A DNA stretch of 64,000 nt from Rebecca billardiae RCC1528 (Eukaryota; Protista; Haptophyta): positions 3,468,675-3,532,674 of the forward strand of contig OZ251226.1 in NCBI GenBank assembly GCA_965240325.2. Reading direction: 5' to 3'. The translations under genes were made by a program, and so were the position numbers. The notes beneath the pieces are model-generated. The model had not been told where the DNA came from. It ran no database searches and saw nothing but the letters and a program-made list of their open reading frames with translations. Shown here piece after piece: positions 1 to 64,000 of this stretch. Position 1 is the first letter of the stretch; every line of letters starts with the position of its first letter.

Positions 1-475
1 CACCGCAGTGGCCAAGAGCAACGTGTGCTAGATAATCGTCGGTCGGCTCCCCGGTGTCCTCGTCCCACACCGCCTCCTCGCCGCACGTGTGCAGCCCGCC
101 CTCCGCGTCCACAAACGCGCTGAAGCCAGCGCCGGCCACCACCGTGGATGCGTGCGCGCACACGAGTACGAGCACGCGCTCACGCGCAAAGAGCTCCTCC
201 GTCCAGCTGCACACGCCCGCTGGCAGCTCGGTGGGCAGCAGCGCGTGCGCGTGCCCGCGGGCACGAGCGCGCTCGCGCAGCGCGTGCTCGACAGGCGAGC
301 GGCCGCCGGGCGTGCCGCGAAAGACGCGCGAGGCGGCGTTGGCGGCAGCGAGGTCCGATGGCGACAGGCCAGCAGCGCAAAGGACGCGCTCGATCACCTC
401 CACGGGCAGGTCCGCGAGACGCGCCACCGCTGTCGCGGAGAGCGCAGCGCGCTGGTGTTGCGTCGCGGTGGCCAT
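1..475 (-). CDS. F-box + RCC1-repeat protein (5' part only; runs off the window start)
   Basis: Manual translation from ATG at 475 gives MATATQHQRAALSATAVARLADLPVEVIERVL..LSPSDL (F-box-like LxDLPxEVIxxVL), then VVAGAGFSAFVDAEGGLHTCG...LGH (RCC1-repeat-like). The frame is open to position 1, so it is missing from the ORF track. Confidence 0.7.
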   Translation of the reverse strand, partial: MATATQHQRAALSATAVARLADLPVEVIERVLCAAGLSPSDLAAANAASRVFRGTPGGRSPVEHALRERARARGHAHALLPTELPAGVCSWTEELFARERVLVLVCAHASTVVAGAGFSAFVDAEGGLHTCGEEAVWDEDTGEPTDDYLAHVALGHCG

Positions 476-650
476 GATGCGCATCGGCCATCCGCAAAAG
501 CGACCGATCCGGCTTTTGACAAACAGTCCGGTGAAGCACAGATCTGAGATCTGCGGCAGGCTGACTTCTTTGGGCTGGGCAGACGGCGGCGCTCGCCGCT
601 CGGCCGCGTTGCGGCCGGCGGCGACCGAGCGGTCATCACTCATCAACACC

Positions 651-3500
651 ATGGCCGCGGGGTTCGGTCTTCGTCGCGCGCTGTGCGCCCTCGCGACCGC
701 GTCGGTGGCGCGCGGCACCACGTCGGTCGGGCTGCTCAACCTGCGGCTCACCCCGCGCTGCGCCCTCGAGCCGCGCTACCTCCAGCGCGCCCTGGGCGCC
801 GTCCGCTCGCGGCTGTACGTGCGGCTGGTGGGCGAGTGGGAGGCGGCGGGCTGGGAGCTGTGCACGCACAGGCTGCGCGCCGTGTACGACGAGGCGGCGA
901 GGGCGGCGGCGCTGGGCGCGGCGCCGGGCTCGGCCCACGCCCCCGAGGTGCGCGTGCTCCTGCCCGGGCCGGCCTTTGACGGCGCGGGCGGCGCTGTGGA
1001 GCTCGAGGCCGTGCTGTGCTGCGAGGGTGCGGCCGACGAGCACGCGCGCGGCGCCGAGGCCGCGGTGGAGGCGCTCAACGACGCGCGCGCCGCGCTCGGG
1101 CTCGGCGCCGTGCGCCGCGTCGTGCTCCCCGCCGCCGAGGACAACGCCGACGCCGCCCTCCCCGCCGAGCCGGAGCCCGCCGCGCCCGCGCGCCCCGGCG
1201 CGCGGCTGCGCGTGCACGCGCACTCGACCGTGTGCGTGGGCGGCACCTGGGACCGGCTGCACAGCGGGCACCGGCTGCTGCTCTCCGCGGCGGCGCTCGC
1301 GGCGCGCGAGCACCTGATCGTGGGCGTGAGCGACGCCGCGCTGCTCCGCTCCAAGCTGCTGCCCGAGCTCATCCAGCCCCTCGGCGCGCGCTGCCTGGCG
1401 GTGGGTCAGTTTGTCCGCGCGCTCGCGCCCGCGCTGCGGCTGAGTGTGTGCGCGCTGCACGACGTCGCCGGGCCCGCGGCGGAGCTGGCGGAGATCGGCG
1501 CGCTCGTCGTGAGCGAGGAGACCGCCGAGGGCGCGCGCGCGGTCAACGCGCTCCGCGCCCAGCGCTCGCTGCCCCCGCTGCAGCTGCTGCACGTGCCGCT
1601 GGTGGCGCACACGCGGCCGCACGCGCACTTGCACAGGCCGCACCCGGCAGCGCCGAGCGCGCCGCGGCCGCAGCGCGCGCAGCGGAGGGGCGCGGCACTG
1701 CCGCCGAGCGAGAGCGCGCACCCGCCGGGCGCGGCGGCGGCGGCCGGCGTGGACGTGGGCGCCGCGGCCGCCGCCGCCGCCGCTGCGTCCGCCGAGCTCA
1801 AGCTGAGCTCCACCCACCTGCGGCGCGCGCAGCTCGCAGCGCTGCTGCCCGCCTCGCCGCTCGCAGCGGCCGCGCCCCGCTGCCCCGGGGAGGCGGCGCC
1901 CGACGCGGCGCCGGCGGCGGTGCCGGGGGCGGAGGCGGGTGCGCGCGGCGCGTGGGCGGAGGAGGAGGAGGCGTGGGCGGAGGAGGCGGAGTGGGGGCGC
2001 CGCTCCGCCCCGGGCACGCCGTACATCGTCGGCCTCACGGGCGGCATCGCCTCGGGCAAGTCGACCGCCGCGCGCGCGGCCGCGGCGCTCGGCGCGCGCA
2101 CGGTCGACTGCGACGCGCTCGGCCACCGCGCGTACGCGCGTGGCAGCGAGGGGCTGCGCGCCGTGGTCGCGCGGTTTGGCGAGGGCGTGCTCGGCGCGGA
2201 CGGCTCCATCGACCGCAGGGCCCTCGGCCAGATCGTCTTCTCCCAGCCCGGCGCGCGGCAGGCCCTCAACGCCATCATGTGGCCGCGCATCGCGCAGCTC
2301 GCGCGCGCGGAGGCGGCCGAGGGGGCGCCGCGCGCCGCGGCGCCGGGGGCGGCTGGGCCGGTGGTGCTGGTGGAGGCGGCGGTGCTGCTCGAGGCGGGCT
2401 GGGACGCGTGGGTCGACGAGGTCTGGGCCGTCGGCGCCTCCCGCCCGCTCGCGCTCGCGCGCATCCGCGAGCGCGACGGCCTCTCCGCCTCGGCGGCGGA
2501 GGCGCGCATCGACGCGCAGCTGGGCGCGGGGCAGCGCGCGGCGCGCAGCCACGTGCTGCTCAGCTCGGAGTGGGGCGCGGCCGAGCTGGCGGCGCAGGTG
2601 GCGCGCGCGCTGGACGGCGCGCGCGCGCGCGCGGCGCGCAGCGCGGCGCCGCCCGCCCCGGGCAGCGCGCGCCACGCGTGGCACGCGCTGTGCGCCCAGC
2701 TGCGCGCGCCGCCCGCCGCCGCGCGCGCGCACTGGCGCCTGCTGCACGACGCGCACGCGGCGCGCGGCGCGGCGCACGCGTGCGCGACGCACGCCGAGCT
2801 CACGCTCGCGCGGCTGCGGCCGCTGCTGGCGATGGCGCGCGCGGAGGGCGCGGCGCTCGGCCTCGGCGCCGCCGACCGCGCGTGCGTCGAGCTCGCCCTC
2901 CTCTTCGCGCACGCGCACGCGCGGCCGCGCGCGCTCGGCGGCAGCCGCGCGGGCTACGCCGCGGCCGCGGCCGCGCTCGCAGAGTTTGGCGCGGACGCCG
3001 GGCTGGCGGCGGCGCGGGGCGGCGCGGCGGCGCACGGCGCGGCGGTGGTGGCGGGCGCCGCGCGCGTGCTCGACGCGCTCGGCGCCGGCGGCGCGCCCGC
3101 CCGCGCCGCGCCGCCCGCCACCCCGCCCGCCGCCCCCTCGCCGCCCTCCTCCGCGGCGCTCTGCCTCGCGGCCGACCTCGAGCTCGCCCCGCTGGCGTGG
3201 GGCGGCGCGCGCTACTTCGGCCTCGCGGACGGGGCGGAGGTGGAGGCGTGTCTGCGCGAGGACGGGGCGGGCGAGGGGGGCGCGGGCGCGGGGGACGGCG
3301 CGGACGACGCCGCGTGCTGCGCCGGCGTGCACGCGCGCCGGCTGCAGGTCGTGAGCGCGCTGCTGCGCAGGCCGCGGCTGTACCGCTGCGACAGCCTGCA
3401 CGCGCGGCTGGACGCGCACGCGCGCACCAACCTGCGCGCCGAGCTGTACCGGCTGGCGGGGCTCGCCGAGCCGACGCCGCCTGGCGCGGAGGCGCGCTGA
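651..3500 (+). CDS. COASY: Bifunctional coenzyme A synthase (PPAT + dephospho-CoA kinase) with C-terminal HD-like extension
   Basis: ATG at 651. PPAT motifs GGTWDRLHSGH (HxGH), LVVSEET and KLSST; DPCK P-loop GLTGGIASGKS, IDRRALG and EAAVLLEAGW. The N-terminal segment resembles the animal COASY N-domain (GLLxL...LYVxL...VRVLL). Confidence 0.9.
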   Translation: MAAGFGLRRALCALATASVARGTTSVGLLNLRLTPRCALEPRYLQRALGAVRSRLYVRLVGEWEAAGWELCTHRLRAVYDEAARAAALGAAPGSAHAPEVRVLLPGPAFDGAGGAVELEAVLCCEGAADEHARGAEAAVEALNDARAALGLGAVRRVVLPAAEDNADAALPAEPEPAAPARPGARLRVHAHSTVCVGGTWDRLHSGHRLLLSAAALAAREHLIVGVSDAALLRSKLLPELIQPLGARCLAVGQFVRALAPALRLSVCALHDVAGPAAELAEIGALVVSEETAEGARAVNALRAQRSLPPLQLLHVPLVAHTRPHAHLHRPHPAAPSAPRPQRAQRRGAALPPSESAHPPGAAAAAGVDVGAAAAAAAAASAELKLSSTHLRRAQLAALLPASPLAAAAPRCPGEAAPDAAPAAVPGAEAGARGAWAEEEEAWAEEAEWGRRSAPGTPYIVGLTGGIASGKSTAARAAAALGARTVDCDALGHRAYARGSEGLRAVVARFGEGVLGADGSIDRRALGQIVFSQPGARQALNAIMWPRIAQLARAEAAEGAPRAAAPGAAGPVVLVEAAVLLEAGWDAWVDEVWAVGASRPLALARIRERDGLSASAAEARIDAQLGAGQRAARSHVLLSSEWGAAELAAQVARALDGARARAARSAAPPAPGSARHAWHALCAQLRAPPAAARAHWRLLHDAHAARGAAHACATHAELTLARLRPLLAMARAEGAALGLGAADRACVELALLFAHAHARPRALGGSRAGYAAAAAALAEFGADAGLAAARGGAAAHGAAVVAGAARVLDALGAGGAPARAAPPATPPAAPSPPSSAALCLAADLELAPLAWGGARYFGLADGAEVEACLREDGAGEGGAGAGDGADDAACCAGVHARRLQVVSALLRRPRLYRCDSLHARLDAHARTNLRAELYRLAGLAEPTPPGAEAR

Positions 3501-4022
3501 TCGCGGCGGTCGCAGCAGCCGCGTGACCAGATTCATTAAAAACACCGCTTCGTCAATGCTACTACGACACGCTCATCTAGTCGTCGTCATCATCCCCCGC
3601 ACTCTTCGTCTCCTCTGCGCAGTCTATACTCTGTCTAGTCAGCTGCTGCGCCGCTCACGCCGTAGTCGCTACGCGCTATCTATACTGCTGCGCGAAGTGA
3701 CTGCTTACTCATTACGATATTCTACGACTGACAGCGACTCGGCTGGCATCACTGCCCGTGCTACATTCCATTGCAGCTGCTACGCGTCATCATCAGCAAT
3801 ATATAATGACCGCGTTCCGCGGTCCTTTTCCGTAGAACGAACGTAGTTCGGGGCCCGCGGTGGCGGTGCACCCTCCGTCGCAGTCGTCCCGTACACGTGT
3901 AACTAGACTCCATCCAGCGGCGCGCCGCCCCAGCCGCCGCGCCGCCGCCGTCAGCGTGCGCCGAGTGTGGATGTCGGTCGTCGGCCGAGCTGCCCTCATC
4001 ACAGACGGCCCTTACCTGACCC

Positions 4023-4530
4023 CCTGCGCGTGCGCGACGGCCGACAGGCGGATGCGACTCGGCGTGATCGACGCACGAGCGCGACTGTTGCACGCCAGGC
4101 CACCGGCGGAGCTGACTGACAGCCAGGGAGCCGGACGGCGCGGGACCGCGCGGATTCGACCGTTCGTTCGGGCCTGCCGCTGACCGTCGTCGCCGCGACG
4201 CCAGCAGCGCAGGAGTAGATGATCTGCAGGTCAGTAGGGTTCGACCTGCGCGCCTGCGCGACGGCCGACAGGCGGGCGCGAGGCGTGAGCGACGCATGAG
4301 CGCGACTCTACGTGCACACCAGGCACCACGCGGCCGAGCTGACTGACCGCGAGCCAGGGAGCACGGTGCGAGCAGCCATGCAGCACCGGTGCTTGCGCGT
4401 GCCGCGCGTGCACGGGGTGACACACCTCGGTCAGGCTCGGCACGCGTCGCAGAGGCACGGCCAGCTCTGGGCACGCCAGGCGCCCAGGCCACGCGGAGCT
4501 GACAGCCACGGGGAGCCGACGGCGCGCGGC
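4023..4530. repeat. Degenerate direct repeat, 2-3 copies
   Basis: cctgcgcg..tgcgcgacggccgacaggcgg...gagcgcgact...gagctgactgac..agccaggga at about 4023-4140 recurs at about 4245-4368, and partially at about 4471-4530. Confidence 0.6.
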
Positions 4531-6083
4531 GGGGCCGCGGCCAGTTCCGAGTTCGACTTGCGCCTGCTCTGAAGAAGAGTTCTGGGAGACCCTGGCGGAG
4601 AGGCATGGCAAGGGGGGCGTGTGGTGAAGTCGGAGACTCAGAGATCGATCAGTCCGGCATCATGCGCCGCTGCCCCCGAGCTTGCGAGAGCCCGAACACA
4701 GGGCGGCGGCTGCGGCGGCGGCGGCGCGGCCGCGCGCCGGCCGGCCGCGCAGGCATCGACAGGGCGCGGCAGGGGCGTGCGGAGTGACTAGTGAGCGGGC
4801 ACGAACGCGATGTCGACGGCCGTCGGGACCCGCCGCAGACGCGCGCTCCAGGCGCCACTCGGCACTTGCCACGCGCACCTGCCCATCGAGCGCCCCCTTG
4901 GAGGCTTGGACCAAGAGTCGTCGCGGCTCGCTCGCCACCCCGAAGGAACCTGCGCGTCACGTGCTTGCGACGGCGGCAGGTTTTGAGCTCGCCAGCTCGG
5001 TAAGTCAGTGACTATGGAATGGGCTGGCAACGAATAGCTGCGCGGGTATTTTCAATAAGGCTTGCGGGTTTTAGACTCTAGATACCAACCGCCGCGAAGC
5101 CAAGTTCATATTCATCAAGTTGTCGATCAAGGCGGAGGCAAGCTATCACACATGAACGAGAGTCTACCCACAAAATCGCGCTCGTAACGAACCGTTACAC
5201 TAATGTCACGTCCAGCTGACGTCCAGATCGCACTTTACTTAAGGGAATCAGCTGGGCGCGGTTATTTTCGGCCTAATAGACCTCTCTATGCGATCTCAAA
5301 AACTCGAAACTCGGTCTCCGCCAGCCCTAAAAATCGCCCCCCGTCCCTTTTTTCTTGATCAAAGATCTTTTTGAAACGTGGTTCGGGCCCGCTGGACCGC
5401 TGGTGCGGGCTCCACGCTGCGCGCTCCGCCCTGCACCGCGGGCCATCAGACGACAATCATCGATCATCAGAGTGGCATATCACCGTCGGACATCAGTGAT
5501 TCAGTGATCCGCTGAGCTTCATCAGCCAGCGCTACTGATCGGATGAGCGCATCATCGTCTATCAGTCGTCGAACTACTGAGTATCGGCGGCGCAGCAGCA
5601 GACAGCAGCGCGCGCGCCCGGGCACTCCGCAGCTAACCGGTGGTTGGCATCTGTAATTACGATCTCCGGGATCTGATGCGCCGAGCCGAGTACCGCGAGT
5701 ACCCGCGTTCCGCCGTTATTCGGGCGTAGTTGCCTGATATAGTACGTATGTAGCTAGTCGTATCAGGCAATCAGCCCGACCCGATGCCGCGGGCCTCGGG
5801 ACTGACATTGATGACAGTCCGCGCGGGAAAGACCCGTCACATCACACAGGAGCGCTCTGCGCTGAATGCCGAGTACGCGCCGCGCGACGTACGGAATTGC
5901 GCCACTGCTTGCTTGATTCATCCTCACGACGTCCTGCCAGCGCCAGCAGCCGAGCATGGCGGTCGGGCCGGGCGGCGACGGTGCGCGCGCGCAGCTTCGC
6001 ACACTCGCGCCGCACGCGGCGGCCGCCTGCGCCGGCCCGGCGCGCCGCCGATGGCGACGACGGCAGCCGCCGCGCGCACTCAC

Positions 6084-7583
6084 TCACAAGTCGCGCGCGA
6101 GCTCGGCGCGCTTGGCAGCGCGCGCGGCGCTGATGGCCGCCAGCGTCTCGTTGAGCGCGCCGGGCGCGAGCACGAGGGGCGCGAGGTCGCGCGCGCGCAG
6201 CGGCGGAGCGGCGGCTGCCCTGGCGGCTGCCCTGCTGCCCGCGCCGGGCGGCGGCGGCGTGTCCCGCGCCACCCTCTCCGCCGCGCTGAGCGCGCCCGGC
6301 CCCCCCAGCTGCGCGAGGTCGTACGTGTCCCCCAGCGGCACCTTGCTCAGCCCCTGCTCGCCCAGCCACACGTGCGACCAGGTGTGCACGGCCAGGGCGG
6401 CGGGGCCGACCTCGTTGGAGAAGTTGGTGGCGAGGAGGTGCGCGCACACGCGCGCCTCGGCGCGCATCCCCGCCGCCTCCATCCGCCCCGCCTCCCCCGG
6501 CGCGCACAGCTGCTGCAGCCGCTCGCGCTGCATCTCGTCCCACAGCGGGTAGAAGGTGGCGGCCGGCTCCACGTGCAGACCGTGTACACCGTGTAGGCCC
6601 TGCAGCGGACCCTGCGGCGGCTGCGGGTCACACGGCGCGGAGGCGCACGGCGCGCCGGACCAGCCGGCCGCGTCGGCCGCGGGGGCGGCGCGGCGCGGCC
6701 CGCGCAGCCGCTCGAGCGCGCCCAGCCTCCGCTCGTAGTGCTGCGCCTCCTTCTCCAGCATGCGCGGCCCCGTGCTGCCGGGCGCGTCCTCCTCCGCCGC
6801 GTACGCGCCGATGCGCGCGAGCAGCTGCGCCCAGAACGGGTGGCGCGGGCGCGAGAGGAGGATGGCGTTGCACAGCTGGCGCCGCGCGTGCTCGAGCAGC
6901 ACGGTGTGCTCCGGCGGCTCCTGCCCGATCACCAGCCCGTGCCGCGCCGCCAGCGCGCCCAGCCCCCTGAGCGGCACGAAGTCGAGGTCCGCGTACACGC
7001 CGCCCAGCGCGTGCATGTACAGGTAGCGGCAGAAGTCCGCGCGCTGGATGGGCGAGTACGCGGCGTAGAGCTCGAGCAGCTGCGGGTACGCCGTCTCGAC
7101 GAGGCGGTCGTTCGCCGCGTCGCTCCAGAACACGAGCACCCACGGCTCGTCCGCGCCGCCCTCGCCGAGCGCGGCGGGCGCGTGCGTGCGCAGCCAGCCG
7201 AGCACGTTGGGCGCAAACGCGGCCGGCACGCGCGCGTCGATCCACGAGAGGTGGATGAGCCGCGGGATCGTGGCGGAGACGACGGCCTCGCGCGGCGGCT
7301 TGACCGGGCCGCGCCGCGCCGCCTCGAGCAGCTCGCGCTCGCGGAACGCGCTGGCCATCTCCCTGCGAGCGCGCTCGTCGTCCGCAAACGGGTCGGCGCC
7401 GAGCAGCGGAAGCATCTCGCCGTCGAGGCCGCCGCGGAGGGCGGCGTCGCGCTCGGGCGCGTGGAGCCAGGCGTACGCCAGCAGCTGCACGCCCACGAAG
7501 CCGAGCATCAGCGAGAGCGCCAGCTGCGTCAGCCTGAAGGCCCCGCAGCGCCGCGAGCCGCGCGGCGAGGAAAAGCCCGCCAT
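6084..7583 (-). CDS. Glycosyltransferase family 32 (DXD mannosyltransferase-like), type II membrane protein
   Basis: N-terminal transmembrane anchor; IPRLIHLSW; RADFCRYLYMHALGGVYADLD (DXD); NAILLS.P.HPFW; TGP. Confidence 0.9.
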   Translation of the reverse strand: MAGFSSPRGSRRCGAFRLTQLALSLMLGFVGVQLLAYAWLHAPERDAALRGGLDGEMLPLLGADPFADDERARREMASAFRERELLEAARRGPVKPPREAVVSATIPRLIHLSWIDARVPAAFAPNVLGWLRTHAPAALGEGGADEPWVLVFWSDAANDRLVETAYPQLLELYAAYSPIQRADFCRYLYMHALGGVYADLDFVPLRGLGALAARHGLVIGQEPPEHTVLLEHARRQLCNAILLSRPRHPFWAQLLARIGAYAAEEDAPGSTGPRMLEKEAQHYERRLGALERLRGPRRAAPAADAAGWSGAPCASAPCDPQPPQGPLQGLHGVHGLHVEPAATFYPLWDEMQRERLQQLCAPGEAGRMEAAGMRAEARVCAHLLATNFSNEVGPAALAVHTWSHVWLGEQGLSKVPLGDTYDLAQLGGPGALSAAERVARDTPPPPGAGSRAAARAAAAPPLRARDLAPLVLAPGALNETLAAISAARAAKRAELARDL

Positions 7584-7833
7584 GGGCCTGCCGCCGCCGG
7601 CGGCAATCGCCGGACTGGCGGACTCGCGCCTCTTCCGAGGCTTCCCGCCAGCGCGGGCCGTGTTCCGGACGACGACAGCGCAGTCCGATGTTCGAGAACG
7701 AGACAGTTTGAAGTTGGGCGGCGCATTTCGTCGCTTTCAATAATGGGCGGTGACGCGGCCGCGCGCGGTCCCGATCGAGAACCTGCCTGGCCGCCGCCGG
7801 TCCGCCACGTCCGCCATCCGCCCGCTGGCGCGC

Positions 7834-8523
7834 ATGACGCTTCGCACACCCGTCGCGGCGCTCTTCGCCCTCTCGGCGCTCGTGCCGCCCGCCGCGGCCT
7901 TCTCCCCGACACCCGCTCGCGCCGCGGTGCGGGCGCCCGCCCGGCCACTCGCCCGCGCGGCCGTGCAGCTCGACGCGCGGCGCCGCGCGCAGCTGCCGCC
8001 GGGCGCAAAGCACGCGCTCGCGGCCCTGGCCGCGTTCGCGCTGGCCGCGCACCCGGGCGACGCGGACGCAGCCACTCGCTCGGGCGGGCGCATCGGCGGG
8101 CGCACCTCCGTCTCTCGCTCGCGCCCCGCCCCCCAGATGCGCGCGCCTCGCTCGTCGGTCAACATCCACGTCGCGCCGCCCGCGGTGGTCGCGCCGCTCG
8201 GCGGGTACGGGTACGGGTACGGCGGGTACGGCGGGTTCTACCGCCCGGCGCCGTCGATCGGCTTCGGCTTTGGCGGCTACCCCGGCGGCGTGTACGGCTA
8301 CTCGCCCTACTCCTCGCCGCTCGGCGACGCGGTGGGGATCGCGGCCATGCTGGCGCGTGAGCTGGAGCGACAGGCGCTGCTCTCGCGCCAGCTCGAGCAG
8401 GCGCGGCAGATCGGCAGGGACCAGGCGCAGATCAGGGAGCTGCAGGCGGCGCTCGACGCGCAGAACACGAAGATCGAGCAGCTCAAGGCCGACGCGCCGC
8501 CGCAGCCGGCGCCAGCCCAATGA
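7834..8523 (+). CDS. Putative plastid-targeted protein with DUF1517/FLAP1-like N-terminal SGGRIGG motif and C-terminal coiled coil
   Basis: Signal peptide ending AAA-FSP (ASAFAP-like), transit-like stretch, second hydrophobic segment ending ADA, then RSGGRIGG, a G/Y-rich region and a heptad-rich tail. Confidence 0.65.
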   Translation: MTLRTPVAALFALSALVPPAAAFSPTPARAAVRAPARPLARAAVQLDARRRAQLPPGAKHALAALAAFALAAHPGDADAATRSGGRIGGRTSVSRSRPAPQMRAPRSSVNIHVAPPAVVAPLGGYGYGYGGYGGFYRPAPSIGFGFGGYPGGVYGYSPYSSPLGDAVGIAAMLARELERQALLSRQLEQARQIGRDQAQIRELQAALDAQNTKIEQLKADAPPQPAPAQ

Positions 8524-8859
8524 GCGCCCGGCGACGAGGACCAGCACGGGAGCACATCAGCGCACGCTGAGGCCGCGGCCGCATCTGAATGCTGCGTGCA
8601 CTGCCGCCGTGGCAGCAGCAGTCGCTGCCGCCTCTTTCGAGCCGTACCCGCCACCAAGCCACTGCGGCCCGCTACGCCGGATGGGAAGCCTCCCCCGCTC
8701 ATCGCGCACGTGATATATGACTCTCAGGACTCTGCGCACGCGCATCGTCCTGAGCCACTCGCCGTCGCGGCCAGCCGCCAGGCGCGGCGCCGCCGCAGAG
8801 CTGCGGCGTCGGCGGAGGTGGCGCCATCATGCCGTCATCGTCGGTGTCATAGATCGTAT

Positions 8860-9035
8860 AGTATATATATACATCGTCAGCGCATCTGCTGATGGCGCTT
8901 GCAACGGCGACGATGGTGATGCGGCAGCAGGCTTATAATATCATATTGACATATATATATATATATAATACACTTATACACATATATATATGAATAATAT
9001 GTAGTTACTGATGAAATTATATATATAATAATACT
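8860..9035. repeat. AT-rich/(TA)n tract between convergent genes
   Basis: Runs of tatatata in an otherwise very GC-rich window. Confidence 0.8.
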
Positions 9036-9161
9036 ACGACGCGTGCCAATAAGACAGGCTATACGCTGGCGCGATGATCAGAGGCGCGCCGGCGACCGAC
9101 AGTCATCGTGACGTCACTCGTCGTGGCTGATGCTGGGCAGCTAGCCGTTACGACCGCCGCA

Positions 9162-11327
9162 CTATCCCGACGATCGCCTGGCTGCGAGCCACGAGCCGGC
9201 GGAGAGCGGCGGCGAGCCGTCGGTCGACGTGCGCACGCCCGGAGGGGCCGCGTGCGACGCCGCGAGCAGCGCGGGGGCGCTGCCCCGCTGCGAGGCGGCG
9301 AGGGCCTGCGGCTTGTCGCGCGCGGCCGCGTGGCCGGCGGCGCGCGCGGCGCTGGCGGCCGCGCCCGGCCGCGGCGCGTCGAAGCGCACGCGGCTCCAGC
9401 CGTCCGCGGTGCGCGGCAGCTCGCGGTCGACGTGCAGCGCGTCGAGCCGCGGCAGCGAGAGCAGCGCGCCGAGCTGCGCCGAGCTCAGCCGCACGCCGTA
9501 CAGCGCGAGCGCGCGCAGCTCCGCCATGGCCGCGAGCTGCGCGACCGTGCGCGCGCCGACCGCGGTGCCGGAGAGGTTGAGGCGGCGCAGGCTGGGCTCG
9601 AGCGCGCGCGCGAGCGGCCGCGCGCCCGCGTCGGTGATGCCGCCGTTCTGCGAGAGGTTGAGCGACGTGAGCGGCAGCGCGTGCAGGTGCGGCAGCCCGC
9701 GGTCCGTCACGCCGCCCCCGCAGCACGTGAGCGCCGCGAGCGCGCTCAGCGCGCGCAGCTGGGCCAGCCCCGCGTCGCTGATGCGCGCTCCAAACAGGTC
9801 GAGGGCCGTGAGGCTGCGCGCGCGGGAGAGGGGGCCGAGCGCGGCGTCGCCCACGTGGCGGCAGTCCAAGTTGAGCGTGCGCAGCTCGGGCAGCTGCGCG
9901 AGGTGCGCCGCGTCCGCGCTGCTCGCCCCGCAGAAGGCCGCGTTCAGCTCCCTCAGCCGCACCAGCGCCCCCGCCCAGCGCAGCGAGCACGCCCCCGCCT
10001 CCGTGTCGCCCACGTGCAACGAGGTGAGCGAGACCAGCGCGGAGAGGCGCGCGGCGCCGTGCGCGGAGAGGCGGCACGCCTCGAGGGAGAGCACCTCGAG
10101 GCTCGGCGCGAGCGGCTCGAGCGCCGCCACGCCCGCGTCCGCCACGCCCGTGCACGCCAGGTCGAGGCTGGTGAGCGCCCCCAGCCGTGCGAGCGCGGGC
10201 ATCGCCTCGTCGCCCACGGCCACGGCGCGCAGCTCGAGCGCGCGCAGGGCGGGCCAGCGCGCGGGGGCGAGGTCGAGGCCGCGCGCGCTGACGGCGGTGC
10301 CGCCGAGGCAGAGCCGCTCGAGCCGCGCCAGCCCCTCCAGCCGCTCCAGCCCCGCGTCCCCCACGCCCGTGCGCGTGAGGTCGAGGTCGGTGAGTGCGGG
10401 CAGGGCGGCAGGGCCCTCGCACGCACCGCGCTCGTCCAGCCGCACGCACCAGCCCGCGCGCAGGGTGCGCAGCTCGCGCAGCGGGCGCAGCGCGCCGAGG
10501 TCGGTGAGCCGCGCGCACTTCTCCACCGAGAGCCAGCGCAGCCGCGCCAGCGCGCCCACGTGCGCCAGCGCGCCGTCGTCCAGCGCGCCGCACTCGGCGA
10601 GGTCGAGCGCCGTGAGCGCGTGCGCGTGCGGCAGCAGCGCGCGCGCGCCCGCCGCGCTCAGCTGCACGTGCGCGCGCAGCGAGAGGCGCTCGAGGGCGCG
10701 CACGCGGCCGAGGCGCGCGAGGCCCGCGGCCGAGACCGCCGTGCAGTACGACAGGTCGAGCTCGCGCAGCGCCGCCATCGTGCCGATGTGCGCGAGCGCG
10801 CCGTCGCCGAGCGCGTGGCAGCCGCTCAGCGCCAGCCGCTGCACAGACGAGTGCAGCGCGGCGACGCGCATCCACTCGTCGTCCACGCCGCCGTGCGCGG
10901 AGAGGACGATCTCCTGCAAGTCGCACTCCTGCAAGCCGCAAGCCGCCGGCCGCACGCGCCCGCGCGAGGTGAGCGCCCGCCGGCGCGCGCGCGCGCCGCG
11001 CGCCGCGCGCGCGCGCACCGCGAGCAGGTGGAGCGTGGACTTGAGCAGCCAGCCCTTCTCCGTGAGGTGGGCGAGGAGGCGCTGCGCCAGGCTCGGCGGC
11101 AGGTACAGCTCCTCGTGCAGCTCGACGCTCGCCGCGAGCGTGCGCAGGCACAGCTCGGTGAGCGTGAGCGGCGCGCCCTCGCCCGCCTCGCCCTTGGACG
11201 CGCGGCCGGTGCTCCACGTGCGCTCGAGCGGCGGCGGCTCACGGAGCGCGATCGGACTCGCCGGTAGCGGCCGTGCCGAGAGGGTCTGCACGCCGTCGCC
11301 GCGCGGCGCCGCGCACACGGCTCCCAT
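9162..11327 (-). CDS. Leucine-rich-repeat protein (predicted intron 10929-11018)
   Basis: Many LxxLxLxxC/TxVxDxG repeats; N-terminal MGAVC (possible acylation); an in-frame 90-nt GTGCGC...TTGCAG intron explains a low-complexity insert. Confidence 0.85.
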   Translation of the reverse strand: MGAVCAAPRGDGVQTLSARPLPASPIALREPPPLERTWSTGRASKGEAGEGAPLTLTELCLRTLAASVELHEELYLPPSLAQRLLAHLTEKGWLLKSTLHLLAVRARAARGARARRRALTSRGRVRPAACGLQECDLQEIVLSAHGGVDDEWMRVAALHSSVQRLALSGCHALGDGALAHIGTMAALRELDLSYCTAVSAAGLARLGRVRALERLSLRAHVQLSAAGARALLPHAHALTALDLAECGALDDGALAHVGALARLRWLSVEKCARLTDLGALRPLRELRTLRAGWCVRLDERGACEGPAALPALTDLDLTRTGVGDAGLERLEGLARLERLCLGGTAVSARGLDLAPARWPALRALELRAVAVGDEAMPALARLGALTSLDLACTGVADAGVAALEPLAPSLEVLSLEACRLSAHGAARLSALVSLTSLHVGDTEAGACSLRWAGALVRLRELNAAFCGASSADAAHLAQLPELRTLNLDCRHVGDAALGPLSRARSLTALDLFGARISDAGLAQLRALSALAALTCCGGGVTDRGLPHLHALPLTSLNLSQNGGITDAGARPLARALEPSLRRLNLSGTAVGARTVAQLAAMAELRALALYGVRLSSAQLGALLSLPRLDALHVDRELPRTADGWSRVRFDAPRPGAAASAARAAGHAAARDKPQALAASQRGSAPALLAASHAAPPGVRTSTDGSPPLSAGSWLAARRSSG

Positions 11328-11661
11328 CAAGCCGCGCTCGTCGGCTTCACGCCCGCCCGCCGGCCGAGAATGGATGGTGATGGAGGGGCACAGGCCGCAC
11401 AGCGACCAACGCTTCCCCGCGATCGTTCAGGCTTGTTGTACTACTTTACGTATTATGCTGTCCTTTCATGGTGCAAGTGCAATTGTTCTCAGTCATGTTG
11501 ACGTCAGTAATCAAGGACGCGGGTACAGCCGTTGGCGTCAGAACTCAGAAGCTTTGAGCTTGCCAGTCACGGGTGAGCAGCAGGCTGCCATAGTGATTCG
11601 CGCGCTGAGATGGCAACGGTGTGATGCCTCCGCCAGGACTGTGATACGTCGCCGGGCGCGC

Positions 11662-12513
11662 TCACGAGGAGGATTCGTCTCGCCGCTCGATGCCGAAGAG
11701 CGCGCGCAGCCGCTCGAGCGCGCAGAACATGATCACGGTGTGCGGCGCGAGCCGCACGTACACGCTGCCCCAGCCGCGCAGGAAGCCGAGGGCGCCGCCG
11801 CCGCTGCGGTACACGAGGGCGGCGGCCTCGGCCGCGGGCGCGTTCGAGACGATCATCGTCGTCTTGATGTTGTCCAGCGGCACCGTCGCCGTCGTCGTGA
11901 CCACGCCCGAGATGAGCGCGGCGCCCACGTGCGTGCGCAGCTCGTCCGCGCGCCAGCGCGCGGGGGCTGCGGTCAGCAGCCCCTTCGAGCGGTCGTACGT
12001 GGCGCACTGCGAGGCGGTGAGCACGGCGCAGCGCGCGACCGCCGCGGACGAGCCGCGCCAGAGCGAGAGCACGCCCGCCTCCGCGACGAGCTGGCGCGTC
12101 ACGTGCACCACGCCGCGCGCGGCGCCGGCGGCGGTGTCCGCCTGCTGCGTCGTGCGCACCGTGTCGATCGGCTGGCCGACGAGCGCCGCGAGCGCGCCGG
12201 CGAGCGAGCCGGCGAGCAGCCGCGCGGCGTCGTTCTGGCGGTGCTCCGCGGGCAGCGCGCCCTTCAGCTGGTCGTAGAAGCACAGGCGGCAGCCGCCCTG
12301 CGCGACGGAGCGCGCGAGCCCCGCCTTGATGCCCACGAAGAGGCCCTGCGCGCCCTCGGCGCGCACGATGTCGACGGCGAGCCTGAGCGGCGAGGCCGAG
12401 CCCGCCGGGAGGCACATCTGGCGCACCTTGATCGTCTCGAGCGGGTGCGTCACGCCGTACCCCAGCGCGCACGCGCCGCTCGACGCGACGAACTCGAGCG
12501 CGGCGTCGCGCAT
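11662..12513 (-). CDS. Mitochondrial carrier (SLC25 family, UCP/dicarboxylate-like)
   Basis: Three Px[DE]xx[KR] signatures: HPLETIKVR, QPIDTVRT and VPLDNIKT; also GFLRGW..YVRLAPHTVI. Confidence 0.93.
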   Translation of the reverse strand: MRDAALEFVASSGACALGYGVTHPLETIKVRQMCLPAGSASPLRLAVDIVRAEGAQGLFVGIKAGLARSVAQGGCRLCFYDQLKGALPAEHRQNDAARLLAGSLAGALAALVGQPIDTVRTTQQADTAAGAARGVVHVTRQLVAEAGVLSLWRGSSAAVARCAVLTASQCATYDRSKGLLTAAPARWRADELRTHVGAALISGVVTTTATVPLDNIKTTMIVSNAPAAEAAALVYRSGGGALGFLRGWGSVYVRLAPHTVIMFCALERLRALFGIERRDESSS

Positions 12514-12784
12514 CGGGATGCACCGCGGGTTCTACCCAGCCGGCACTTCACACTCTGATCAACAGTCTGACGTGCGGGTCCGGCCGCGCCGCCGCGCGGT
12601 CCGGTCGTTCCCTAACGGCAGTTCTGCTCTGGCGCAGGGCGGCCCGCTCCCACAGCGACGGGGAGGCGAGCGCGCTCGTCGGGCGCGGCAGGCGCGGGTT
12701 GGCGCGAGGAGCCGCAGCGGGCGCGAGCGCGTCTCTGATCGCGTGCCACCGGCTCGGGCTGCGCCGTAGCGGCGGCCGCGCGCC

Positions 12785-15102
12785 ATGTCCGAGATCAACG
12801 TGATCGTCGAGCGGCTGAACGATGCGCCGTTTCAGCTCGGGCTCAGCCTCGCGTCCTTCGACGAGAAGTCGCCGTTCGAGCTGCTCGAGATCGTGAACAT
12901 GGTGATGGGCTACCTGTCGGACGTGCACCGCGTCGACCTGCGCGACGAGACGCCCGAGCGCACCATCAACCGGATGATGGACTTCCTGCGCCAGCTCAAC
13001 TTCAAGCCGGCGGTCGAGCAGCCCGCGTACCAGCAGGCGCTGCTGCAGGGCGACCCGAACGCGATCTACCCGATGCTGCACTGGATGCTCGTGCGGCTGC
13101 CCGACCTGAAGAAGCGCGCGTACGTCGCGCGCTTCCTCACCCCGTTCGACGTGCCCGAGCACATGTTTGCGGACGAGGAGATTGTGGAGCTGCACACGCA
13201 CCTGCGCGAGCTGCAGGAGGGCTTCAAGGAGGCGCACCGCGGGCTGGACAAGCTGACGCAGGCGATCATCTCGCCGGGCGAGATCAAGCGCGCGATCGTG
13301 CAGATGGAGGAGGACAAGGAGCAGCTCCACGCCAAGATCGACGCGCTCAAGAGCCGGCTGCAGTCGATGGACGGGTACGATGAGCTGCTGGACGCGGTCA
13401 GCAGCCTCAGGCAGGAGCAGGACGAGCAGCAGAGGCTGGGCGCGCGCGTGCGCGAGCAGCGCGCGCACCTGTCGCGCGCGGAGCACCAGGTGGAGCACAT
13501 GGGGCAGGTCGTGCGCGAGGCGCGCGCGCAGGACCTCGACTCCTCCGGCGAGGCGCTGCTCGACGAGCTGCAGCGGGACGTGGCGCGCAGCCGAGCGCTC
13601 TGCGCAGACGAGCTGCCGCGCAAGATCGACACGCAGCGCGCCGCGCTCGCGCAGCTCGAGGGCACGCTGGCCGACGGGCCGGTGACGGAGGAGACGCTGC
13701 GCGAGGCGCGCGCGACGCAGGCGCAGCTCCAGCAGCGCATCCGCCAGCTCGAGGACGAGAAGAACAAGCCCGCGGCGGGCGGCGGCGGCGGCGGCGGCGG
13801 CGGCTCTGACGCGGGTCTGGCCATGTTCAAGCAGCAGGCGGCGCTGATCGCGCGCAAGCACGAGCAGGTGATGGCGCGGCTGAAGGAGCGCACGGACGAG
13901 CGCGAGGCGCTCGAGCGCGAGCTGATGGACAAGATGAGCCAGCTCGAGGCCCTCGCGCCGCAGCAGCGCTCCTCCGCCCTCTCCACCAAGTCTGAGGACT
14001 TCAAGAAGTACGCGTCCAACCTGCGCGGCAAGACGGCGCAGTACAAGAAGCTCAAGGCGCAGCTGGGCGAGCTGCGCGCCGAGTTCGGCGTGCTGCACCG
14101 CACGCACACGCTGCTCAGCGCGCAGGCGAAGGCGGTGGGCGCGAAGCTGCAGCAGGTCGAGGCGGCGAAGGGCGTGCGCGGCTACGCCGAGACCCAGGCC
14201 GGGCTCGAGAAGGCGCGCGCCCTGCGCGCGCCGTGCGCGCCGCCGCGCGCGGCCGCCGCGCCGCCGGCGCGCGCGCTGAGCCGAGCCGCGCGCGGACCGC
14301 GCGCGCGCAGGTGTCCGAGAACAAGGCGGCGGTGGACGAGGCGAAGGGCCAGGCGCTCGAGGAGATCTCGCAGGTGGTGGACGAGATCAACGAGCAGATC
14401 AAGGCGCGCAAGAACAGGCTGGCGCCGCAGATCAAGGAGCTGCGCGCGCTGCGTGCGCGCTACCAGGAGCTCGAGTCGGAGTACCTCGAGAAGAAGGCGA
14501 TCTATGAGAACACGGCGGTGGGGCTGGACGCGGAGCTCTCCAAGCTGCACGAGGAGGTCGCGGCGTACGAGGAGGACATCCACAAGGAGGAGAGCCGGTA
14601 CCACTACCTGCACGCGCTCGGCAGCATCGTCGCCGTCTCCGCCTCGCGCGCCAAGGGCGAGGCGGCGGGCGCGAGCGCCGTGTCTGAGGCGTACAGCGCG
14701 CGGCTGCGGCAGCAGGAGGAGCAGACCAAGGAGCTGCGCGCGCGGCAGAAGGCCGTGAAGGAGAGCCACGACAAGAACGTCGGGCAGCTCACGCTGTACA
14801 AGGACCTGCAGCGGCTGCTCAAGTGCAAGGTGAGAGCGAGCGAGCGAGCGAGGGAGGCGCGCACCGAGCACGCGCGCACGCGCACGGCGCGCACGCTGCG
14901 CGCGCGCGCGGAGCGCTGACTCGGCGGCGCCGCGCCCTGGACTGCCGCGCGCCGCGCTCGCCGCGCGCAGCTCGAGTGCCAGCAGCGCGAGAAGGAGGCG
15001 CGCGAGCACAACGCGCTGATCGGCAGCTCGGACGCGAACGTGTTCACGATGCCGGACGCGAGCACGGGCTACGTGGACATTGACGGCAACGTGCACGCCT
15101 AG
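12785..15102 (+). CDS. IFT81: Intraflagellar transport protein 81 (exons 12785-14212, 14311-14829, 14971-15102)
   Basis: N-terminus IVERLNDAPF..LSLASFDEKSP.ELL; LKKRAYVARFL; FKKYASNLRGKT; KNRLAPQIKELR; DLQRLLKCK. Two predicted introns restore a continuous frame. Confidence 0.93.
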
Positions 15103-15509
15103 ACTGCACGGCCGCCTACGCCCGAGGGGCCCGGCAAAAGGACGTGGACGCGCCGTCGAGCACCCAGCGAGCACCCAGCGCAGCTCATAGCTCTCGCACT
15201 CGCAGCTGACAGCGTCGACCCGCCTGACCGCGATGGGTCGCTCGCGGGCTGGCGCGTGGCCCGCTGGCCGGCTGGGCGGCTGGCGTCGCCTCAGGCTCAG
15301 GCAGCGCGGGCGCGCCTATGCGGCCGGGTTAACAAGGTGGACTGCCGATTGACGACTCAGTTGTACTCAGCTGAGGGTAGAACTGACGTGTGTGCTCGCC
15401 GTCCACGCGTACAAGCTTGCCCCAACCGGGAACTCTGACGATGATAACATTGATGCACGCGCCGCGACTCCCGGAGCATGACCTGACACTGCCACTGTAT
15501 ACTACTAGC

Positions 15510-15670
15510 TACAGTTTACTAAGAATAAGAGACGCACACAGCTCAGGCAGGCGAGATTGACGCCCGCGAGACTGTACTAACAAGTAACAGCTTACAGAAG
15601 TGAGAAGAGACGACGCACATGTACAGTTTACTAAGAATAAGAGACGCACACAGCTCAGGCAGGCGAGATT
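15510..15670. repeat. 49-bp exact direct repeat (15510-15558 and 15622-15670)
   Basis: tacagtttactaagaataagagacgcacacagctcaggcaggcgagatt occurs twice. Confidence 0.9.
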
Positions 15671-15861
15671 ACAGCTCACATCGTGGCGCCTCGCCGGCTC
15701 GCGGGTGACCGCAGCTGACCGGTGTCGAAATCAGACGAGTCTGAAACGTCACAAACGGGCGCGGGTGCAGGGTGCTCATCTCGAGGCGCGCGTTTGCGGG
15801 CGCGACGCCGCGACCTTGCCGCGACCAGGGTCATCGCGGTCGCCTTGCCAAACTGGCCGGC

Positions 15862-16551
15862 ATGGTCGACCTGAAGAGCCGCAAGCAGTGCGAACACACG
15901 AGCTGCACCAAGGAGCCTTCATTCGGCATGCCGGGTGACGCGCGCGCCAGCCGGTGCGCTGCGCACAAGCTGGCTGGCATGGTCGACCTGAAGAGCCGCA
16001 AGTGCGATCACACGGGCTGCACCAAGGGGCCTTCATTCGGCATGCCGGGTGACGCGCGCGCCAGCCGGTGCGCTGCGCACAAGCTGGCTGGCATGGTCGA
16101 CCTGAAGAGCCGCAAGCAGTGCGAACACACGAGCTGCACCAAGGAGCCTTCATTCGGCATGCCGGGTGACGCGCGCGCCAGCCGGTGCGCTGCGCACAAG
16201 CTCCCCGGCATGGTCGACCTGAAGAACCGCAAGTGCGATCACACGGGCTGCACAAAGGAGCCTTCATTCGGCATGCCGGGTGACGCGCGCGCCAGCCGGT
16301 GCGCTGCGCACAAGCTCCCCGGCATGGTCGACCTGAAGAGCCGCAAGTGCGATCACACGGGCTGCACCAAGGGGCCTTCATTCGGCATGCCGGGTGACGC
16401 GCGCGCCAGCCGGTGCGCTGCGCACAAGCTCCCCGGCATGGTCGACCTGAAGAACCGCAAGTGCGATCACACGGGCTGCACCAAGGGGCCTTCATTCGGC
16501 ATGCCGGGTGACGCGCGCGCCAGCCTGTGCGCTACGCACAAGCTGGCCGGC
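15862..16551 (+). repeat. Coding tandem repeat, 6 units of 114/117 bp
   Basis: Unit starts at 15862, 15979, 16093, 16210, 16324 and 16438; units are nearly identical at the nucleotide level. Confidence 0.95.
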
Positions 16552-16800
16552 ATGAAGCGCCTTCGGATTCGTGCGCACAAGCGCGGGCTGCAGCAAGACA
16601 TGAAGAGCCCCAACGAAGTGATGAGCGCCGCCAAGCGACAGCGGAAGCGCACCAGCAGCACAGCCACTGCCCCGGCTGATGTTGTGGCAGCGCGGCGGCC
16701 GCGATCGGCATCGCAGCTGCCGCCGCTGGTCACAGCCAGCGTGGTATCGACGCCGTCGCGTGCACGACCCGTGGTGATGGCCAGGCGGGTGAGGGCCTGA
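15862..16800 (+). CDS. EsV-1-7-like cysteine-rich repeat protein (6 repeats)
   Basis: Repeat MVDLK.RKC.H.GCTK.PSFG.PG..RA.RCAAHKL.G with C-x4-C...C-x2-H spacing, as in EsV-1-7 repeats; basic C-terminal tail (AKRQRKR). Confidence 0.8.
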   Translation: MVDLKSRKQCEHTSCTKEPSFGMPGDARASRCAAHKLAGMVDLKSRKCDHTGCTKGPSFGMPGDARASRCAAHKLAGMVDLKSRKQCEHTSCTKEPSFGMPGDARASRCAAHKLPGMVDLKNRKCDHTGCTKEPSFGMPGDARASRCAAHKLPGMVDLKSRKCDHTGCTKGPSFGMPGDARASRCAAHKLPGMVDLKNRKCDHTGCTKGPSFGMPGDARASLCATHKLAGMKRLRIRAHKRGLQQDMKSPNEVMSAAKRQRKRTSSTATAPADVVAARRPRSASQLPPLVTASVVSTPSRARPVVMARRVRA

Positions 16801-17874
16801 GCAGCGTTCTCACTGATCGGCACAGCTGCGTCATCGTCATTCAGGAGCAACTCCGGCCTGTTTTATTTCTACCAGATTCCATTTACTATATGTCACGGCG
16901 ACAATGGCGGCGGACACCGCCTTGCCCTTGGCGGCCGCCAGTGGAGTGAGTGGGATAATCGGTGTCACGCCCCGTTGGGACTTCAAGGGTGTATCTCTAT
17001 TCTCTCACCGCAGGCCGATGGCGGCCCCCACGTGCGCGAGGAACGCGATTCCTGCACTCCTCAGTGACCGGTGAGTGCAGGAATCCAGTTGCGTCTCTCG
17101 TCCGCCTCGCCATTGTCGCACACGAGGTACACCCAACACCATGGGTCGGATCCTAGAACTCTCCGCGCGCTCGCGCCCGCGCGGCGAAGCACTGGCAGGC
17201 TCATGTTCTGGCATCATCTTGTCCAACTCCAAGACTGCAGCCTGCTAGATGCGCGAGGACGCGTGTGCACGCCTTTCCGCGCGTCATGGGTGCGCGTGGC
17301 ACGCACCTTGTCGTCATCTACGCCGAGGAGGCTTAAGCAACCGGCCCACCAACCTGCCGTGACCACGTTCAAATTCAGGCGGCAAGCTGCATGCGAGCGC
17401 ACGCAACAGAAACATCTCACGCTCGACAAGGAAGTGATGGCGGACCGAGTAGAGCTGGAATCATTTGCAGTCCATCTGTTGTTCAACTATCCTGGTTCAC
17501 CAGCTGACACGGGCGCGACGCAGCCAAGGCAGAGTGCTTGCAGCTTGCAGCGCGCCCGCAACTACTGCGGTCTGCCGCCGCGGCGCGGCGATCGTCACAC
17601 TGCCGTGCGCTGCGAGTGACCTCTGTGTCATGGCGAAGCAAGCGCAGCATGTCTTGGCAACACCTTTCGCTACAGCTCAGCGCCCTAGTACGAACATGCG
17701 CCAACGACGTGCCATCACTACTCCGCAATCGCGCCGGCACCCACCCACCAGCGGGCAAGCCGCAAGCCGCCATTTTACCCGACGACGATTACTGACATTC
17801 GCCGGGTCGCTCGCCGGCCGGCCCGCCCGGCCGTCGGCGTCTCGGCGAGTTTGAGTGCGCCCCACTTGCTCGTG

Positions 17875-19026
17875 ATGCTGCGCGCGCTGTCCCTCGCGGT
17901 GCTGGCGGTGGCCGTGCTCATCGGCGTGGTCTCCGTGGCGAGCCCGCACCTCTTCTTCCTCGTGCCGCGGGTCGGCTTCGTGCTGTGGGCGATGACGGGC
18001 CACGTGATGCCGCCGTTCCTCACGCGCGACATGTGGAAGGGCGACGAGCACCGCACGTGGCTGCGCGACGGCGACCTGGTGGTCTCCGTCGCGGCCAAGT
18101 CGGGCACGACGTGGATGCTGTACTGCACGCACCAGATCCGCACGAAGGGCTCGGACGACTTCGAGTACGTCGACGTGATGTACTCGACGCCGTGGCCGGA
18201 GATGCTGCAGGACCCGACGCACACGTGGGCGGCCACCAAGGAGCTGATGAACACGACGGTGACGCCGGGCGGCAGGCTGCTCAAGGAGTACTGGGACAAC
18301 CCGCGCTTCCCCTTCCGCATCTTCAAGTCGCACGAGGACCCGCTCGAGGCGGGCGGCCACCTGCCGATCCGCGCGCGCCCCGGCGTGCGCTTCCTGGCGA
18401 TGGTGCGCAACCACGCCGACCAGATCGCCTCGTTCGTGCCCTTCTTCGACCAGCACACGGACGAGTTCCGCGCGGTGTGGGGCGGGTTCCCGCCGAAGGC
18501 GTCGGGCGACCCGGTCAAGGACGCCGAGGCGCGGCTGCAGGACGCGCTCCCCTCGGGCGTGCTCGGCCACTACTTTGTGCCGTACGTGCGCGGCTGGTGG
18601 CGCGTGCGGCACGCGCCCAACGTGCTGCTGCTGCACTACGCCGACGCGGTGGCGGACACGCACGGGCTGGTGCGCACGCTCGCGCGCTTCCTCGAGGTGG
18701 AGCTGGACGAGGCGCAGCTGGCCACCGTCGCGCACAAGTGCAGCATGGGCCACATGAAGCAGCACCCGCACTACTTCAACTACACGGCGCCGCTCAACAG
18801 CAAGCAGCGCGCCGGGTACAGCACGATGCGGCCCGGCTCGATGACGCGCAAGGGCGGCACGGGCACGGGCAAGGCGGCGCTGACGGAGGAGCAGCGGGCG
18901 CGCTGGCGGGCGGTCGAGGAGGAGCACTACACCGAGCCCGGCCTGCTCGAGTGGGCGCGCAACGGCGGCGGCGCCATCGGCTCCTTTGGCGAGGCCGGGG
19001 GCGCGCCTGCGCCCGCAGCGGCTTGA
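17875..19026 (+). CDS. PAPS-dependent sulfotransferase (Sulfotransfer_1-like) with N-terminal hydrophobic segment
   Basis: DLVVSVAAKSGTTWM (5'-PSB loop); FKSH; VRN..D...S; NVLLLHY; RKGG.G near the C-terminus. Confidence 0.85.
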   Translation: MLRALSLAVLAVAVLIGVVSVASPHLFFLVPRVGFVLWAMTGHVMPPFLTRDMWKGDEHRTWLRDGDLVVSVAAKSGTTWMLYCTHQIRTKGSDDFEYVDVMYSTPWPEMLQDPTHTWAATKELMNTTVTPGGRLLKEYWDNPRFPFRIFKSHEDPLEAGGHLPIRARPGVRFLAMVRNHADQIASFVPFFDQHTDEFRAVWGGFPPKASGDPVKDAEARLQDALPSGVLGHYFVPYVRGWWRVRHAPNVLLLHYADAVADTHGLVRTLARFLEVELDEAQLATVAHKCSMGHMKQHPHYFNYTAPLNSKQRAGYSTMRPGSMTRKGGTGTGKAALTEEQRARWRAVEEEHYTEPGLLEWARNGGGAIGSFGEAGGAPAPAAA

Positions 19027-19589
19027 CGGCGCTCGCTCGATGGGCCCGCGCCCGGCACCGCCCGGCCCGCTCCGTTGGCGAGGCGGCGACGCGCGCCGGC
19101 CGCGCCGCCCGCCCGGCCGCGGCACCGCCGAGTGCGGGCTGCCAGTGCCAGCACCAGCGTGGGACGCTGTGCTGCCCCGGTTCCGGGTCGAGCCTCGGCA
19201 GACTGAGACGAGAGTCCGAGGTGCGGTCCGACTGGACCGCTCGCGACTCACACGATTCGCCACTCGGACTCGGCACGTCGACTCACGAGTCACGCAGGCC
19301 GCGCAGCGGCGGTCCGGACTGGCCCGGCTGCCGGGCGCGGCCCGCGCCGCGGAGCCCGTCAACCCTGCTACTGCCACGGTGGCGTGGCATCAGTGCAGTC
19401 CCCGTGGCCCGTGTCGGCTCTGCTAAGGTCACTAAGGTGGTCGTCGGAAGAGCCAGTGGCCGACTGGCCCGGACTCATCGCGGCAGTCAGTGTCTCCTTT
19501 GCCGGACAGGCGCTGCGCTCAGGCTGCGAGGGCCGTGCGCCTCGCGCGTGTTCGGACGTGCAGTGCTGCGGCGGACGCGCGCAGGTGCG

Positions 19590-22500
19590 ATGAGGGTGCC
19601 GCGCGTCGCCGTCCTCGGCGTCCTGGGCGCGCTGGGCCCGTGCGCGCCGCACCGCATCGCGGGTAGCGGCGCCGCATGGGGTGCCCGGCGCGCCCTCTCG
19701 ATGAGCGCGCTGGGCGCGAACGGTGTGGGGCGCGCGCCGCGCGCGCGGCGCGCGCCGGCGGGCCCGGCGCGCGCCGCGCGCCGTCTCGCCGCGCGGCTCG
19801 CTGACGGCCCGCCGCTCCCCGCGCGCGCGCGCGCGCGCGCGCCCCTTGCTCCGGTGCGCGCCGGTCCCGCGCCCCTCTGCCCGCCGCCGCGCGCGCGCGC
19901 CCTGCCGCCGCGTGCGCGCGCCGGTCTCCGCTCGGCCGTCGTGGCGCCGCAGGCCCCGCGCGCCACTCCGCCCTCAACGCGCCGTCGGCGACGTCGCTGC
20001 CCATGTCGAGCTGCACGGCCCCGAACGGCGTGAAGCGCGCGCGCACCGCCGCCGCCCCCGCCGCCGCCGCCGCCGCCGCCGCCACCGCCGAGCCCTCCTC
20101 CGCCGCGGCCGGCGGTGCCGCTGCGCCCAAGTACCGCAAGGACTACGCGCCGCCGCCGTACACCGTGCGCGCGCTGCACCTCGACTTCGCGCTGGGCGCG
20201 GAGGAGACGCGCGTCTCGAGCGTGCTCACGATGGAGCGGGTCGCGGGCGCGCCCGCCGGCGCGGACATGGTGCTGGACGGCGAGGACCTCACCCTCGAGA
20301 GCGTGAGCGTGGGCGGCGTGCGGCTCGAGCCGGCGCAGTTCTCGGTGGGCGGCAGCACGCTCACGATCAAGGGGAGCGCGCTGCCGGACGAGCCGGGGCC
20401 GTTCGAGCTGGCGACGGTGGTGACGAACCGGCCGCGCGCGAACACGCAGCTCTCCGGCCTGTACTACTCCGGCTCGATGCTGTGCACGCAGTGCGAGGCC
20501 GAGGGCTTCCGCCGCATCACGTACGCGTACGACCGGCCGGACGTGATGTCCAAGTTCTCCGTGCGGATGGCGGGCGACAAGGCCGCCTTCCCCGTGCTGC
20601 TCTCGAACGGCAACCTGCTCAAGGCGGGGGCGGACGAGGCGCGCGACGGGGCGGGGACGCACTTCGCCGAGTGGGAGGACCCCTTCCTCAAGCCCTCGTA
20701 CCTCTTCGCCCTCGTCGCGGGCGAGCTCGAGCACATCTCGGACTCGTTCCGCACCATGTCCGGCCGCACCGTCACGCTCAACATCTACTCGGAGAAGGAG
20801 AACGTCGACGCGCTCGGGTACGCGATGGACTCGCTGAAGCGCTCGATGAAGTGGGACGAGGAGGCGTACGGGCGGGAGTACGACCTCGACCTGTTCAACG
20901 TCGTCGCGGTCAACGACTTCAACATGGGCGCGATGGAGAACAAGGGGCTGAACATCTTCAACACGGCGTGCGTGCTCGCGCGGCCGTGGTCGGCGACTGA
21001 CGCCGACTACGAGCGCGTCGAGGGCGTCGTCGGGCACGAGTACTTCCACAACTGGACGGGGAACCGCGTCACGTGCCGCGACTGGTTCCAGCTCACGCTC
21101 AAGGAGGGGCTCACCGTCTACCGCGACCAGTCCTTCTCCGCCGACATGTCCTCCGAGGCGGTGAAGCGCATCTCGGACGTGCGGATGCTGCGCGCGCGCC
21201 AGTTCCCTGAGGACGCGTCGCCGCTCGCCCACCCGATCCGCCCCGAGTCGTACGTGGCGATGGACAACTTCTACACGGCGACGGTGTACGAGAAGGGGGC
21301 GGAGGTGATCCGCATGTACGCCACGCTGCTGGGCAAGGCCGGCTTCCGCAAGGGCATGGACCTCTACTTCGAGCGGCACGACGGGCAGGCGGTCACGTGC
21401 GACGACTTCCGCGCGGCGATGGCGGACGCGACCGGGCGCGACCTCTCGCAGTTCGAGGAGTGGTACAAGCAGAAGGGGACGCCGACGGTGGCGGCGGAGG
21501 CGAAGCACGACGCGGCGGCGAAGCGGTTCGAGCTCACGCTCACGCAGTCCCTCGGCGACGGCTCCGCGCCGCCGCTGCACATCCCGGTCGAGGTCGCGCT
21601 GCTCAAGAAGGCGGGCGGCGGCGAGGCGGCGGCCGCGCGCGTGTGCGAGCTCACGACCAAGCAGCAGACGTTTGTGTGGGAGGGCGTCGAGGCGGAGGTG
21701 GTGCCGTCGGTGCTGCGCGGCTTCTCGGCGCCGGTGCACCTCAAGATGGAGCGCTCGGACGAGGAGCTCGCCTTCCTCATGGCGCACGAGACGGACTCGT
21801 TCAACCGGTGGGAGGCGGCGCAGCAGCTGATGACGCGCGTGATGCTGCAGCAGGCGGAGCAGGTGCGTGCGTGTGTTGTGTGTGCGTGCGTGTGTTGTGT
21901 GTGCGTGTGTGTGTGCGCGCGCGCGCGTGTTGTGTGTGTGCGCGCGCGTGTTGTGTGTGCGTGTGTTGTGTGCGCGTGTGCGCGCGCGTGCGCGCGCGTG
22001 TGTGCGCGTGTGTGCGCGCGTGTGCGCGTGTGCGCGCGCGGTGGGCAGCGAGCGCGCCGCACGCTGACGTGGCCGGCCTCCCTCCCTCCCTCCCTCCCTC
22101 CCTCCCTCCCTCCCCCGCGTGCGCAGATGGTCTCCTCCGGCGGCGCCGCGCCCTCGGGCTCCGTCTCGCCGCTGCTGGTCGACGGCTTCCGCGCGACGCT
22201 GCTGCAGAGCGGGGCCGACCGCTCGCTGCAGGCGCTGGCGCTCGCGCTGCCCGACTTCGACACGCTCTCGAGCGCGGTGGAGGTGGTGCACCCGCAGCCG
22301 CTCTGCGCCGCGATCAGCGCGACCAAGAAGGCCCTCGCCTCCGCGCTCAAGGTGCGCGCACGAGCGCGCGCGCCCCGCCGCCGATTCGGCGCCGCCCGCA
22401 AGCTGAGCGCCCGCCCGCCCGCCCGCCCGCCCGCCCGCCCGCTGCGCGCGCGCCGCTCTCGCCTTTGCGCACAGCCCGAGCTGCTGAGCGTGTACAGCGC

Positions 22501-23143
22501 GTGCGCCGCGGAGGAGGCGGCGAGCGGCGCCTACTCGCCCGACCCGGCGTCGATCGGCCGGCGCCGGCTCCGCGACGTGTGCCTCGGCTACCTGGCCGCG
22601 CTCGACAGCGCGGAGACGACCAAGCTGTGCACGCAGCAGCTGGCGGACGCGCGCTGCGTGACGGACGCGCTCGCCGCGTTTGTGGCCGCGTCGCACACGT
22701 CGGGGCCCGAGCGGCTCGCCGCGTCCGACGCGTTTGCGGCGCGCGTGCAGAGCGACGCGCTCGGGCTGGACAAGTGGTACCGCACGCGCGCGGCCGCCTC
22801 CGTGCCCACCGTGCTCGCCGAGGTGCGCGAGCTGATGCGGCTGCCCACGTTCTCGCTCACCAACCCGAACCGCGTGCGCGCGGTCGTGGGCGCGTTCACG
22901 ATGCTCAACCCCAAGTACTTCCACGCGGCGGACGGCTCGGGGTACGAGTTCGCCGCGCAGTGCGTGATCGACCTCGACCCGATCAACGCGCAGGTGGCCG
23001 CGCGGCTCGCGCGCGCCTTCTCGCCGTGGCGCCGCCTCGAGCCCAAGGCGGGCTCGCTGATGCGCGCGCAGCTCGAGCGCATCCGCGACCACCCGGGGCT
23101 GAGCCGCAACACGCTCGAGATCGCCACCACCTCGCTGCAGTGA
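19590..23143 (+). CDS. pepN: Aminopeptidase N (M1 family, PepN type); predicted introns 19723-19952, 21863-22126, 22352-22474
   Basis: KYRKDY; TQCEAEGFRRIT; GAMENKGLNIFN; HEYFHNWTGNRVTCRDWFQLTLKE (HEXXH-x18-E); YEKGAEV; NPNRVRA. The N-terminal exon looks like an organelle-targeting peptide. Confidence 0.95.
21863..22126 (+). repeat. Intronic (GT/GC)n and (CCCT)n microsatellites
   Basis: gtgtgtgcgtgtg... and cctccctccctc... inside a predicted GT-AG intron. Confidence 0.85.
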
Positions 23144-24246
23144 GCCCGCACGCGCGCGCGGCGCGCACCGCGCGAGCGCGCGCGCGGGCCCCGGGCGCGG
23201 CCGCACGGCGCGCGCCCGCGGCGTGCCGCGCACGGCCCGCACGCCCCGCAGCGCTCGCGCGAGTCGCCGCCGGCCCTGCCAGCCGCCACTCCGCGCGCGC
23301 GGCACCGAGCCCTCGGCGACGGCGCCTGCCCCCGCCTGCGCTCCGGAGTGCTTCAGCTGCCGGGAGGCTCGCGACACCTCCGGAGCCGGCCGATGCCGCG
23401 GGCCACGGTGTCCGCGGCCGGGCGGGCGAGGCCCGCCCCGATGCGACTGCCGCGAACGAGCTGGGTCTGCGGCCGAAGGCGGCTGGGCTCCGGTGCCGGG
23501 GTCGGCGGCGGGGTCGGACGGTCCGGCGGCGTTGACTCATCACGAGTCGACGGGATCACTCGAGTCACGACCGCCAGACCGCGGACGAGCCGCCTCTGCG
23601 GTCTGCCGCCTGCGCAGACTCGATCACGAGTGGCAGCGTTACAAGTTATGCCACGGGGACGGGGTTGTCCGCTGGATCGTGAGTGGCGTCGTCGACGGAC
23701 GACTTCGAGTGACGAATAGACTCTAGCTCATACTGCATGATACGCGCTCATGACCCGGTTCCTCACAGACCTCCGAGCGACCTCGCTCCGAGGCCCAGCC
23801 CCGGAACCGGAATCCGCGGTAAGCTTCCAAGTTTGTTTCCGGACTTTCCGCTTGGCTTCTGAGTTCTGACGAAGCGTCCGAACGTCAACCTAGCGAAAAA
23901 CCTCTTGAAAACTCCAATGGATTTGGACGGAATCGGATCCAAGCATGTGCTCGGGGCGGCACATGAATGAATAGGGCCACGCAAAGGGAATAAGTGGGAC
24001 AAAGGCGTTAGTGAGTCTGAAACCCTATTGGGATCAGACTGGAGGGAAGTTGAGTACATACGCAATCAAGTCTGAAAGCCGCCTCCTATTCGCGCGCTCC
24101 GGTGCCTTTGCAACCTGCCGAGGCTGGATGAATCGCCGCCACGGCCCACGCGCCCAGCCAAGAAGAGTTTGGCGACCGATCGGCGCTCACGTGCCTGAAT
24201 GCGTGGCGCGCACGCGACGAAGGCGTTGGCCGCGGAGCGCGTCGAG

Positions 24247-25207
24247 ATGCGCGTCTCGGACGAGGAGGACGGGCGGGAAACGCCGCTCCTCGAGCGCCCG
24301 CCCAGCGAGCACGCCATCGAGCGCCTCAAGATCTTCGCCGTGGGCTCGCTCGGCGTCGCGCTCATCCTCGCGGGGCTGCTCACGTACCGCGTGCTCGGCA
24401 TCGCCGAGTGCCGCGCGCGCTCGCTGCGCTGGCGCGACCCGTACCACGTGCTGATCACGGGCTTTGAGCCCTTCGCCAACTTCAGCGACAACCCGACGCA
24501 GCACGTCGCGCGCCTCCTCGACAAGAGCTGCGCGGCGGGCGTGTGCTTCCACGCGCACGTGCTGAGCGTCGACGAGCGCGGCATGGCGCGCGCGGAGGCG
24601 CTGCTCGGCGAGGGGCCCGGCGTGGGCGCGGAGGGTACGTGGGACGCGGCGATCCACCTGGGCTACGAGGACAGCGCCAGAGGGCTCAAGCTCGAGACGA
24701 TCGCAAAGAACATCGGCGCGGGCTCGCACGCCGTCCGTCCGATGGCTGGTGAGCCGTACAAGGAGACGCCGTGCGATGGCGCGCGGCCCGTGGCGCCGGG
24801 GGAGACGTGCCTGCTGCCCACCACGGCGCCGCTCAACCTGCTCAACCTGCCCATCCTCGCGGAGGGTGCGCGCGCCGCGCGCCGCGCGCACCGCCTCGCG
24901 CCGCCGCCCCAGCCCACCACCCGCCTCCCGTGCGCGCCCCGCCTCGGGCCGGCCGGCAGGCATCGCGTCCGCGTCCGCGGAGATCTGGTCGCGCGATGCG
25001 GGCAACTACTTCTGCAACGAGCTGTACTACCGCTCGCTGCGCATCGCGCGCTCGTCGCAGGCGATGGCGCTCACGCCCGTGGTCTTCGTGCACATGCCGC
25101 CGCTGTCCGCCAACCTGTCGGCGGGCGCGGCCGCGAGCTTTGTGGGCGCGCTGAGCGAGGCGCTGCTGCTGCACGCGCTGCCCGCAGAGGGGGCGCGACG
25201 ACGATGA
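24247..25207 (+). CDS. Pyroglutamyl-peptidase I (C15) with N-terminal membrane anchor; predicted intron 24866-24959
   Basis: VLITGFEPF..NPT; IHLG; LETIAKN (Glu); SRDAGNYFCNELYY (Cys); FVHMP (His). The intron joins the two ORF-track frames. Confidence 0.85.
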
Positions 25208-25465
25208 CGCCGCAACTAGAAAGAGAGTGAGTGAGAGAGACGGCGGCGAGAGATTTTGATATATCGTCGCGTCTGACTACTCGCGCCGGCGGGTGAGATA
25301 TACATCGTCTGCTCCTCGGGCCGCCGCGGGTCAGCCCCGGAGCGAAGTGATACAATATTACAAATTACAATACATAGTCCTAGCTAGTACATCCGCTGAG
25401 TCAAGTCACGTGTCGTCGTCAGATGATTCTCATTCACGCCGCCGCGGGATACTATATATTATTAG

Positions 25466-25468
<3 letters not shown>

Positions 25469-25504
<36 letters not shown>
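25469..25504. repeat. (TA)n microsatellite
   Basis: Uninterrupted TA run between two convergent genes. Confidence 0.95.
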
Positions 25505-25507
<3 letters not shown>

Positions 25508-25673
25508 GTCGCGTCGTATAGCGCATCGTCGCGCATAATGGCGGCGCGGCGCGGGGTCCCATCAGGATATGCGCGCGCGCTCGTCCGCAGCCGCAGCCGT
25601 GTTGTACGGCGGACCGGGCACCGCAGTTAGACCGTGTCGTCGTCGTACGGTATCATCACGCGGTGACGAGTCA

Positions 25674-27605
25674 TCAGCCGGTGCGCGGTCGCTTGGCGTC
25701 GGGCGTGCCAAACTGCGGCGCGCCATGCTGGGGCCCGGCCGGGTGCGTGTTGCCGCCCGTGTGCCGCCCGCGGTCGTTCCAATCCTTGAAGCTGCACTGC
25801 GGCGCGCCGCGGCCGCCGTACACGGCGCGGTTGCACACAAAGTACACCGCGCCGTCCCTCTTCTGCTTGGGCGCGGCGGACAGGCCGCAGTGGCACGCGG
25901 GCAGCATGAGCGTGGTCGGCTGAGGGCAGCTGCCTGGCGCGGCCTGCCCCGCCTCGGCCTGGTGCTGGCTGCCGCCGCCCTGGCTGCCGCCGCCCTGGCT
26001 GCCGCTGCCGTGGGCGGGGCTGCCCCTGTCGTGCGGGCAGAGGAGGATGCGCCGCCCCTTGTTCGGCCCCTCCTTGCCCACGCTGCGCTCAAGCAGCTCG
26101 CTGCCGCAGCCGGCGCAGCGCTTCCGCTCGCGCGCGTAGCACACCAAGTACTCGATGTGCACCGCGTCGCGCTCGAAGAGCACCACCTCGCGGAACGCGC
26201 GCTCGGGCGGCACCGCCACCAGCGCGTGCCGGCCGCCGCTGAGCGCGCGCTGGCTGCCGTCGGCAAAGAGGCGGCCGCCTCCGCGCAGCTCGGTCGCGCC
26301 GTCGGTCGTGGTCGCGACGTCGCCGAGCGCGGCCCTGCACACGAGCGCGTAGCAGCAGTCGCCGGGGTGCCGCACGATGCCGCCGTACAGCTTGGCGTGC
26401 AGCTGGCCGAGGCTGCCCTGCTCGTGCCCCGCCCACCTGGGGTCGGGCGTGGCGTACTGGTCCGCCTTGGCGCCGTCCTGCGCCAGGTAGGTGCCGCAGC
26501 CGTACAGGCCCAGCCGCGCCAGACCCGGGTCGAGGCCCTGCGGGCGCGGCGCGGCGCGGCGCGCGGCGGGGAGGCGTGAGCTCAGTGCACGTGCGCGTGT
26601 GCGTGCGCGCGCGCGTGTTTGCGTGTGCGCGTGTGCGCGCGTGTGCGCGTGCACCTTGAAGAGGATGTCGTAGAGCGCCTCGGGACGGGTGCCGTGCAGC
26701 AGCAGGGACTCGTGGCACGCGCCGTCCAGCGGCGGCTGCTGCGCGTGCGCGAGGAGCGCCCGCCCCTTCGCCGCGAACGCCTCGCTGAGGGGCGGCGGCT
26801 GCACCTCCGCCGCGCGCGCCGCGCAGCCCGCCGCCACTGCGCGCTTCATCTGCGCGTACTTGTGCGCGCGCTGCAAGTTGGTCGTGCGCCACGCGCACAG
26901 CACGTGCAGCGAGTCGTACGGCGCGCACGGGGCGGCGTTGTTCCGCCCGTGGCCGAGGCGCTCGCCCCTGGGCACCTCGAACAGCGCCTGCAGGTGCCTG
27001 CGCGAGAACTCGTCCACGCAGTGCTCCACGCTGCCGGGCAGCTCGCCCTCGGCGGGCGGCGCGGCGGGGGGCTTGCTCGGGCTGCCCGCGGGACTGTCGA
27101 GCCAGGCGAACAGCTGGCAGTGCCCGCACTTGTAGTACGGCCGCTGCTTCTCCCGCGCGATCTTGTGCTGCACCGGCGCGCTGCACTTGCTGCACGCGGC
27201 CTGGCCGGGCGCCGCCTTGGGTGCGGGCGGCGGGGCGGCGCGCGCAGCACCGCCCGCGCCACCGCCCGCGCCGCTGCCCGCGCCACCGCCCGCGGCGGGC
27301 GGTGCGGCCTCCTCGCACCACTTGAAGAATTTGCACGGGGCGCGGCCCGTCGAAGCGCAGCGCCAGAACGCGCGGCCGTGATTCTCGTTCTGCTTCTGCG
27401 TGGTGCGCTGGACCGTGGGCACGCCGCACAAGCACTTGGGGCCGGGCGCGGTCAGCGGCGTGCGCGCCGCGTCCACCCAGCCGTAGAAGTCGTTACACGC
27501 CGTGCAGCGCCAGTAGTTGCGGTTGGGGTTCTTCGGCGAGTGCGACGTCTTCACCTCGCACGTGCCGCGGCAGCCCGGCTTCTTGCATGGCGGGACTGCC
27601 GCCAT
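25674..27605 (-). CDS. Multi-GRF-zinc-finger protein with central PARP-like ADP-ribosyltransferase domain; predicted intron 26538-26654
   Basis: GRF-like fingers (CLCG...NHGRAFWRC...CKFFKW and related); PARP motifs LLHGT, GLYGCGTYLA...KADQY and REVVLFE...IEYLVCY; C-terminal KRPR. Confidence 0.8.
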   Translation of the reverse strand: MAAVPPCKKPGCRGTCEVKTSHSPKNPNRNYWRCTACNDFYGWVDAARTPLTAPGPKCLCGVPTVQRTTQKQNENHGRAFWRCASTGRAPCKFFKWCEEAAPPAAGGGAGSGAGGGAGGAARAAPPPAPKAAPGQAACSKCSAPVQHKIAREKQRPYYKCGHCQLFAWLDSPAGSPSKPPAAPPAEGELPGSVEHCVDEFSRRHLQALFEVPRGERLGHGRNNAAPCAPYDSLHVLCAWRTTNLQRAHKYAQMKRAVAAGCAARAAEVQPPPLSEAFAAKGRALLAHAQQPPLDGACHESLLLHGTRPEALYDILFKVHAHTRAHAHTQTRARARTRARALSSRLPAARRAAPRPQGLDPGLARLGLYGCGTYLAQDGAKADQYATPDPRWAGHEQGSLGQLHAKLYGGIVRHPGDCCYALVCRAALGDVATTTDGATELRGGGRLFADGSQRALSGGRHALVAVPPERAFREVVLFERDAVHIEYLVCYARERKRCAGCGSELLERSVGKEGPNKGRRILLCPHDRGSPAHGSGSQGGGSQGGGSQHQAEAGQAAPGSCPQPTTLMLPACHCGLSAAPKQKRDGAVYFVCNRAVYGGRGAPQCSFKDWNDRGRHTGGNTHPAGPQHGAPQFGTPDAKRPRTG

Positions 27606-27819
27606 GGCGCAAGTGGTGCCTCCAGCGGGCGTGAGTGAGCGCCGTCCAGATCTGTGCTGGTGGGCAGACGGGTCGCGGTCACGACTTCACGTGATGCGCT
27701 TTCGCCGTTTTCCGTTGCAATTCGGACGCGGTAACAGTCTCCTGAGTCCTGAGTCCTGGGATCAGAGGCCCGGACGCACGCGCCACAGGGGCCGGCTTGC
27801 GGCCTTTCTTTTGGTGCGG

Positions 27820-30800
27820 ATGATGGCCGCGCCGCCGCTCGGCGACGACGGCGTGGACGTGTACGAGGACGCGGCGAGCGACGCGCCACCGGCGCCGTAC
27901 GCCGGCCCGCCGCCCGACCAGCCCGTCGCCAGCAGCGCGCCGTGGCCGCTCGCCGCGCACGCGGAGGCCCTCTTCCCGCGCGGCGCCATCCCGGCGGGCG
28001 AGCCGTGTTCGTACGAGGACGCGCTGCGCGAGATCCTCGCCGCCGAGGGGGAGGAGGGGGAGGAGGGCGGGGAGGAGGGGCCGCGGCGCGGCGGGGCCGA
28101 GCCGCGCGAGCTCGAGGCCCTCCGCCGCGCCTTTGCCCGCGCGCGCGCCGGGCTGCCCCACGGCGGCGTGGCGGTGAGCGCGGTGCTGCTGGTGTGGCGC
28201 GAGGACGGCGGCGTGCTCGCGGAGCGCCTGCTGAGCGGCGGCGTGGACGGCTCGATCGCGACGCACTGCATGGCCACGGGCGCGCGGCTCGGCGCGCGCG
28301 AGGCCGTGCACTCGGGCGGCGCCGTGCTCTGCCTCGGCGGCACGCCCGACGGCGGGCTTGTGCTCTCGGGCGGCGCTGACGGCGCGGTGCGCGCGTGGAG
28401 CCTGTCGCGCGCGGACCGCCTCGTGCCGATCGGGCTGGCCGACCTCTCGGTGCACGGCGGCGCGCCGGTCGTCGCGCTCGCCGTCGCCTCGCCCGCCTCG
28501 CGCCGCGCCGAGCCGCCGCTCGTGCTCAGCGCCGGGCGCGACGGGCGGCTGGTGCTGTGCGCGCTGCGCGCGGACGCGCACGCGCGCGCGGCCAGCGCGC
28601 ACGCGCAGGCCGAGCCCGCGGCCGAGGCGGCGGTGGCGGACGAGCGGCGGCGCGCGGCGGCGGAGCGGGCGGCGGAGGTCGCGCTCCGCCAGATCACCGC
28701 CGTCGCCCTGCCCGGCGGCGTGCCGCTGCGCGCGCTCGGCGCGCTGCCGCAGCCGGTGCTGCACCCCGGCCACCCCGGCGCGGCCGGCGCGTCGGCGGAG
28801 GGTGCGGGCGCGGAGCGCGGCGGCGCGCCCACCGGGCAGCCGCCGGGGGGCGTCGTCTTCTTCAGCGTGGACGCGGCGGGCACCTTCCTCGCGTGGACGT
28901 GCGTGCGGGCCGCCGGCCCCGGCGACGACGGCCCGGACGCCGAGGCCGCCGCCGCCGAGGCCGAGGCGCCCTCCGACTCCGAGTGGAGGCCTCCCTCCGA
29001 CTCCGAGTGCGCCGCTGAGCCGACGGCGGAGCCGAGGGCGGAGCCGTTCCTGGACGCAGGGGAGGGCGCGGAGGACGCTGGCACGCACACGGAGCACCCG
29101 GCCAGGCGCACGGGCGGCAGGCACGGGCGGGGCGGCGGCGGCGCGGGGTGGCAGCTGCTCCGCCCGAGCGCCGTGCAGCTGCAGACGCGCCCGGCGCGCG
29201 TGCGCAGGGCGAGCAGCGTCGCAGCGCACGCCGCGCCCCCCGCCTCGCTCGGCACCGCGCTGTGGCGCGGCGTGCGCGCGCACGCCATGCCTGGCACGCC
29301 TGGGCGCGCGGACGAGGGCGGGCGCCACCAGCTCGACGAGGTGGCCTCCGACGGCGGGCGCGCGGCGCGCAGCTGGTGTGCGGCGCGCGCGCGCGTGAGC
29401 GGCCTCGCGCTCGGCGCGAGCGGCACGCGCGCGTTTGTGAGCGCAGAGGACGGCTCGCTGTGCAGGCTGGCGCTGAGGCTCGCATGGCCCGCGGCCGCAG
29501 GCGAGGGCAGCGAGCTCGAGCTGTGCCCCACGTGGCACGCCACGCCGCTCGAGGTGCTGCACCGCGCGCACGGCCGCGCGCTGCGCTGGGGCGCGCGCGG
29601 CGCGCGCTGTGCCGAGGCGGTGGGCGGGCTGTGCGTCGCGCTCTCGGCGGACGGCGCCGTGCTGCTGGCCGGGTGCTCGGACGGCGTGCTGCGCCGCTTC
29701 TGCACCGGGCTGCCCGTCACGTACGCGCCCGTGCAGCGGCGCGCGGCGCGCGGCGACGGCGGGCTGCCGCGCCCGCCGCCCGCCGCGCCGCGCGCGCCGA
29801 GCGGTCCGCCCGCGCACTCGACGCTCGACGGCGTGCTCGGCGCTGCGGCGCTCGGCGCGCACACCGCGCGCGCCGCCGGGCGCGGGCGCGGCGGGGGCGG
29901 GGGGCGGGGCGGCAGCGTGCTCGTGCTGCTCACGAGCGCGCACCACCCGCGCGTGCTGCTGTGCGCGGGCACGGACGGACGGCTGCTCGCGCTCGGGCTG
30001 CGCGAGCGCGTGGCGGCGGCGCAGTCGCCTCCGACCGTGCACGTGCTGGCGGCCACGCCCAACCCCGTGCCTCAGGCGCAGCCTCAGGCGCAGCCGCACG
30101 CACAGCCGCGCGCGGGCGGCGCGGCCGACGAGGTCGCGGACGGCGCGGCCGACGCGGCGCTCGCCGCCGCCGCCGCGGCCGGCGCGCGGCTCGCGTGCCC
30201 CTCGGGCGTGGTGTGCGTCGTCGCCGCCGTGTTCTCCCCGGACGGCCTCCACGTGTTCAGCGCGGACGCGGCCGGCAGTCTGAAGCGGTGGCGCGCGCAC
30301 GAGCTGCTGCGCGAGCGGCGGCGCGGCGGCGCGGACGCGAGCGCGGAGCTGCACGTGCCGTGCGCGCACGGCGCGCGCGGCGCGGACGGCGGGCGCGCGG
30401 ACGGCGGCTCCGCCGTGCTGCCGGTCGGCATCGGCGCGATGGCGCTGCACGCGCACGGCTGGGCGGGGCGGCAGCGGCGGCAGCCGCAGCAGGAGGGCGC
30501 GGCGCAGGGCGCGCGCGCCGTGCTGCGCCGCGCGAGCACCGCGGGCGTGGGCGCGCTGCGCGCGCGGCTGGCGAGCGCGGCCGCGCGCGGCGTGGCGGCG
30601 CGCGAGGACGAGGCGCCGAGCGCCGCCGAGGGCGCCGAGCGCGCGCCGCCGCCCGGCGCGGTGCTCATCACCGCAGCGGCGCCGGGCGCGTGGCACGGCG
30701 CGGGCGCGGGCTGGGGCGCGCACGGCGGCGCGCGCGGCGCGCAGCCGACGGCCGCGCAGCCCGCGGCGGCGGAGGGCGCGCACGACGGCGGCCTGCGCGT

Positions 30801-30866
30801 GTGGACGCTCGGGCTGCGCCGCGTGCGCGCAGAGATCCGCGTCGCGCTGCCCGCAGCGGCGAGCGC

Positions 30867-30901
<35 letters not shown>

Positions 30902-31783
30902 TGCGGTGCGCGGCAGGCTTCAGCTGCCTGGCGTTCACGGCGGACGGCAGCGCGCTGGTGGGCTGCCACGCGGCGCACGCGGGCGACGTGTGCACGTGGA
31001 GCGTCGCCTTTGCGGCGGAGGGCCGCGGGGGCGCGCTCAGCCTCACGCTCGCGCCGGGCGTGCGCGTGCGCGGCGCGCACGGCGGGCAGCGCGTGTGCTG
31101 CGCCGCCCTCGACGCTGAGAGCGCGCGGCTGCTCAGCGGCGGCGCGGACGGGCGCGCGCGGCTGTGGCAGGTGCGCACGCACGCGGCACGCGCGCCCACG
31201 CTCGGCCTGCTCGGGGACGCGGTCGCGCACGCGCACGGCGGCGCCGCGCTGAGCGCGTGCGCCTTCTCCGCGGACAGGCGGCGCTGCGTGACCGGCGGCG
31301 CGGACGGCGCGGTGCGCGTGTGGCCGGCGGACTGGTCGCTCGCCGTGGACGGCGTGGTGCGCAGGCTGCAGCCCACGCTCACGCGCACCGCGCGCACGAC
31401 GCCCGCACGCGCCGAGGGCTCGTCCGAGGGCGAGGGCGAGGGCGAGGGCGAGGGCGAGGGCGAGGACACGGACGGTGGCTCCACGGGCTCGGACGGCAGC
31501 GAGGACGCGGCGGAGGCGGCGGAGGCGGCGGAGGCGGCGGAGGCGGCGGCAGCGGCGGGCGGCGGCAGCGGCAGCGGCGGCGGCAGCGGCGGCGGCAGGG
31601 GGCAGCGCGCGCAGCGGAGCGGAGGGCGTGCCGAGAGGGGCTGTGCGTTTGAGACTGTCTTCTTCGCGCGCGGCTGCCTGCACGCAGCGCCGCCGCTGCC
31701 GCGCGTGTCGGCCGCGGCGCTCGCGCTGCGCTTTGGCGACGCGCAGCTCGCCGTGTGGCGCGCGCAGCAGCACGGCGCGCCGC

Positions 31784-31841
<58 letters not shown>

Positions 31842-34800
31842 GCTCGGCGGCGGCGTGGGCGCGCTCGGCCCCGCCTCTGCCGGCGCCGGCCTCGGCGTGG
31901 AGGCGGGGTGGGGCCTCACGCTCAGCGGGCCCGAGCACGCGCTGGACGGCGGGGCGCACGACGACGACGAGGAGGTGGTGCCGTTCGTGGGCCAGCGCGC
32001 GGCGGCGGGGAGCGGCGGGCTGGGCGCGCGCGCGTCCGGCCGGCAGCCGCTGCACTGGTGGCGCGCGCTCGCGCAGCACTGGCCGCTCAGGCTCGCGCCG
32101 CACACGCACGAGCTCGCGCGCGCGGCGGTGGCGCGCGGCAACGCGGGCGCGCTCGAGGCGGTGCTCTGCCTGAGCGCCGCCACCGACTGGGGCCACCCGT
32201 TCGCGCTCCTCGCCGACGCGCCGCCCGACGGCGCGGCGGGCGCGCGCGCGCGGCCGTCGGCGCTCGCGCTCGCGACCGCGCGCGGCGACCGCGCGTGCGT
32301 GCGGCTGCTGCTCGCGCACACGGCCGCGCTCGCGCGCAAGGGCCACGCGGCGTCGGTGGCGCTGGGCGTGGGCGAGGTGCTCGTGCTCGCGCGCCGCTTC
32401 CCCTTCCTCCTCGCCTCCTTCCTGCGCGCGCTCGGCCTCGAGCGCGCGCACCCGGCGGTGGTGCACTCGGCGGTGCGCGCGCGCGTGCTGGGCGGCCACG
32501 CCTACTACCGGCTGTGGAACGGGCGCACGGTGCGCAGCGTGCTGCCCGCGCTCTCGCCGCTGCTCGGCGCGCTGCTCGGCCGGACGGAGGCGGTGCCGGC
32601 GGGGCACTTTGTGACGCGGCAGACGCGCTGGCGCGACGCGCCCGAGGTGTGGCTCGACCTCGCCGAGCGCAAGGACGCGGTGCTGGCCGCGCCCGTGTGC
32701 GCGCTGCGCGTGCCGATCGCGGACGCGCTCGCGTGCCGCGAGCTCGTGCCGCTGCTGCTGCACTCGCGCGCGCGCACGCAGCTGCTGCGCACGCCGGCGG
32801 GCGCGGCGCTGATCGACGCCAAGTGGCACGGGTACGCGGCGCGGTGGTGGCTCTTCGAGGCGTGCCTGCTCTGCGTGTACGCCTGGGCGTACCTGCTGTT
32901 CGTGCTGCTGCTGTCGTGCGCGGACGTGGACTCGTTCACGCTCGGCGCGGCCACCGTGCGCGTCGGCCACGTGTACGCGGCCGCCTCGTCCGCGTCCAAG
33001 CTGCTGCTCGTGCTCAACGGCGCGCACACGCTGCGCGAGCTGCTGGTGTGCCGGCTGGGCTGGCGCGCGACCGGCTCGCTCTGGCGGTACTGCGCGGACG
33101 TGTGGAACTGGGTCGACTGGGCGCTGCTCGGCGCGTCCTCGGTCGCGGCCGCGCTGCAGCTGCGGTGCGCGCACGTGCTGCACGACGGAGTGCACTGCGC
33201 GCGCGGCCACGACCGGCGCGCGCCCGCGTGGGCGGCGCTCGGCATGGTGACGCTCGGGCTGCGGCTGGTGGGCGCGATGCGCGTGCTCCCCGGCATGGCC
33301 GAGATCATCCACACGCTGATGGCCGTCGCCGTCGAGCTGTACCACTTCGTGCTGCTGATGGGGCTGGTGCTGCTCGCGTTTGGGCTGGCGCTGTACGCGC
33401 GCCTCTCCGCGCGCGCGCGCCAGTGGTGGGAGGAGGAGGGGCAGGCGCAGGCGTGCGAGTGGCAGGTGGCGCCCGGCGCGCAGCCGGAGTGCGCGCCCTC
33501 CGCCGAGTTCTCCTCCTTCGCCGGCGTGCTCGTCTCCGCGTGGGGCATGCTCCTCGGCGAGCTCGAGCTGGGCGCGTTCCAGGAGCGCGCGGTGGACGTG
33601 GGTCTGCTGCTCGGGTACACGTTTCTGATCAGCGTGCTGCTGCTCAACCTGGTGATCGCCGTGATCGCGGAGCACCACTCCACCGCGGCGTCGAGGCGGA
33701 TGCTCGCGTGGCGCGAGTCGCTCGGCGCGGCGATCGCCGACGTGGACCTGCTGCTGCTCTGGTGGTGCACGACGCCCGCGCAGCACGCGCAGCGCGGCCA
33801 GCGCGGCGCGCGCGAGCCGCGCGCCGGCGGCGGGCGCGCGGGCCGCGCCGCGCGCTGGCTGCGCGAGGCGGGGCGGTGGCACCGGCTGCCCATCGACGCG
33901 CGGCGCGCGGCGGACGGCGCGAGCGCGGCGGAGGCGGAGGAGGAGGTGGGCGGCGGCGGCGCCGCGCAGCACGCCGGCGGGCCGTGCGCGCTCGCGCTGC
34001 TCGCGCTCGCCGCGGCGGGCGCGAGCGCGGGCGGCGCCGCGGGCGCGACCGCGCTCGGGCTGGTGGCGCACTCGCGCGTGGGCGCGTGCGCGCTCTCCGT
34101 GCCCGCGTCGACGCTGCTCTTCTCCGCGGCGACGAGCGCGGCGGCGCGCGCGCCCGCGCTGCTGCGCGGCGCGGCGCTCGCGCTGCTGCCGCGGCTCGCC
34201 GCCGCCGCCGCCGCCGCGCCCGCGCTGCGCGCCGCGCTCGGCCGCGCGCACGCGGCCGCGCTGCGCGCCGCCGCGCGCGCGGCCGCGCAGGGGCCGCCGG
34301 GCTCGCGCGAGCAGGTGGCGACGGACTGCGCGCTGGTGGTGTGCCTGCTCGCCGCGCTGCTCGGCGTCGGGCTGGCGTACAGCCTGCCCGCCACGCTCCG
34401 GCCGCTCGGCGAGCCCACTGCCGCCGCGCTGCTCGCGGCGTGCGGCAGCGCGGCCGGCGTGGGCGTCGCGCTGCGCGCGCGCGCGTCCGCGCGCGCGCTG
34501 CTCGGCGGCCTCGTGCGGCTCACGGCGCTCGTGCTCGTGTGCGCGACGCTCGCGGGGCTGGGCGCGCTGCTCGGCTTCGCGCAGGTCGCCGCGACCGGCG
34601 GCGAGGACGAGGACCGCGTCACCGCCGGCGCGTACGCGGGCGGGCTCGTCGGCGCGCTGTGCGCGTGCGGCGCGTGGCTGGGCGGGCTCGCGCCGCTCGC
34701 GGCCGCGCTGTGCGCGAGCGCCGCGCCCGCGCCCACGGCGGCGCGGCTGCTGCTCGGCGCGTGGGCGGCGGCCGCGCTGTGCGCCGGGCTGCTCGCGGTG

Positions 34801-35649
34801 CACGTGGGCTACCGCGCGCTGCACGCGCTCTACGTGCCCGGCGCGCCGCTGCACGCGCGCGCCGAGCTGCGCGCGATGGCGGCGAGCGCGCTCGCCTCGG
34901 CGGGCGGCGCACACACCGCGCTGCCGCGCGGCGCGTGGCTCTCGGACGCGGCGGCGGTGCGCGCGCTGCTGCTCGCGGAGGCGCGCGCGCGGCCGCTCGA
35001 GGCGGCGTTCCACTGCGCGGTGGCGGCGGCGGCGGCGTACGCGGGCCACGCGCTCGCGCCCGCCATCGAGGCGCGGCTCGGCGGCGTCGCCGACGCTGCG
35101 GCCGCGGACGCGGGCCTGCTCGCGCGCGGCGGCGGCGCTGCGGGCAGCAGCGCTGCGGGCAGCGCCTACTACCAGTACGGCGAGGCGGTGCTCGGCGCGG
35201 ACAACGCGCGCTTCATGCCGCCCACCACGCTCGGCGCGGGCGCGGTCGCGCTCGGCCTGCTGGGCGCGCGCGCGCTCGCGCGCCGCGCCGCGGCGGCGTG
35301 CGGCGGCGCGAGCGGCGCGCGCGCGCGCGGCTGGGCCGGCGGCGGCCGCGCGTACGGCCGCCTCGCGCCCGAGCGCGCGCGCGGCGCTGCTGCCGCCGCC
35401 GCCGCCGCAACCGCCGAGCGCGGCGCGGCGCCGCGCGCAGGCCCGCACGCCACGGACGGCGTGGGCGGTGCGCACGCCGCGCGCGACGGCGGCGCGCCGC
35501 GCGGCTGCGGCGGCGCGCGTGGCGCGGCGTGGGCGATGCCCGAGCGCAGCCCGCTGCGCTGGGTGCAGGTGCTCGCCACGCTGCCCGCGCCCGAGCTCAT
35601 GCTCGGCCAGCAAGCGCCGCCCGCCGGCGGCGGCAACCAGTGGCAGTAG
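27820..35649 (+). CDS. Giant WD40-repeat / TRP-like cation channel with extra C-terminal membrane segments
   Basis: WD40 signatures SGGADGAVRAW, SGGADGRARLW and TGGADGAVRVW; ankyrin-like helices; channel core LIDAKW...DVWNWVDW...FGLAL...FSSF..LVSAWGMLLGE...VLLLNLVIAVI. One open frame of 7.8 kb. Confidence 0.75.
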
Positions 35650-36029
35650 GCGGAAGGGTCGGCAGCGCGGGCGCGACGCGGCGCCCCGCACCTCGTGGCC
35701 GCCGGCCGACGCGGCGAGTCCGCGGGCGCCCGGCGCGGATGGCTCCGAGTCCGCTCCGCGCGCGCGCCGCGCGCCGCCGCCGCTCATGGACGCGTCGCTG
35801 CCACGGGCGCGGCGCATGCATCGGTGGGGCTAGTCGGGCGAGCCATCGTGCCGCCGCCGCCCCGCTGGGAGGCGGCGCCGCGCGACGCAGGCCCCGAGCT
35901 TGGTGAGATTTGGGCGCCAAGGGCTGTCGCCCGGCGGCGGGCGCCATCGTGATATGTACGAGTTAGTTGGCGTGTTCACACTGGGAGTCGCCCGTGATTG
36001 GTCCAAAGCAGATCCCGCCAGATCCCGCC

Positions 36030-36437
36030 ATGCAGCAATCGAATTATTGGCGGCGCGGTGGCCTCCCGACCGCGATGATGTTCCCCGAGCTTGAGAAGCT
36101 GGTGCACGCGAAGGGCGCGACCGTCGAGGTGGAGACGGTGCCGACCCCCACGACGAGCACGGCCACGTTCGAGCTCGCCCCTGCCGCGCCGGAGCCCTCG
36201 AGCGCTCCGTCCTACTCGTTCGAGGGCCAGCTCATGCTCCCAATCGAGAAGCTGGTGCACGCGAAGGGCGCGACCGTCGAGGTGGAGACGGTGCCGACCC
36301 CCACGACGAGCACGGCCACGTTCCAGCTGGATACATCCGCCCCGGCGCCCTCGACTTCGTTCGCGGACGAGGCTGCCCCTGCGCTTCTCCCCATGGCGGC
36401 AACGCCCTCGGCAACGTTCGGCTTCTTGCCCTTCTGA
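36030..36437 (+). CDS. Small hypothetical protein with an internal duplication
   Basis: ATG at 36030; GC3-rich codons; EKLVHAKGATVEVETVPTPTTSTATF occurs twice. Confidence 0.5.
   Translation: MQQSNYWRRGGLPTAMMFPELEKLVHAKGATVEVETVPTPTTSTATFELAPAAPEPSSAPSYSFEGQLMLPIEKLVHAKGATVEVETVPTPTTSTATFQLDTSAPAPSTSFADEAAPALLPMAATPSATFGFLPF
36093..36323 (+). repeat. 78-bp exact direct repeat (36093-36170 and 36246-36323)
   Basis: Identical copies 153 bp apart, in frame. Confidence 0.92.
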
Positions 36438-36869
36438 GGAGTCGACGAGTAAGAGTGCCGCCGGCGCGCCGCGCGGCGAGGCACGGACCCGGGCCCATCG
36501 CGGCAACTCTGAGCTTGGCTGAGCACCGCGCGATCTGAAGGCGCAATCATGAAAGGCGCCCAGCAACCCAGCGACCACTCCGGCTCAAGAAGATGATCGC
36601 GCGCCGACGCTGGGCAGGCTCACCGCCGCGAGCAGCGCGAAGACAGTCGCCAACCGCTGAATTGAGAATCGATGAGCCCAAAGGGAGATCGGTTATCTGA
36701 ATTATCTCCCTCAATGAGACGATGAAAATGGCATGTATTAATCATTCTGGCGGATGCGCTGATGAATAGAGCCGTTGCGGCTTGCGCGCGGTCGCAAGGG
36801 CCAAGGCGCTGTCCAGTTTCCACCTCCTGAGCGGTGCGTGCCGTGCCGACCAGTTTTGGGGTGGCCATC

Positions 36870-37543
36870 ATGGCAGAGGTCGCCGAGGACATGGGGACTC
36901 GAGCGCGACGCATCCCGCCGGGCCTCGTGGTCGCCGCGGCGTGCAAGTACAGCAACCAGGCGAAGAGCAACGCGATCATGCTGATGCTGCCCCTGCTCGT
37001 GCTCGAGCGCGGCTGGCCGCTGAGCACGGTGGCGGGCGCGATCCTCGCAAAGAACACGCTGCCCTTCTTCACGACGTTTGCGTGGGCGGGGCTCGCCGCG
37101 CGGATCGGCGCGCGGAACGCGCTGGCCGTGCGCCAGGTGCTGCACCTCGGAACGATGATAGGCCTCACCCTCGTGCCCAGCCCGCTCGTCCTCATCGTCG
37201 TCCGCGCCGTGCAGGGCACGCTCACCGCGGGCGTGCTGATCGACCTGCTGATCTACGAGGAGGCGCTCGGACGCGCGCCGCCGCACCTCACGCCCAAGGA
37301 GGCGAAGAAGGCGCTCAAGGTGCGCTTCAGCCGCGCGTTCGCGCTGATCGGCTGGTGCAAGCTGGCGGGCAAGCTCTCCGGCCTCGGGCTGCTCATGCTG
37401 TACCCGTGGCTCGGCTGGGTCGGTGTGATGCTCTGCTTCACAGCGCTGAGCGCACTCGCCACGCTGCTCGCACTCGCCGTCGCGGCAGCCGGCTGCTGCG
37501 CGAGGAGGGCGCGCCCAGAACCCGGGGACGAGGTGCCGCCGGT

Positions 37544-37598
<55 letters not shown>

Positions 37599-38531
37599 GC
37601 CGCCGCCGACCCCCTGCGCGGCATCGTGCTGGCGCTCGGCGGCGCGCAGCCAAGGCCGGGCGGCGCGCGCGCGCAGACGGCGCCGTCCAAGGGCGGCGCC
37701 GCGGCCGAGGCGCGCGCGACGGCGCCCGCACCCGCGGCCGCGCCCGCATCGGACGAGCGGCCGCGCGCCCGGCTGTGCGGCCTGTGCGCGCTGGCGCATC
37801 CGGGCGTGCTCTGCCTGGTCTGCCTCTCCCTGGCGAACGGCTCGATGGGCCTGGCGTACACGGCCCTCGCCTCACTCGCCGCGTTCGAGCAGCTCGGGCT
37901 GAGCCCGACGCTGGTGGGCGGCGTGCTGGTGGGCGCGCTCGGCGTCGGGCTGGCCTTCGCGCGCGTGGTGCCCCGGCTGATCGACGCGCTCGACCTCTTC
38001 CGCTCGGCGCTGCTCGCGTTTGCGCTCGTGCTCGCGCCGGGCTTGCTCGCTGCGCTCCTGCCCGTCTCCGCGCCCACCGTGCTGCTGCCGGCCGCGCTCG
38101 TGCCGCAGGCGGTGCTCGTGCTCAGCGTCGTCGTGAAGACGGCGGCGGGCAAGTTCATCGACGAGCAGGACGCGCAGAAGGAGCTCGTGGTGAGCGTGCT
38201 CAAGCTCTTCGAGTCGGGGCTCGCCAAGCTGCTCGGCGGGCTCGCGGCGCTCGTGTACGCGCAGCTGGGCGCGGCCGCGGCGTACGCGTACGCGGCCGCG
38301 CTGCAGCTGCTCTTCCTCGCCGGCTTCGTCGCCGCCTCCGCCGTGGTCGAGCTGCAGGAGAGGCGGCGGCGGCGCGAGGAGGCGCTGGGCAGGTGGCGCC
38401 ACTCCATCAGCTACACGATGTGGGCGGCGCAGCTCGTGAAGCAGCTCGACCCGCTCGCCTTGCAGGACCACACGCGCGTGTTGCAGGAGAGGGCGTACGA
38501 CGCCGTCCTCGCGGACGACGACGAGTACTGA
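36870..38531 (+). CDS. MFS-like multi-pass transporter with poly-Pro central loop
   Basis: Two blocks of about 6 hydrophobic helices; GLAARIGAR resembles MFS motif A; the central loop is encoded by (CCG)n. Confidence 0.65.
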
Positions 38532-39173
38532 TCGGTCTGATCTGACGACGAGCTAGCTCGGACTCCTAAGCCTAACGGGCCGGGCCGCGATTATGACGCT
38601 CGCAGTCAGATGATATGCGCCATAGCTATGCCGTCGCGCGTCGGAGTGACGGAGTCGAACCGCGACGTCCCGGCGGGCGGAATCATCAATAATTAATCAT
38701 CCGGCGATATGACTGACTGCCCGGTATACGCGGCCAGAGCCGGAGCACTGTACGGCCTACGCGCCGGGCTATACGGCCACGGAGCCGTAGTAGGTATTTA
38801 TTGCTGACGATGTAGTTAAGAGACTGGACCTAGATAGACAGGCTTGAGCCTGCTTGATGCGCGCTGCGGGCACGCGCCGAGCCGCCGACGCACCGGCGCG
38901 AGGTCGCTGACCGTAGGCGGTCTAGACTAGTACTGATGACTCACGCGTGCCGCTGGTACTCGACGAGCCGTGACTCGTGAGTAGCGTGCTGTGCCGCCAG
39001 GGCGGCCAGCGCGCTCTGACGACGAACAGATCCGTCTCGGTGGCGCAGCAGCGCGCCCCTCGGCCTCGGGCCTGCCGCATGCGTGTGCGGGCGGCGTGCC
39101 CCGCGATCGCCTGCTTCGCGACGCCCCCCTCCTATGCCTGCGAGCGTGCTGCGCCCCTCCTCGGTGTGAGCGC

Positions 39174-40436
39174 TCAGCCGAGGTGGAAGCCGGGCGTGGA
39201 CTTTGAGATGCCCAGCTCCGCCTCGTTCATGTCCGCCTCGATCTGCGCAAACAGCGGCGTGGAGAGGTAGCGCTCGGCGGTGTCCGGCAGCATCGCGCAG
39301 ATCACCGAGCCGCTCGGCGCGTCCTTGGCCACCGTGAGCGCGGCGGCCATCGTCGCCCCGCCCGAGATGCCGGTGAAGATGCCCTCGTTGCGCGCGAGCG
39401 CGTGCGAGGTGGCGATCGCCTCGTCCCCGCTCACGGGCACGAGCTGGTCGTGCGTGCCCGCGTCCAGCCCGCCCTGCAGGTTGAGCGGCAGGAAGTCGGG
39501 CGTCCAGCCCTGGATCGGGTCTGCGGGCGGGCGCGCGCGCGGGAGAGAGGGAGCGTGGGCGGCGGGGCCAGCCGCTCAGCCGTGCGCGCGCGGCCGTCCT
39601 GCCGGCGCGTGCGCGGGGCGTGCGTGCGCGCGCGTGCACGCGGGGCGCGTGCGCGCACGGGGGGCCCACGCCTCGTGCGTGGTGGCCGGAGAGCCGTCCG
39701 CCGCGCGCTGCTGCGGCACGCCGGACGCGACGAGCGCCGCGTTGGCGGGCTCGGAGAGGATGACCTTGACCGACGGGCGCGCCTTCTTGATCACCGCGCC
39801 CGCGCCGCTGAACGTGCCGCCCGTGCCGTACCCCGTCACCCAGTAGTCGAGCCGCCGGCCCGCAAAGTCGAGCAGCACCTCGGGGCCAGTCGTCTGCATG
39901 TGCCACGCGGCGTTGGCCTCGTTCTCGAACTGGCGCGCGAGGAACCAGCCGTGCTCGGTGGCGAGCTCCTGCGCCTTCTTCACCATCCCCGAGCCGCGCT
40001 CCGCCGCGGGCGTGAGCACCACCTTGGCGCCGAGCGCGCGCATCACCTTGCGGCGCTCGATCGAGAACGTCTCCGCCATCACGATCACGCACGGGTAGCC
40101 GCGCTGCGCGCACATCATCGCGATCGAGATGCCCGTGTTGCCCGAGGTGGCCTCGACCACCGTCTGCCCCGGCTTGAGCGCGCCCGTCGCCTCGGCGTGC
40201 TCGATGATCGCGAGCGCCAGCCGGTCCTTCACGGACGAGAGCGGGTTGAAGAACTCGCACTTGGCGTACAGCTCGACGCCCGCGGGCGCGAGGCGGTTGA
40301 TCTTGACGACGGGCGTGCGGCCGACGGTCTGCGTGATGTTGTCGTAGATGGCGCGCGCCGGGACGCCCGCGTGGAACGCGCGCGCCGGGCCCGATGGCCG
40401 CAGCACGCGCGTGGCGACGGCGCGCAGCATCGTCAT
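39174..40436 (-). CDS. cysK: Cysteine synthase / O-acetylserine(thiol)lyase, probably mitochondrion-targeted; predicted intron 39521-39658
   Basis: GRTPVVKIN; KCEFFNPLSSVKDR (PLP lysine); EATSGNTG; QFEN.AN; GYGTGGT; splicing restores WAPHPIQGW; EGIFTGISGGA; PDTAERYLST. Confidence 0.95.
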
Positions 40437-40564
40437 CACGCCCACACGCTGTCAAGCGGCGGCGGCCGGGCCAGAGTTGACGAGCCCGACGTACGACGGC
40501 GGCCGGACTTTTCGCTTCAGAGTTCAGACTGCTGGCAGCGGGCGGCGCGCGGATTCAGTGGGCG

Positions 40565-41884
40565 ATGGGGGCGGCGGCGTCGCCGCTCGCGGCCGGGCGG
40601 TGGGCCGCGCTCGCGGCGTTCATCGGCACGCTCTCGCCGCTGCAGACGAGCATCAACGGCATCCTCGCCTGCGACGTGGAGGGCGGCGCGCGCGCGTCGT
40701 CGCTCGCGATGCTCGCGGCCGCGCTCCTGCTCGCGTGGCCGTCGTCGCGACGCCAGCCGGGCGCGCCGCGCGCGCCGCTGCGCATGCCGGCGGACGTGTG
40801 GGCGCTGGCGGGCGGGCCGCTCGGCGCGACGTACCTCGTCGCGGCCGTGTCGCTCGAGCCCATCCTCGGGATGGGCACGCTCTTCGTCGGCCTCTCCGCC
40901 GGCCAGCTGCTCGGCTCGCTCGCGCTCGACCATGCGCGCGCCGTCGCGCCCGTCACGCGCGCGCGGCTCGCCGGGCTCGCGCTCGCGCTCGCGTCGTGCG
41001 TCGCGGCGGCGGCGGCGCCCGCGTCGTCGGCGGTGCTCGGGCCCGTCGCCGAGCCGCCGCCGTTCGCCGCGCTCGCGCCGGGCTACGCGCTGCCGAGCTC
41101 GCGCGACGCGGTGCGCGCCGCGGGCGCGGCCGCGCGGCTGGTGGCGGCGCTCGGCGTCGCCACGCTCGCGGGCGCGGCCAGCCCGGCGCAGGCGGCGGCC
41201 AACCAGCGGCTGGCGCGCGCGCTGGGCGGCGCCGAGCGCGCGGGCTGCGCGAGCGCCGCGTGCGGCGCGCTCTGCCTCTCGCTGCTCCTCGCCAGCGTCT
41301 CTGTCGGCGGCGACGGAGGCTCGGCCGTGCCGGTGGCGGGCGCGCTCGGCGGCGCGTGCGCCGAGCTGCCGCCCGCGCGCGGCTGGCGCGTGCCCTGGGC
41401 GGCGCTGGCGAGCGGCGCGATCTCGGCGGCGTCGGTGGTCGTGCCCGTGCCAGCATGCGCGGCGGTGGGCGCGGCGGTGTACTACGTGTGCGTGCTGCTC
41501 GGCCAGCTCGGCGCCGCGCTCGCGTGGCAGCTGTCTGCCGAGCGCGGCGGCGGCGGGATCAGCGCGCGGCGCGCGGCCGTGTGCGTGCTCCTCACCGCGC
41601 TCGGCGGCGCGCTCATCGCGCTCAGCCCGCGCGGCGGCGGCGCGACGGCGGGCGGCGCGGCGGGCGGTGGCCTCGGCGCCGACGCGCGCGCGCCGCGGCA
41701 CCCGCCCGGCGACGCCGCCGAGCGCGCGGGCGGCAGGCGCGAGCTCGAGCTCGTGAGCGTGCGCTGGAGCGACGCCGCGGCGGGCGGCGGCGCCGCCGCC
41801 GCTGCGTCGGCGGTGCTGCTGCTCGCGGACGGCCCGGCGACGCGGCAGGAGCTCGCCACGCCGCTCCTGCGCGGGGCGCGGTGA
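40565..41884 (+). CDS. DMT-superfamily transporter, YdcZ/DUF606-like, two repeats
   Basis: LQTSING; W.LAGGPLGATY; GQLLGSLALDH; the second repeat has Q.AAN.RLA and GQL. Confidence 0.75.
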   Translation: MGAAASPLAAGRWAALAAFIGTLSPLQTSINGILACDVEGGARASSLAMLAAALLLAWPSSRRQPGAPRAPLRMPADVWALAGGPLGATYLVAAVSLEPILGMGTLFVGLSAGQLLGSLALDHARAVAPVTRARLAGLALALASCVAAAAAPASSAVLGPVAEPPPFAALAPGYALPSSRDAVRAAGAAARLVAALGVATLAGAASPAQAAANQRLARALGGAERAGCASAACGALCLSLLLASVSVGGDGGSAVPVAGALGGACAELPPARGWRVPWAALASGAISAASVVVPVPACAAVGAAVYYVCVLLGQLGAALAWQLSAERGGGGISARRAAVCVLLTALGGALIALSPRGGGATAGGAAGGGLGADARAPRHPPGDAAERAGGRRELELVSVRWSDAAAGGGAAAAASAVLLLADGPATRQELATPLLRGAR

Positions 41885-42434
41885 CGCCCTGCAGACGGCG
41901 GGCCGTCACTCAGTACTCCGCCGGCCCGCGCCCGGCCCGGGCGACGGCGTGCGGCGGCATCAGTGATGAATGCTTGATGATCCGCTGAACGGACTCCCGC
42001 CCGGGCCCGGCCGGCCGACCGGGCCCGGCGCTCGGGGCCGGACCTCTGCCGCCGGCGTTTATATATTCACTGACGACGTCTGACTGGCACGGAAGCCTGA
42101 TCGGACTAGTACTGCTGTGGATGGCGATTCATGACGCGATGCGTCCGCGCGGCCATAGCAGCTTGCCGCAGACTCACATGACGCATGGCCGGCGGGCCCG
42201 TCGCCGCCGCGTACTCGGCAAATCAATCCGAGCACTTAGGGCCTCGGAGCAATCCGAGAGCAGTGAACGCGGCGTGTCGGCGAGGCGGGGTCGTGCTCCG
42301 CAACCGTCTGGTCGTTCGTCGGCCATCTGCTGGCATCCGGCATGCATGCGGGGTGGGGCGCGGGGCGGCGGGGCGGCGGCCATGCGCGGACGTGCGCGAG
42401 CGCGCCCACGCGGGTGCGCGCCGGCTGTGCTCGC

Positions 42435-43785
42435 TCATCCCGCCGTGTGCATGAGCACGGACGCGGTGAGCACCTCGCGCAGGTGCTGCGAGAGCGCCGC
42501 GTCCACCGACAGCCTCGCCTCGCGCACAGAGGGCGGCGCCTCGCGCATCACGCCCTGCTGCGCGCGCGCCGGCTCGGGCGCGAGCGCGGCGCACGGCACG
42601 GCGCGGGGGCGCGCGGCCGCCGCCTCGGGCGGCGCCACGTCCTCCGAGTCCGAGTCGAGCGCGCCCGCCGACGCGGCGAGCGCGGCGAGCGAGCCGCCCG
42701 CGTGCGCGCCGCCGAGCGCGCCGCCGGGCGCGCGCGCGCGCTCCTCGGGCAGCAGCGGCGTCAGGTCGGCCTGCACGCCGACGAAGTAGGCGATGCTGCC
42801 GCTCGGGTCGCGCACGGGCGCGAAGTGCAGCAGGTTGAGGAACGCCGTGCCGTCGCGCTTGTAGTTGAGCAGCTCGGCGGTGCACGGCGTGCCGCGCGCG
42901 ACTGCTCTCCGCACCTCGCGGATCACGGAGAGGTCGGTGCCGGGGCCCTGCAGCAGCCGGCAGTTGCGGCCCACCAGCTCGTGCTTCGCGTAGCCCGTGA
43001 GCTCGCAGAAGGACTGGCGGGCGCGCGGACGCGCCGCGCGCGGGGTGGCGGCGGTGCGGACGGCGCGCGCGCGTGCGTGCGTGGCTCAGCGGCGCGCATC
43101 ACTCGCAGCGGCGTCGCGTCGCGCGGCGCGCGGCGCGCACCGGCGAGGCGTACACGATGGGGTTGTCGTCGAGGTTGGGGTCGGTGACGACGAACGTGCG
43201 CTGCAGCCCCTGCAGCGCCTCGCGCAGCCGCGGCGCCACCGCCTCGGGCAGGCGCAGCCGCGTCGCGACGCGCTGCAGCTCGAGCTCGGCCGCGCCCGCG
43301 CCGCCGCCGCCCTCGACGAGCAGCGCGAGGCGCACCTCCGAGGCGGAGCCGAGGCGCACGTCGTCCAGCGGCATGTACAGCTCGCCCTCGAGCGCGGTCG
43401 GCGCACCCGGCCGCGCGCGCGGCGCGCGCAGCGCCACGCGCTGCGCGAACGGCCGGCGCATCTGGAGCGCGCGCGTGAGCGCCTCGGGCGCGTCGCCGCA
43501 CCCCTCCTCGTCCGCGCACGCGAGCCAGTCGGCGAGGCGCTCGCCGCACAGCTGGTGGGGGGCGAGGCCGAGGGCGGCGGCGAGCGACTCGGAGCACTCG
43601 CGCACGGTGCCGTCCGCCGCGTCCACGACGAGCAGCTTGTACCCGAGCAGCTGCGCGAGCTCGCCGTCGCGCTCCGAGGCCGAGCGGTCGTGCAGCAGCC
43701 CGCACACCGTGTAGTTGCGGCGGAGCGCGGGCGGCGGCTGGGTGCTCGCGCACGCGCGGAGCGAGCCCTTGCGCTTGAGCGACAT
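42435..43785 (-). CDS. LOV-domain protein with N-terminal PAS-like region; predicted intron 43014-43140
   Basis: Splicing gives [45 protein letters not shown]...LLNYKRDGTAFLNLL...YFVGVQ, with the photoactive Cys in GRNCRLLQ. Confidence 0.9.
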
Positions 43786-44441
43786 CGGGCGGGGGTGCTT
43801 CGACGCGCGGCCGGCGACCGGTCGACCCTGCCGCCAAGAAGGGGGGGCAGGTAGGCAGGCCGTCGATCAAGGCCTGAGCACGAAGTCGTGGGCGCCAGCC
43901 GGGCCGCAGCAGGCGGCCGCCCCGGCCTGGGCAGCCGATGACTCGATGAGTACATTCCTAACAAACTTTTGCTGCGCAGTAATTGCCCGGCGGCCAAAGC
44001 TTCTCCAACCTTCGCGGGCCTTGCGGAGCTGGCCTTCTTCCCCGGCCAGCGAGGCATCCCGTGCTTGAAGCAGTTTTAACGTAATATGATGCATACACGA
44101 AAAGCACGCTTTCGGTGTCTAGCAAACGCCGACTTGCTACGACTTGCGAGGCTCGTCAATGCCCACTATCAGACTGTACCCCCATTCGAGCGCTCCGACT
44201 ATCGTCCAGACCCATATATAGGATCAGGCCATTAACTGAGCTGTGGGTACAATAGATGATGGGGGCAATCAACCCGCCATATTATTCCCTCCACGTCGGC
44301 TCTTGTTGGACGTCCCGGTCGTCGAGCTGATGTCGAATTCGATGACGAGTGACGACGACGATGAGACTTCTAATCAACCGCAGCTTCGATAGTACCGGAC
44401 CCAGCGCGCCACCGAGACTGGCTGCGACGGACTACCACGGG

Positions 44442-44868
44442 TCAGGCGACGCTCCCCATCACCTTCTTCCGCGAGGGCGCGGGCGAGTCCGGCTTGGACG
44501 AGAGCACGGCGGGCGACGAGCACGGCACCACCTCGCCGTCGATCGCGCCGGGCACGGGCAGCGACTGCAGCGTGGGGAGCCGGCCGTTGCTGCCAGACGA
44601 CATCACGTCCGGCCGGCTCGGCCGGCGGCCGCTCGACGCGTACCGGTGCGCCTCGATCACGGTCTCGCGCCCCTCGATGCGCAGGTCGGTGATGTCGGGC
44701 GGGCACAGGCCGCACGGGTTGGCCATCGCGCGCCCGACGTGCGCGCGCTCGTGCAGCGTGCGCGCCTCGGCGCACGCGCCCTCCAGCCCGTCGAGGAGCG
44801 CCGACGAGGCCGCCGCCGCCGCCGCCGGCGGCGGCGGCTCCACCTGCACCGGCGGCGGCCGCGCCTTC

Positions 44869-44909
<41 letters not shown>

Positions 44910-46508
44910 CTCCGCGCTCGCCTGGCCCGCCGCGCCGCGCGCGAGCGCGATGAGCGCCGCGCCGGCGGCGTCGCCCCCGCCGAGCGCCACCATCGACGGG
45001 TCGAGCGCCGCGTCCGCGGCGCACGCCGCGTCGAGGCTGGCGCCGTCGCGCGAGAAGCTGAGCTGGTGCTTGCCCGAGGGGCCCCAGAGCGGCGGCGGCG
45101 GCGGCGCGGTGAGCCGCGCGTGCTCCGCCGCCGCGTGCTGCAGCGTGAAGTTGTCCGCGGGCACGCGCGGCGCGCGCTGGGCTTTCGGCCCCTCGTCCGC
45201 GTGCAGCAGCTGCAGCAGCCGGCAGTTCACCTCGTCGTGCACGCGCACGATCGGCAGCCCGTTCGGCCCGTGCCCGAAGGGCTCCTCGAGCTCGCGGCAC
45301 ACCTGGTTGAGCGAGGAGTAGCCGAGCGAGACGAAGAAGCTCAGCCCGACGATGAGGTACACGCCGTGCGCGTGCGCCTCCGCGTCGGGCGCCTCGCCCG
45401 AGCTCGCCGAGCCGACGTACGCGGCGATCACGAGCGGCGCGAGCGCGTTGAAGGCGTGCAGCAGCAGCGTGATCAGCTGCACGTACGGGAAGGGGAAGGG
45501 CGTGTCCGCGACCTTGCGCGCCTGGCGGAAGCCGAGCCGGCCGTCGGAGAGCACCTGGTACGTGCGCGAGAGGATCGGCGGCGGCACGGGCAGCCCGCCG
45601 CCCGCGTGCCGCTCGGTGGCGAGCGCGGCGATCCAGCCGAGCACCACGCCCACGCGGTCGCGCGCGTGCGCGCTGCGCAGCGCGAGCCGCTCGGGCTCGC
45701 TCACGCCGCCGAGCACGCCGAACTGCGACTGCAGCGCGTACGTGCGGAAGGCCTCGGGGTCGTACCGGTAGAGCACGCCCGAGATCACGAAGCGCGAGAG
45801 CGAGGGCGCCTCGGCCGCCGCCGCCTCGACCGCCGCGGCGCGCGAGTCGCGCAGCCGCTGCGCCGCGCTGCGCAGCGTGCTGCCCGCGCGCGCGGCGGCC
45901 GGCGGCGCGCGCCGCGCGCGCGCGCCGTTCGCGCCCGCCGCCGACGGCGGCGTCGCGGAGCGCGAGCCGATGCTCGCGCGGCGCGGCACCGGCGGCGGCG
46001 AGGGCGCGGGCTGCGGCGCGCCCCGCACGTGCAGGCCGAACGGGCAGCTCCGCGTGAGCGTGCCCAGCCCGCCCACAAACTTCCAGTCCTCGCGCAGGTC
46101 GGCCATCGCGAGCGCGCTGAGCAGCGAGAAGCAGTGCACCACGCGCGCGCGGAACAGGTCCGCGTCCGCGCGCGCCGCGTCGCCCGGCCGCTCGAACTCG
46201 ACGAGCTGCATCGCCGCGTCCGCCCACTTGGCGCTCATCAGCTCGATCGACGTGCGCGCCTCCCACCAGCGCTGGTACGCGAGGTTGGAGCGCTGGACGA
46301 GCGTGAAGCCGAGGACGAGGCCGAGCACGTGCAGCGCGTACGGGTGCTGCACGAGCGTCCGCTCCTCGCCCGCCACGCCGAACGCCTCGTACACGAAGCC
46401 GAGCGCCGCGCTGAAGAGCGCCTGCGGCACGACGCGCGGGATCACCGAGCCGTACCACGTGAGGAAGACGCGCCAGAAGTTGGCCTCCGAGGCGGTGTAG
46501 TAGATCAT
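44442..46508 (-). CDS. Bestrophin-like (UPF0187-type) anion channel
   Basis: YGSVIPR; LGFTLVQRSNLAYQRWWEART; TPFPFPYVQL; ELEEPFG...NGLP. Confidence 0.88.
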
Positions 46509-46940
46509 CGGGGCGGCGTGGAGCGCGGGCGCCGCGCCGCGCCCCTGCGTCCGCGCGCGCGCCGCGAGCCCGCCCAAGCGCCCCTCGCCGAGGGGCTTGG
46601 CCGGCGGGCCAGGCAGGCCAACAGCGGCGCACGGGCGTCAGCTCGAGGCCGAGATGCTGCGCGATATGACCAAAATATGACGATGGAAGCTGACTACGCC
46701 ACTACGGAATAAAGCGCGGTGATGCTTGCACGGCGAAGTCGTTCGTCTTGTGATCGAATATTACTACTGGAGAACGGCGGCGGAGGCGGCGGCGGAGTGC
46801 TGAAAAACTGTCGTGCGTGCATGCGGATTCGCTCAGCCGATCAGAGCGGCACAACGACGACATGCTGCTCACCACGCGCCCGCCTCTCGTCAACGACAGG
46901 AGTTGCGCCGCATTGGCGGGTCTGACGGGCGGCCCCGCCA

Positions 46941-48028
46941 TCAGCTCGACACGTCCTTGACGGCGCCGTGCACGCTCGCCTCGTACGGCATGATCACGTG
47001 CCGCTTCGCCGCGCGCAGCGCCACGTGCAGGAACGCGTCGAGGTAGCGCATGCCGATGAGGTACTGCGTCGGCTCGACGCCGAAGAGCACGAGCGTCGAG
47101 GCCACCGCGTCGACGCTCTTCGCCTCGGCGTCCGCGAGCACCTCCTTGGACTTGGCCTGCCCCTCCGCCTGCAGCCGCATCACGCCCGCCTCGCCGTTCG
47201 AGATGGCGATCGCCGCCTGCGACTCGCCCTCCGCCTCGGTGCGCACCTGCTCGCGGTAGCCCTCCGCCGTCACGATCGACGCGCGCCGCACGCGCTCCGC
47301 CGCCAGCTGCTTGTGCATCGCCTCCTGGATGGAGCGCGTCGGGTAGATCTCGAGCACCTCGACCTGCGAGATGCGCATCCCCCAGTCGAGGCACACCTTG
47401 GCGATCTTCTGGTGCATCTGCGCGTTGATCTCCTCGCGCGACGCGAGCGTGTCGTCCAGGCCCATGTCGCCCACGATCGAGCGCAGCGACGTCTGCACGA
47501 GCTTCTCCACCGCGGTGGGCAGGTCGAACGTCTGGTACGCGACCTTGGCCGGGTCGACCAGCTGGTACAGCAGCATCGGGTGCACGATCAGCTCGACGTT
47601 GTCGCGCGTGATGATGCTCTGGTTTGGGAAGTCGAACACCTGCGCGCGCGGGGGGGCGCCGCGCGCGCGCGCGCCCGTCGGCCCGCGCGCGCCGCGCGCC
47701 GCGCGCCGCGCGCGCTGCGCCGCACCTGCTCGCGCAGGTCGATGCGCGTGATGCGCGCGGGGAAGATGGAGACGTGCTGGACGTGCTGCGCGTCGGTGTA
47801 CGTCTCCGTCATCCGCCACATCACGCTGCGCGGGTAGTCCATCAGCGGCATGAGGAAGTGCAGCCCCTCGTACAGCACGGTGTGGTACTTGCCCAGCCGC
47901 TCGATCACCATCGCCGTGCCCTTCTGCACGACGACGACCTTGCGCAGCAGGTCGACCAGCAGGGCGACGACGACGAGCCCGACCAGGCCGATCAGGATCC
48001 AGCCGATCACCTCGCCCGCGGTCGTCAT
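46941..48028 (-). CDS. SPFH/band 7 (stomatin-like) membrane protein; predicted intron 47640-47725
   Basis: N-terminal transmembrane helix; VIERLGKY..L..GLHFL.P; IDLREQ|VFDFPNQSIITRDN; QTSLRSIVG...LDDTLASRE; AER.RRA..AEG. Confidence 0.92.
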
Positions 48029-48280
48029 CTCGCGCCCCCTCGCGCGTGCGTCGGGGCCCTGCTCGGGGGGGGGGCGGTCGGTCCAGCCGCCGGCCGCCAC
48101 GGCTTGCGGAGAGTTGCGACCAGGCCGGCCCGAGCCGGACGAAATGATGGCGCCCGGCGGCGCCATCATTTGCTGGATGCTTTTCATTTTCTGACGACGA
48201 CGCGCGATGATTTCCTTCTGATACATTAGCTCCCGCGCCTCCGCCGACAGGGACGTCGAGCGCGCCGGGCGGCGGCGGCG

Positions 48281-49381
48281 CTACTGGTGCACGCAGCCCG
48301 GGCGCTGCGCGTCGGCGGGCGTCGGCTCGTCGGCGGGCGCGGGCGCGCCCTCCGCCGCCTCGGCCGCGTCCGCGCGCGCGCGCTCCATCCGCTCGTCGAG
48401 GAAGGCCCAGACCGAGTCGAAGATCACGTAGCACACCGACGCGTGGTCCGTCGTGCCCGCGCGCACGCACGCGCAGCCGCAGCCGAGCTCGGGCGCGCCG
48501 GGCGGCGCGCGGTCGTCCTCCATCGGCTCGTCGAGCTCGCCCGAGCCCGCGCGCCAGTGCCGCCCGCGCTCCTTGAGCAGCGCGCACCGGCGCGCGTCGA
48601 GGCGCGCGGCCGCCATCGTGTGGATCGAGTCGCAGAACGCGAGCGCGCACACGCGGCCCAGCTGCGCGTCGGGCGTGCACTCGGGCGCGAGGCAGCCGAG
48701 CAGCCAGGAGCCCGCGGCGGAGTGCGCGACGACGGCGACGCGGCGCGCGGGCGACGCGCCCGCCACCATCGCCCGCCACGCGTGCGCGCAGTGCGCCGCG
48801 CCCTTGGGCCCGTTGTCGTACGGCTCTCCCGAGGGGCCCTTGCGGTTCGGGTCGAAGCACACGACCGCCCAGCCGCGCGAGACGGCGGCGCGGATGTACC
48901 GCACGGCCGAGCCGTGCTCGATGCAGTCGGCCACGCACAGCTGCCGCCCCCAGATCGCCGCGCGCACCGAGCCCGAGCCGGGCATCAGCACGAGCAGCGC
49001 GCGGCCGTTGGTGCGCAGGTCGGCCGAGCCGAGCACGCGCACGCGCACGCCGCGCGCGCGGCCGCTCGGCGGCGGCGGCGGGAGCGGGCCGCCGCCGGCG
49101 CCGCCGGAGGCGCGGCGCGCGCGCGCAAAGCTCGCCTCGCCGCCCGCCTCGGGCTGCGCCGGCAGCTCGTGCCACACGAGGCCGAGGCCCGGCTCGGCGA
49201 GCAGCCGCCGGTGGATCTCGTCCATCGCCGCCTCGGCGGCCGCGCCGTAGTCGCCGCCCATGAAGATGCGCCAGTTGTGCGCGGTGAGCAGCGCGCCCGT
49301 GGGCAGGTGGAACAGCCGCGTCAGCCCCTCCGCCGTCTGCCTGAACTCGTACCCCAGCGCGGCGAGCGAGCCGGGCGGCAT
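48281..49381 (-). CDS. FAM172/Arb2-domain alpha/beta-hydrolase-fold protein (start uncertain)
   Basis: LAALGYEF; LLVLMPGSGSVRAAIWGRQLC...GS; VVAHSAAG; ALAFCDS; AGTTDH. The frame stays open upstream but has no earlier in-frame ATG. Confidence 0.8.
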   Translation of the reverse strand: MPPGSLAALGYEFRQTAEGLTRLFHLPTGALLTAHNWRIFMGGDYGAAAEAAMDEIHRRLLAEPGLGLVWHELPAQPEAGGEASFARARRASGGAGGGPLPPPPPSGRARGVRVRVLGSADLRTNGRALLVLMPGSGSVRAAIWGRQLCVADCIEHGSAVRYIRAAVSRGWAVVCFDPNRKGPSGEPYDNGPKGAAHCAHAWRAMVAGASPARRVAVVAHSAAGSWLLGCLAPECTPDAQLGRVCALAFCDSIHTMAAARLDARRCALLKERGRHWRAGSGELDEPMEDDRAPPGAPELGCGCACVRAGTTDHASVCYVIFDSVWAFLDERMERARADAAEAAEGAPAPADEPTPADAQRPGCVHQ

Positions 49382-49655
49382 GTCGCCGCGCGGCGCGCCG
49401 CGCGCGCGCCGCAGCCGCGCCGAGTCGTCGGGCAGCTCGTCCGAGATCCACGGCAGGCGGAGGAACGGCGCGCTGTCCGCCGCCGCGGCGGCGCCATCCG
49501 CCGCCGCGGCGGGCAGCTCGCCCGAGATCCACACGCTTGCGCCGACGACGCCGGCCCCGCCGAGGGCGACGACCGAGGGCTCCCCGCCGCGGCCGGACTT
49601 GCCCCGCAGCGGCGCAGCCGGATGCCGAATCTGCCGGGACGGCGGGAGCCGCGCG

Positions 49656-50840
49656 ATGGCGGCGCTCGTCGCGCTCGTGCTCGGTAGGGCAGGCGCGTGC
49701 CCGGCGCTGCCCGAGGCGGCGCGCGCGGGCGCGGACGGCCGGCCGCCGCCCGCCGCGTCGCTCGCCGCGCCGCTCGTCGCCGCGGGCCTGCTGCCGCGCG
49801 CGTGGCCGCCGCCGCCGCCGAGCGCGGCGCGCGCGCTGCGCGCCGAGCGGCTGGGCAACTACTCGATCACGTTCGTCTCGTACGCGGACGGCGAGCCGTT
49901 CGAGAGCACGCGCGCGCGCCTCGCGCGCAGCGCGCGCGACGTGGGCGGCGCCGACCGCGTGGTCTCGCACACGCGCGCGAGCGTGCTCCGCAGCGCGTGG
50001 GGCGCGCGCGTGCTGCCGCCGCTGTTTGCGCGCTACCCGGGCAGCGCGCGGTACGTGTGGAAGCCGTACGTCATCCTGCGCGCGCTGCGCGCCGCGCGCG
50101 ACGGCGACTTTGTGGTGTACGCCGACTCGTCGCGCCACTTCCCCAACCTCACGTTCGAGCGCTCGCTCACGCCGCTGTGCAACTGGCTCGGCGCCAACGC
50201 GGCGGGCGCGCTCGCGCCCGACGCGCCCACGCTCGGCGTGCTGCCGGGCGTGCGCGTCAAGCAGCGCAACGCCGCGTCGCTGCGGTACTGCGACGTGTGC
50301 GCGATCGCGCGCGCGGGCGGCGCGTGCGCCGGGCCCGGCGGCGGCGCGTGCTGCGAGTCGCTGTGGCGCGCGCCGCACTACCAGGCGACGTGGTCGGTGT
50401 GGCAGCGCTCTGCGCTCTCGCTCGCGTTCGTGCGCGCGTGGCTCTGCCTGTGCGAGGACGCGGACGTGATCGCGCGCTCGCCGTACGGGGACCAGGTGCC
50501 GCTCTCGATCGTGGCGAGCGCGTACTCGCGCGCGTACGGCCTCGCGCTGCCGTGGCTCTACTTCCCGAACGAGCGGCGCGTCTCGCCCGGGCACCGCGCC
50601 AAGGACCACAACGCGCTGCTGGCCGCGCTCACGCCCGCGCGCGCCGCGCCGCCGCCCTTCTTGCGCGACGTCGACGAGTACCCCGAGTGCGCGCGCGCGG
50701 CGGCGCGCGACCCGGCGCTCGCGGGCGACTGGCGGCTGCAGCGCTACTGCTGCACGCCCAAGCCGCTGCCGGCGAGCAAGCGCCGGCCGTGCGCCGCGCC
50801 CGCCGCGCCTGTCGAGGCCCGCGGCGGCGGAAGGCAGTAG
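49656..50840 (+). CDS. Putative secreted glycosyltransferase-like protein
   Basis: Signal peptide; YVWKPYVILRAL....DGDFVVYADS and later DQ..LS motifs, as seen in GT-A-like uncharacterised proteins. Confidence 0.6.
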   Translation: MAALVALVLGRAGACPALPEAARAGADGRPPPAASLAAPLVAAGLLPRAWPPPPPSAARALRAERLGNYSITFVSYADGEPFESTRARLARSARDVGGADRVVSHTRASVLRSAWGARVLPPLFARYPGSARYVWKPYVILRALRAARDGDFVVYADSSRHFPNLTFERSLTPLCNWLGANAAGALAPDAPTLGVLPGVRVKQRNAASLRYCDVCAIARAGGACAGPGGGACCESLWRAPHYQATWSVWQRSALSLAFVRAWLCLCEDADVIARSPYGDQVPLSIVASAYSRAYGLALPWLYFPNERRVSPGHRAKDHNALLAALTPARAAPPPFLRDVDEYPECARAAARDPALAGDWRLQRYCCTPKPLPASKRRPCAAPAAPVEARGGGRQ

Positions 50841-50947
50841 CAGCAGCAGTCAAAAGCCGTTCCACGCCGAAACCGCCGGAATAATAACAGCTTTCGTCGT
50901 ACGACGTACGTCGGCCAACTTTGGCCGGCGCGCGGCAGCAGAGCTTG

Positions 50948-52684
50948 ATGGCGGAGTCGGCCGTCCACGCCGCCGTGCGGCGCGCGCGGATGGAGCGCGC
51001 GCTCGCGCGCGCGGCGAGCCCCGAGGCGTACGCGCCAGAGCCGATCCCCCCGCCGCCCGCCCCGGTGGCGCCGCCGCCGCGCGATCTCGACCTCGAGCGC
51101 GCGCGCGTGCACGTCGCCGAGCCGCCGCCGCCGCCGCCGCCGGCCGCGCGTCCGCGCGACGCCGCGCTCGAGGCGCGCGTGGAGCAGCTCGAGCGCGCGA
51201 CGCCGCCGCGGGACGCGGAGCTCGAGGCGCGCGTGGGGCGGCTCGAGGCGCGGCTCGACGCGTGCGAGCGCGCGAGCGCCGACTCGGCGGGGCGGTGCGC
51301 GTCGCAGCTCGCCGCGCTCGGCGCGCGCGTGGACGCGCACGCGGCGGCGTCCGAGCGCGTGGCGCTGCTGAGCAAGGAGCGGTGCTACGCGGCGAGCTCG
51401 CCCGCCGCGCCGCCGCTGTCCCGCCGCCCGCCCGCCTCCGCCTCGCTCGCCGGCTGCAGCAGCGCGCCGGGGTGCGCGGGCCACAAGGCCGGCGGCGGCG
51501 GCGGCTACGGCGGCGCCGCCGCCGCCGCCCCGGCCGGCGGCGGCGGCGGCGGCGGCGGCGCGCAGCACGCGCTCGTGCCGATCGCGGCGGGCGCGGGCGG
51601 CGGGCGCGCGGGCGCGGAGGCGGAGGACGCGCGCGCGCTGGTGCGCGGCTTTGCGCGCGGGCGCGTGATCTGGAGCAACGCGTGGGGCTCGGACGCTTGG
51701 ACGTACCTGCGCTGCCAGCAGCCCGCCCTCGCGCTCTGGCTGCGCCACCCGTGCAGCCCGCTCACGCGGCGGCACCACGCGTGCGTCGCCGTCGCGCACT
51801 ACTCGCTCTGCGCGTTCCTCGCGTACTCCGCCGCGTCGGGCCGCGCGTACGGCGCGTGGATCAACGGCGCGGTCGCGCCGTGGGCGCGCACGGCCGGCCG
51901 CTGGCCGGACGGCGCGTCCGCGGCCGAGCAGCTCGTGCAGACCAACGGCGTGCTCGCGGCGGACCGCACGCAGGTGGGCGTGCACCTCGGCGCGTTCTGG
52001 GCGGCGGCGTACGCGCAGCTGCTCACGCACGTCGCGCTGCCGCCGCGCTGCCTGCCCTCGCGCCCCGAGCTCTTCCTCGCGCTGTGCGGCGGCGGCGTGT
52101 CTGCGTTTGTGATCATGTGCGTGCACGCGGCGGCGGACGGCGCGTCCGGCACGCTCGTGCTGCCGCTGCTGCTGTACGCCGCGCTGGTGGGCACGGTGTA
52201 CAACGTGCTGTGGGACGTGCTCGAGTTCTCCGTCCTCGCCAACCTGCAGGCCACCATGCTCATCGGCGCGCACGCGCGCGCGCGCGCGCGCGCGGAGGGC
52301 GTGGCGCCGCCGGGCGGCGCGGCCGAGCCGTCGGCGGCCGAGGCGGAGGCGATGGGCGCGCTGCAGCGCGAGGCGGCCGCGCCGCTCGCCGAGCCCGACC
52401 GCGCGCACCCGACGGCGCGCTGGCTCTCGGTGCCGTCGCACTACCTGCCCGCGTACCCGTACGGGCTGCACCGCCCCTCCGCCGCCTTCTTCGCCGCGTC
52501 GTGGACCGAGCCGCCGCCGCCCGCCGCGTACGCGCCGCCGCCGCCGCCCGGCACGCCCGGCGCGCGCGGCGGCGCGAGCCCGTCGCCGGGCGGCGGCGGC
52601 AGCATCTCCGAGCGCGCGGCCGAGTGGCTGCTCGCGCGGCAGGGCGCCGCTGACTCGGCGGGCTCCGCGTCGCGCCACGCGTGA
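50948..52684 (+). CDS. Hypothetical membrane protein with N-terminal coiled coil
   Basis: ATG at 50948; repeated RDAxLEARV heptads; about 4 hydrophobic segments; coding-like GC3 bias. Confidence 0.6.
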   Translation: MAESAVHAAVRRARMERALARAASPEAYAPEPIPPPPAPVAPPPRDLDLERARVHVAEPPPPPPPAARPRDAALEARVEQLERATPPRDAELEARVGRLEARLDACERASADSAGRCASQLAALGARVDAHAAASERVALLSKERCYAASSPAAPPLSRRPPASASLAGCSSAPGCAGHKAGGGGGYGGAAAAAPAGGGGGGGGAQHALVPIAAGAGGGRAGAEAEDARALVRGFARGRVIWSNAWGSDAWTYLRCQQPALALWLRHPCSPLTRRHHACVAVAHYSLCAFLAYSAASGRAYGAWINGAVAPWARTAGRWPDGASAAEQLVQTNGVLAADRTQVGVHLGAFWAAAYAQLLTHVALPPRCLPSRPELFLALCGGGVSAFVIMCVHAAADGASGTLVLPLLLYAALVGTVYNVLWDVLEFSVLANLQATMLIGAHARARARAEGVAPPGGAAEPSAAEAEAMGALQREAAAPLAEPDRAHPTARWLSVPSHYLPAYPYGLHRPSAAFFAASWTEPPPPAAYAPPPPPGTPGARGGASPSPGGGGSISERAAEWLLARQGAADSAGSASRHA

Positions 52685-52934
52685 CTGTCACAGTGCGACG
52701 ATCTCGAGTAGTAAGTGTCCGTTCGCCAGCTGAGCACTTTAATAACAGCTACAGTTTATTTGTTTTAACGTGCGTAAGGCTCACGGTGGCAGGTTGCCGC
52801 GCCATCCTTCATCGCACGCTCTCAGTAACCGCCGCCATGCTGCGCACGTCGATTAAAATGCATCGTGCATTTCCGCCGCCGCAGCGATGATTAAATAAAC
52901 GGACGACGAAGTCGACGCGCGCGCAGCTGAAAGC

Positions 52935-54925
52935 ATGGGCATCGCGGGCTACGCCGAGTGGACGCGCGGCGCGCTCGCGCAGGCGTACGTGGCGGCGCCG
53001 CGCGAGGTGGACCACCTGCACGTCGACGCGAACTCGCTCGTGCACGAGTCGACGCGCCAGGCGCGCACCGACGCGCAGGCGCTGCGCGCGCTGCGCGGCC
53101 GGCTGAGCAAGCTCGTGCGCGAGCACCCGCCGCGCTGCAGCCTCGTGCTCGCGCTCGACGGGCCCGCGCCGCTGTCCAAGCTGGCGACGCAGCGCGCGCG
53201 CCGGCTCGCGCGCGCGCGGCGCGCCGATCCGTCCGCGCCCGCGCGCCCGAGCACCGTCGCGGTCACGCCGGGCACGCCCTTCATGGCCGCGGTCGACGCG
53301 GCGCTGAGCGCGTGGGCGGCGGAGGCGCTCGCCAAGCCGCCGCCGCACGCGCACGGCGGGCGCGGCGGCGGCGGGCGCGGCGGCGGGCGCGGCGGCGGGG
53401 CCGGCGGCCTCCGCGCCGGCGTGCGCGTGCTCGTCGACCCGTCCTCGTGCGCGGGCGAGGGCGAGGCCAAGCTGTTTGCGCACATGCGCGCGATGGGGGG
53501 CGGCGCGCTCGAGGCTCAGACGCACCTCGTCGTCGGCGGCGACGCGGACCTGCTGCTGCTCGCGCTCGCGTGCCCGGCGCGGCGCGTGCTCGTGCTCGCC
53601 GACGGGCCGCCCGGCGCGCCGCAGCGCGCGCGCGCCTTCTCGTGCGAGGCGGCGCGCGCGCTGCTCGCGCCGCCGCGCGGCGCGCCCGGCGCGGGCGACG
53701 GCGGCGGCGCGGGCTGCGCGCTCGACGCGTGCTGCCTCGCGGTGCTGTGCGGCAACGACTACCTGCCCAAGCTGCGCGGGTACGTGCACAGGGCGGCGAG
53801 CGCCGCGCACGCCGCGCTCGGCCGCCCCGCCCTCGTGCGCCGCGCGCCCGACGGCGCGCTCGCGCTGGACGGCGCCGGCCTGTGCGCCACGCTGCGGCGC
53901 GCGGGCGCGCGCGCCGCGCACCGGCCGCCGCGCGCGGCGGAGGCGGCGGTGGAGGCGTACTGCGCGCAGCTGCTCTGGGCGCTGGAGCTGTGCGACACCG
54001 CCGCCGCCGCCGACTGGGCGTGCGCGTGGGACGCGCGGCTGCCGCCGCCCGCCGCGCCCGAGCTGCTCGCGTGCGCGGACGCGGTGGCGCGCGCGCGCGC
54101 GCCGCGCGCGCCGCGCCCGCCGCTCGCGCCCGCCGCGTGCGCGCTCGCGCTGCTGCCCAAGCCGTGCGCGGCGTACCTGCCGCGCGCGCTGCGCGCGCTC
54201 GTGCTCGCGCCCGACGGCCCGCTCGCCGCGCTGCACGCGGCCGACGCGTGCGCCGAGTGCGAGGCCCTGCGCGGCCGCGTGTGCGCGCTGCAGCACACGC
54301 TGCTGCAGGCGACGCGCGCGCCCGCGCGCGGCGCGGCCGACGCGGAGGAGGACGACGACGCGGCGGAGGCGGAGGCGGAGGCGGCGGCGGAGGCGGAGGC
54401 GGCGGAGGCGGAGGGCGGGGACGTGCGGATGGGCGAGGCGCGCGGCGCGGACGACGTGCCGCTCGGCACGGCGGAGGGCGCCGACGCCGTGCGGCGCGCG
54501 CTCGCGCGCGCGACGCGCGCGCTCGAGGGCCACCGCGCGGCGCGCCACCCGCCGCTGCACGTGGGCGCGCTCGCCGAGCTCGTCTCGCGCGCGGTGGAGG
54601 CGGTGCCGCGCGAGGCGTGGGGCGACGAGGCGGCGTGCGCGCGCGTCGGGCTGCCGCACGCGCTGCACCGCGCCAGCGCCGCGTGCCGCGGCGCGTGCGG
54701 CTTCGACGCGGGCGGCGGCGCGCCGTGCGCGCCCGCGCCGGGCGTGTGCTGCGTGCCGTGCGCGCCCACGCACACGCCGCGCGCGCGCGCGCCGCCGCCG
54801 CCGCCGCCGGAGCAGCAGCGTCCGCCCGCGCCGCCGCTCGCCGCGCCCGCGGGGCTCGCGGGCGGCGGGGAGCGCGTGCCGCCCGCCGCGCCGCCCGCGC
54901 CGCCGCCCGCGTGGCTCGGCGGTGC

Positions 54926-54963
<38 letters not shown>

Positions 54964-55073
54964 CCGAGCCAGCGGCGCCGCCGAGCGCGGCCGGCGGTGG
55001 CGGCGCCGACGCGGCGGGGCGCGCCAAGCGCCGCCGCGGGCGCCCGCCCGCCGCGGCGGCGCAGCAGCCCTGA
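52935..55073 (+). CDS. XRN-family 5'-3' exoribonuclease-like protein
   Basis: MGI.G...W; DHLHVDANSLVH; ALDGPAPLSKLATQRARR; VTPGTPFM; GEGEAK; GGDADL; GNDYLP. Confidence 0.85.
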
Positions 55074-55754
55074 TGCGGCGGAGCGCGTGGGCTCGCGCCG
55101 CTCGGGCCTCGATTGCCGCCATCATCAAGCAGAGGCCCGCGGGCGGTGGTTGGGCGCTGCGCCAACGCGCGGCCCGGTGCGCGTGAGGCCTCATTATAAG
55201 TTCGCGGCGAGGCGGCGTCCGCTCTGACAAGCGGCGTGGCTGACCGTCAACGGGGTTCGGGTTAGTCGGCTCGGTCGATCGAAACTTATTATTGCCCTTA
55301 GAGGCCGATCCGCCCGGCGCTTCAACTCGCTTTGGTGCTGCACTAGCAGCGCCGAGCAGGCTAGTGCGTCCGGAGCTGTGCTGGCTGCGCCAAGCGCGGT
55401 GCGGCGCGCGCTGCCACTGCCAGGCGCGCCCGCGCCCGGCTCGGCTGGGCTCGTCTGGCCTCGGCGCAGCACGCGGCGCCGCGGCCGAGGTCGAGGCGTG
55501 GCACCCCGCGAATATGCCCGCGCGGGCCCGCACGGGCTGCCCGCGCCCCAGGCTCGGGCTGTCGCGGCCGTGCCGATGCTCCGGGCCTGGGGCAGCGCGC
55601 GCTGCCGTCGCGGGCTTTCCACTCGCGCGCCCGCGTGGACACGACTGCAGCGCGTGGGGTGGGCAGCGAGCCAGCCGAGCGACCGCAGCGCGTGCTGCTC
55701 GGCGGCGCGTGGCGGGAGCGCGCCGCGGCCGTGGCTGGCGCCGCGCACCAGCTC

Positions 55755-58200
55755 AGCTGCCCCCGCCCCCGCGCCCCCATCTTCCACCTCGTCCGAGCTG
55801 CCTCCAGTGCGCGCCATCACGGCAGTGAGACGCCTACGCGCAGCTGCTGCATGCCGCTGGTCGCGCACGCGCCTCACGTCGAAGGCGCGGCCGCCCCTTG
55901 CAGGGACGCGTGCACGTGGCGATCGGGGCGAGCACACCCCAGCGTGGTCAGCGCGGGTCGGCAGTGGCGAGCAGCAGAAGCGCCGTCTCTATGTTGAACG
56001 GCCGCGCACGCCGCGGCCGAGCTCTGCGCGCAGACTTGGCGGCGCTGTTCACGCGTTGCTGACGGGCACCACGCGCTGCGCGGCGTCGTGCGAGTAATAG
56101 AGATGCGAATGCATCCTCCCGGCACGCGCGCTCGACCGCTCGGCGGTGCACTGGCTCGGCCGCCGGCGCGCAGCCGGCAGCATTTGCGTGCGGGCCGGGC
56201 GAGGGCCGGGCAGTGCGCTCGCGCCGCCGCGATGGCCGCGCGTGGGACGTGGCGAAGCTGGCCGAGGCGCGCGTGCTTTGACGGCGCGTGGATCCCCTCG
56301 CGCACCACTGCGCCGGCGTGCGCGCGCACGCTACGCGCACGACAGCAGCCCTCCGGGCGGGTGGCGTGGATGAAGCGCCGCCATGCTGGTCTTTGAGGCC
56401 GGATTTTCTCGATCGGTTGGTATGGCGGGTTTTTTTCGCAACGTCACCCGGCGACCGTTGGTCGCGGCAGCGCGCGAAGCGCGAATTCAGCATGGCCTCC
56501 TCTCCCCACGAGTCTGCATCCCGCGGCGCAGATGGGCGCGAGCCCGCGTCGGACGGGACGGTCGTGCGCCTGGAGGTACGCGCGTGGAGCGCCGTATCCG
56601 CCCCTGCGCCTCGCACCAGCCCAAGGCGGCCTCCGCCCCCGCCCCCCCGTCTCACTCGTCGTCCGACCTCCGGCTCCGGCTAGCCCGCAGTGGGCTCTCC
56701 AACAGCTGCGCCCGGCGGTTCGGGCGGGGGATCCGCAATGCTGGACGCGCACAGGCGGGCCGTCGATGCTTCGTGAGCGTCGTCTCATCGGCAGCCGTCA
56801 CCCGCCCCCGCGCCCGCCGCCGCCATTTTGGAGTCTCAGTCGCTGCTGCCCGTGTGAGTAGTGTGTCCAGCTGACCGCTCGGCAGCTGCCGCTGGCTTCT
56901 GCCTTCTGGCTGGCTAGGTGTGCGGTTAGGCCAAGCGTGGCGCAGCACTGCATGGTTGTGTGCGGGCAATCGGGCCACTCGGACGGCCGAGTCGGTTGGT
57001 GAACGGGCTACGCCCGCGTGGGCATCCCCACGTGCAGCAAGGGCTGCCCAGTTAGGGCGGGAGCGCGGCCGCGCCGAGCGGCGCGTCACGGCTGCCGATT
57101 GCGCGGCTCTTGCGCGGTGGAACTTGTCGCGTGAGCCCTCGCCCCGCCGCGCACGCTCCTGCGGCACCGAGGCTACCGCTCCGCGCCCGAGCAGATCGCG
57201 CGGCGCGCGCGGCGGCGCCTGCCGGGTGCTGCTGCTGTGGCAGCTACCGCCGAGCGCTGCTGGCTGGGCCGCACCGGAGAGGCGGGCCGCGCGGCCGGGC
57301 GCTGCGGATGTGGAGCGCAGTAGCTGGCCCAGCGCCTCGCACCGGTCGATGCTGCCCCCGCCCCGGCCCCCCATCTTACCCTCCGTCAAGCCTGCGCCTG
57401 GTGGGCCGCGTAGTGAGCGCGGCAAGCATCAGGGCGCTCCTCATCGCGCGCGAGCGCCAGCTCATCTGCGCACGGCCGTCCCACTGCGGTGCGGCTGGGT
57501 GCGCGCGCGCCTCGCGTCGATGGAGCGGGCGCGCCTTGCCGCGGCGGCCGAGACGAGCACTGTCGAAGCACTGTCGAGCGCGATCATCGCGGCGGCGAGC
57601 AGCGGTCGTGGCTGGCGCAACGCACCGGCCCCGCCCCCGCGCCCCCGCGCCCCCATCCTCCACCTCGTCCGAGCTGCCGCTGGTGCGCGCCATCACGGCC
57701 GCGCTGCGCACGCTCGCGCACGCGCCTCGCTTCGAGGGAGCGGCCGTCCCTTGCCGTGGTGCGTGGCGGTCGAGACGAGCGCACACTCCGGCGCCCATGA
57801 TCACCGCGGGTCGGCGGTGGCGAGCAGGAGTCGCGCAGCCTTCATTGTCAACAGCCGCGCGCGCGCCGCGGCCGAGCTCTGCGCGCAGACTTGGCAGCTG
57901 TTCACGCGTGGCTGGCGGGCACCACGCACTGCGCGGCGTCGTGCGTGCGAGTGGCGGAGACGCGAGTGCATCCCCCCAGCAAGCGCGCTCGGCCGCTCGG
58001 CCGTGCGCTCGCGCGGCCGCGCGCAGCCGGCAGCGTTTGCTTTCAGCGCGGGCCGAGCGAGCGGGCAGTGCGCTCGCGTCGGGGGCGCAGTCGCAAGGGC
58101 CACGGGTGGGGCGGTGCGAGCCGGAGGGGGTGCACCGAGCGCATGGCGCTCGGCGGCGCGTGGCCCCTCTCGCGCACCGCTGAGTCGCGCTGAGTCGGCG
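55755..58200. repeat. Degenerate subtelomeric duplication (about 55755-56345 vs about 57625-58200)
   Basis: Collinear shared blocks: ccacctcgtccgagctgcc, gcgcgccatcacgg, gccgcggccgagctctgcgcgcagacttggc, ctgttcacgcgt, gcagccggcagc and ccctcgcgcacc. Confidence 0.8.
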
Positions 58201-59526
58201 TGCGTGCGCGCCGGACAGCACGACGTCCGCCTTGAGCCCTTGAGTCTTGACCCCGCGAACGCCGAGGCGGAACGAGGGCCGCCATGCTTGCCGAGGGCTG
58301 TGGGGGCGTGGGTCGCCGGGCGGTGCTTTTTTCCCTCGCGCCTCCCGCCGATTCCGTCGCTTGTTCGCGAATCAGCATGGCAGCCCGAGTTCTCCGCGGG
58401 GTGGGTCTCGCTTTGCAGACAACGGCGGGAGGTGCCGGCGGGTCAGCAACGCGCGCACGCGCGTATGCGTGCTCCTCGTCCGCTACGCGCGCGTGCGCGC
58501 TCACTGCCTCGGCGCAGGCGTAGCTGCGCGCAGCGTGGCGGCTCGCGACCGCCGGGCGTCGCGGCTCGGGCCGCAGCGGCCTGGCAGGCGAGGCTCGCGC
58601 CGACGAGCAGCAGCCTGCGCACTGCGGTTTCGCGCGGGGTGCGTGCTGCGCGCTTGGACTGTCCTCTTGCCCGCGACTGCACGCACGCTCTGCGACGCGC
58701 ATGCCGCTGCGCGGCGTGGCGGCTCTCCGAGCGACGCGGCGCTCGGCGCCGCCGAGCCGCACTCGCGCGCCGCCACAGCCTCCGTCTCGGCGCCGCTCGC
58801 AGGCGGGCGCCTGCCGGCAGGCGCTGCGCGAGCGTCTACCGTCTCCGTCCCTTCCCCCTCTCTCGCGCCGGTCGCGCCCTCGGCCGGGCCGAAGCGACTG
58901 CCGCGTCGCTGCGCCGCCTCGGCGCGCCCCGCGGCGGCGAGGGCGGCGGCCCTGCGGCCAGCCGGTCGAGCGCTGGCACCGCGAGCCCGGCGCGCGGCGG
59001 CACGGGCGCGTGGCGCCGCCCCCGCCTGCGCGGCCGCACCCGAGCACGGCTACGCGCAGCGCGCGCGCCCGACGAGGACGAGCCGCGCCGGGCCTCCGCG
59101 CGCCGTGCACCGCCGGTTGGCCCGAGCGCGCGCGCCTCGGCGGCGCCGCCCTCGCGCGCGCCCGCGCCGCACGCCGCGCTCGCGGCTGGCTGCCGGGCGC
59201 CCGCGCGCCCGCGGCCGCGGCCGCGGGCCGCCGGCGCCGATGGTGGCGAGGTCGTCGGCCTCGCACGGGCTCGCGCCGGCGAGCGGCGCGCATGGCGAGG
59301 GCGGCATGGGCGCGCCCTCGCCGCCGCTGCCCGGCCGGCCGCCTCGCGCGCGGCTGCGCTGTCGCGGGAGGCGGCGATGGCTTTCGCGAGGCCACGCCGC
59401 CATCGCCCATCGCCGCCCAGCCAAATTCAGTTATTCATGCCGGCGCCGGCGGAGCCGGCCGTACATTTTTGTGGGCAGGCCCCTTATAACGGGGGTGGAC
59501 TCCATTTTTAACTTTGCGACGGCGCG

Positions 59527-59625
59527 AAAAGGGAAAGAGAGAGGGAGGAAGAGGGAGGAAGAAGGGGGAGAAGAGGGAGGGAAAAAGAGGGAGAAAGGAA
59601 AGAGAGAGGGAGGAATTGGAGGATG
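59527..59625 (+). repeat. Polypurine (A/G) low-complexity tract
   Basis: aaaagggaaagagagagggaggaagagggagg... with almost no pyrimidines. Confidence 0.85.
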
Positions 59626-60556
59626 TGAATATGCGGTTATCACTCTCACGCGGGCCGCACCGGCGGTCGGCGGAGGTGTCACTCACCGTCAGCCCACGCC
59701 ACAACGGTACTTACCGCGCGCCTCACCGCAGTCACCGCTGCTTACCACTGCTACGCCAGCACAGTCCCTGCGGCCTGCCTGATTAGTGATTGCGCGCGCG
59801 CCCACGCCCACGCGGCACACGGCCACGCACCCGGCCACACCTGCCACACGCACTGTCAGCAGTGTGAGTGGGGCGGTGCGCGCGGCCAGGCACACGCGCC
59901 GGCCACGGCCGCAACCTCGCGCGACGGCCACTGCTGTGGCGCCACTGCTGCGGCGCCGCACGCGGGTGCTGCTCCGCGCGCGCGGCTCTCTCCCCCTCCG
60001 CCGCGATGATACACACCGCGCGCAGCACGCGTCGCTGCGCCCGTGCGCCGTGGGCACACATAATCCAGGTTGAGCGTCGCCGAGGTGTTGGCGAGGAGCG
60101 CCGCCGCCAGCGCAGTCATCGGCTGTAACACTCGACCCACCGCCACCAGCCGCATCGCTTGGACTGGCACCGTCATGGCGACAGACGGCGTGAGGGGGCG
60201 ATGCAGGCGGGTTGCTGTAAGCGACAGCGTCCCGGCCGCGCTCCGCTCACGCAGTGCCATCCGCTGCGCCATGGCGTGCCCCCCTAGTTTTGCCAGAATC
60301 TGTAGTTTCCGAGAAGCGCAGCCGTCCGCGAGCGCTGGTTGGCCGGCGGCACACGTCTGATCCCCCTTAGACAATACTCATCTTGGGCTGTATCAGTGGG
60401 CACCAACACCAGCTGATACAGCCCGGCTGTGTATCAATGCCACCTGATACAGCCCAGCTGTGTATCAATGCCGGCTGATACAGGGCCCTGAGCCGACAGG
60501 CTGCACAGCCCCAGCCGCCGCGGCACCGTGTCCATACGTCAGCGCGCCGCCCGCCG

Positions 60557-61012
60557 CCCGGACTACCGCCTAATCCGGACTACAGGCCACCTGTATCACT
60601 GTATCACTGTATTCGCCTGTATCACTGACGATACGGGGGGCTCCCGTCCCGGCCACGCCGCCGCGCAGCACGCGCCGGCAGCCGCCCGCCCGGACTGCCG
60701 CCACCCGGACTACAGGCCACCCGTATCACTGTATCACTGTATCTGCCTGTATCACTGATACGGGGGGGCTCCTCCCGGCCCGGCGCCGCCGCGCCGCGCC
60801 GCCGTCCACCCGGACTGCCGCCACCCGGACTACAGGCCACCTGTATCACTGTATCACTGTATCTGCCTGTATCACTGATACGGGGAGGCCTCCTCCCGGC
60901 CGCGCCGCCGCGCCGCGCCGCCGTCCACCCGGACTGCCGCCACCCGGACTACAGGCCACCTGTATCACTGTATCACTGTATTTGCCTGTATCACTGATAC
61001 AGGGGGGCTCCT
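60557..61012 (+). repeat. Subtelomeric ~120-bp tandem repeat, 4 forward units
   Basis: Core ccggactacaggccacctgtatcactgtatcactgtatctgcctgtatcactgatacgggg; unit starts at about 60557, 60689, 60809 and 60928. Confidence 0.92.
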
Positions 61013-61208
61013 CGGCCGGCTGACGACCGTCGGGCCGCGCAGCGTCGCCCACTGGGCGCGCCGTCCGCCCGCCGCGCCGGATGCCCGGACTGCCGCCGCC
61101 ACCCGCCCCCTGGCTTGGCACCGGATTTCAGAGTCCGGGCGACGGAATTGTCCGCGCCTGAGTCCGGGGCCGGCGGCGGGCGTGCGGAGCCGGCGCGGTG
61201 GCCGGGAC

Positions 61209-61629
61209 GGGAGCCCCCCGCCGTATCAGTGATACAGGCAGATACAGTGATACAGTGATACAGGTGGCCTGTAGTCCGGGTGGCGGCAGTCCGGGTGGAC
61301 GGCGGCGCGGCGCGGCGGCGCGGCCGGCGGAGGAGCCCGCCCCCGTATCAGTGATACAGGCAGATACAGTGATACAGTGATACAGGTGGCCTGTAGTCCG
61401 GGTGGCGGCAGTCCGGGTGGACGGCGGCGCGGCGCGGCGGCGCGGCCGGGAGGAGCCCCCCCCGTATCAGTGATACAGGCAGATACAGTGATACAGTGAT
61501 ACAGGTGGCCTGTAGAGTGTAGTCCGGGTGGCGGCAGTCCGGGTGGACGGCGGCGCGGCGCGGCGGCGCGGCCGGGAGGAGCCCCCCCGAATCAGTGATA
61601 CAGGCAGATACAGTGATACAGTGATACAG
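61209..61629 (-). repeat. Same subtelomeric repeat, 4 inverted units (last one partial)
   Basis: ccccgtatcagtgatacaggcagatacagtgatacagtgatacaggtggcctgtagtccgg is the reverse complement of the core. Confidence 0.92.
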
Positions 61630-62265
61630 CGGCAGCGGGTTTCAAAACGGCCGGCGATTCGCGGCCGGGCCCGACGACCCCCACTCTCGCGCGATGGCAA
61701 GGCGCGCGTCTTCGCAGCTCGTGTGGGCGTGAGTGCCGGGCCGCGTCAGGGCGCGCTGGAGCCGTGGCGTGATGGAGACGTGGCGCCCGTGCGCTGTTCT
61801 GCGAGCCGCACCGCGACAGCCAGGCATCGCTGCAGTTGTCGCCACGCACGCTCGCGGCGGCCGCTGACGGCACGTCGCAGCCGCCGCCGGCTGCCGCGCC
61901 AATGACTGACTGGCACGCGCCCTGCGGGCCGAGCGCGCAGGCGAGAGCCGGCACCGTGCCTGCTGGCCGCCGCCGTGTCTGATCACCGCCCGTGCCCTCG
62001 CCGGCAGCGCGCGTGCGGCGCTGCGTATGCTGCGGCGCACAACGGCTCGCCAGCCAGCTCGGCCGTCAGGGCCTCGTGCCGTGTCGCCCCCCGCCCCGCC
62101 CCCCCCGTCTTGCTCACCGTTGACTGATCATCCGCGGCACGCAGGCGAGCCAACTTTACAACCGTCGGGGCCGGGAACTCCCTGTTCAGGCCGCCGCAAT
62201 CGTCCCTGTCCGCGCCCGGACTGCTCAACTCTGCTGCCGCCGGCACTCGCCGGCACACGCCCAGA

Positions 62266-62579
62266 CTCCAGACTGCCACCACCCGGACTACCAGGCCACC
62301 TGCTGTATCACTGTATCACTGTATCTGCCTGTATCACTGATACGGGGGGCCTCCTTGCCAGCTGCCGCGCCGCGCGCGCCACCGTCCGCTCCCGGACTGC
62401 CGCCATCCGGACCACAGGCCAGGCCCGTGTATCACTGTATCACTGTATCTGCCTGTATCACTGATACGGGGGGCCTCCTTGCCTGACCTTGCCAAGCCGC
62501 CACCGCGCGCGCCGCCGTCCGCTCCCGGACTACCGCCATCCGGACTAAAGCAGGCCTCCTGTATCACTGTATCACTGTA
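62266..62579 (+). repeat. Same subtelomeric repeat, 3 more diverged forward units; the last is truncated by the telomere
   Basis: The core recurs at about 62300, 62428 and 62559; the last reads ctgtatcactgtatcactg and then tagggttaggg. Confidence 0.9.
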
Positions 62580-62885
62580 GGGTTAGGGTTAGGGTTAGGG
62601 TTAGGGTTAGGGTTAGGGGTTAGGGGTTAGGGGTTAGGGTTAGGTTAGGGTTAGGGGTTAGGGTTAGGGTTTAGGGGTTAGGGTTAGGGTTAGGGTTAGG
62701 GTTAGGGTTAGGGTTAGGGTTAGGGTTAGGGTTAGGGTTAGGGTTAGGGTTAGGGGTTAGGGGTTAGGGTTAGGGGTTAGGGTTAGGGTTAGGGTTAGGG
62801 TTAGGGTTAGGGTTAGGGTTAGGGTTAGGGATAGGGTTAGGGATTAGGGTTAGGGTTAGGGTTAGGGATTAGGGTTAGGTTAGGG

Positions 62886-62924
<39 letters not shown>

Positions 62925-63049
62925 TAGGTTAGGGTTAGGGTTAGGGTTAGGGGTTAGGGTTAGGGTTAGGGTTAGGGTTAGGGTTAGGGTTAGGGTTAGG
63001 GTTAGGGTTAGGGTTAGGGTTAGGGTTAGGGTTAGGGTTAGGGTTAGGG

Positions 63050-63090
<41 letters not shown>

Positions 63091-63111
63091 GGGTTAGGGT
63101 TAGGGTTAGGG

Positions 63112-63152
<41 letters not shown>

Positions 63153-63377
63153 GGTTAGGGTTAGGGTTAGGGTTAGGGTTAGGGTTAGGGTTAGGGTTAG
63201 GGTTAGGGTTAGGGTTAGGGTTAGGGTTAGGGGTTAGGGTTAGGGGTTAGGGTTAGGGTTAGGGTTAGGGTTAGGGTTAGGGTTAGGGGTTAGGGTTAGG
63301 GTTAGGGTTAGGGTTAGGGTTAGGGTTAGGGTTAGGGTTAGGGTTAGGGTTAGGGTTAGGGTTAGGGTTAGGGTTAG

Positions 63378-63415
<38 letters not shown>

Positions 63416-63654
63416 GGTTAGGGTTAGGGTTAGGGTTAGGGTTAGGGTTAGGGTTGAGGGTTAGGGTTAGGGTTAGGGGTTAGGGTTAGGGTTAGGGTTA
63501 GGGTTAGGGTTAGGGTTAGGGTTAGGGGTTAGGGTTAGGGTTAGGGTTAGGGTTAGGGTTAGGGTTAGGGTTAGGGTTAGGGTTAGGGTTAGGGTTAGGG
63601 TTAGGGTTAGGGTTAGGGTTAGGGTTAGGGTTAGGGTTAGGGTTAGGGTTAGGG

Positions 63655-63695
<41 letters not shown>

Positions 63696-63990
63696 GGTTA
63701 GGGTTAGGGTTTAGGGGTTAGGGGTTAGGGTAGGTTAGGGTTAGGTTAGGTTAGGGTTAGGGTTAGGGTTAGGGTTAGGGTTAGGGTTAGGGGTTAGGGT
63801 TAGGGTTAGGGTTAGGGTTAGGGTTAGGGTTAGGGTTAGGGTTAGGGTTAGGGTTAGGGGTTAGGGTTAGGGTTAGGGTTAGGGGTTAGGGTTAGGGGTT
63901 AGGGTTAGGGTTAGGGTTAGGGGTTAGGGTAGGGTTAGGGTTAGGGTTAGGGTTAGGGTTAGGGTTAGGGTTAGGGTTAGGGTTAGGGTT
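62578..63990 (+). repeat. Telomere, (TTAGGG)n
   Basis: About 1.4 kb of TTAGGG with sporadic TTAGGGG/TTTAGGG variants; the G-rich strand runs 5'->3' toward the end of the window. Confidence 0.99.
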
Positions 63991-64000
63991 GGGTGGACCG

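Follow-up and report, generated by a model that had tools for sequence, protein, structure and literature searches.

A palindrome of tandem units next to a telomere

The window analysed here is a stretch of 64 kb that ends at the right end of contig C8 (3,532,674 bp), in a genome of 41 contigs and 72 Mb with a GC content of about 75%. Near this end lies a palindrome whose left arm (60543-61013, + strand) consists of about four units of ~120 bp (3.8 copies of a 119-bp unit according to TRF) and whose right arm (61200-61629, - strand) consists of about four inverted units (3.5 copies of a 122-bp unit). Between the arms is a spacer of 186 bp (61014-61199), made up in part of degenerate unit halves in both orientations; the first-pass annotation had put its length at about 195 bp. 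The best inverted pair detected by a repeat search of the window measures 176 nt at 98% identity (60830-61005 and 61340-61515), and many further inverted pairs in the arms are 80-100% identical. Clusters of octamers mark the four units of the left arm on the + strand (60592, 60730, 60842 and 60961) and the four units of the right arm on the - strand (61241, 61363, 61482 and 61607). The opposition of four forward and four inverted ~120-bp units, already described in the first-pass annotation, is real by TRF, by the inverted-repeat search and by the octamer clusters, and the symmetrical match of the outer ends (ctgtatcac and gtgatacag) was likewise observed, with CTGTATCAC... on the left and ...GTGATACAG on the right. 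The region 60575-61640, as single-stranded DNA, was predicted to form a hairpin that is nearly complete, at -633 kcal/mol.

Each ~120-bp unit is composed of the cluster CTGTATCA CTGTATCA CTGTATCTGC CTGTATCA-C-TGATAC and a GC-rich half. The cluster contains three direct motifs of the TGTATC type, two of them full TGTATCA heptamers, followed by a fourth TGTATCA and an inverted TGATAC, so that the unit carries the perfect mini-palindrome GTATCA-C-TGATAC. In the 2.3 kb of the element described below, the heptamer TGTATCA/TGATACA is present 38 times; the remaining 60 kb of the window contain it 3 times, which makes an enrichment of about 300-fold.

To the right of the palindrome, a unique non-coding segment (61630-62234, +; about 650 bp in the family) contains neither ORFs with Pfam matches nor an Rfam match, and is followed by the start of a 124-bp satellite array (62235-62579, +) of about 2.6 units, which is cut in the third unit. 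The sequence then passes directly into a telomere, (TTAGGG)n, whose G-rich strand extends for about 1.4 kb towards the contig end (62580-63994, +; 232 copies of a 6-bp unit according to TRF). On the other side, ordinary genes are found nearby, such as a long SPFH/Band-7 ORF (46941-50609, -; E value 1e-23) about 12 kb from the telomere; Pfam gave no match for the ORFs that separate this frame from the element.

Borders, terminal repeats and target-site duplications

Homology between the window and other loci of the genome begins exactly at position 60273, and this border is common to seven copies whose left flanks are unrelated. The right border was located in the four long copies at one common base about 350 bp past the array, again with unrelated flanks. 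The element ends are 28-bp terminal inverted repeats (TIRs), GGCGTGCCCCCCGAGTTTTGCCAGAATC versus the complement of ...GATTCTGGCAAAACTCGGGGGGCGCACC, and the inversion holds, except at positions 3-6, in the copies on C1, C14, C16, C18, C5 and C17. In the window, the left TIR occupies 60273-60300 (+; 28 bp, GGCGTGCCCCCCTAGTTTTGCCAGAATC) and has one mismatch to the family. A genome-wide search with the 22-nt TIR core, allowing up to three mismatches, gave 16 matches, against none in the control. Inward of the left TIR, at a distance of 117-210 bp, a subterminal region (60389-60489, +) contains three TGTATCA...TGATACA inverted pairs in repeats of ~31 bp, and the motif orientation + - + - + - was found in every copy.

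Perfect target-site duplications (TSDs) of 8 bp flank three of the four full-length copies (GCGCGACA on C1, AGACGTCA on C18 and CAGAAGGG on C14). In the C5 copy only 6 of the 8 bases match, and no TSD was detected at the flanks of the C16 and C17 copies. Both TIRs of the C16 copy are intact and its flanks differ (GTTTTCAC versus ACACTGTG), which may be due to an exchange between two copies or to a deletion in the flank. The 8 bp of host DNA beside the left end in the window (60265-60272, +; TGCGCCAT) would be one half of a TSD, the partner having been lost with the right end. The first-pass annotation was correct in stating that no TSD is visible at the window copy, because the right end of the element is missing.

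Inverted termini, a TSD of fixed length and dispersed copies with identical borders, as in a cut-and-paste TIR transposon, are thus all present. Neither the Pfam analysis of ORFs in the element and the 4 kb upstream nor the Rfam analysis of 59500-62700 gave a match, and the lack of such matches in a TIR-bounded element led us to classify the family as a non-autonomous TIR transposon family. The palindrome is the inner part of this protein-less DNA transposon with short TIRs. An inversion had been favoured over an insertion in the first-pass annotation; instead, the palindrome came ready-made with the insertion of a transposon whose left border lies at 60273.

Copies of the family in the genome

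A genome search with the left arm detected the same units on C1, C14, C16, C18 and C10 and elsewhere on C8. All the matching loci outside the window lie inside contigs, some of them with arrays of several kb, and altogether the family is present at about ten places in the genome. The search for longer copies that had been proposed in the first-pass annotation was successful: four full-length, TIR-bounded copies (4-7.8 kb) were found far inside C1 (5.9 kb), C14 (4.05 kb), C16 (5.8 kb) and C18 (7.8 kb, including an unrelated nested element of 1.95 kb). Additionally, paired ends were found in a miniature copy on C5 (453 bp) and in a diverged copy on C17 (C17:1,151,859-1,152,666; 808 bp). Solo left ends are those of the window, of a copy truncated after ~490 bp at C1:3.31 Mb and of a variant at C1:3.273 Mb, and a solo right end belongs to a diverged copy on C10.

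The layout of an intact copy is as follows: TIR, inverted motif pairs (~100 bp), a block of units in + orientation, spacer, a block in - orientation, the unique segment of ~650 bp, an array of 2-4 kb, about 350 bp of further sequence, and TIR. In a map of motif orientations this appears as a + block, a spacer of ~230 bp, a - block, a gap of ~680 bp and a long + array. The order + / - / + is the same in all copies, with the third block of the window reduced to 2.6 units and followed by the telomere. The number of units varies among copies, the + block measuring 155-410 bp and the - block 34-610 bp. In the C1 copy, the spacer and the inner units have been lost and the arms lie about 40 bp apart; this loss is a central deletion of the palindrome, which is the expected fate of long palindromes.

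Several smaller observations were made at these loci. The nested element of the C18 copy (C18:1,923,734-1,925,686) is non-coding, separates the 31-bp repeats from the left arm, and has inverted ends of 13-14 bp (TAGGTGGGTCCCT...) with an apparent 7-bp duplication, CGACAGG; as it is missing from the otherwise identical window copy, its insertion is very recent. An 875-bp fragment of the element on C8 (C8:2,864,978-2,865,852), 665 kb from the telomere and 98.5% identical to the window copy, lacks TIRs and runs from the last part of the - block through the unique segment into the array, of which it includes 1.6 units; its two breakpoints both fall within octamer clusters, which are in mirror orientation, and a clear TSD was not seen. 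A 94-bp piece (C8:2,061,432-2,061,525), 100% identical to the junction of the - block and the unique segment in the C1 copy, stands alone about 1.6 kb from an old degenerate copy at C8:2.063 Mb. At C3:4,187,143-4,187,197, a TIR-like stretch with 87% identity to the inner portion of the right end may mark the terminus of a related and possibly autonomous family. The truncated copy at C1:3.31 Mb adjoins an exon of the CDC20/Fizzy type with WD40 repeats (C1:3,305,005-3,305,622; E value 7e-85). A 37-kb element delimited by the TIR matches at C1:3,273,155 and C1:3,310,130 was considered and rejected, both on account of the CDC20-type WD40 host gene in between and because its two ends are those of separate truncated copies.

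The heptamer as a putative transposase-binding site

The diverged C17 copy retains the TIRs and the layout of the family, and at all its motif sites, in the subterminal pairs as well as in its single unit, it has TGCATCA/TGATGCA, with no TGTATCA at all. According to the aligned positions, both halves of each subterminal inverted pair have changed together. Since the diverged subfamily has TGCATCA at every site, the TGTATCA heptamer is probably a subterminal transposase-binding site, a reading also favoured by its ~300-fold enrichment in the element, and a concerted change of this kind, as read from the alignment, is the pattern expected of a binding site that co-evolves with its protein. The C17 copy also abuts a long (TA)n tract.

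Subterminal motifs bound by a transposase are known as hexamers in Ac/Ds and as 12-mers in En/Spm. Because of the parallels with Ac/Ds, En/Spm and Galileo, we read the unit blocks of the present family as amplified modules of putative binding sites; the tandem repeats of Galileo, as cited in PMC4079207, carry extra transposase-binding (THAP) sites, and Tetris is a further published analogue. The palindrome may not be needed for movement, because the 453-bp C5 copy lacks any units, which may perhaps have been deleted after insertion.

Search for a transposase and relation to known superfamilies

When the genome was scanned with Pfam for domains of the hAT, MULE, Merlin/IS1595, P-like and KDZ types, no transposase gene that could be linked to the family was found beside a TIR or octamer match. 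The hAT dimerisation domain (PF05699) gave one match at C17:765 kb, which is interrupted by a stop and distant from every TIR match; the MULE domain (PF10551) gave two (C23:328,244-328,534 and C10), both unlinked to TIRs or octamers; and the P-like RNaseH domain gave one (C21:1,533,970-1,534,365), in an open frame of 1322 aa at C21:1.534 Mb, on a contig with neither a TIR nor an octamer match. There were no genome matches to Merlin, and none to KDZ in a scan run without a positive control.

In hAT elements the TIR usually begins with YARNG and the TSD is 8 bp long; TSDs are usually 9-11 bp in Mutator and 7-8 bp in the P superfamily. The 8-bp TSD of the family is compatible with hAT and P and lies at the low edge of the Mutator range, and the TIR starts with GGCGTG, off the usual hAT consensus. 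Our literature search for the TIR sequence found no paper, and the exact 21-mer made of the TIR and its flank had no match in metagenome contigs. Matches of a triple-octamer 22-mer to six viral contigs were discarded, since only a short microsatellite-like motif is common to them, at 36-51% GC, and no other homology was found.

The telomere junction

The 60 nt leading up to the junction match, without a difference, the third array unit in C18 as well as array units in the C1 and C16 copies. Past position 62579, the copies on C18, C1 and C16 continue with TCTGCC..., whereas the window continues with GGGTTAGGG.... The telomere is joined after ...CACTGTA, the final TA of which fits the TTAGGG register, giving an overlap of 2 nt. 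We consider the distal part of the window copy to be missing from the assembly, because every right TIR is paired with another copy, except for the diverged one on C10. The telomere tract contains many single-base variants (TTAGGGG, TTTAGGG and TTAGG), and 12 non-telomeric bases (63989-64000, TTGGGTGGACCG) close the contig after it; these look like long-read errors or adapter remnants.

De novo telomere addition is known to heal chromosomes in yeast, ciliates and human terminal deletions (PMC8012806). As in those systems, the telomere is joined directly to non-telomeric sequence, here with the 2-nt overlap, and the distal sequence is absent from the assembly; in contrast to them, this is one natural junction inside a transposon copy, read from sequence. 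Judging from this single junction, the simplest reading would be a break in the array, the loss of the distal part including the right TIR, and then the direct addition of TTAGGG to ...CTGTA by telomerase.

The element may have brought about its own truncation, if its inverted blocks, or octamer clusters cut by a transposase as pseudo-ends, formed a fragile site like that of double Ds, the chromosome-breaking transposon configuration of maize. The junction lies inside an octamer cluster, as do both breakpoints of the 875-bp fragment at C8:2.865 Mb, the - block and the + array form inverted repeats separated by 650 bp, and the centre of the palindrome has been deleted in the C1 copy. Moreover, inverted repeats are described as triggers of breaks and gross rearrangements (PMC10164571). 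Set against this, only three breakpoints are involved and octamer clusters make up ~37% of the unit, so that the coincidence has a chance probability of about 5%; four copies are stable inside chromosomes; and the family has yielded no transposase. We therefore regard self-inflicted breakage as unlikely, if worth keeping in mind. The same low likelihood is given to its boldest form, an algal counterpart of a chromosome breaker, in which the + - + blocks would form cruciform-prone or pseudo-end structures. Their cutting would have led to the terminal deletion and the new telomere, to the loss of the palindrome centre on C1 and to the 875-bp fragment, inserted anew at a distance of 665 kb.

Age and inheritance of the palindrome

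A tree was constructed with all the ~120-bp units from five long copies, and the units were found to group by their position in the element and not by copy. The window, C1 and C18 share an identical outermost left unit (WIN_L1 = C1_L1 = C18_L1); the innermost left unit groups the window with C18, C16 and C14 (WIN_L4 ~ C18_L3 ~ C16_L2); and the innermost right unit groups the window with C18 and C16 (WIN_R1 = C18_R1). The middle units of both arms form one near-identical set that is distinct from the array units, and the identity between array units and arm units is about 84%. Conservation of the spacer amounts to 94-98% in C18 and C16, and to 84% in C14. Even in the degenerate old copy at C8:2.06 Mb, with an identity of ~80%, two inverted blocks are still present. 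As the units group by position across copies, the palindrome predates the dispersal of the copies and has been inherited through transposition. The shared arrangement in transposed copies means that the palindrome was neither made at the C8 telomere nor produced by the assembly.

Two alternative origins are answered by the same comparison. The first-pass annotation had suggested a scar of breakage and foldback repair, that is, a palindrome made in place by a break with foldback priming and repair (breakage-fusion-bridge) or by local inversion of a tandem array. Palindromes beside healed ends are a classic product of hairpin-capped breaks, and the mini-palindrome GTATCA-C-TGATAC of the unit could prime template switching. 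This origin is nevertheless very improbable for the window, as the same arms, spacer and position-matched units recur in the C1, C14, C16 and C18 copies, and in the ~80% identical old copy: the order + / spacer / - was found in four TIR-bounded copies, three of them with 8-bp TSDs. A foldback event of this kind may well have made the palindrome once, in the ancestor of the family. Still less probable is an assembly artefact, in which a chimeric or foldback long read close to the end of the contig would have created a false inverted duplication. Such artefacts do arise easily where an end has been assembled from a handful of noisy long reads, and the telomere tract does contain single-base variants typical of read errors, yet four independent internal loci share the inverted arrangement and the conserved spacer, and the arms are inexact (80-98% identity) with differing inner units, unlike those of a read foldback.

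The unique segment of the window copy is identical to that of the C18 copy at 650 of 650 positions and 98.9% identical to that of the C1 copy, and over 61200-62579 the window and the C18 copy are colinear with 96.5% identity. Because the sister copy is identical in the unique segment, the putative healing event of the window can be dated as very recent.

Distribution relative to chromosome ends

The 14-mer consisting of a double octamer, TGTATCACTGTATC, has 269 matches in the genome, where about 0.01 would be expected by chance from base composition. All 269 fall in eight loci (C1:1.98 Mb, C18:1.92 Mb, C14:2.54 Mb, C16:0.34 Mb, C8:2.06 Mb, C8:2.86 Mb, C10:1.69 Mb and the window), of which a single one, that of the window, lies at a contig end; the other loci of the family are 64 kb to ~2 Mb from contig ends. 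With all 16 TIR matches and all 269 14-mer matches mapped, the element was found on none of the other chromosome ends of the assembly, so that a single terminal locus stands where a telomere-associated family would occupy several. The first-pass annotation had proposed an undescribed telomere-associated element able to extrude cruciforms, and had named the arrangement at other chromosome ends as a check on a conserved system. Its description as a mobile, repeat-built and undescribed element stands; the association with telomeres has to be abandoned, as the other loci are internal and the arrangement is absent from all further chromosome ends of this assembly. A conserved subtelomeric element belonging to the chromosome-end architecture, as the distance of 950 bp to a true telomere and the octamer repeats directly abutting TTAGGG might suggest, has hardly any probability left, being terminal at only one of the eight satellite loci and one of the 16 TIR matches and having internal copies with TIRs and TSDs and without telomere repeats.

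A telomere-associated sequence of the Leishmania type, which the octamer beside TTAGGG had suggested, was dropped in view of a host genome of 72 Mb at ~75% GC, and a literature search combining the octamer and telomeres returned nothing relevant. Base composition and the size of the genome likewise spoke against a human or other vertebrate source of the TTAGGG contig.

Comparison with known elements

Among published designs, those of Tetris and the foldback elements come closest. Tetris of Drosophila virilis is a protein-less, low-copy element with inverted blocks of 120-220-bp tandem repeats, which also form satellite-like arrays of kilobase size; its TSD is 8-10 bp and no autonomous partner has been found (PMC4079207). 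The present family resembles these elements in being protein-less, in its inverted repeat blocks and satellite arrays, in the size of its TSD and in the lack of a detected partner. It differs from them in its termini, which are repeat-built arms in Tetris and foldback elements and 28-bp TIRs here, and in the position of the palindrome, which begins 270 bp inside the left TIR, is confined to the element's left part and is followed by a third, forward array. The host also differs, being an alga-like protist here and an insect in the case of Tetris. The arms occupy about positions 270-1360 of the element, with the right terminus 3-6.5 kb further on; because the repeat arms are internal and the termini are short TIRs, we place the family outside the foldback class.

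Galileo, a member of the P superfamily from Drosophila buzzatii with a TSD of 7-8 bp, is similar in that internal tandem repeats contain extra copies of a transposase-binding motif (as cited in PMC4079207); its TIRs are very long and its THAP-domain transposase is known, whereas the sole P-like ORF of the present genome, on C21, is unlinked to the family. The likeness to hAT elements consists in the 8-bp TSD, and that to Ac/Ds and En/Spm in short motifs in both orientations within the subterminal few hundred bp. Double Ds offers a further parallel, an inverted internal structure tied to a broken and healed chromosome. Unlike in Ac/Ds, the motif modules are here amplified to kilobases, and the break lies inside the array and not at the element end.

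Finally, MITEs and other non-autonomous elements with tandem repeats have been described as seeds of satellites (PMC9659126), as have Helentron derivatives in oyster (PMC7492417). The present family likewise is a non-autonomous element dispersing a satellite-type array; the known examples are mostly shorter than 1 kb or rolling-circle elements, whereas here TIRs and TSDs bound elements of 4-7.8 kb with a 1-kb palindrome.

Significance

Taken together, the palindrome is very probably a module of a young, low-copy, non-autonomous TIR family, the window copy of which would have been broken in its array and healed by a telomere. The ancestor of the present copies already had the palindrome, and transposition carried it to each site; after dispersal, unit numbers drifted and one copy lost the palindrome centre. 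The window copy and the C18 copy are very recent sisters, the former of which would have been broken within the long array, and the inverted arrangement of putative binding-site blocks may make the element fragile.

The window thus holds no new telomere system; what it reveals is a young DNA-transposon family in a little-studied, extremely GC-rich, alga-like genome, a new family of an already known kind of element. A palindrome of 1 kb has survived several rounds of transposition, a transposon has distributed a satellite array over the genome, and a putative binding motif has been altered in step at every site of a sister subfamily. The window copy would be a clean natural case in which telomere addition within a transposon has healed the end of a chromosome. 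The family is a useful marker for strain comparisons and for the hunt for its transposase, and, if the chromosome-breaker reading were true, this very recently active family would link transposon architecture to the turnover of chromosome ends in the lineage.
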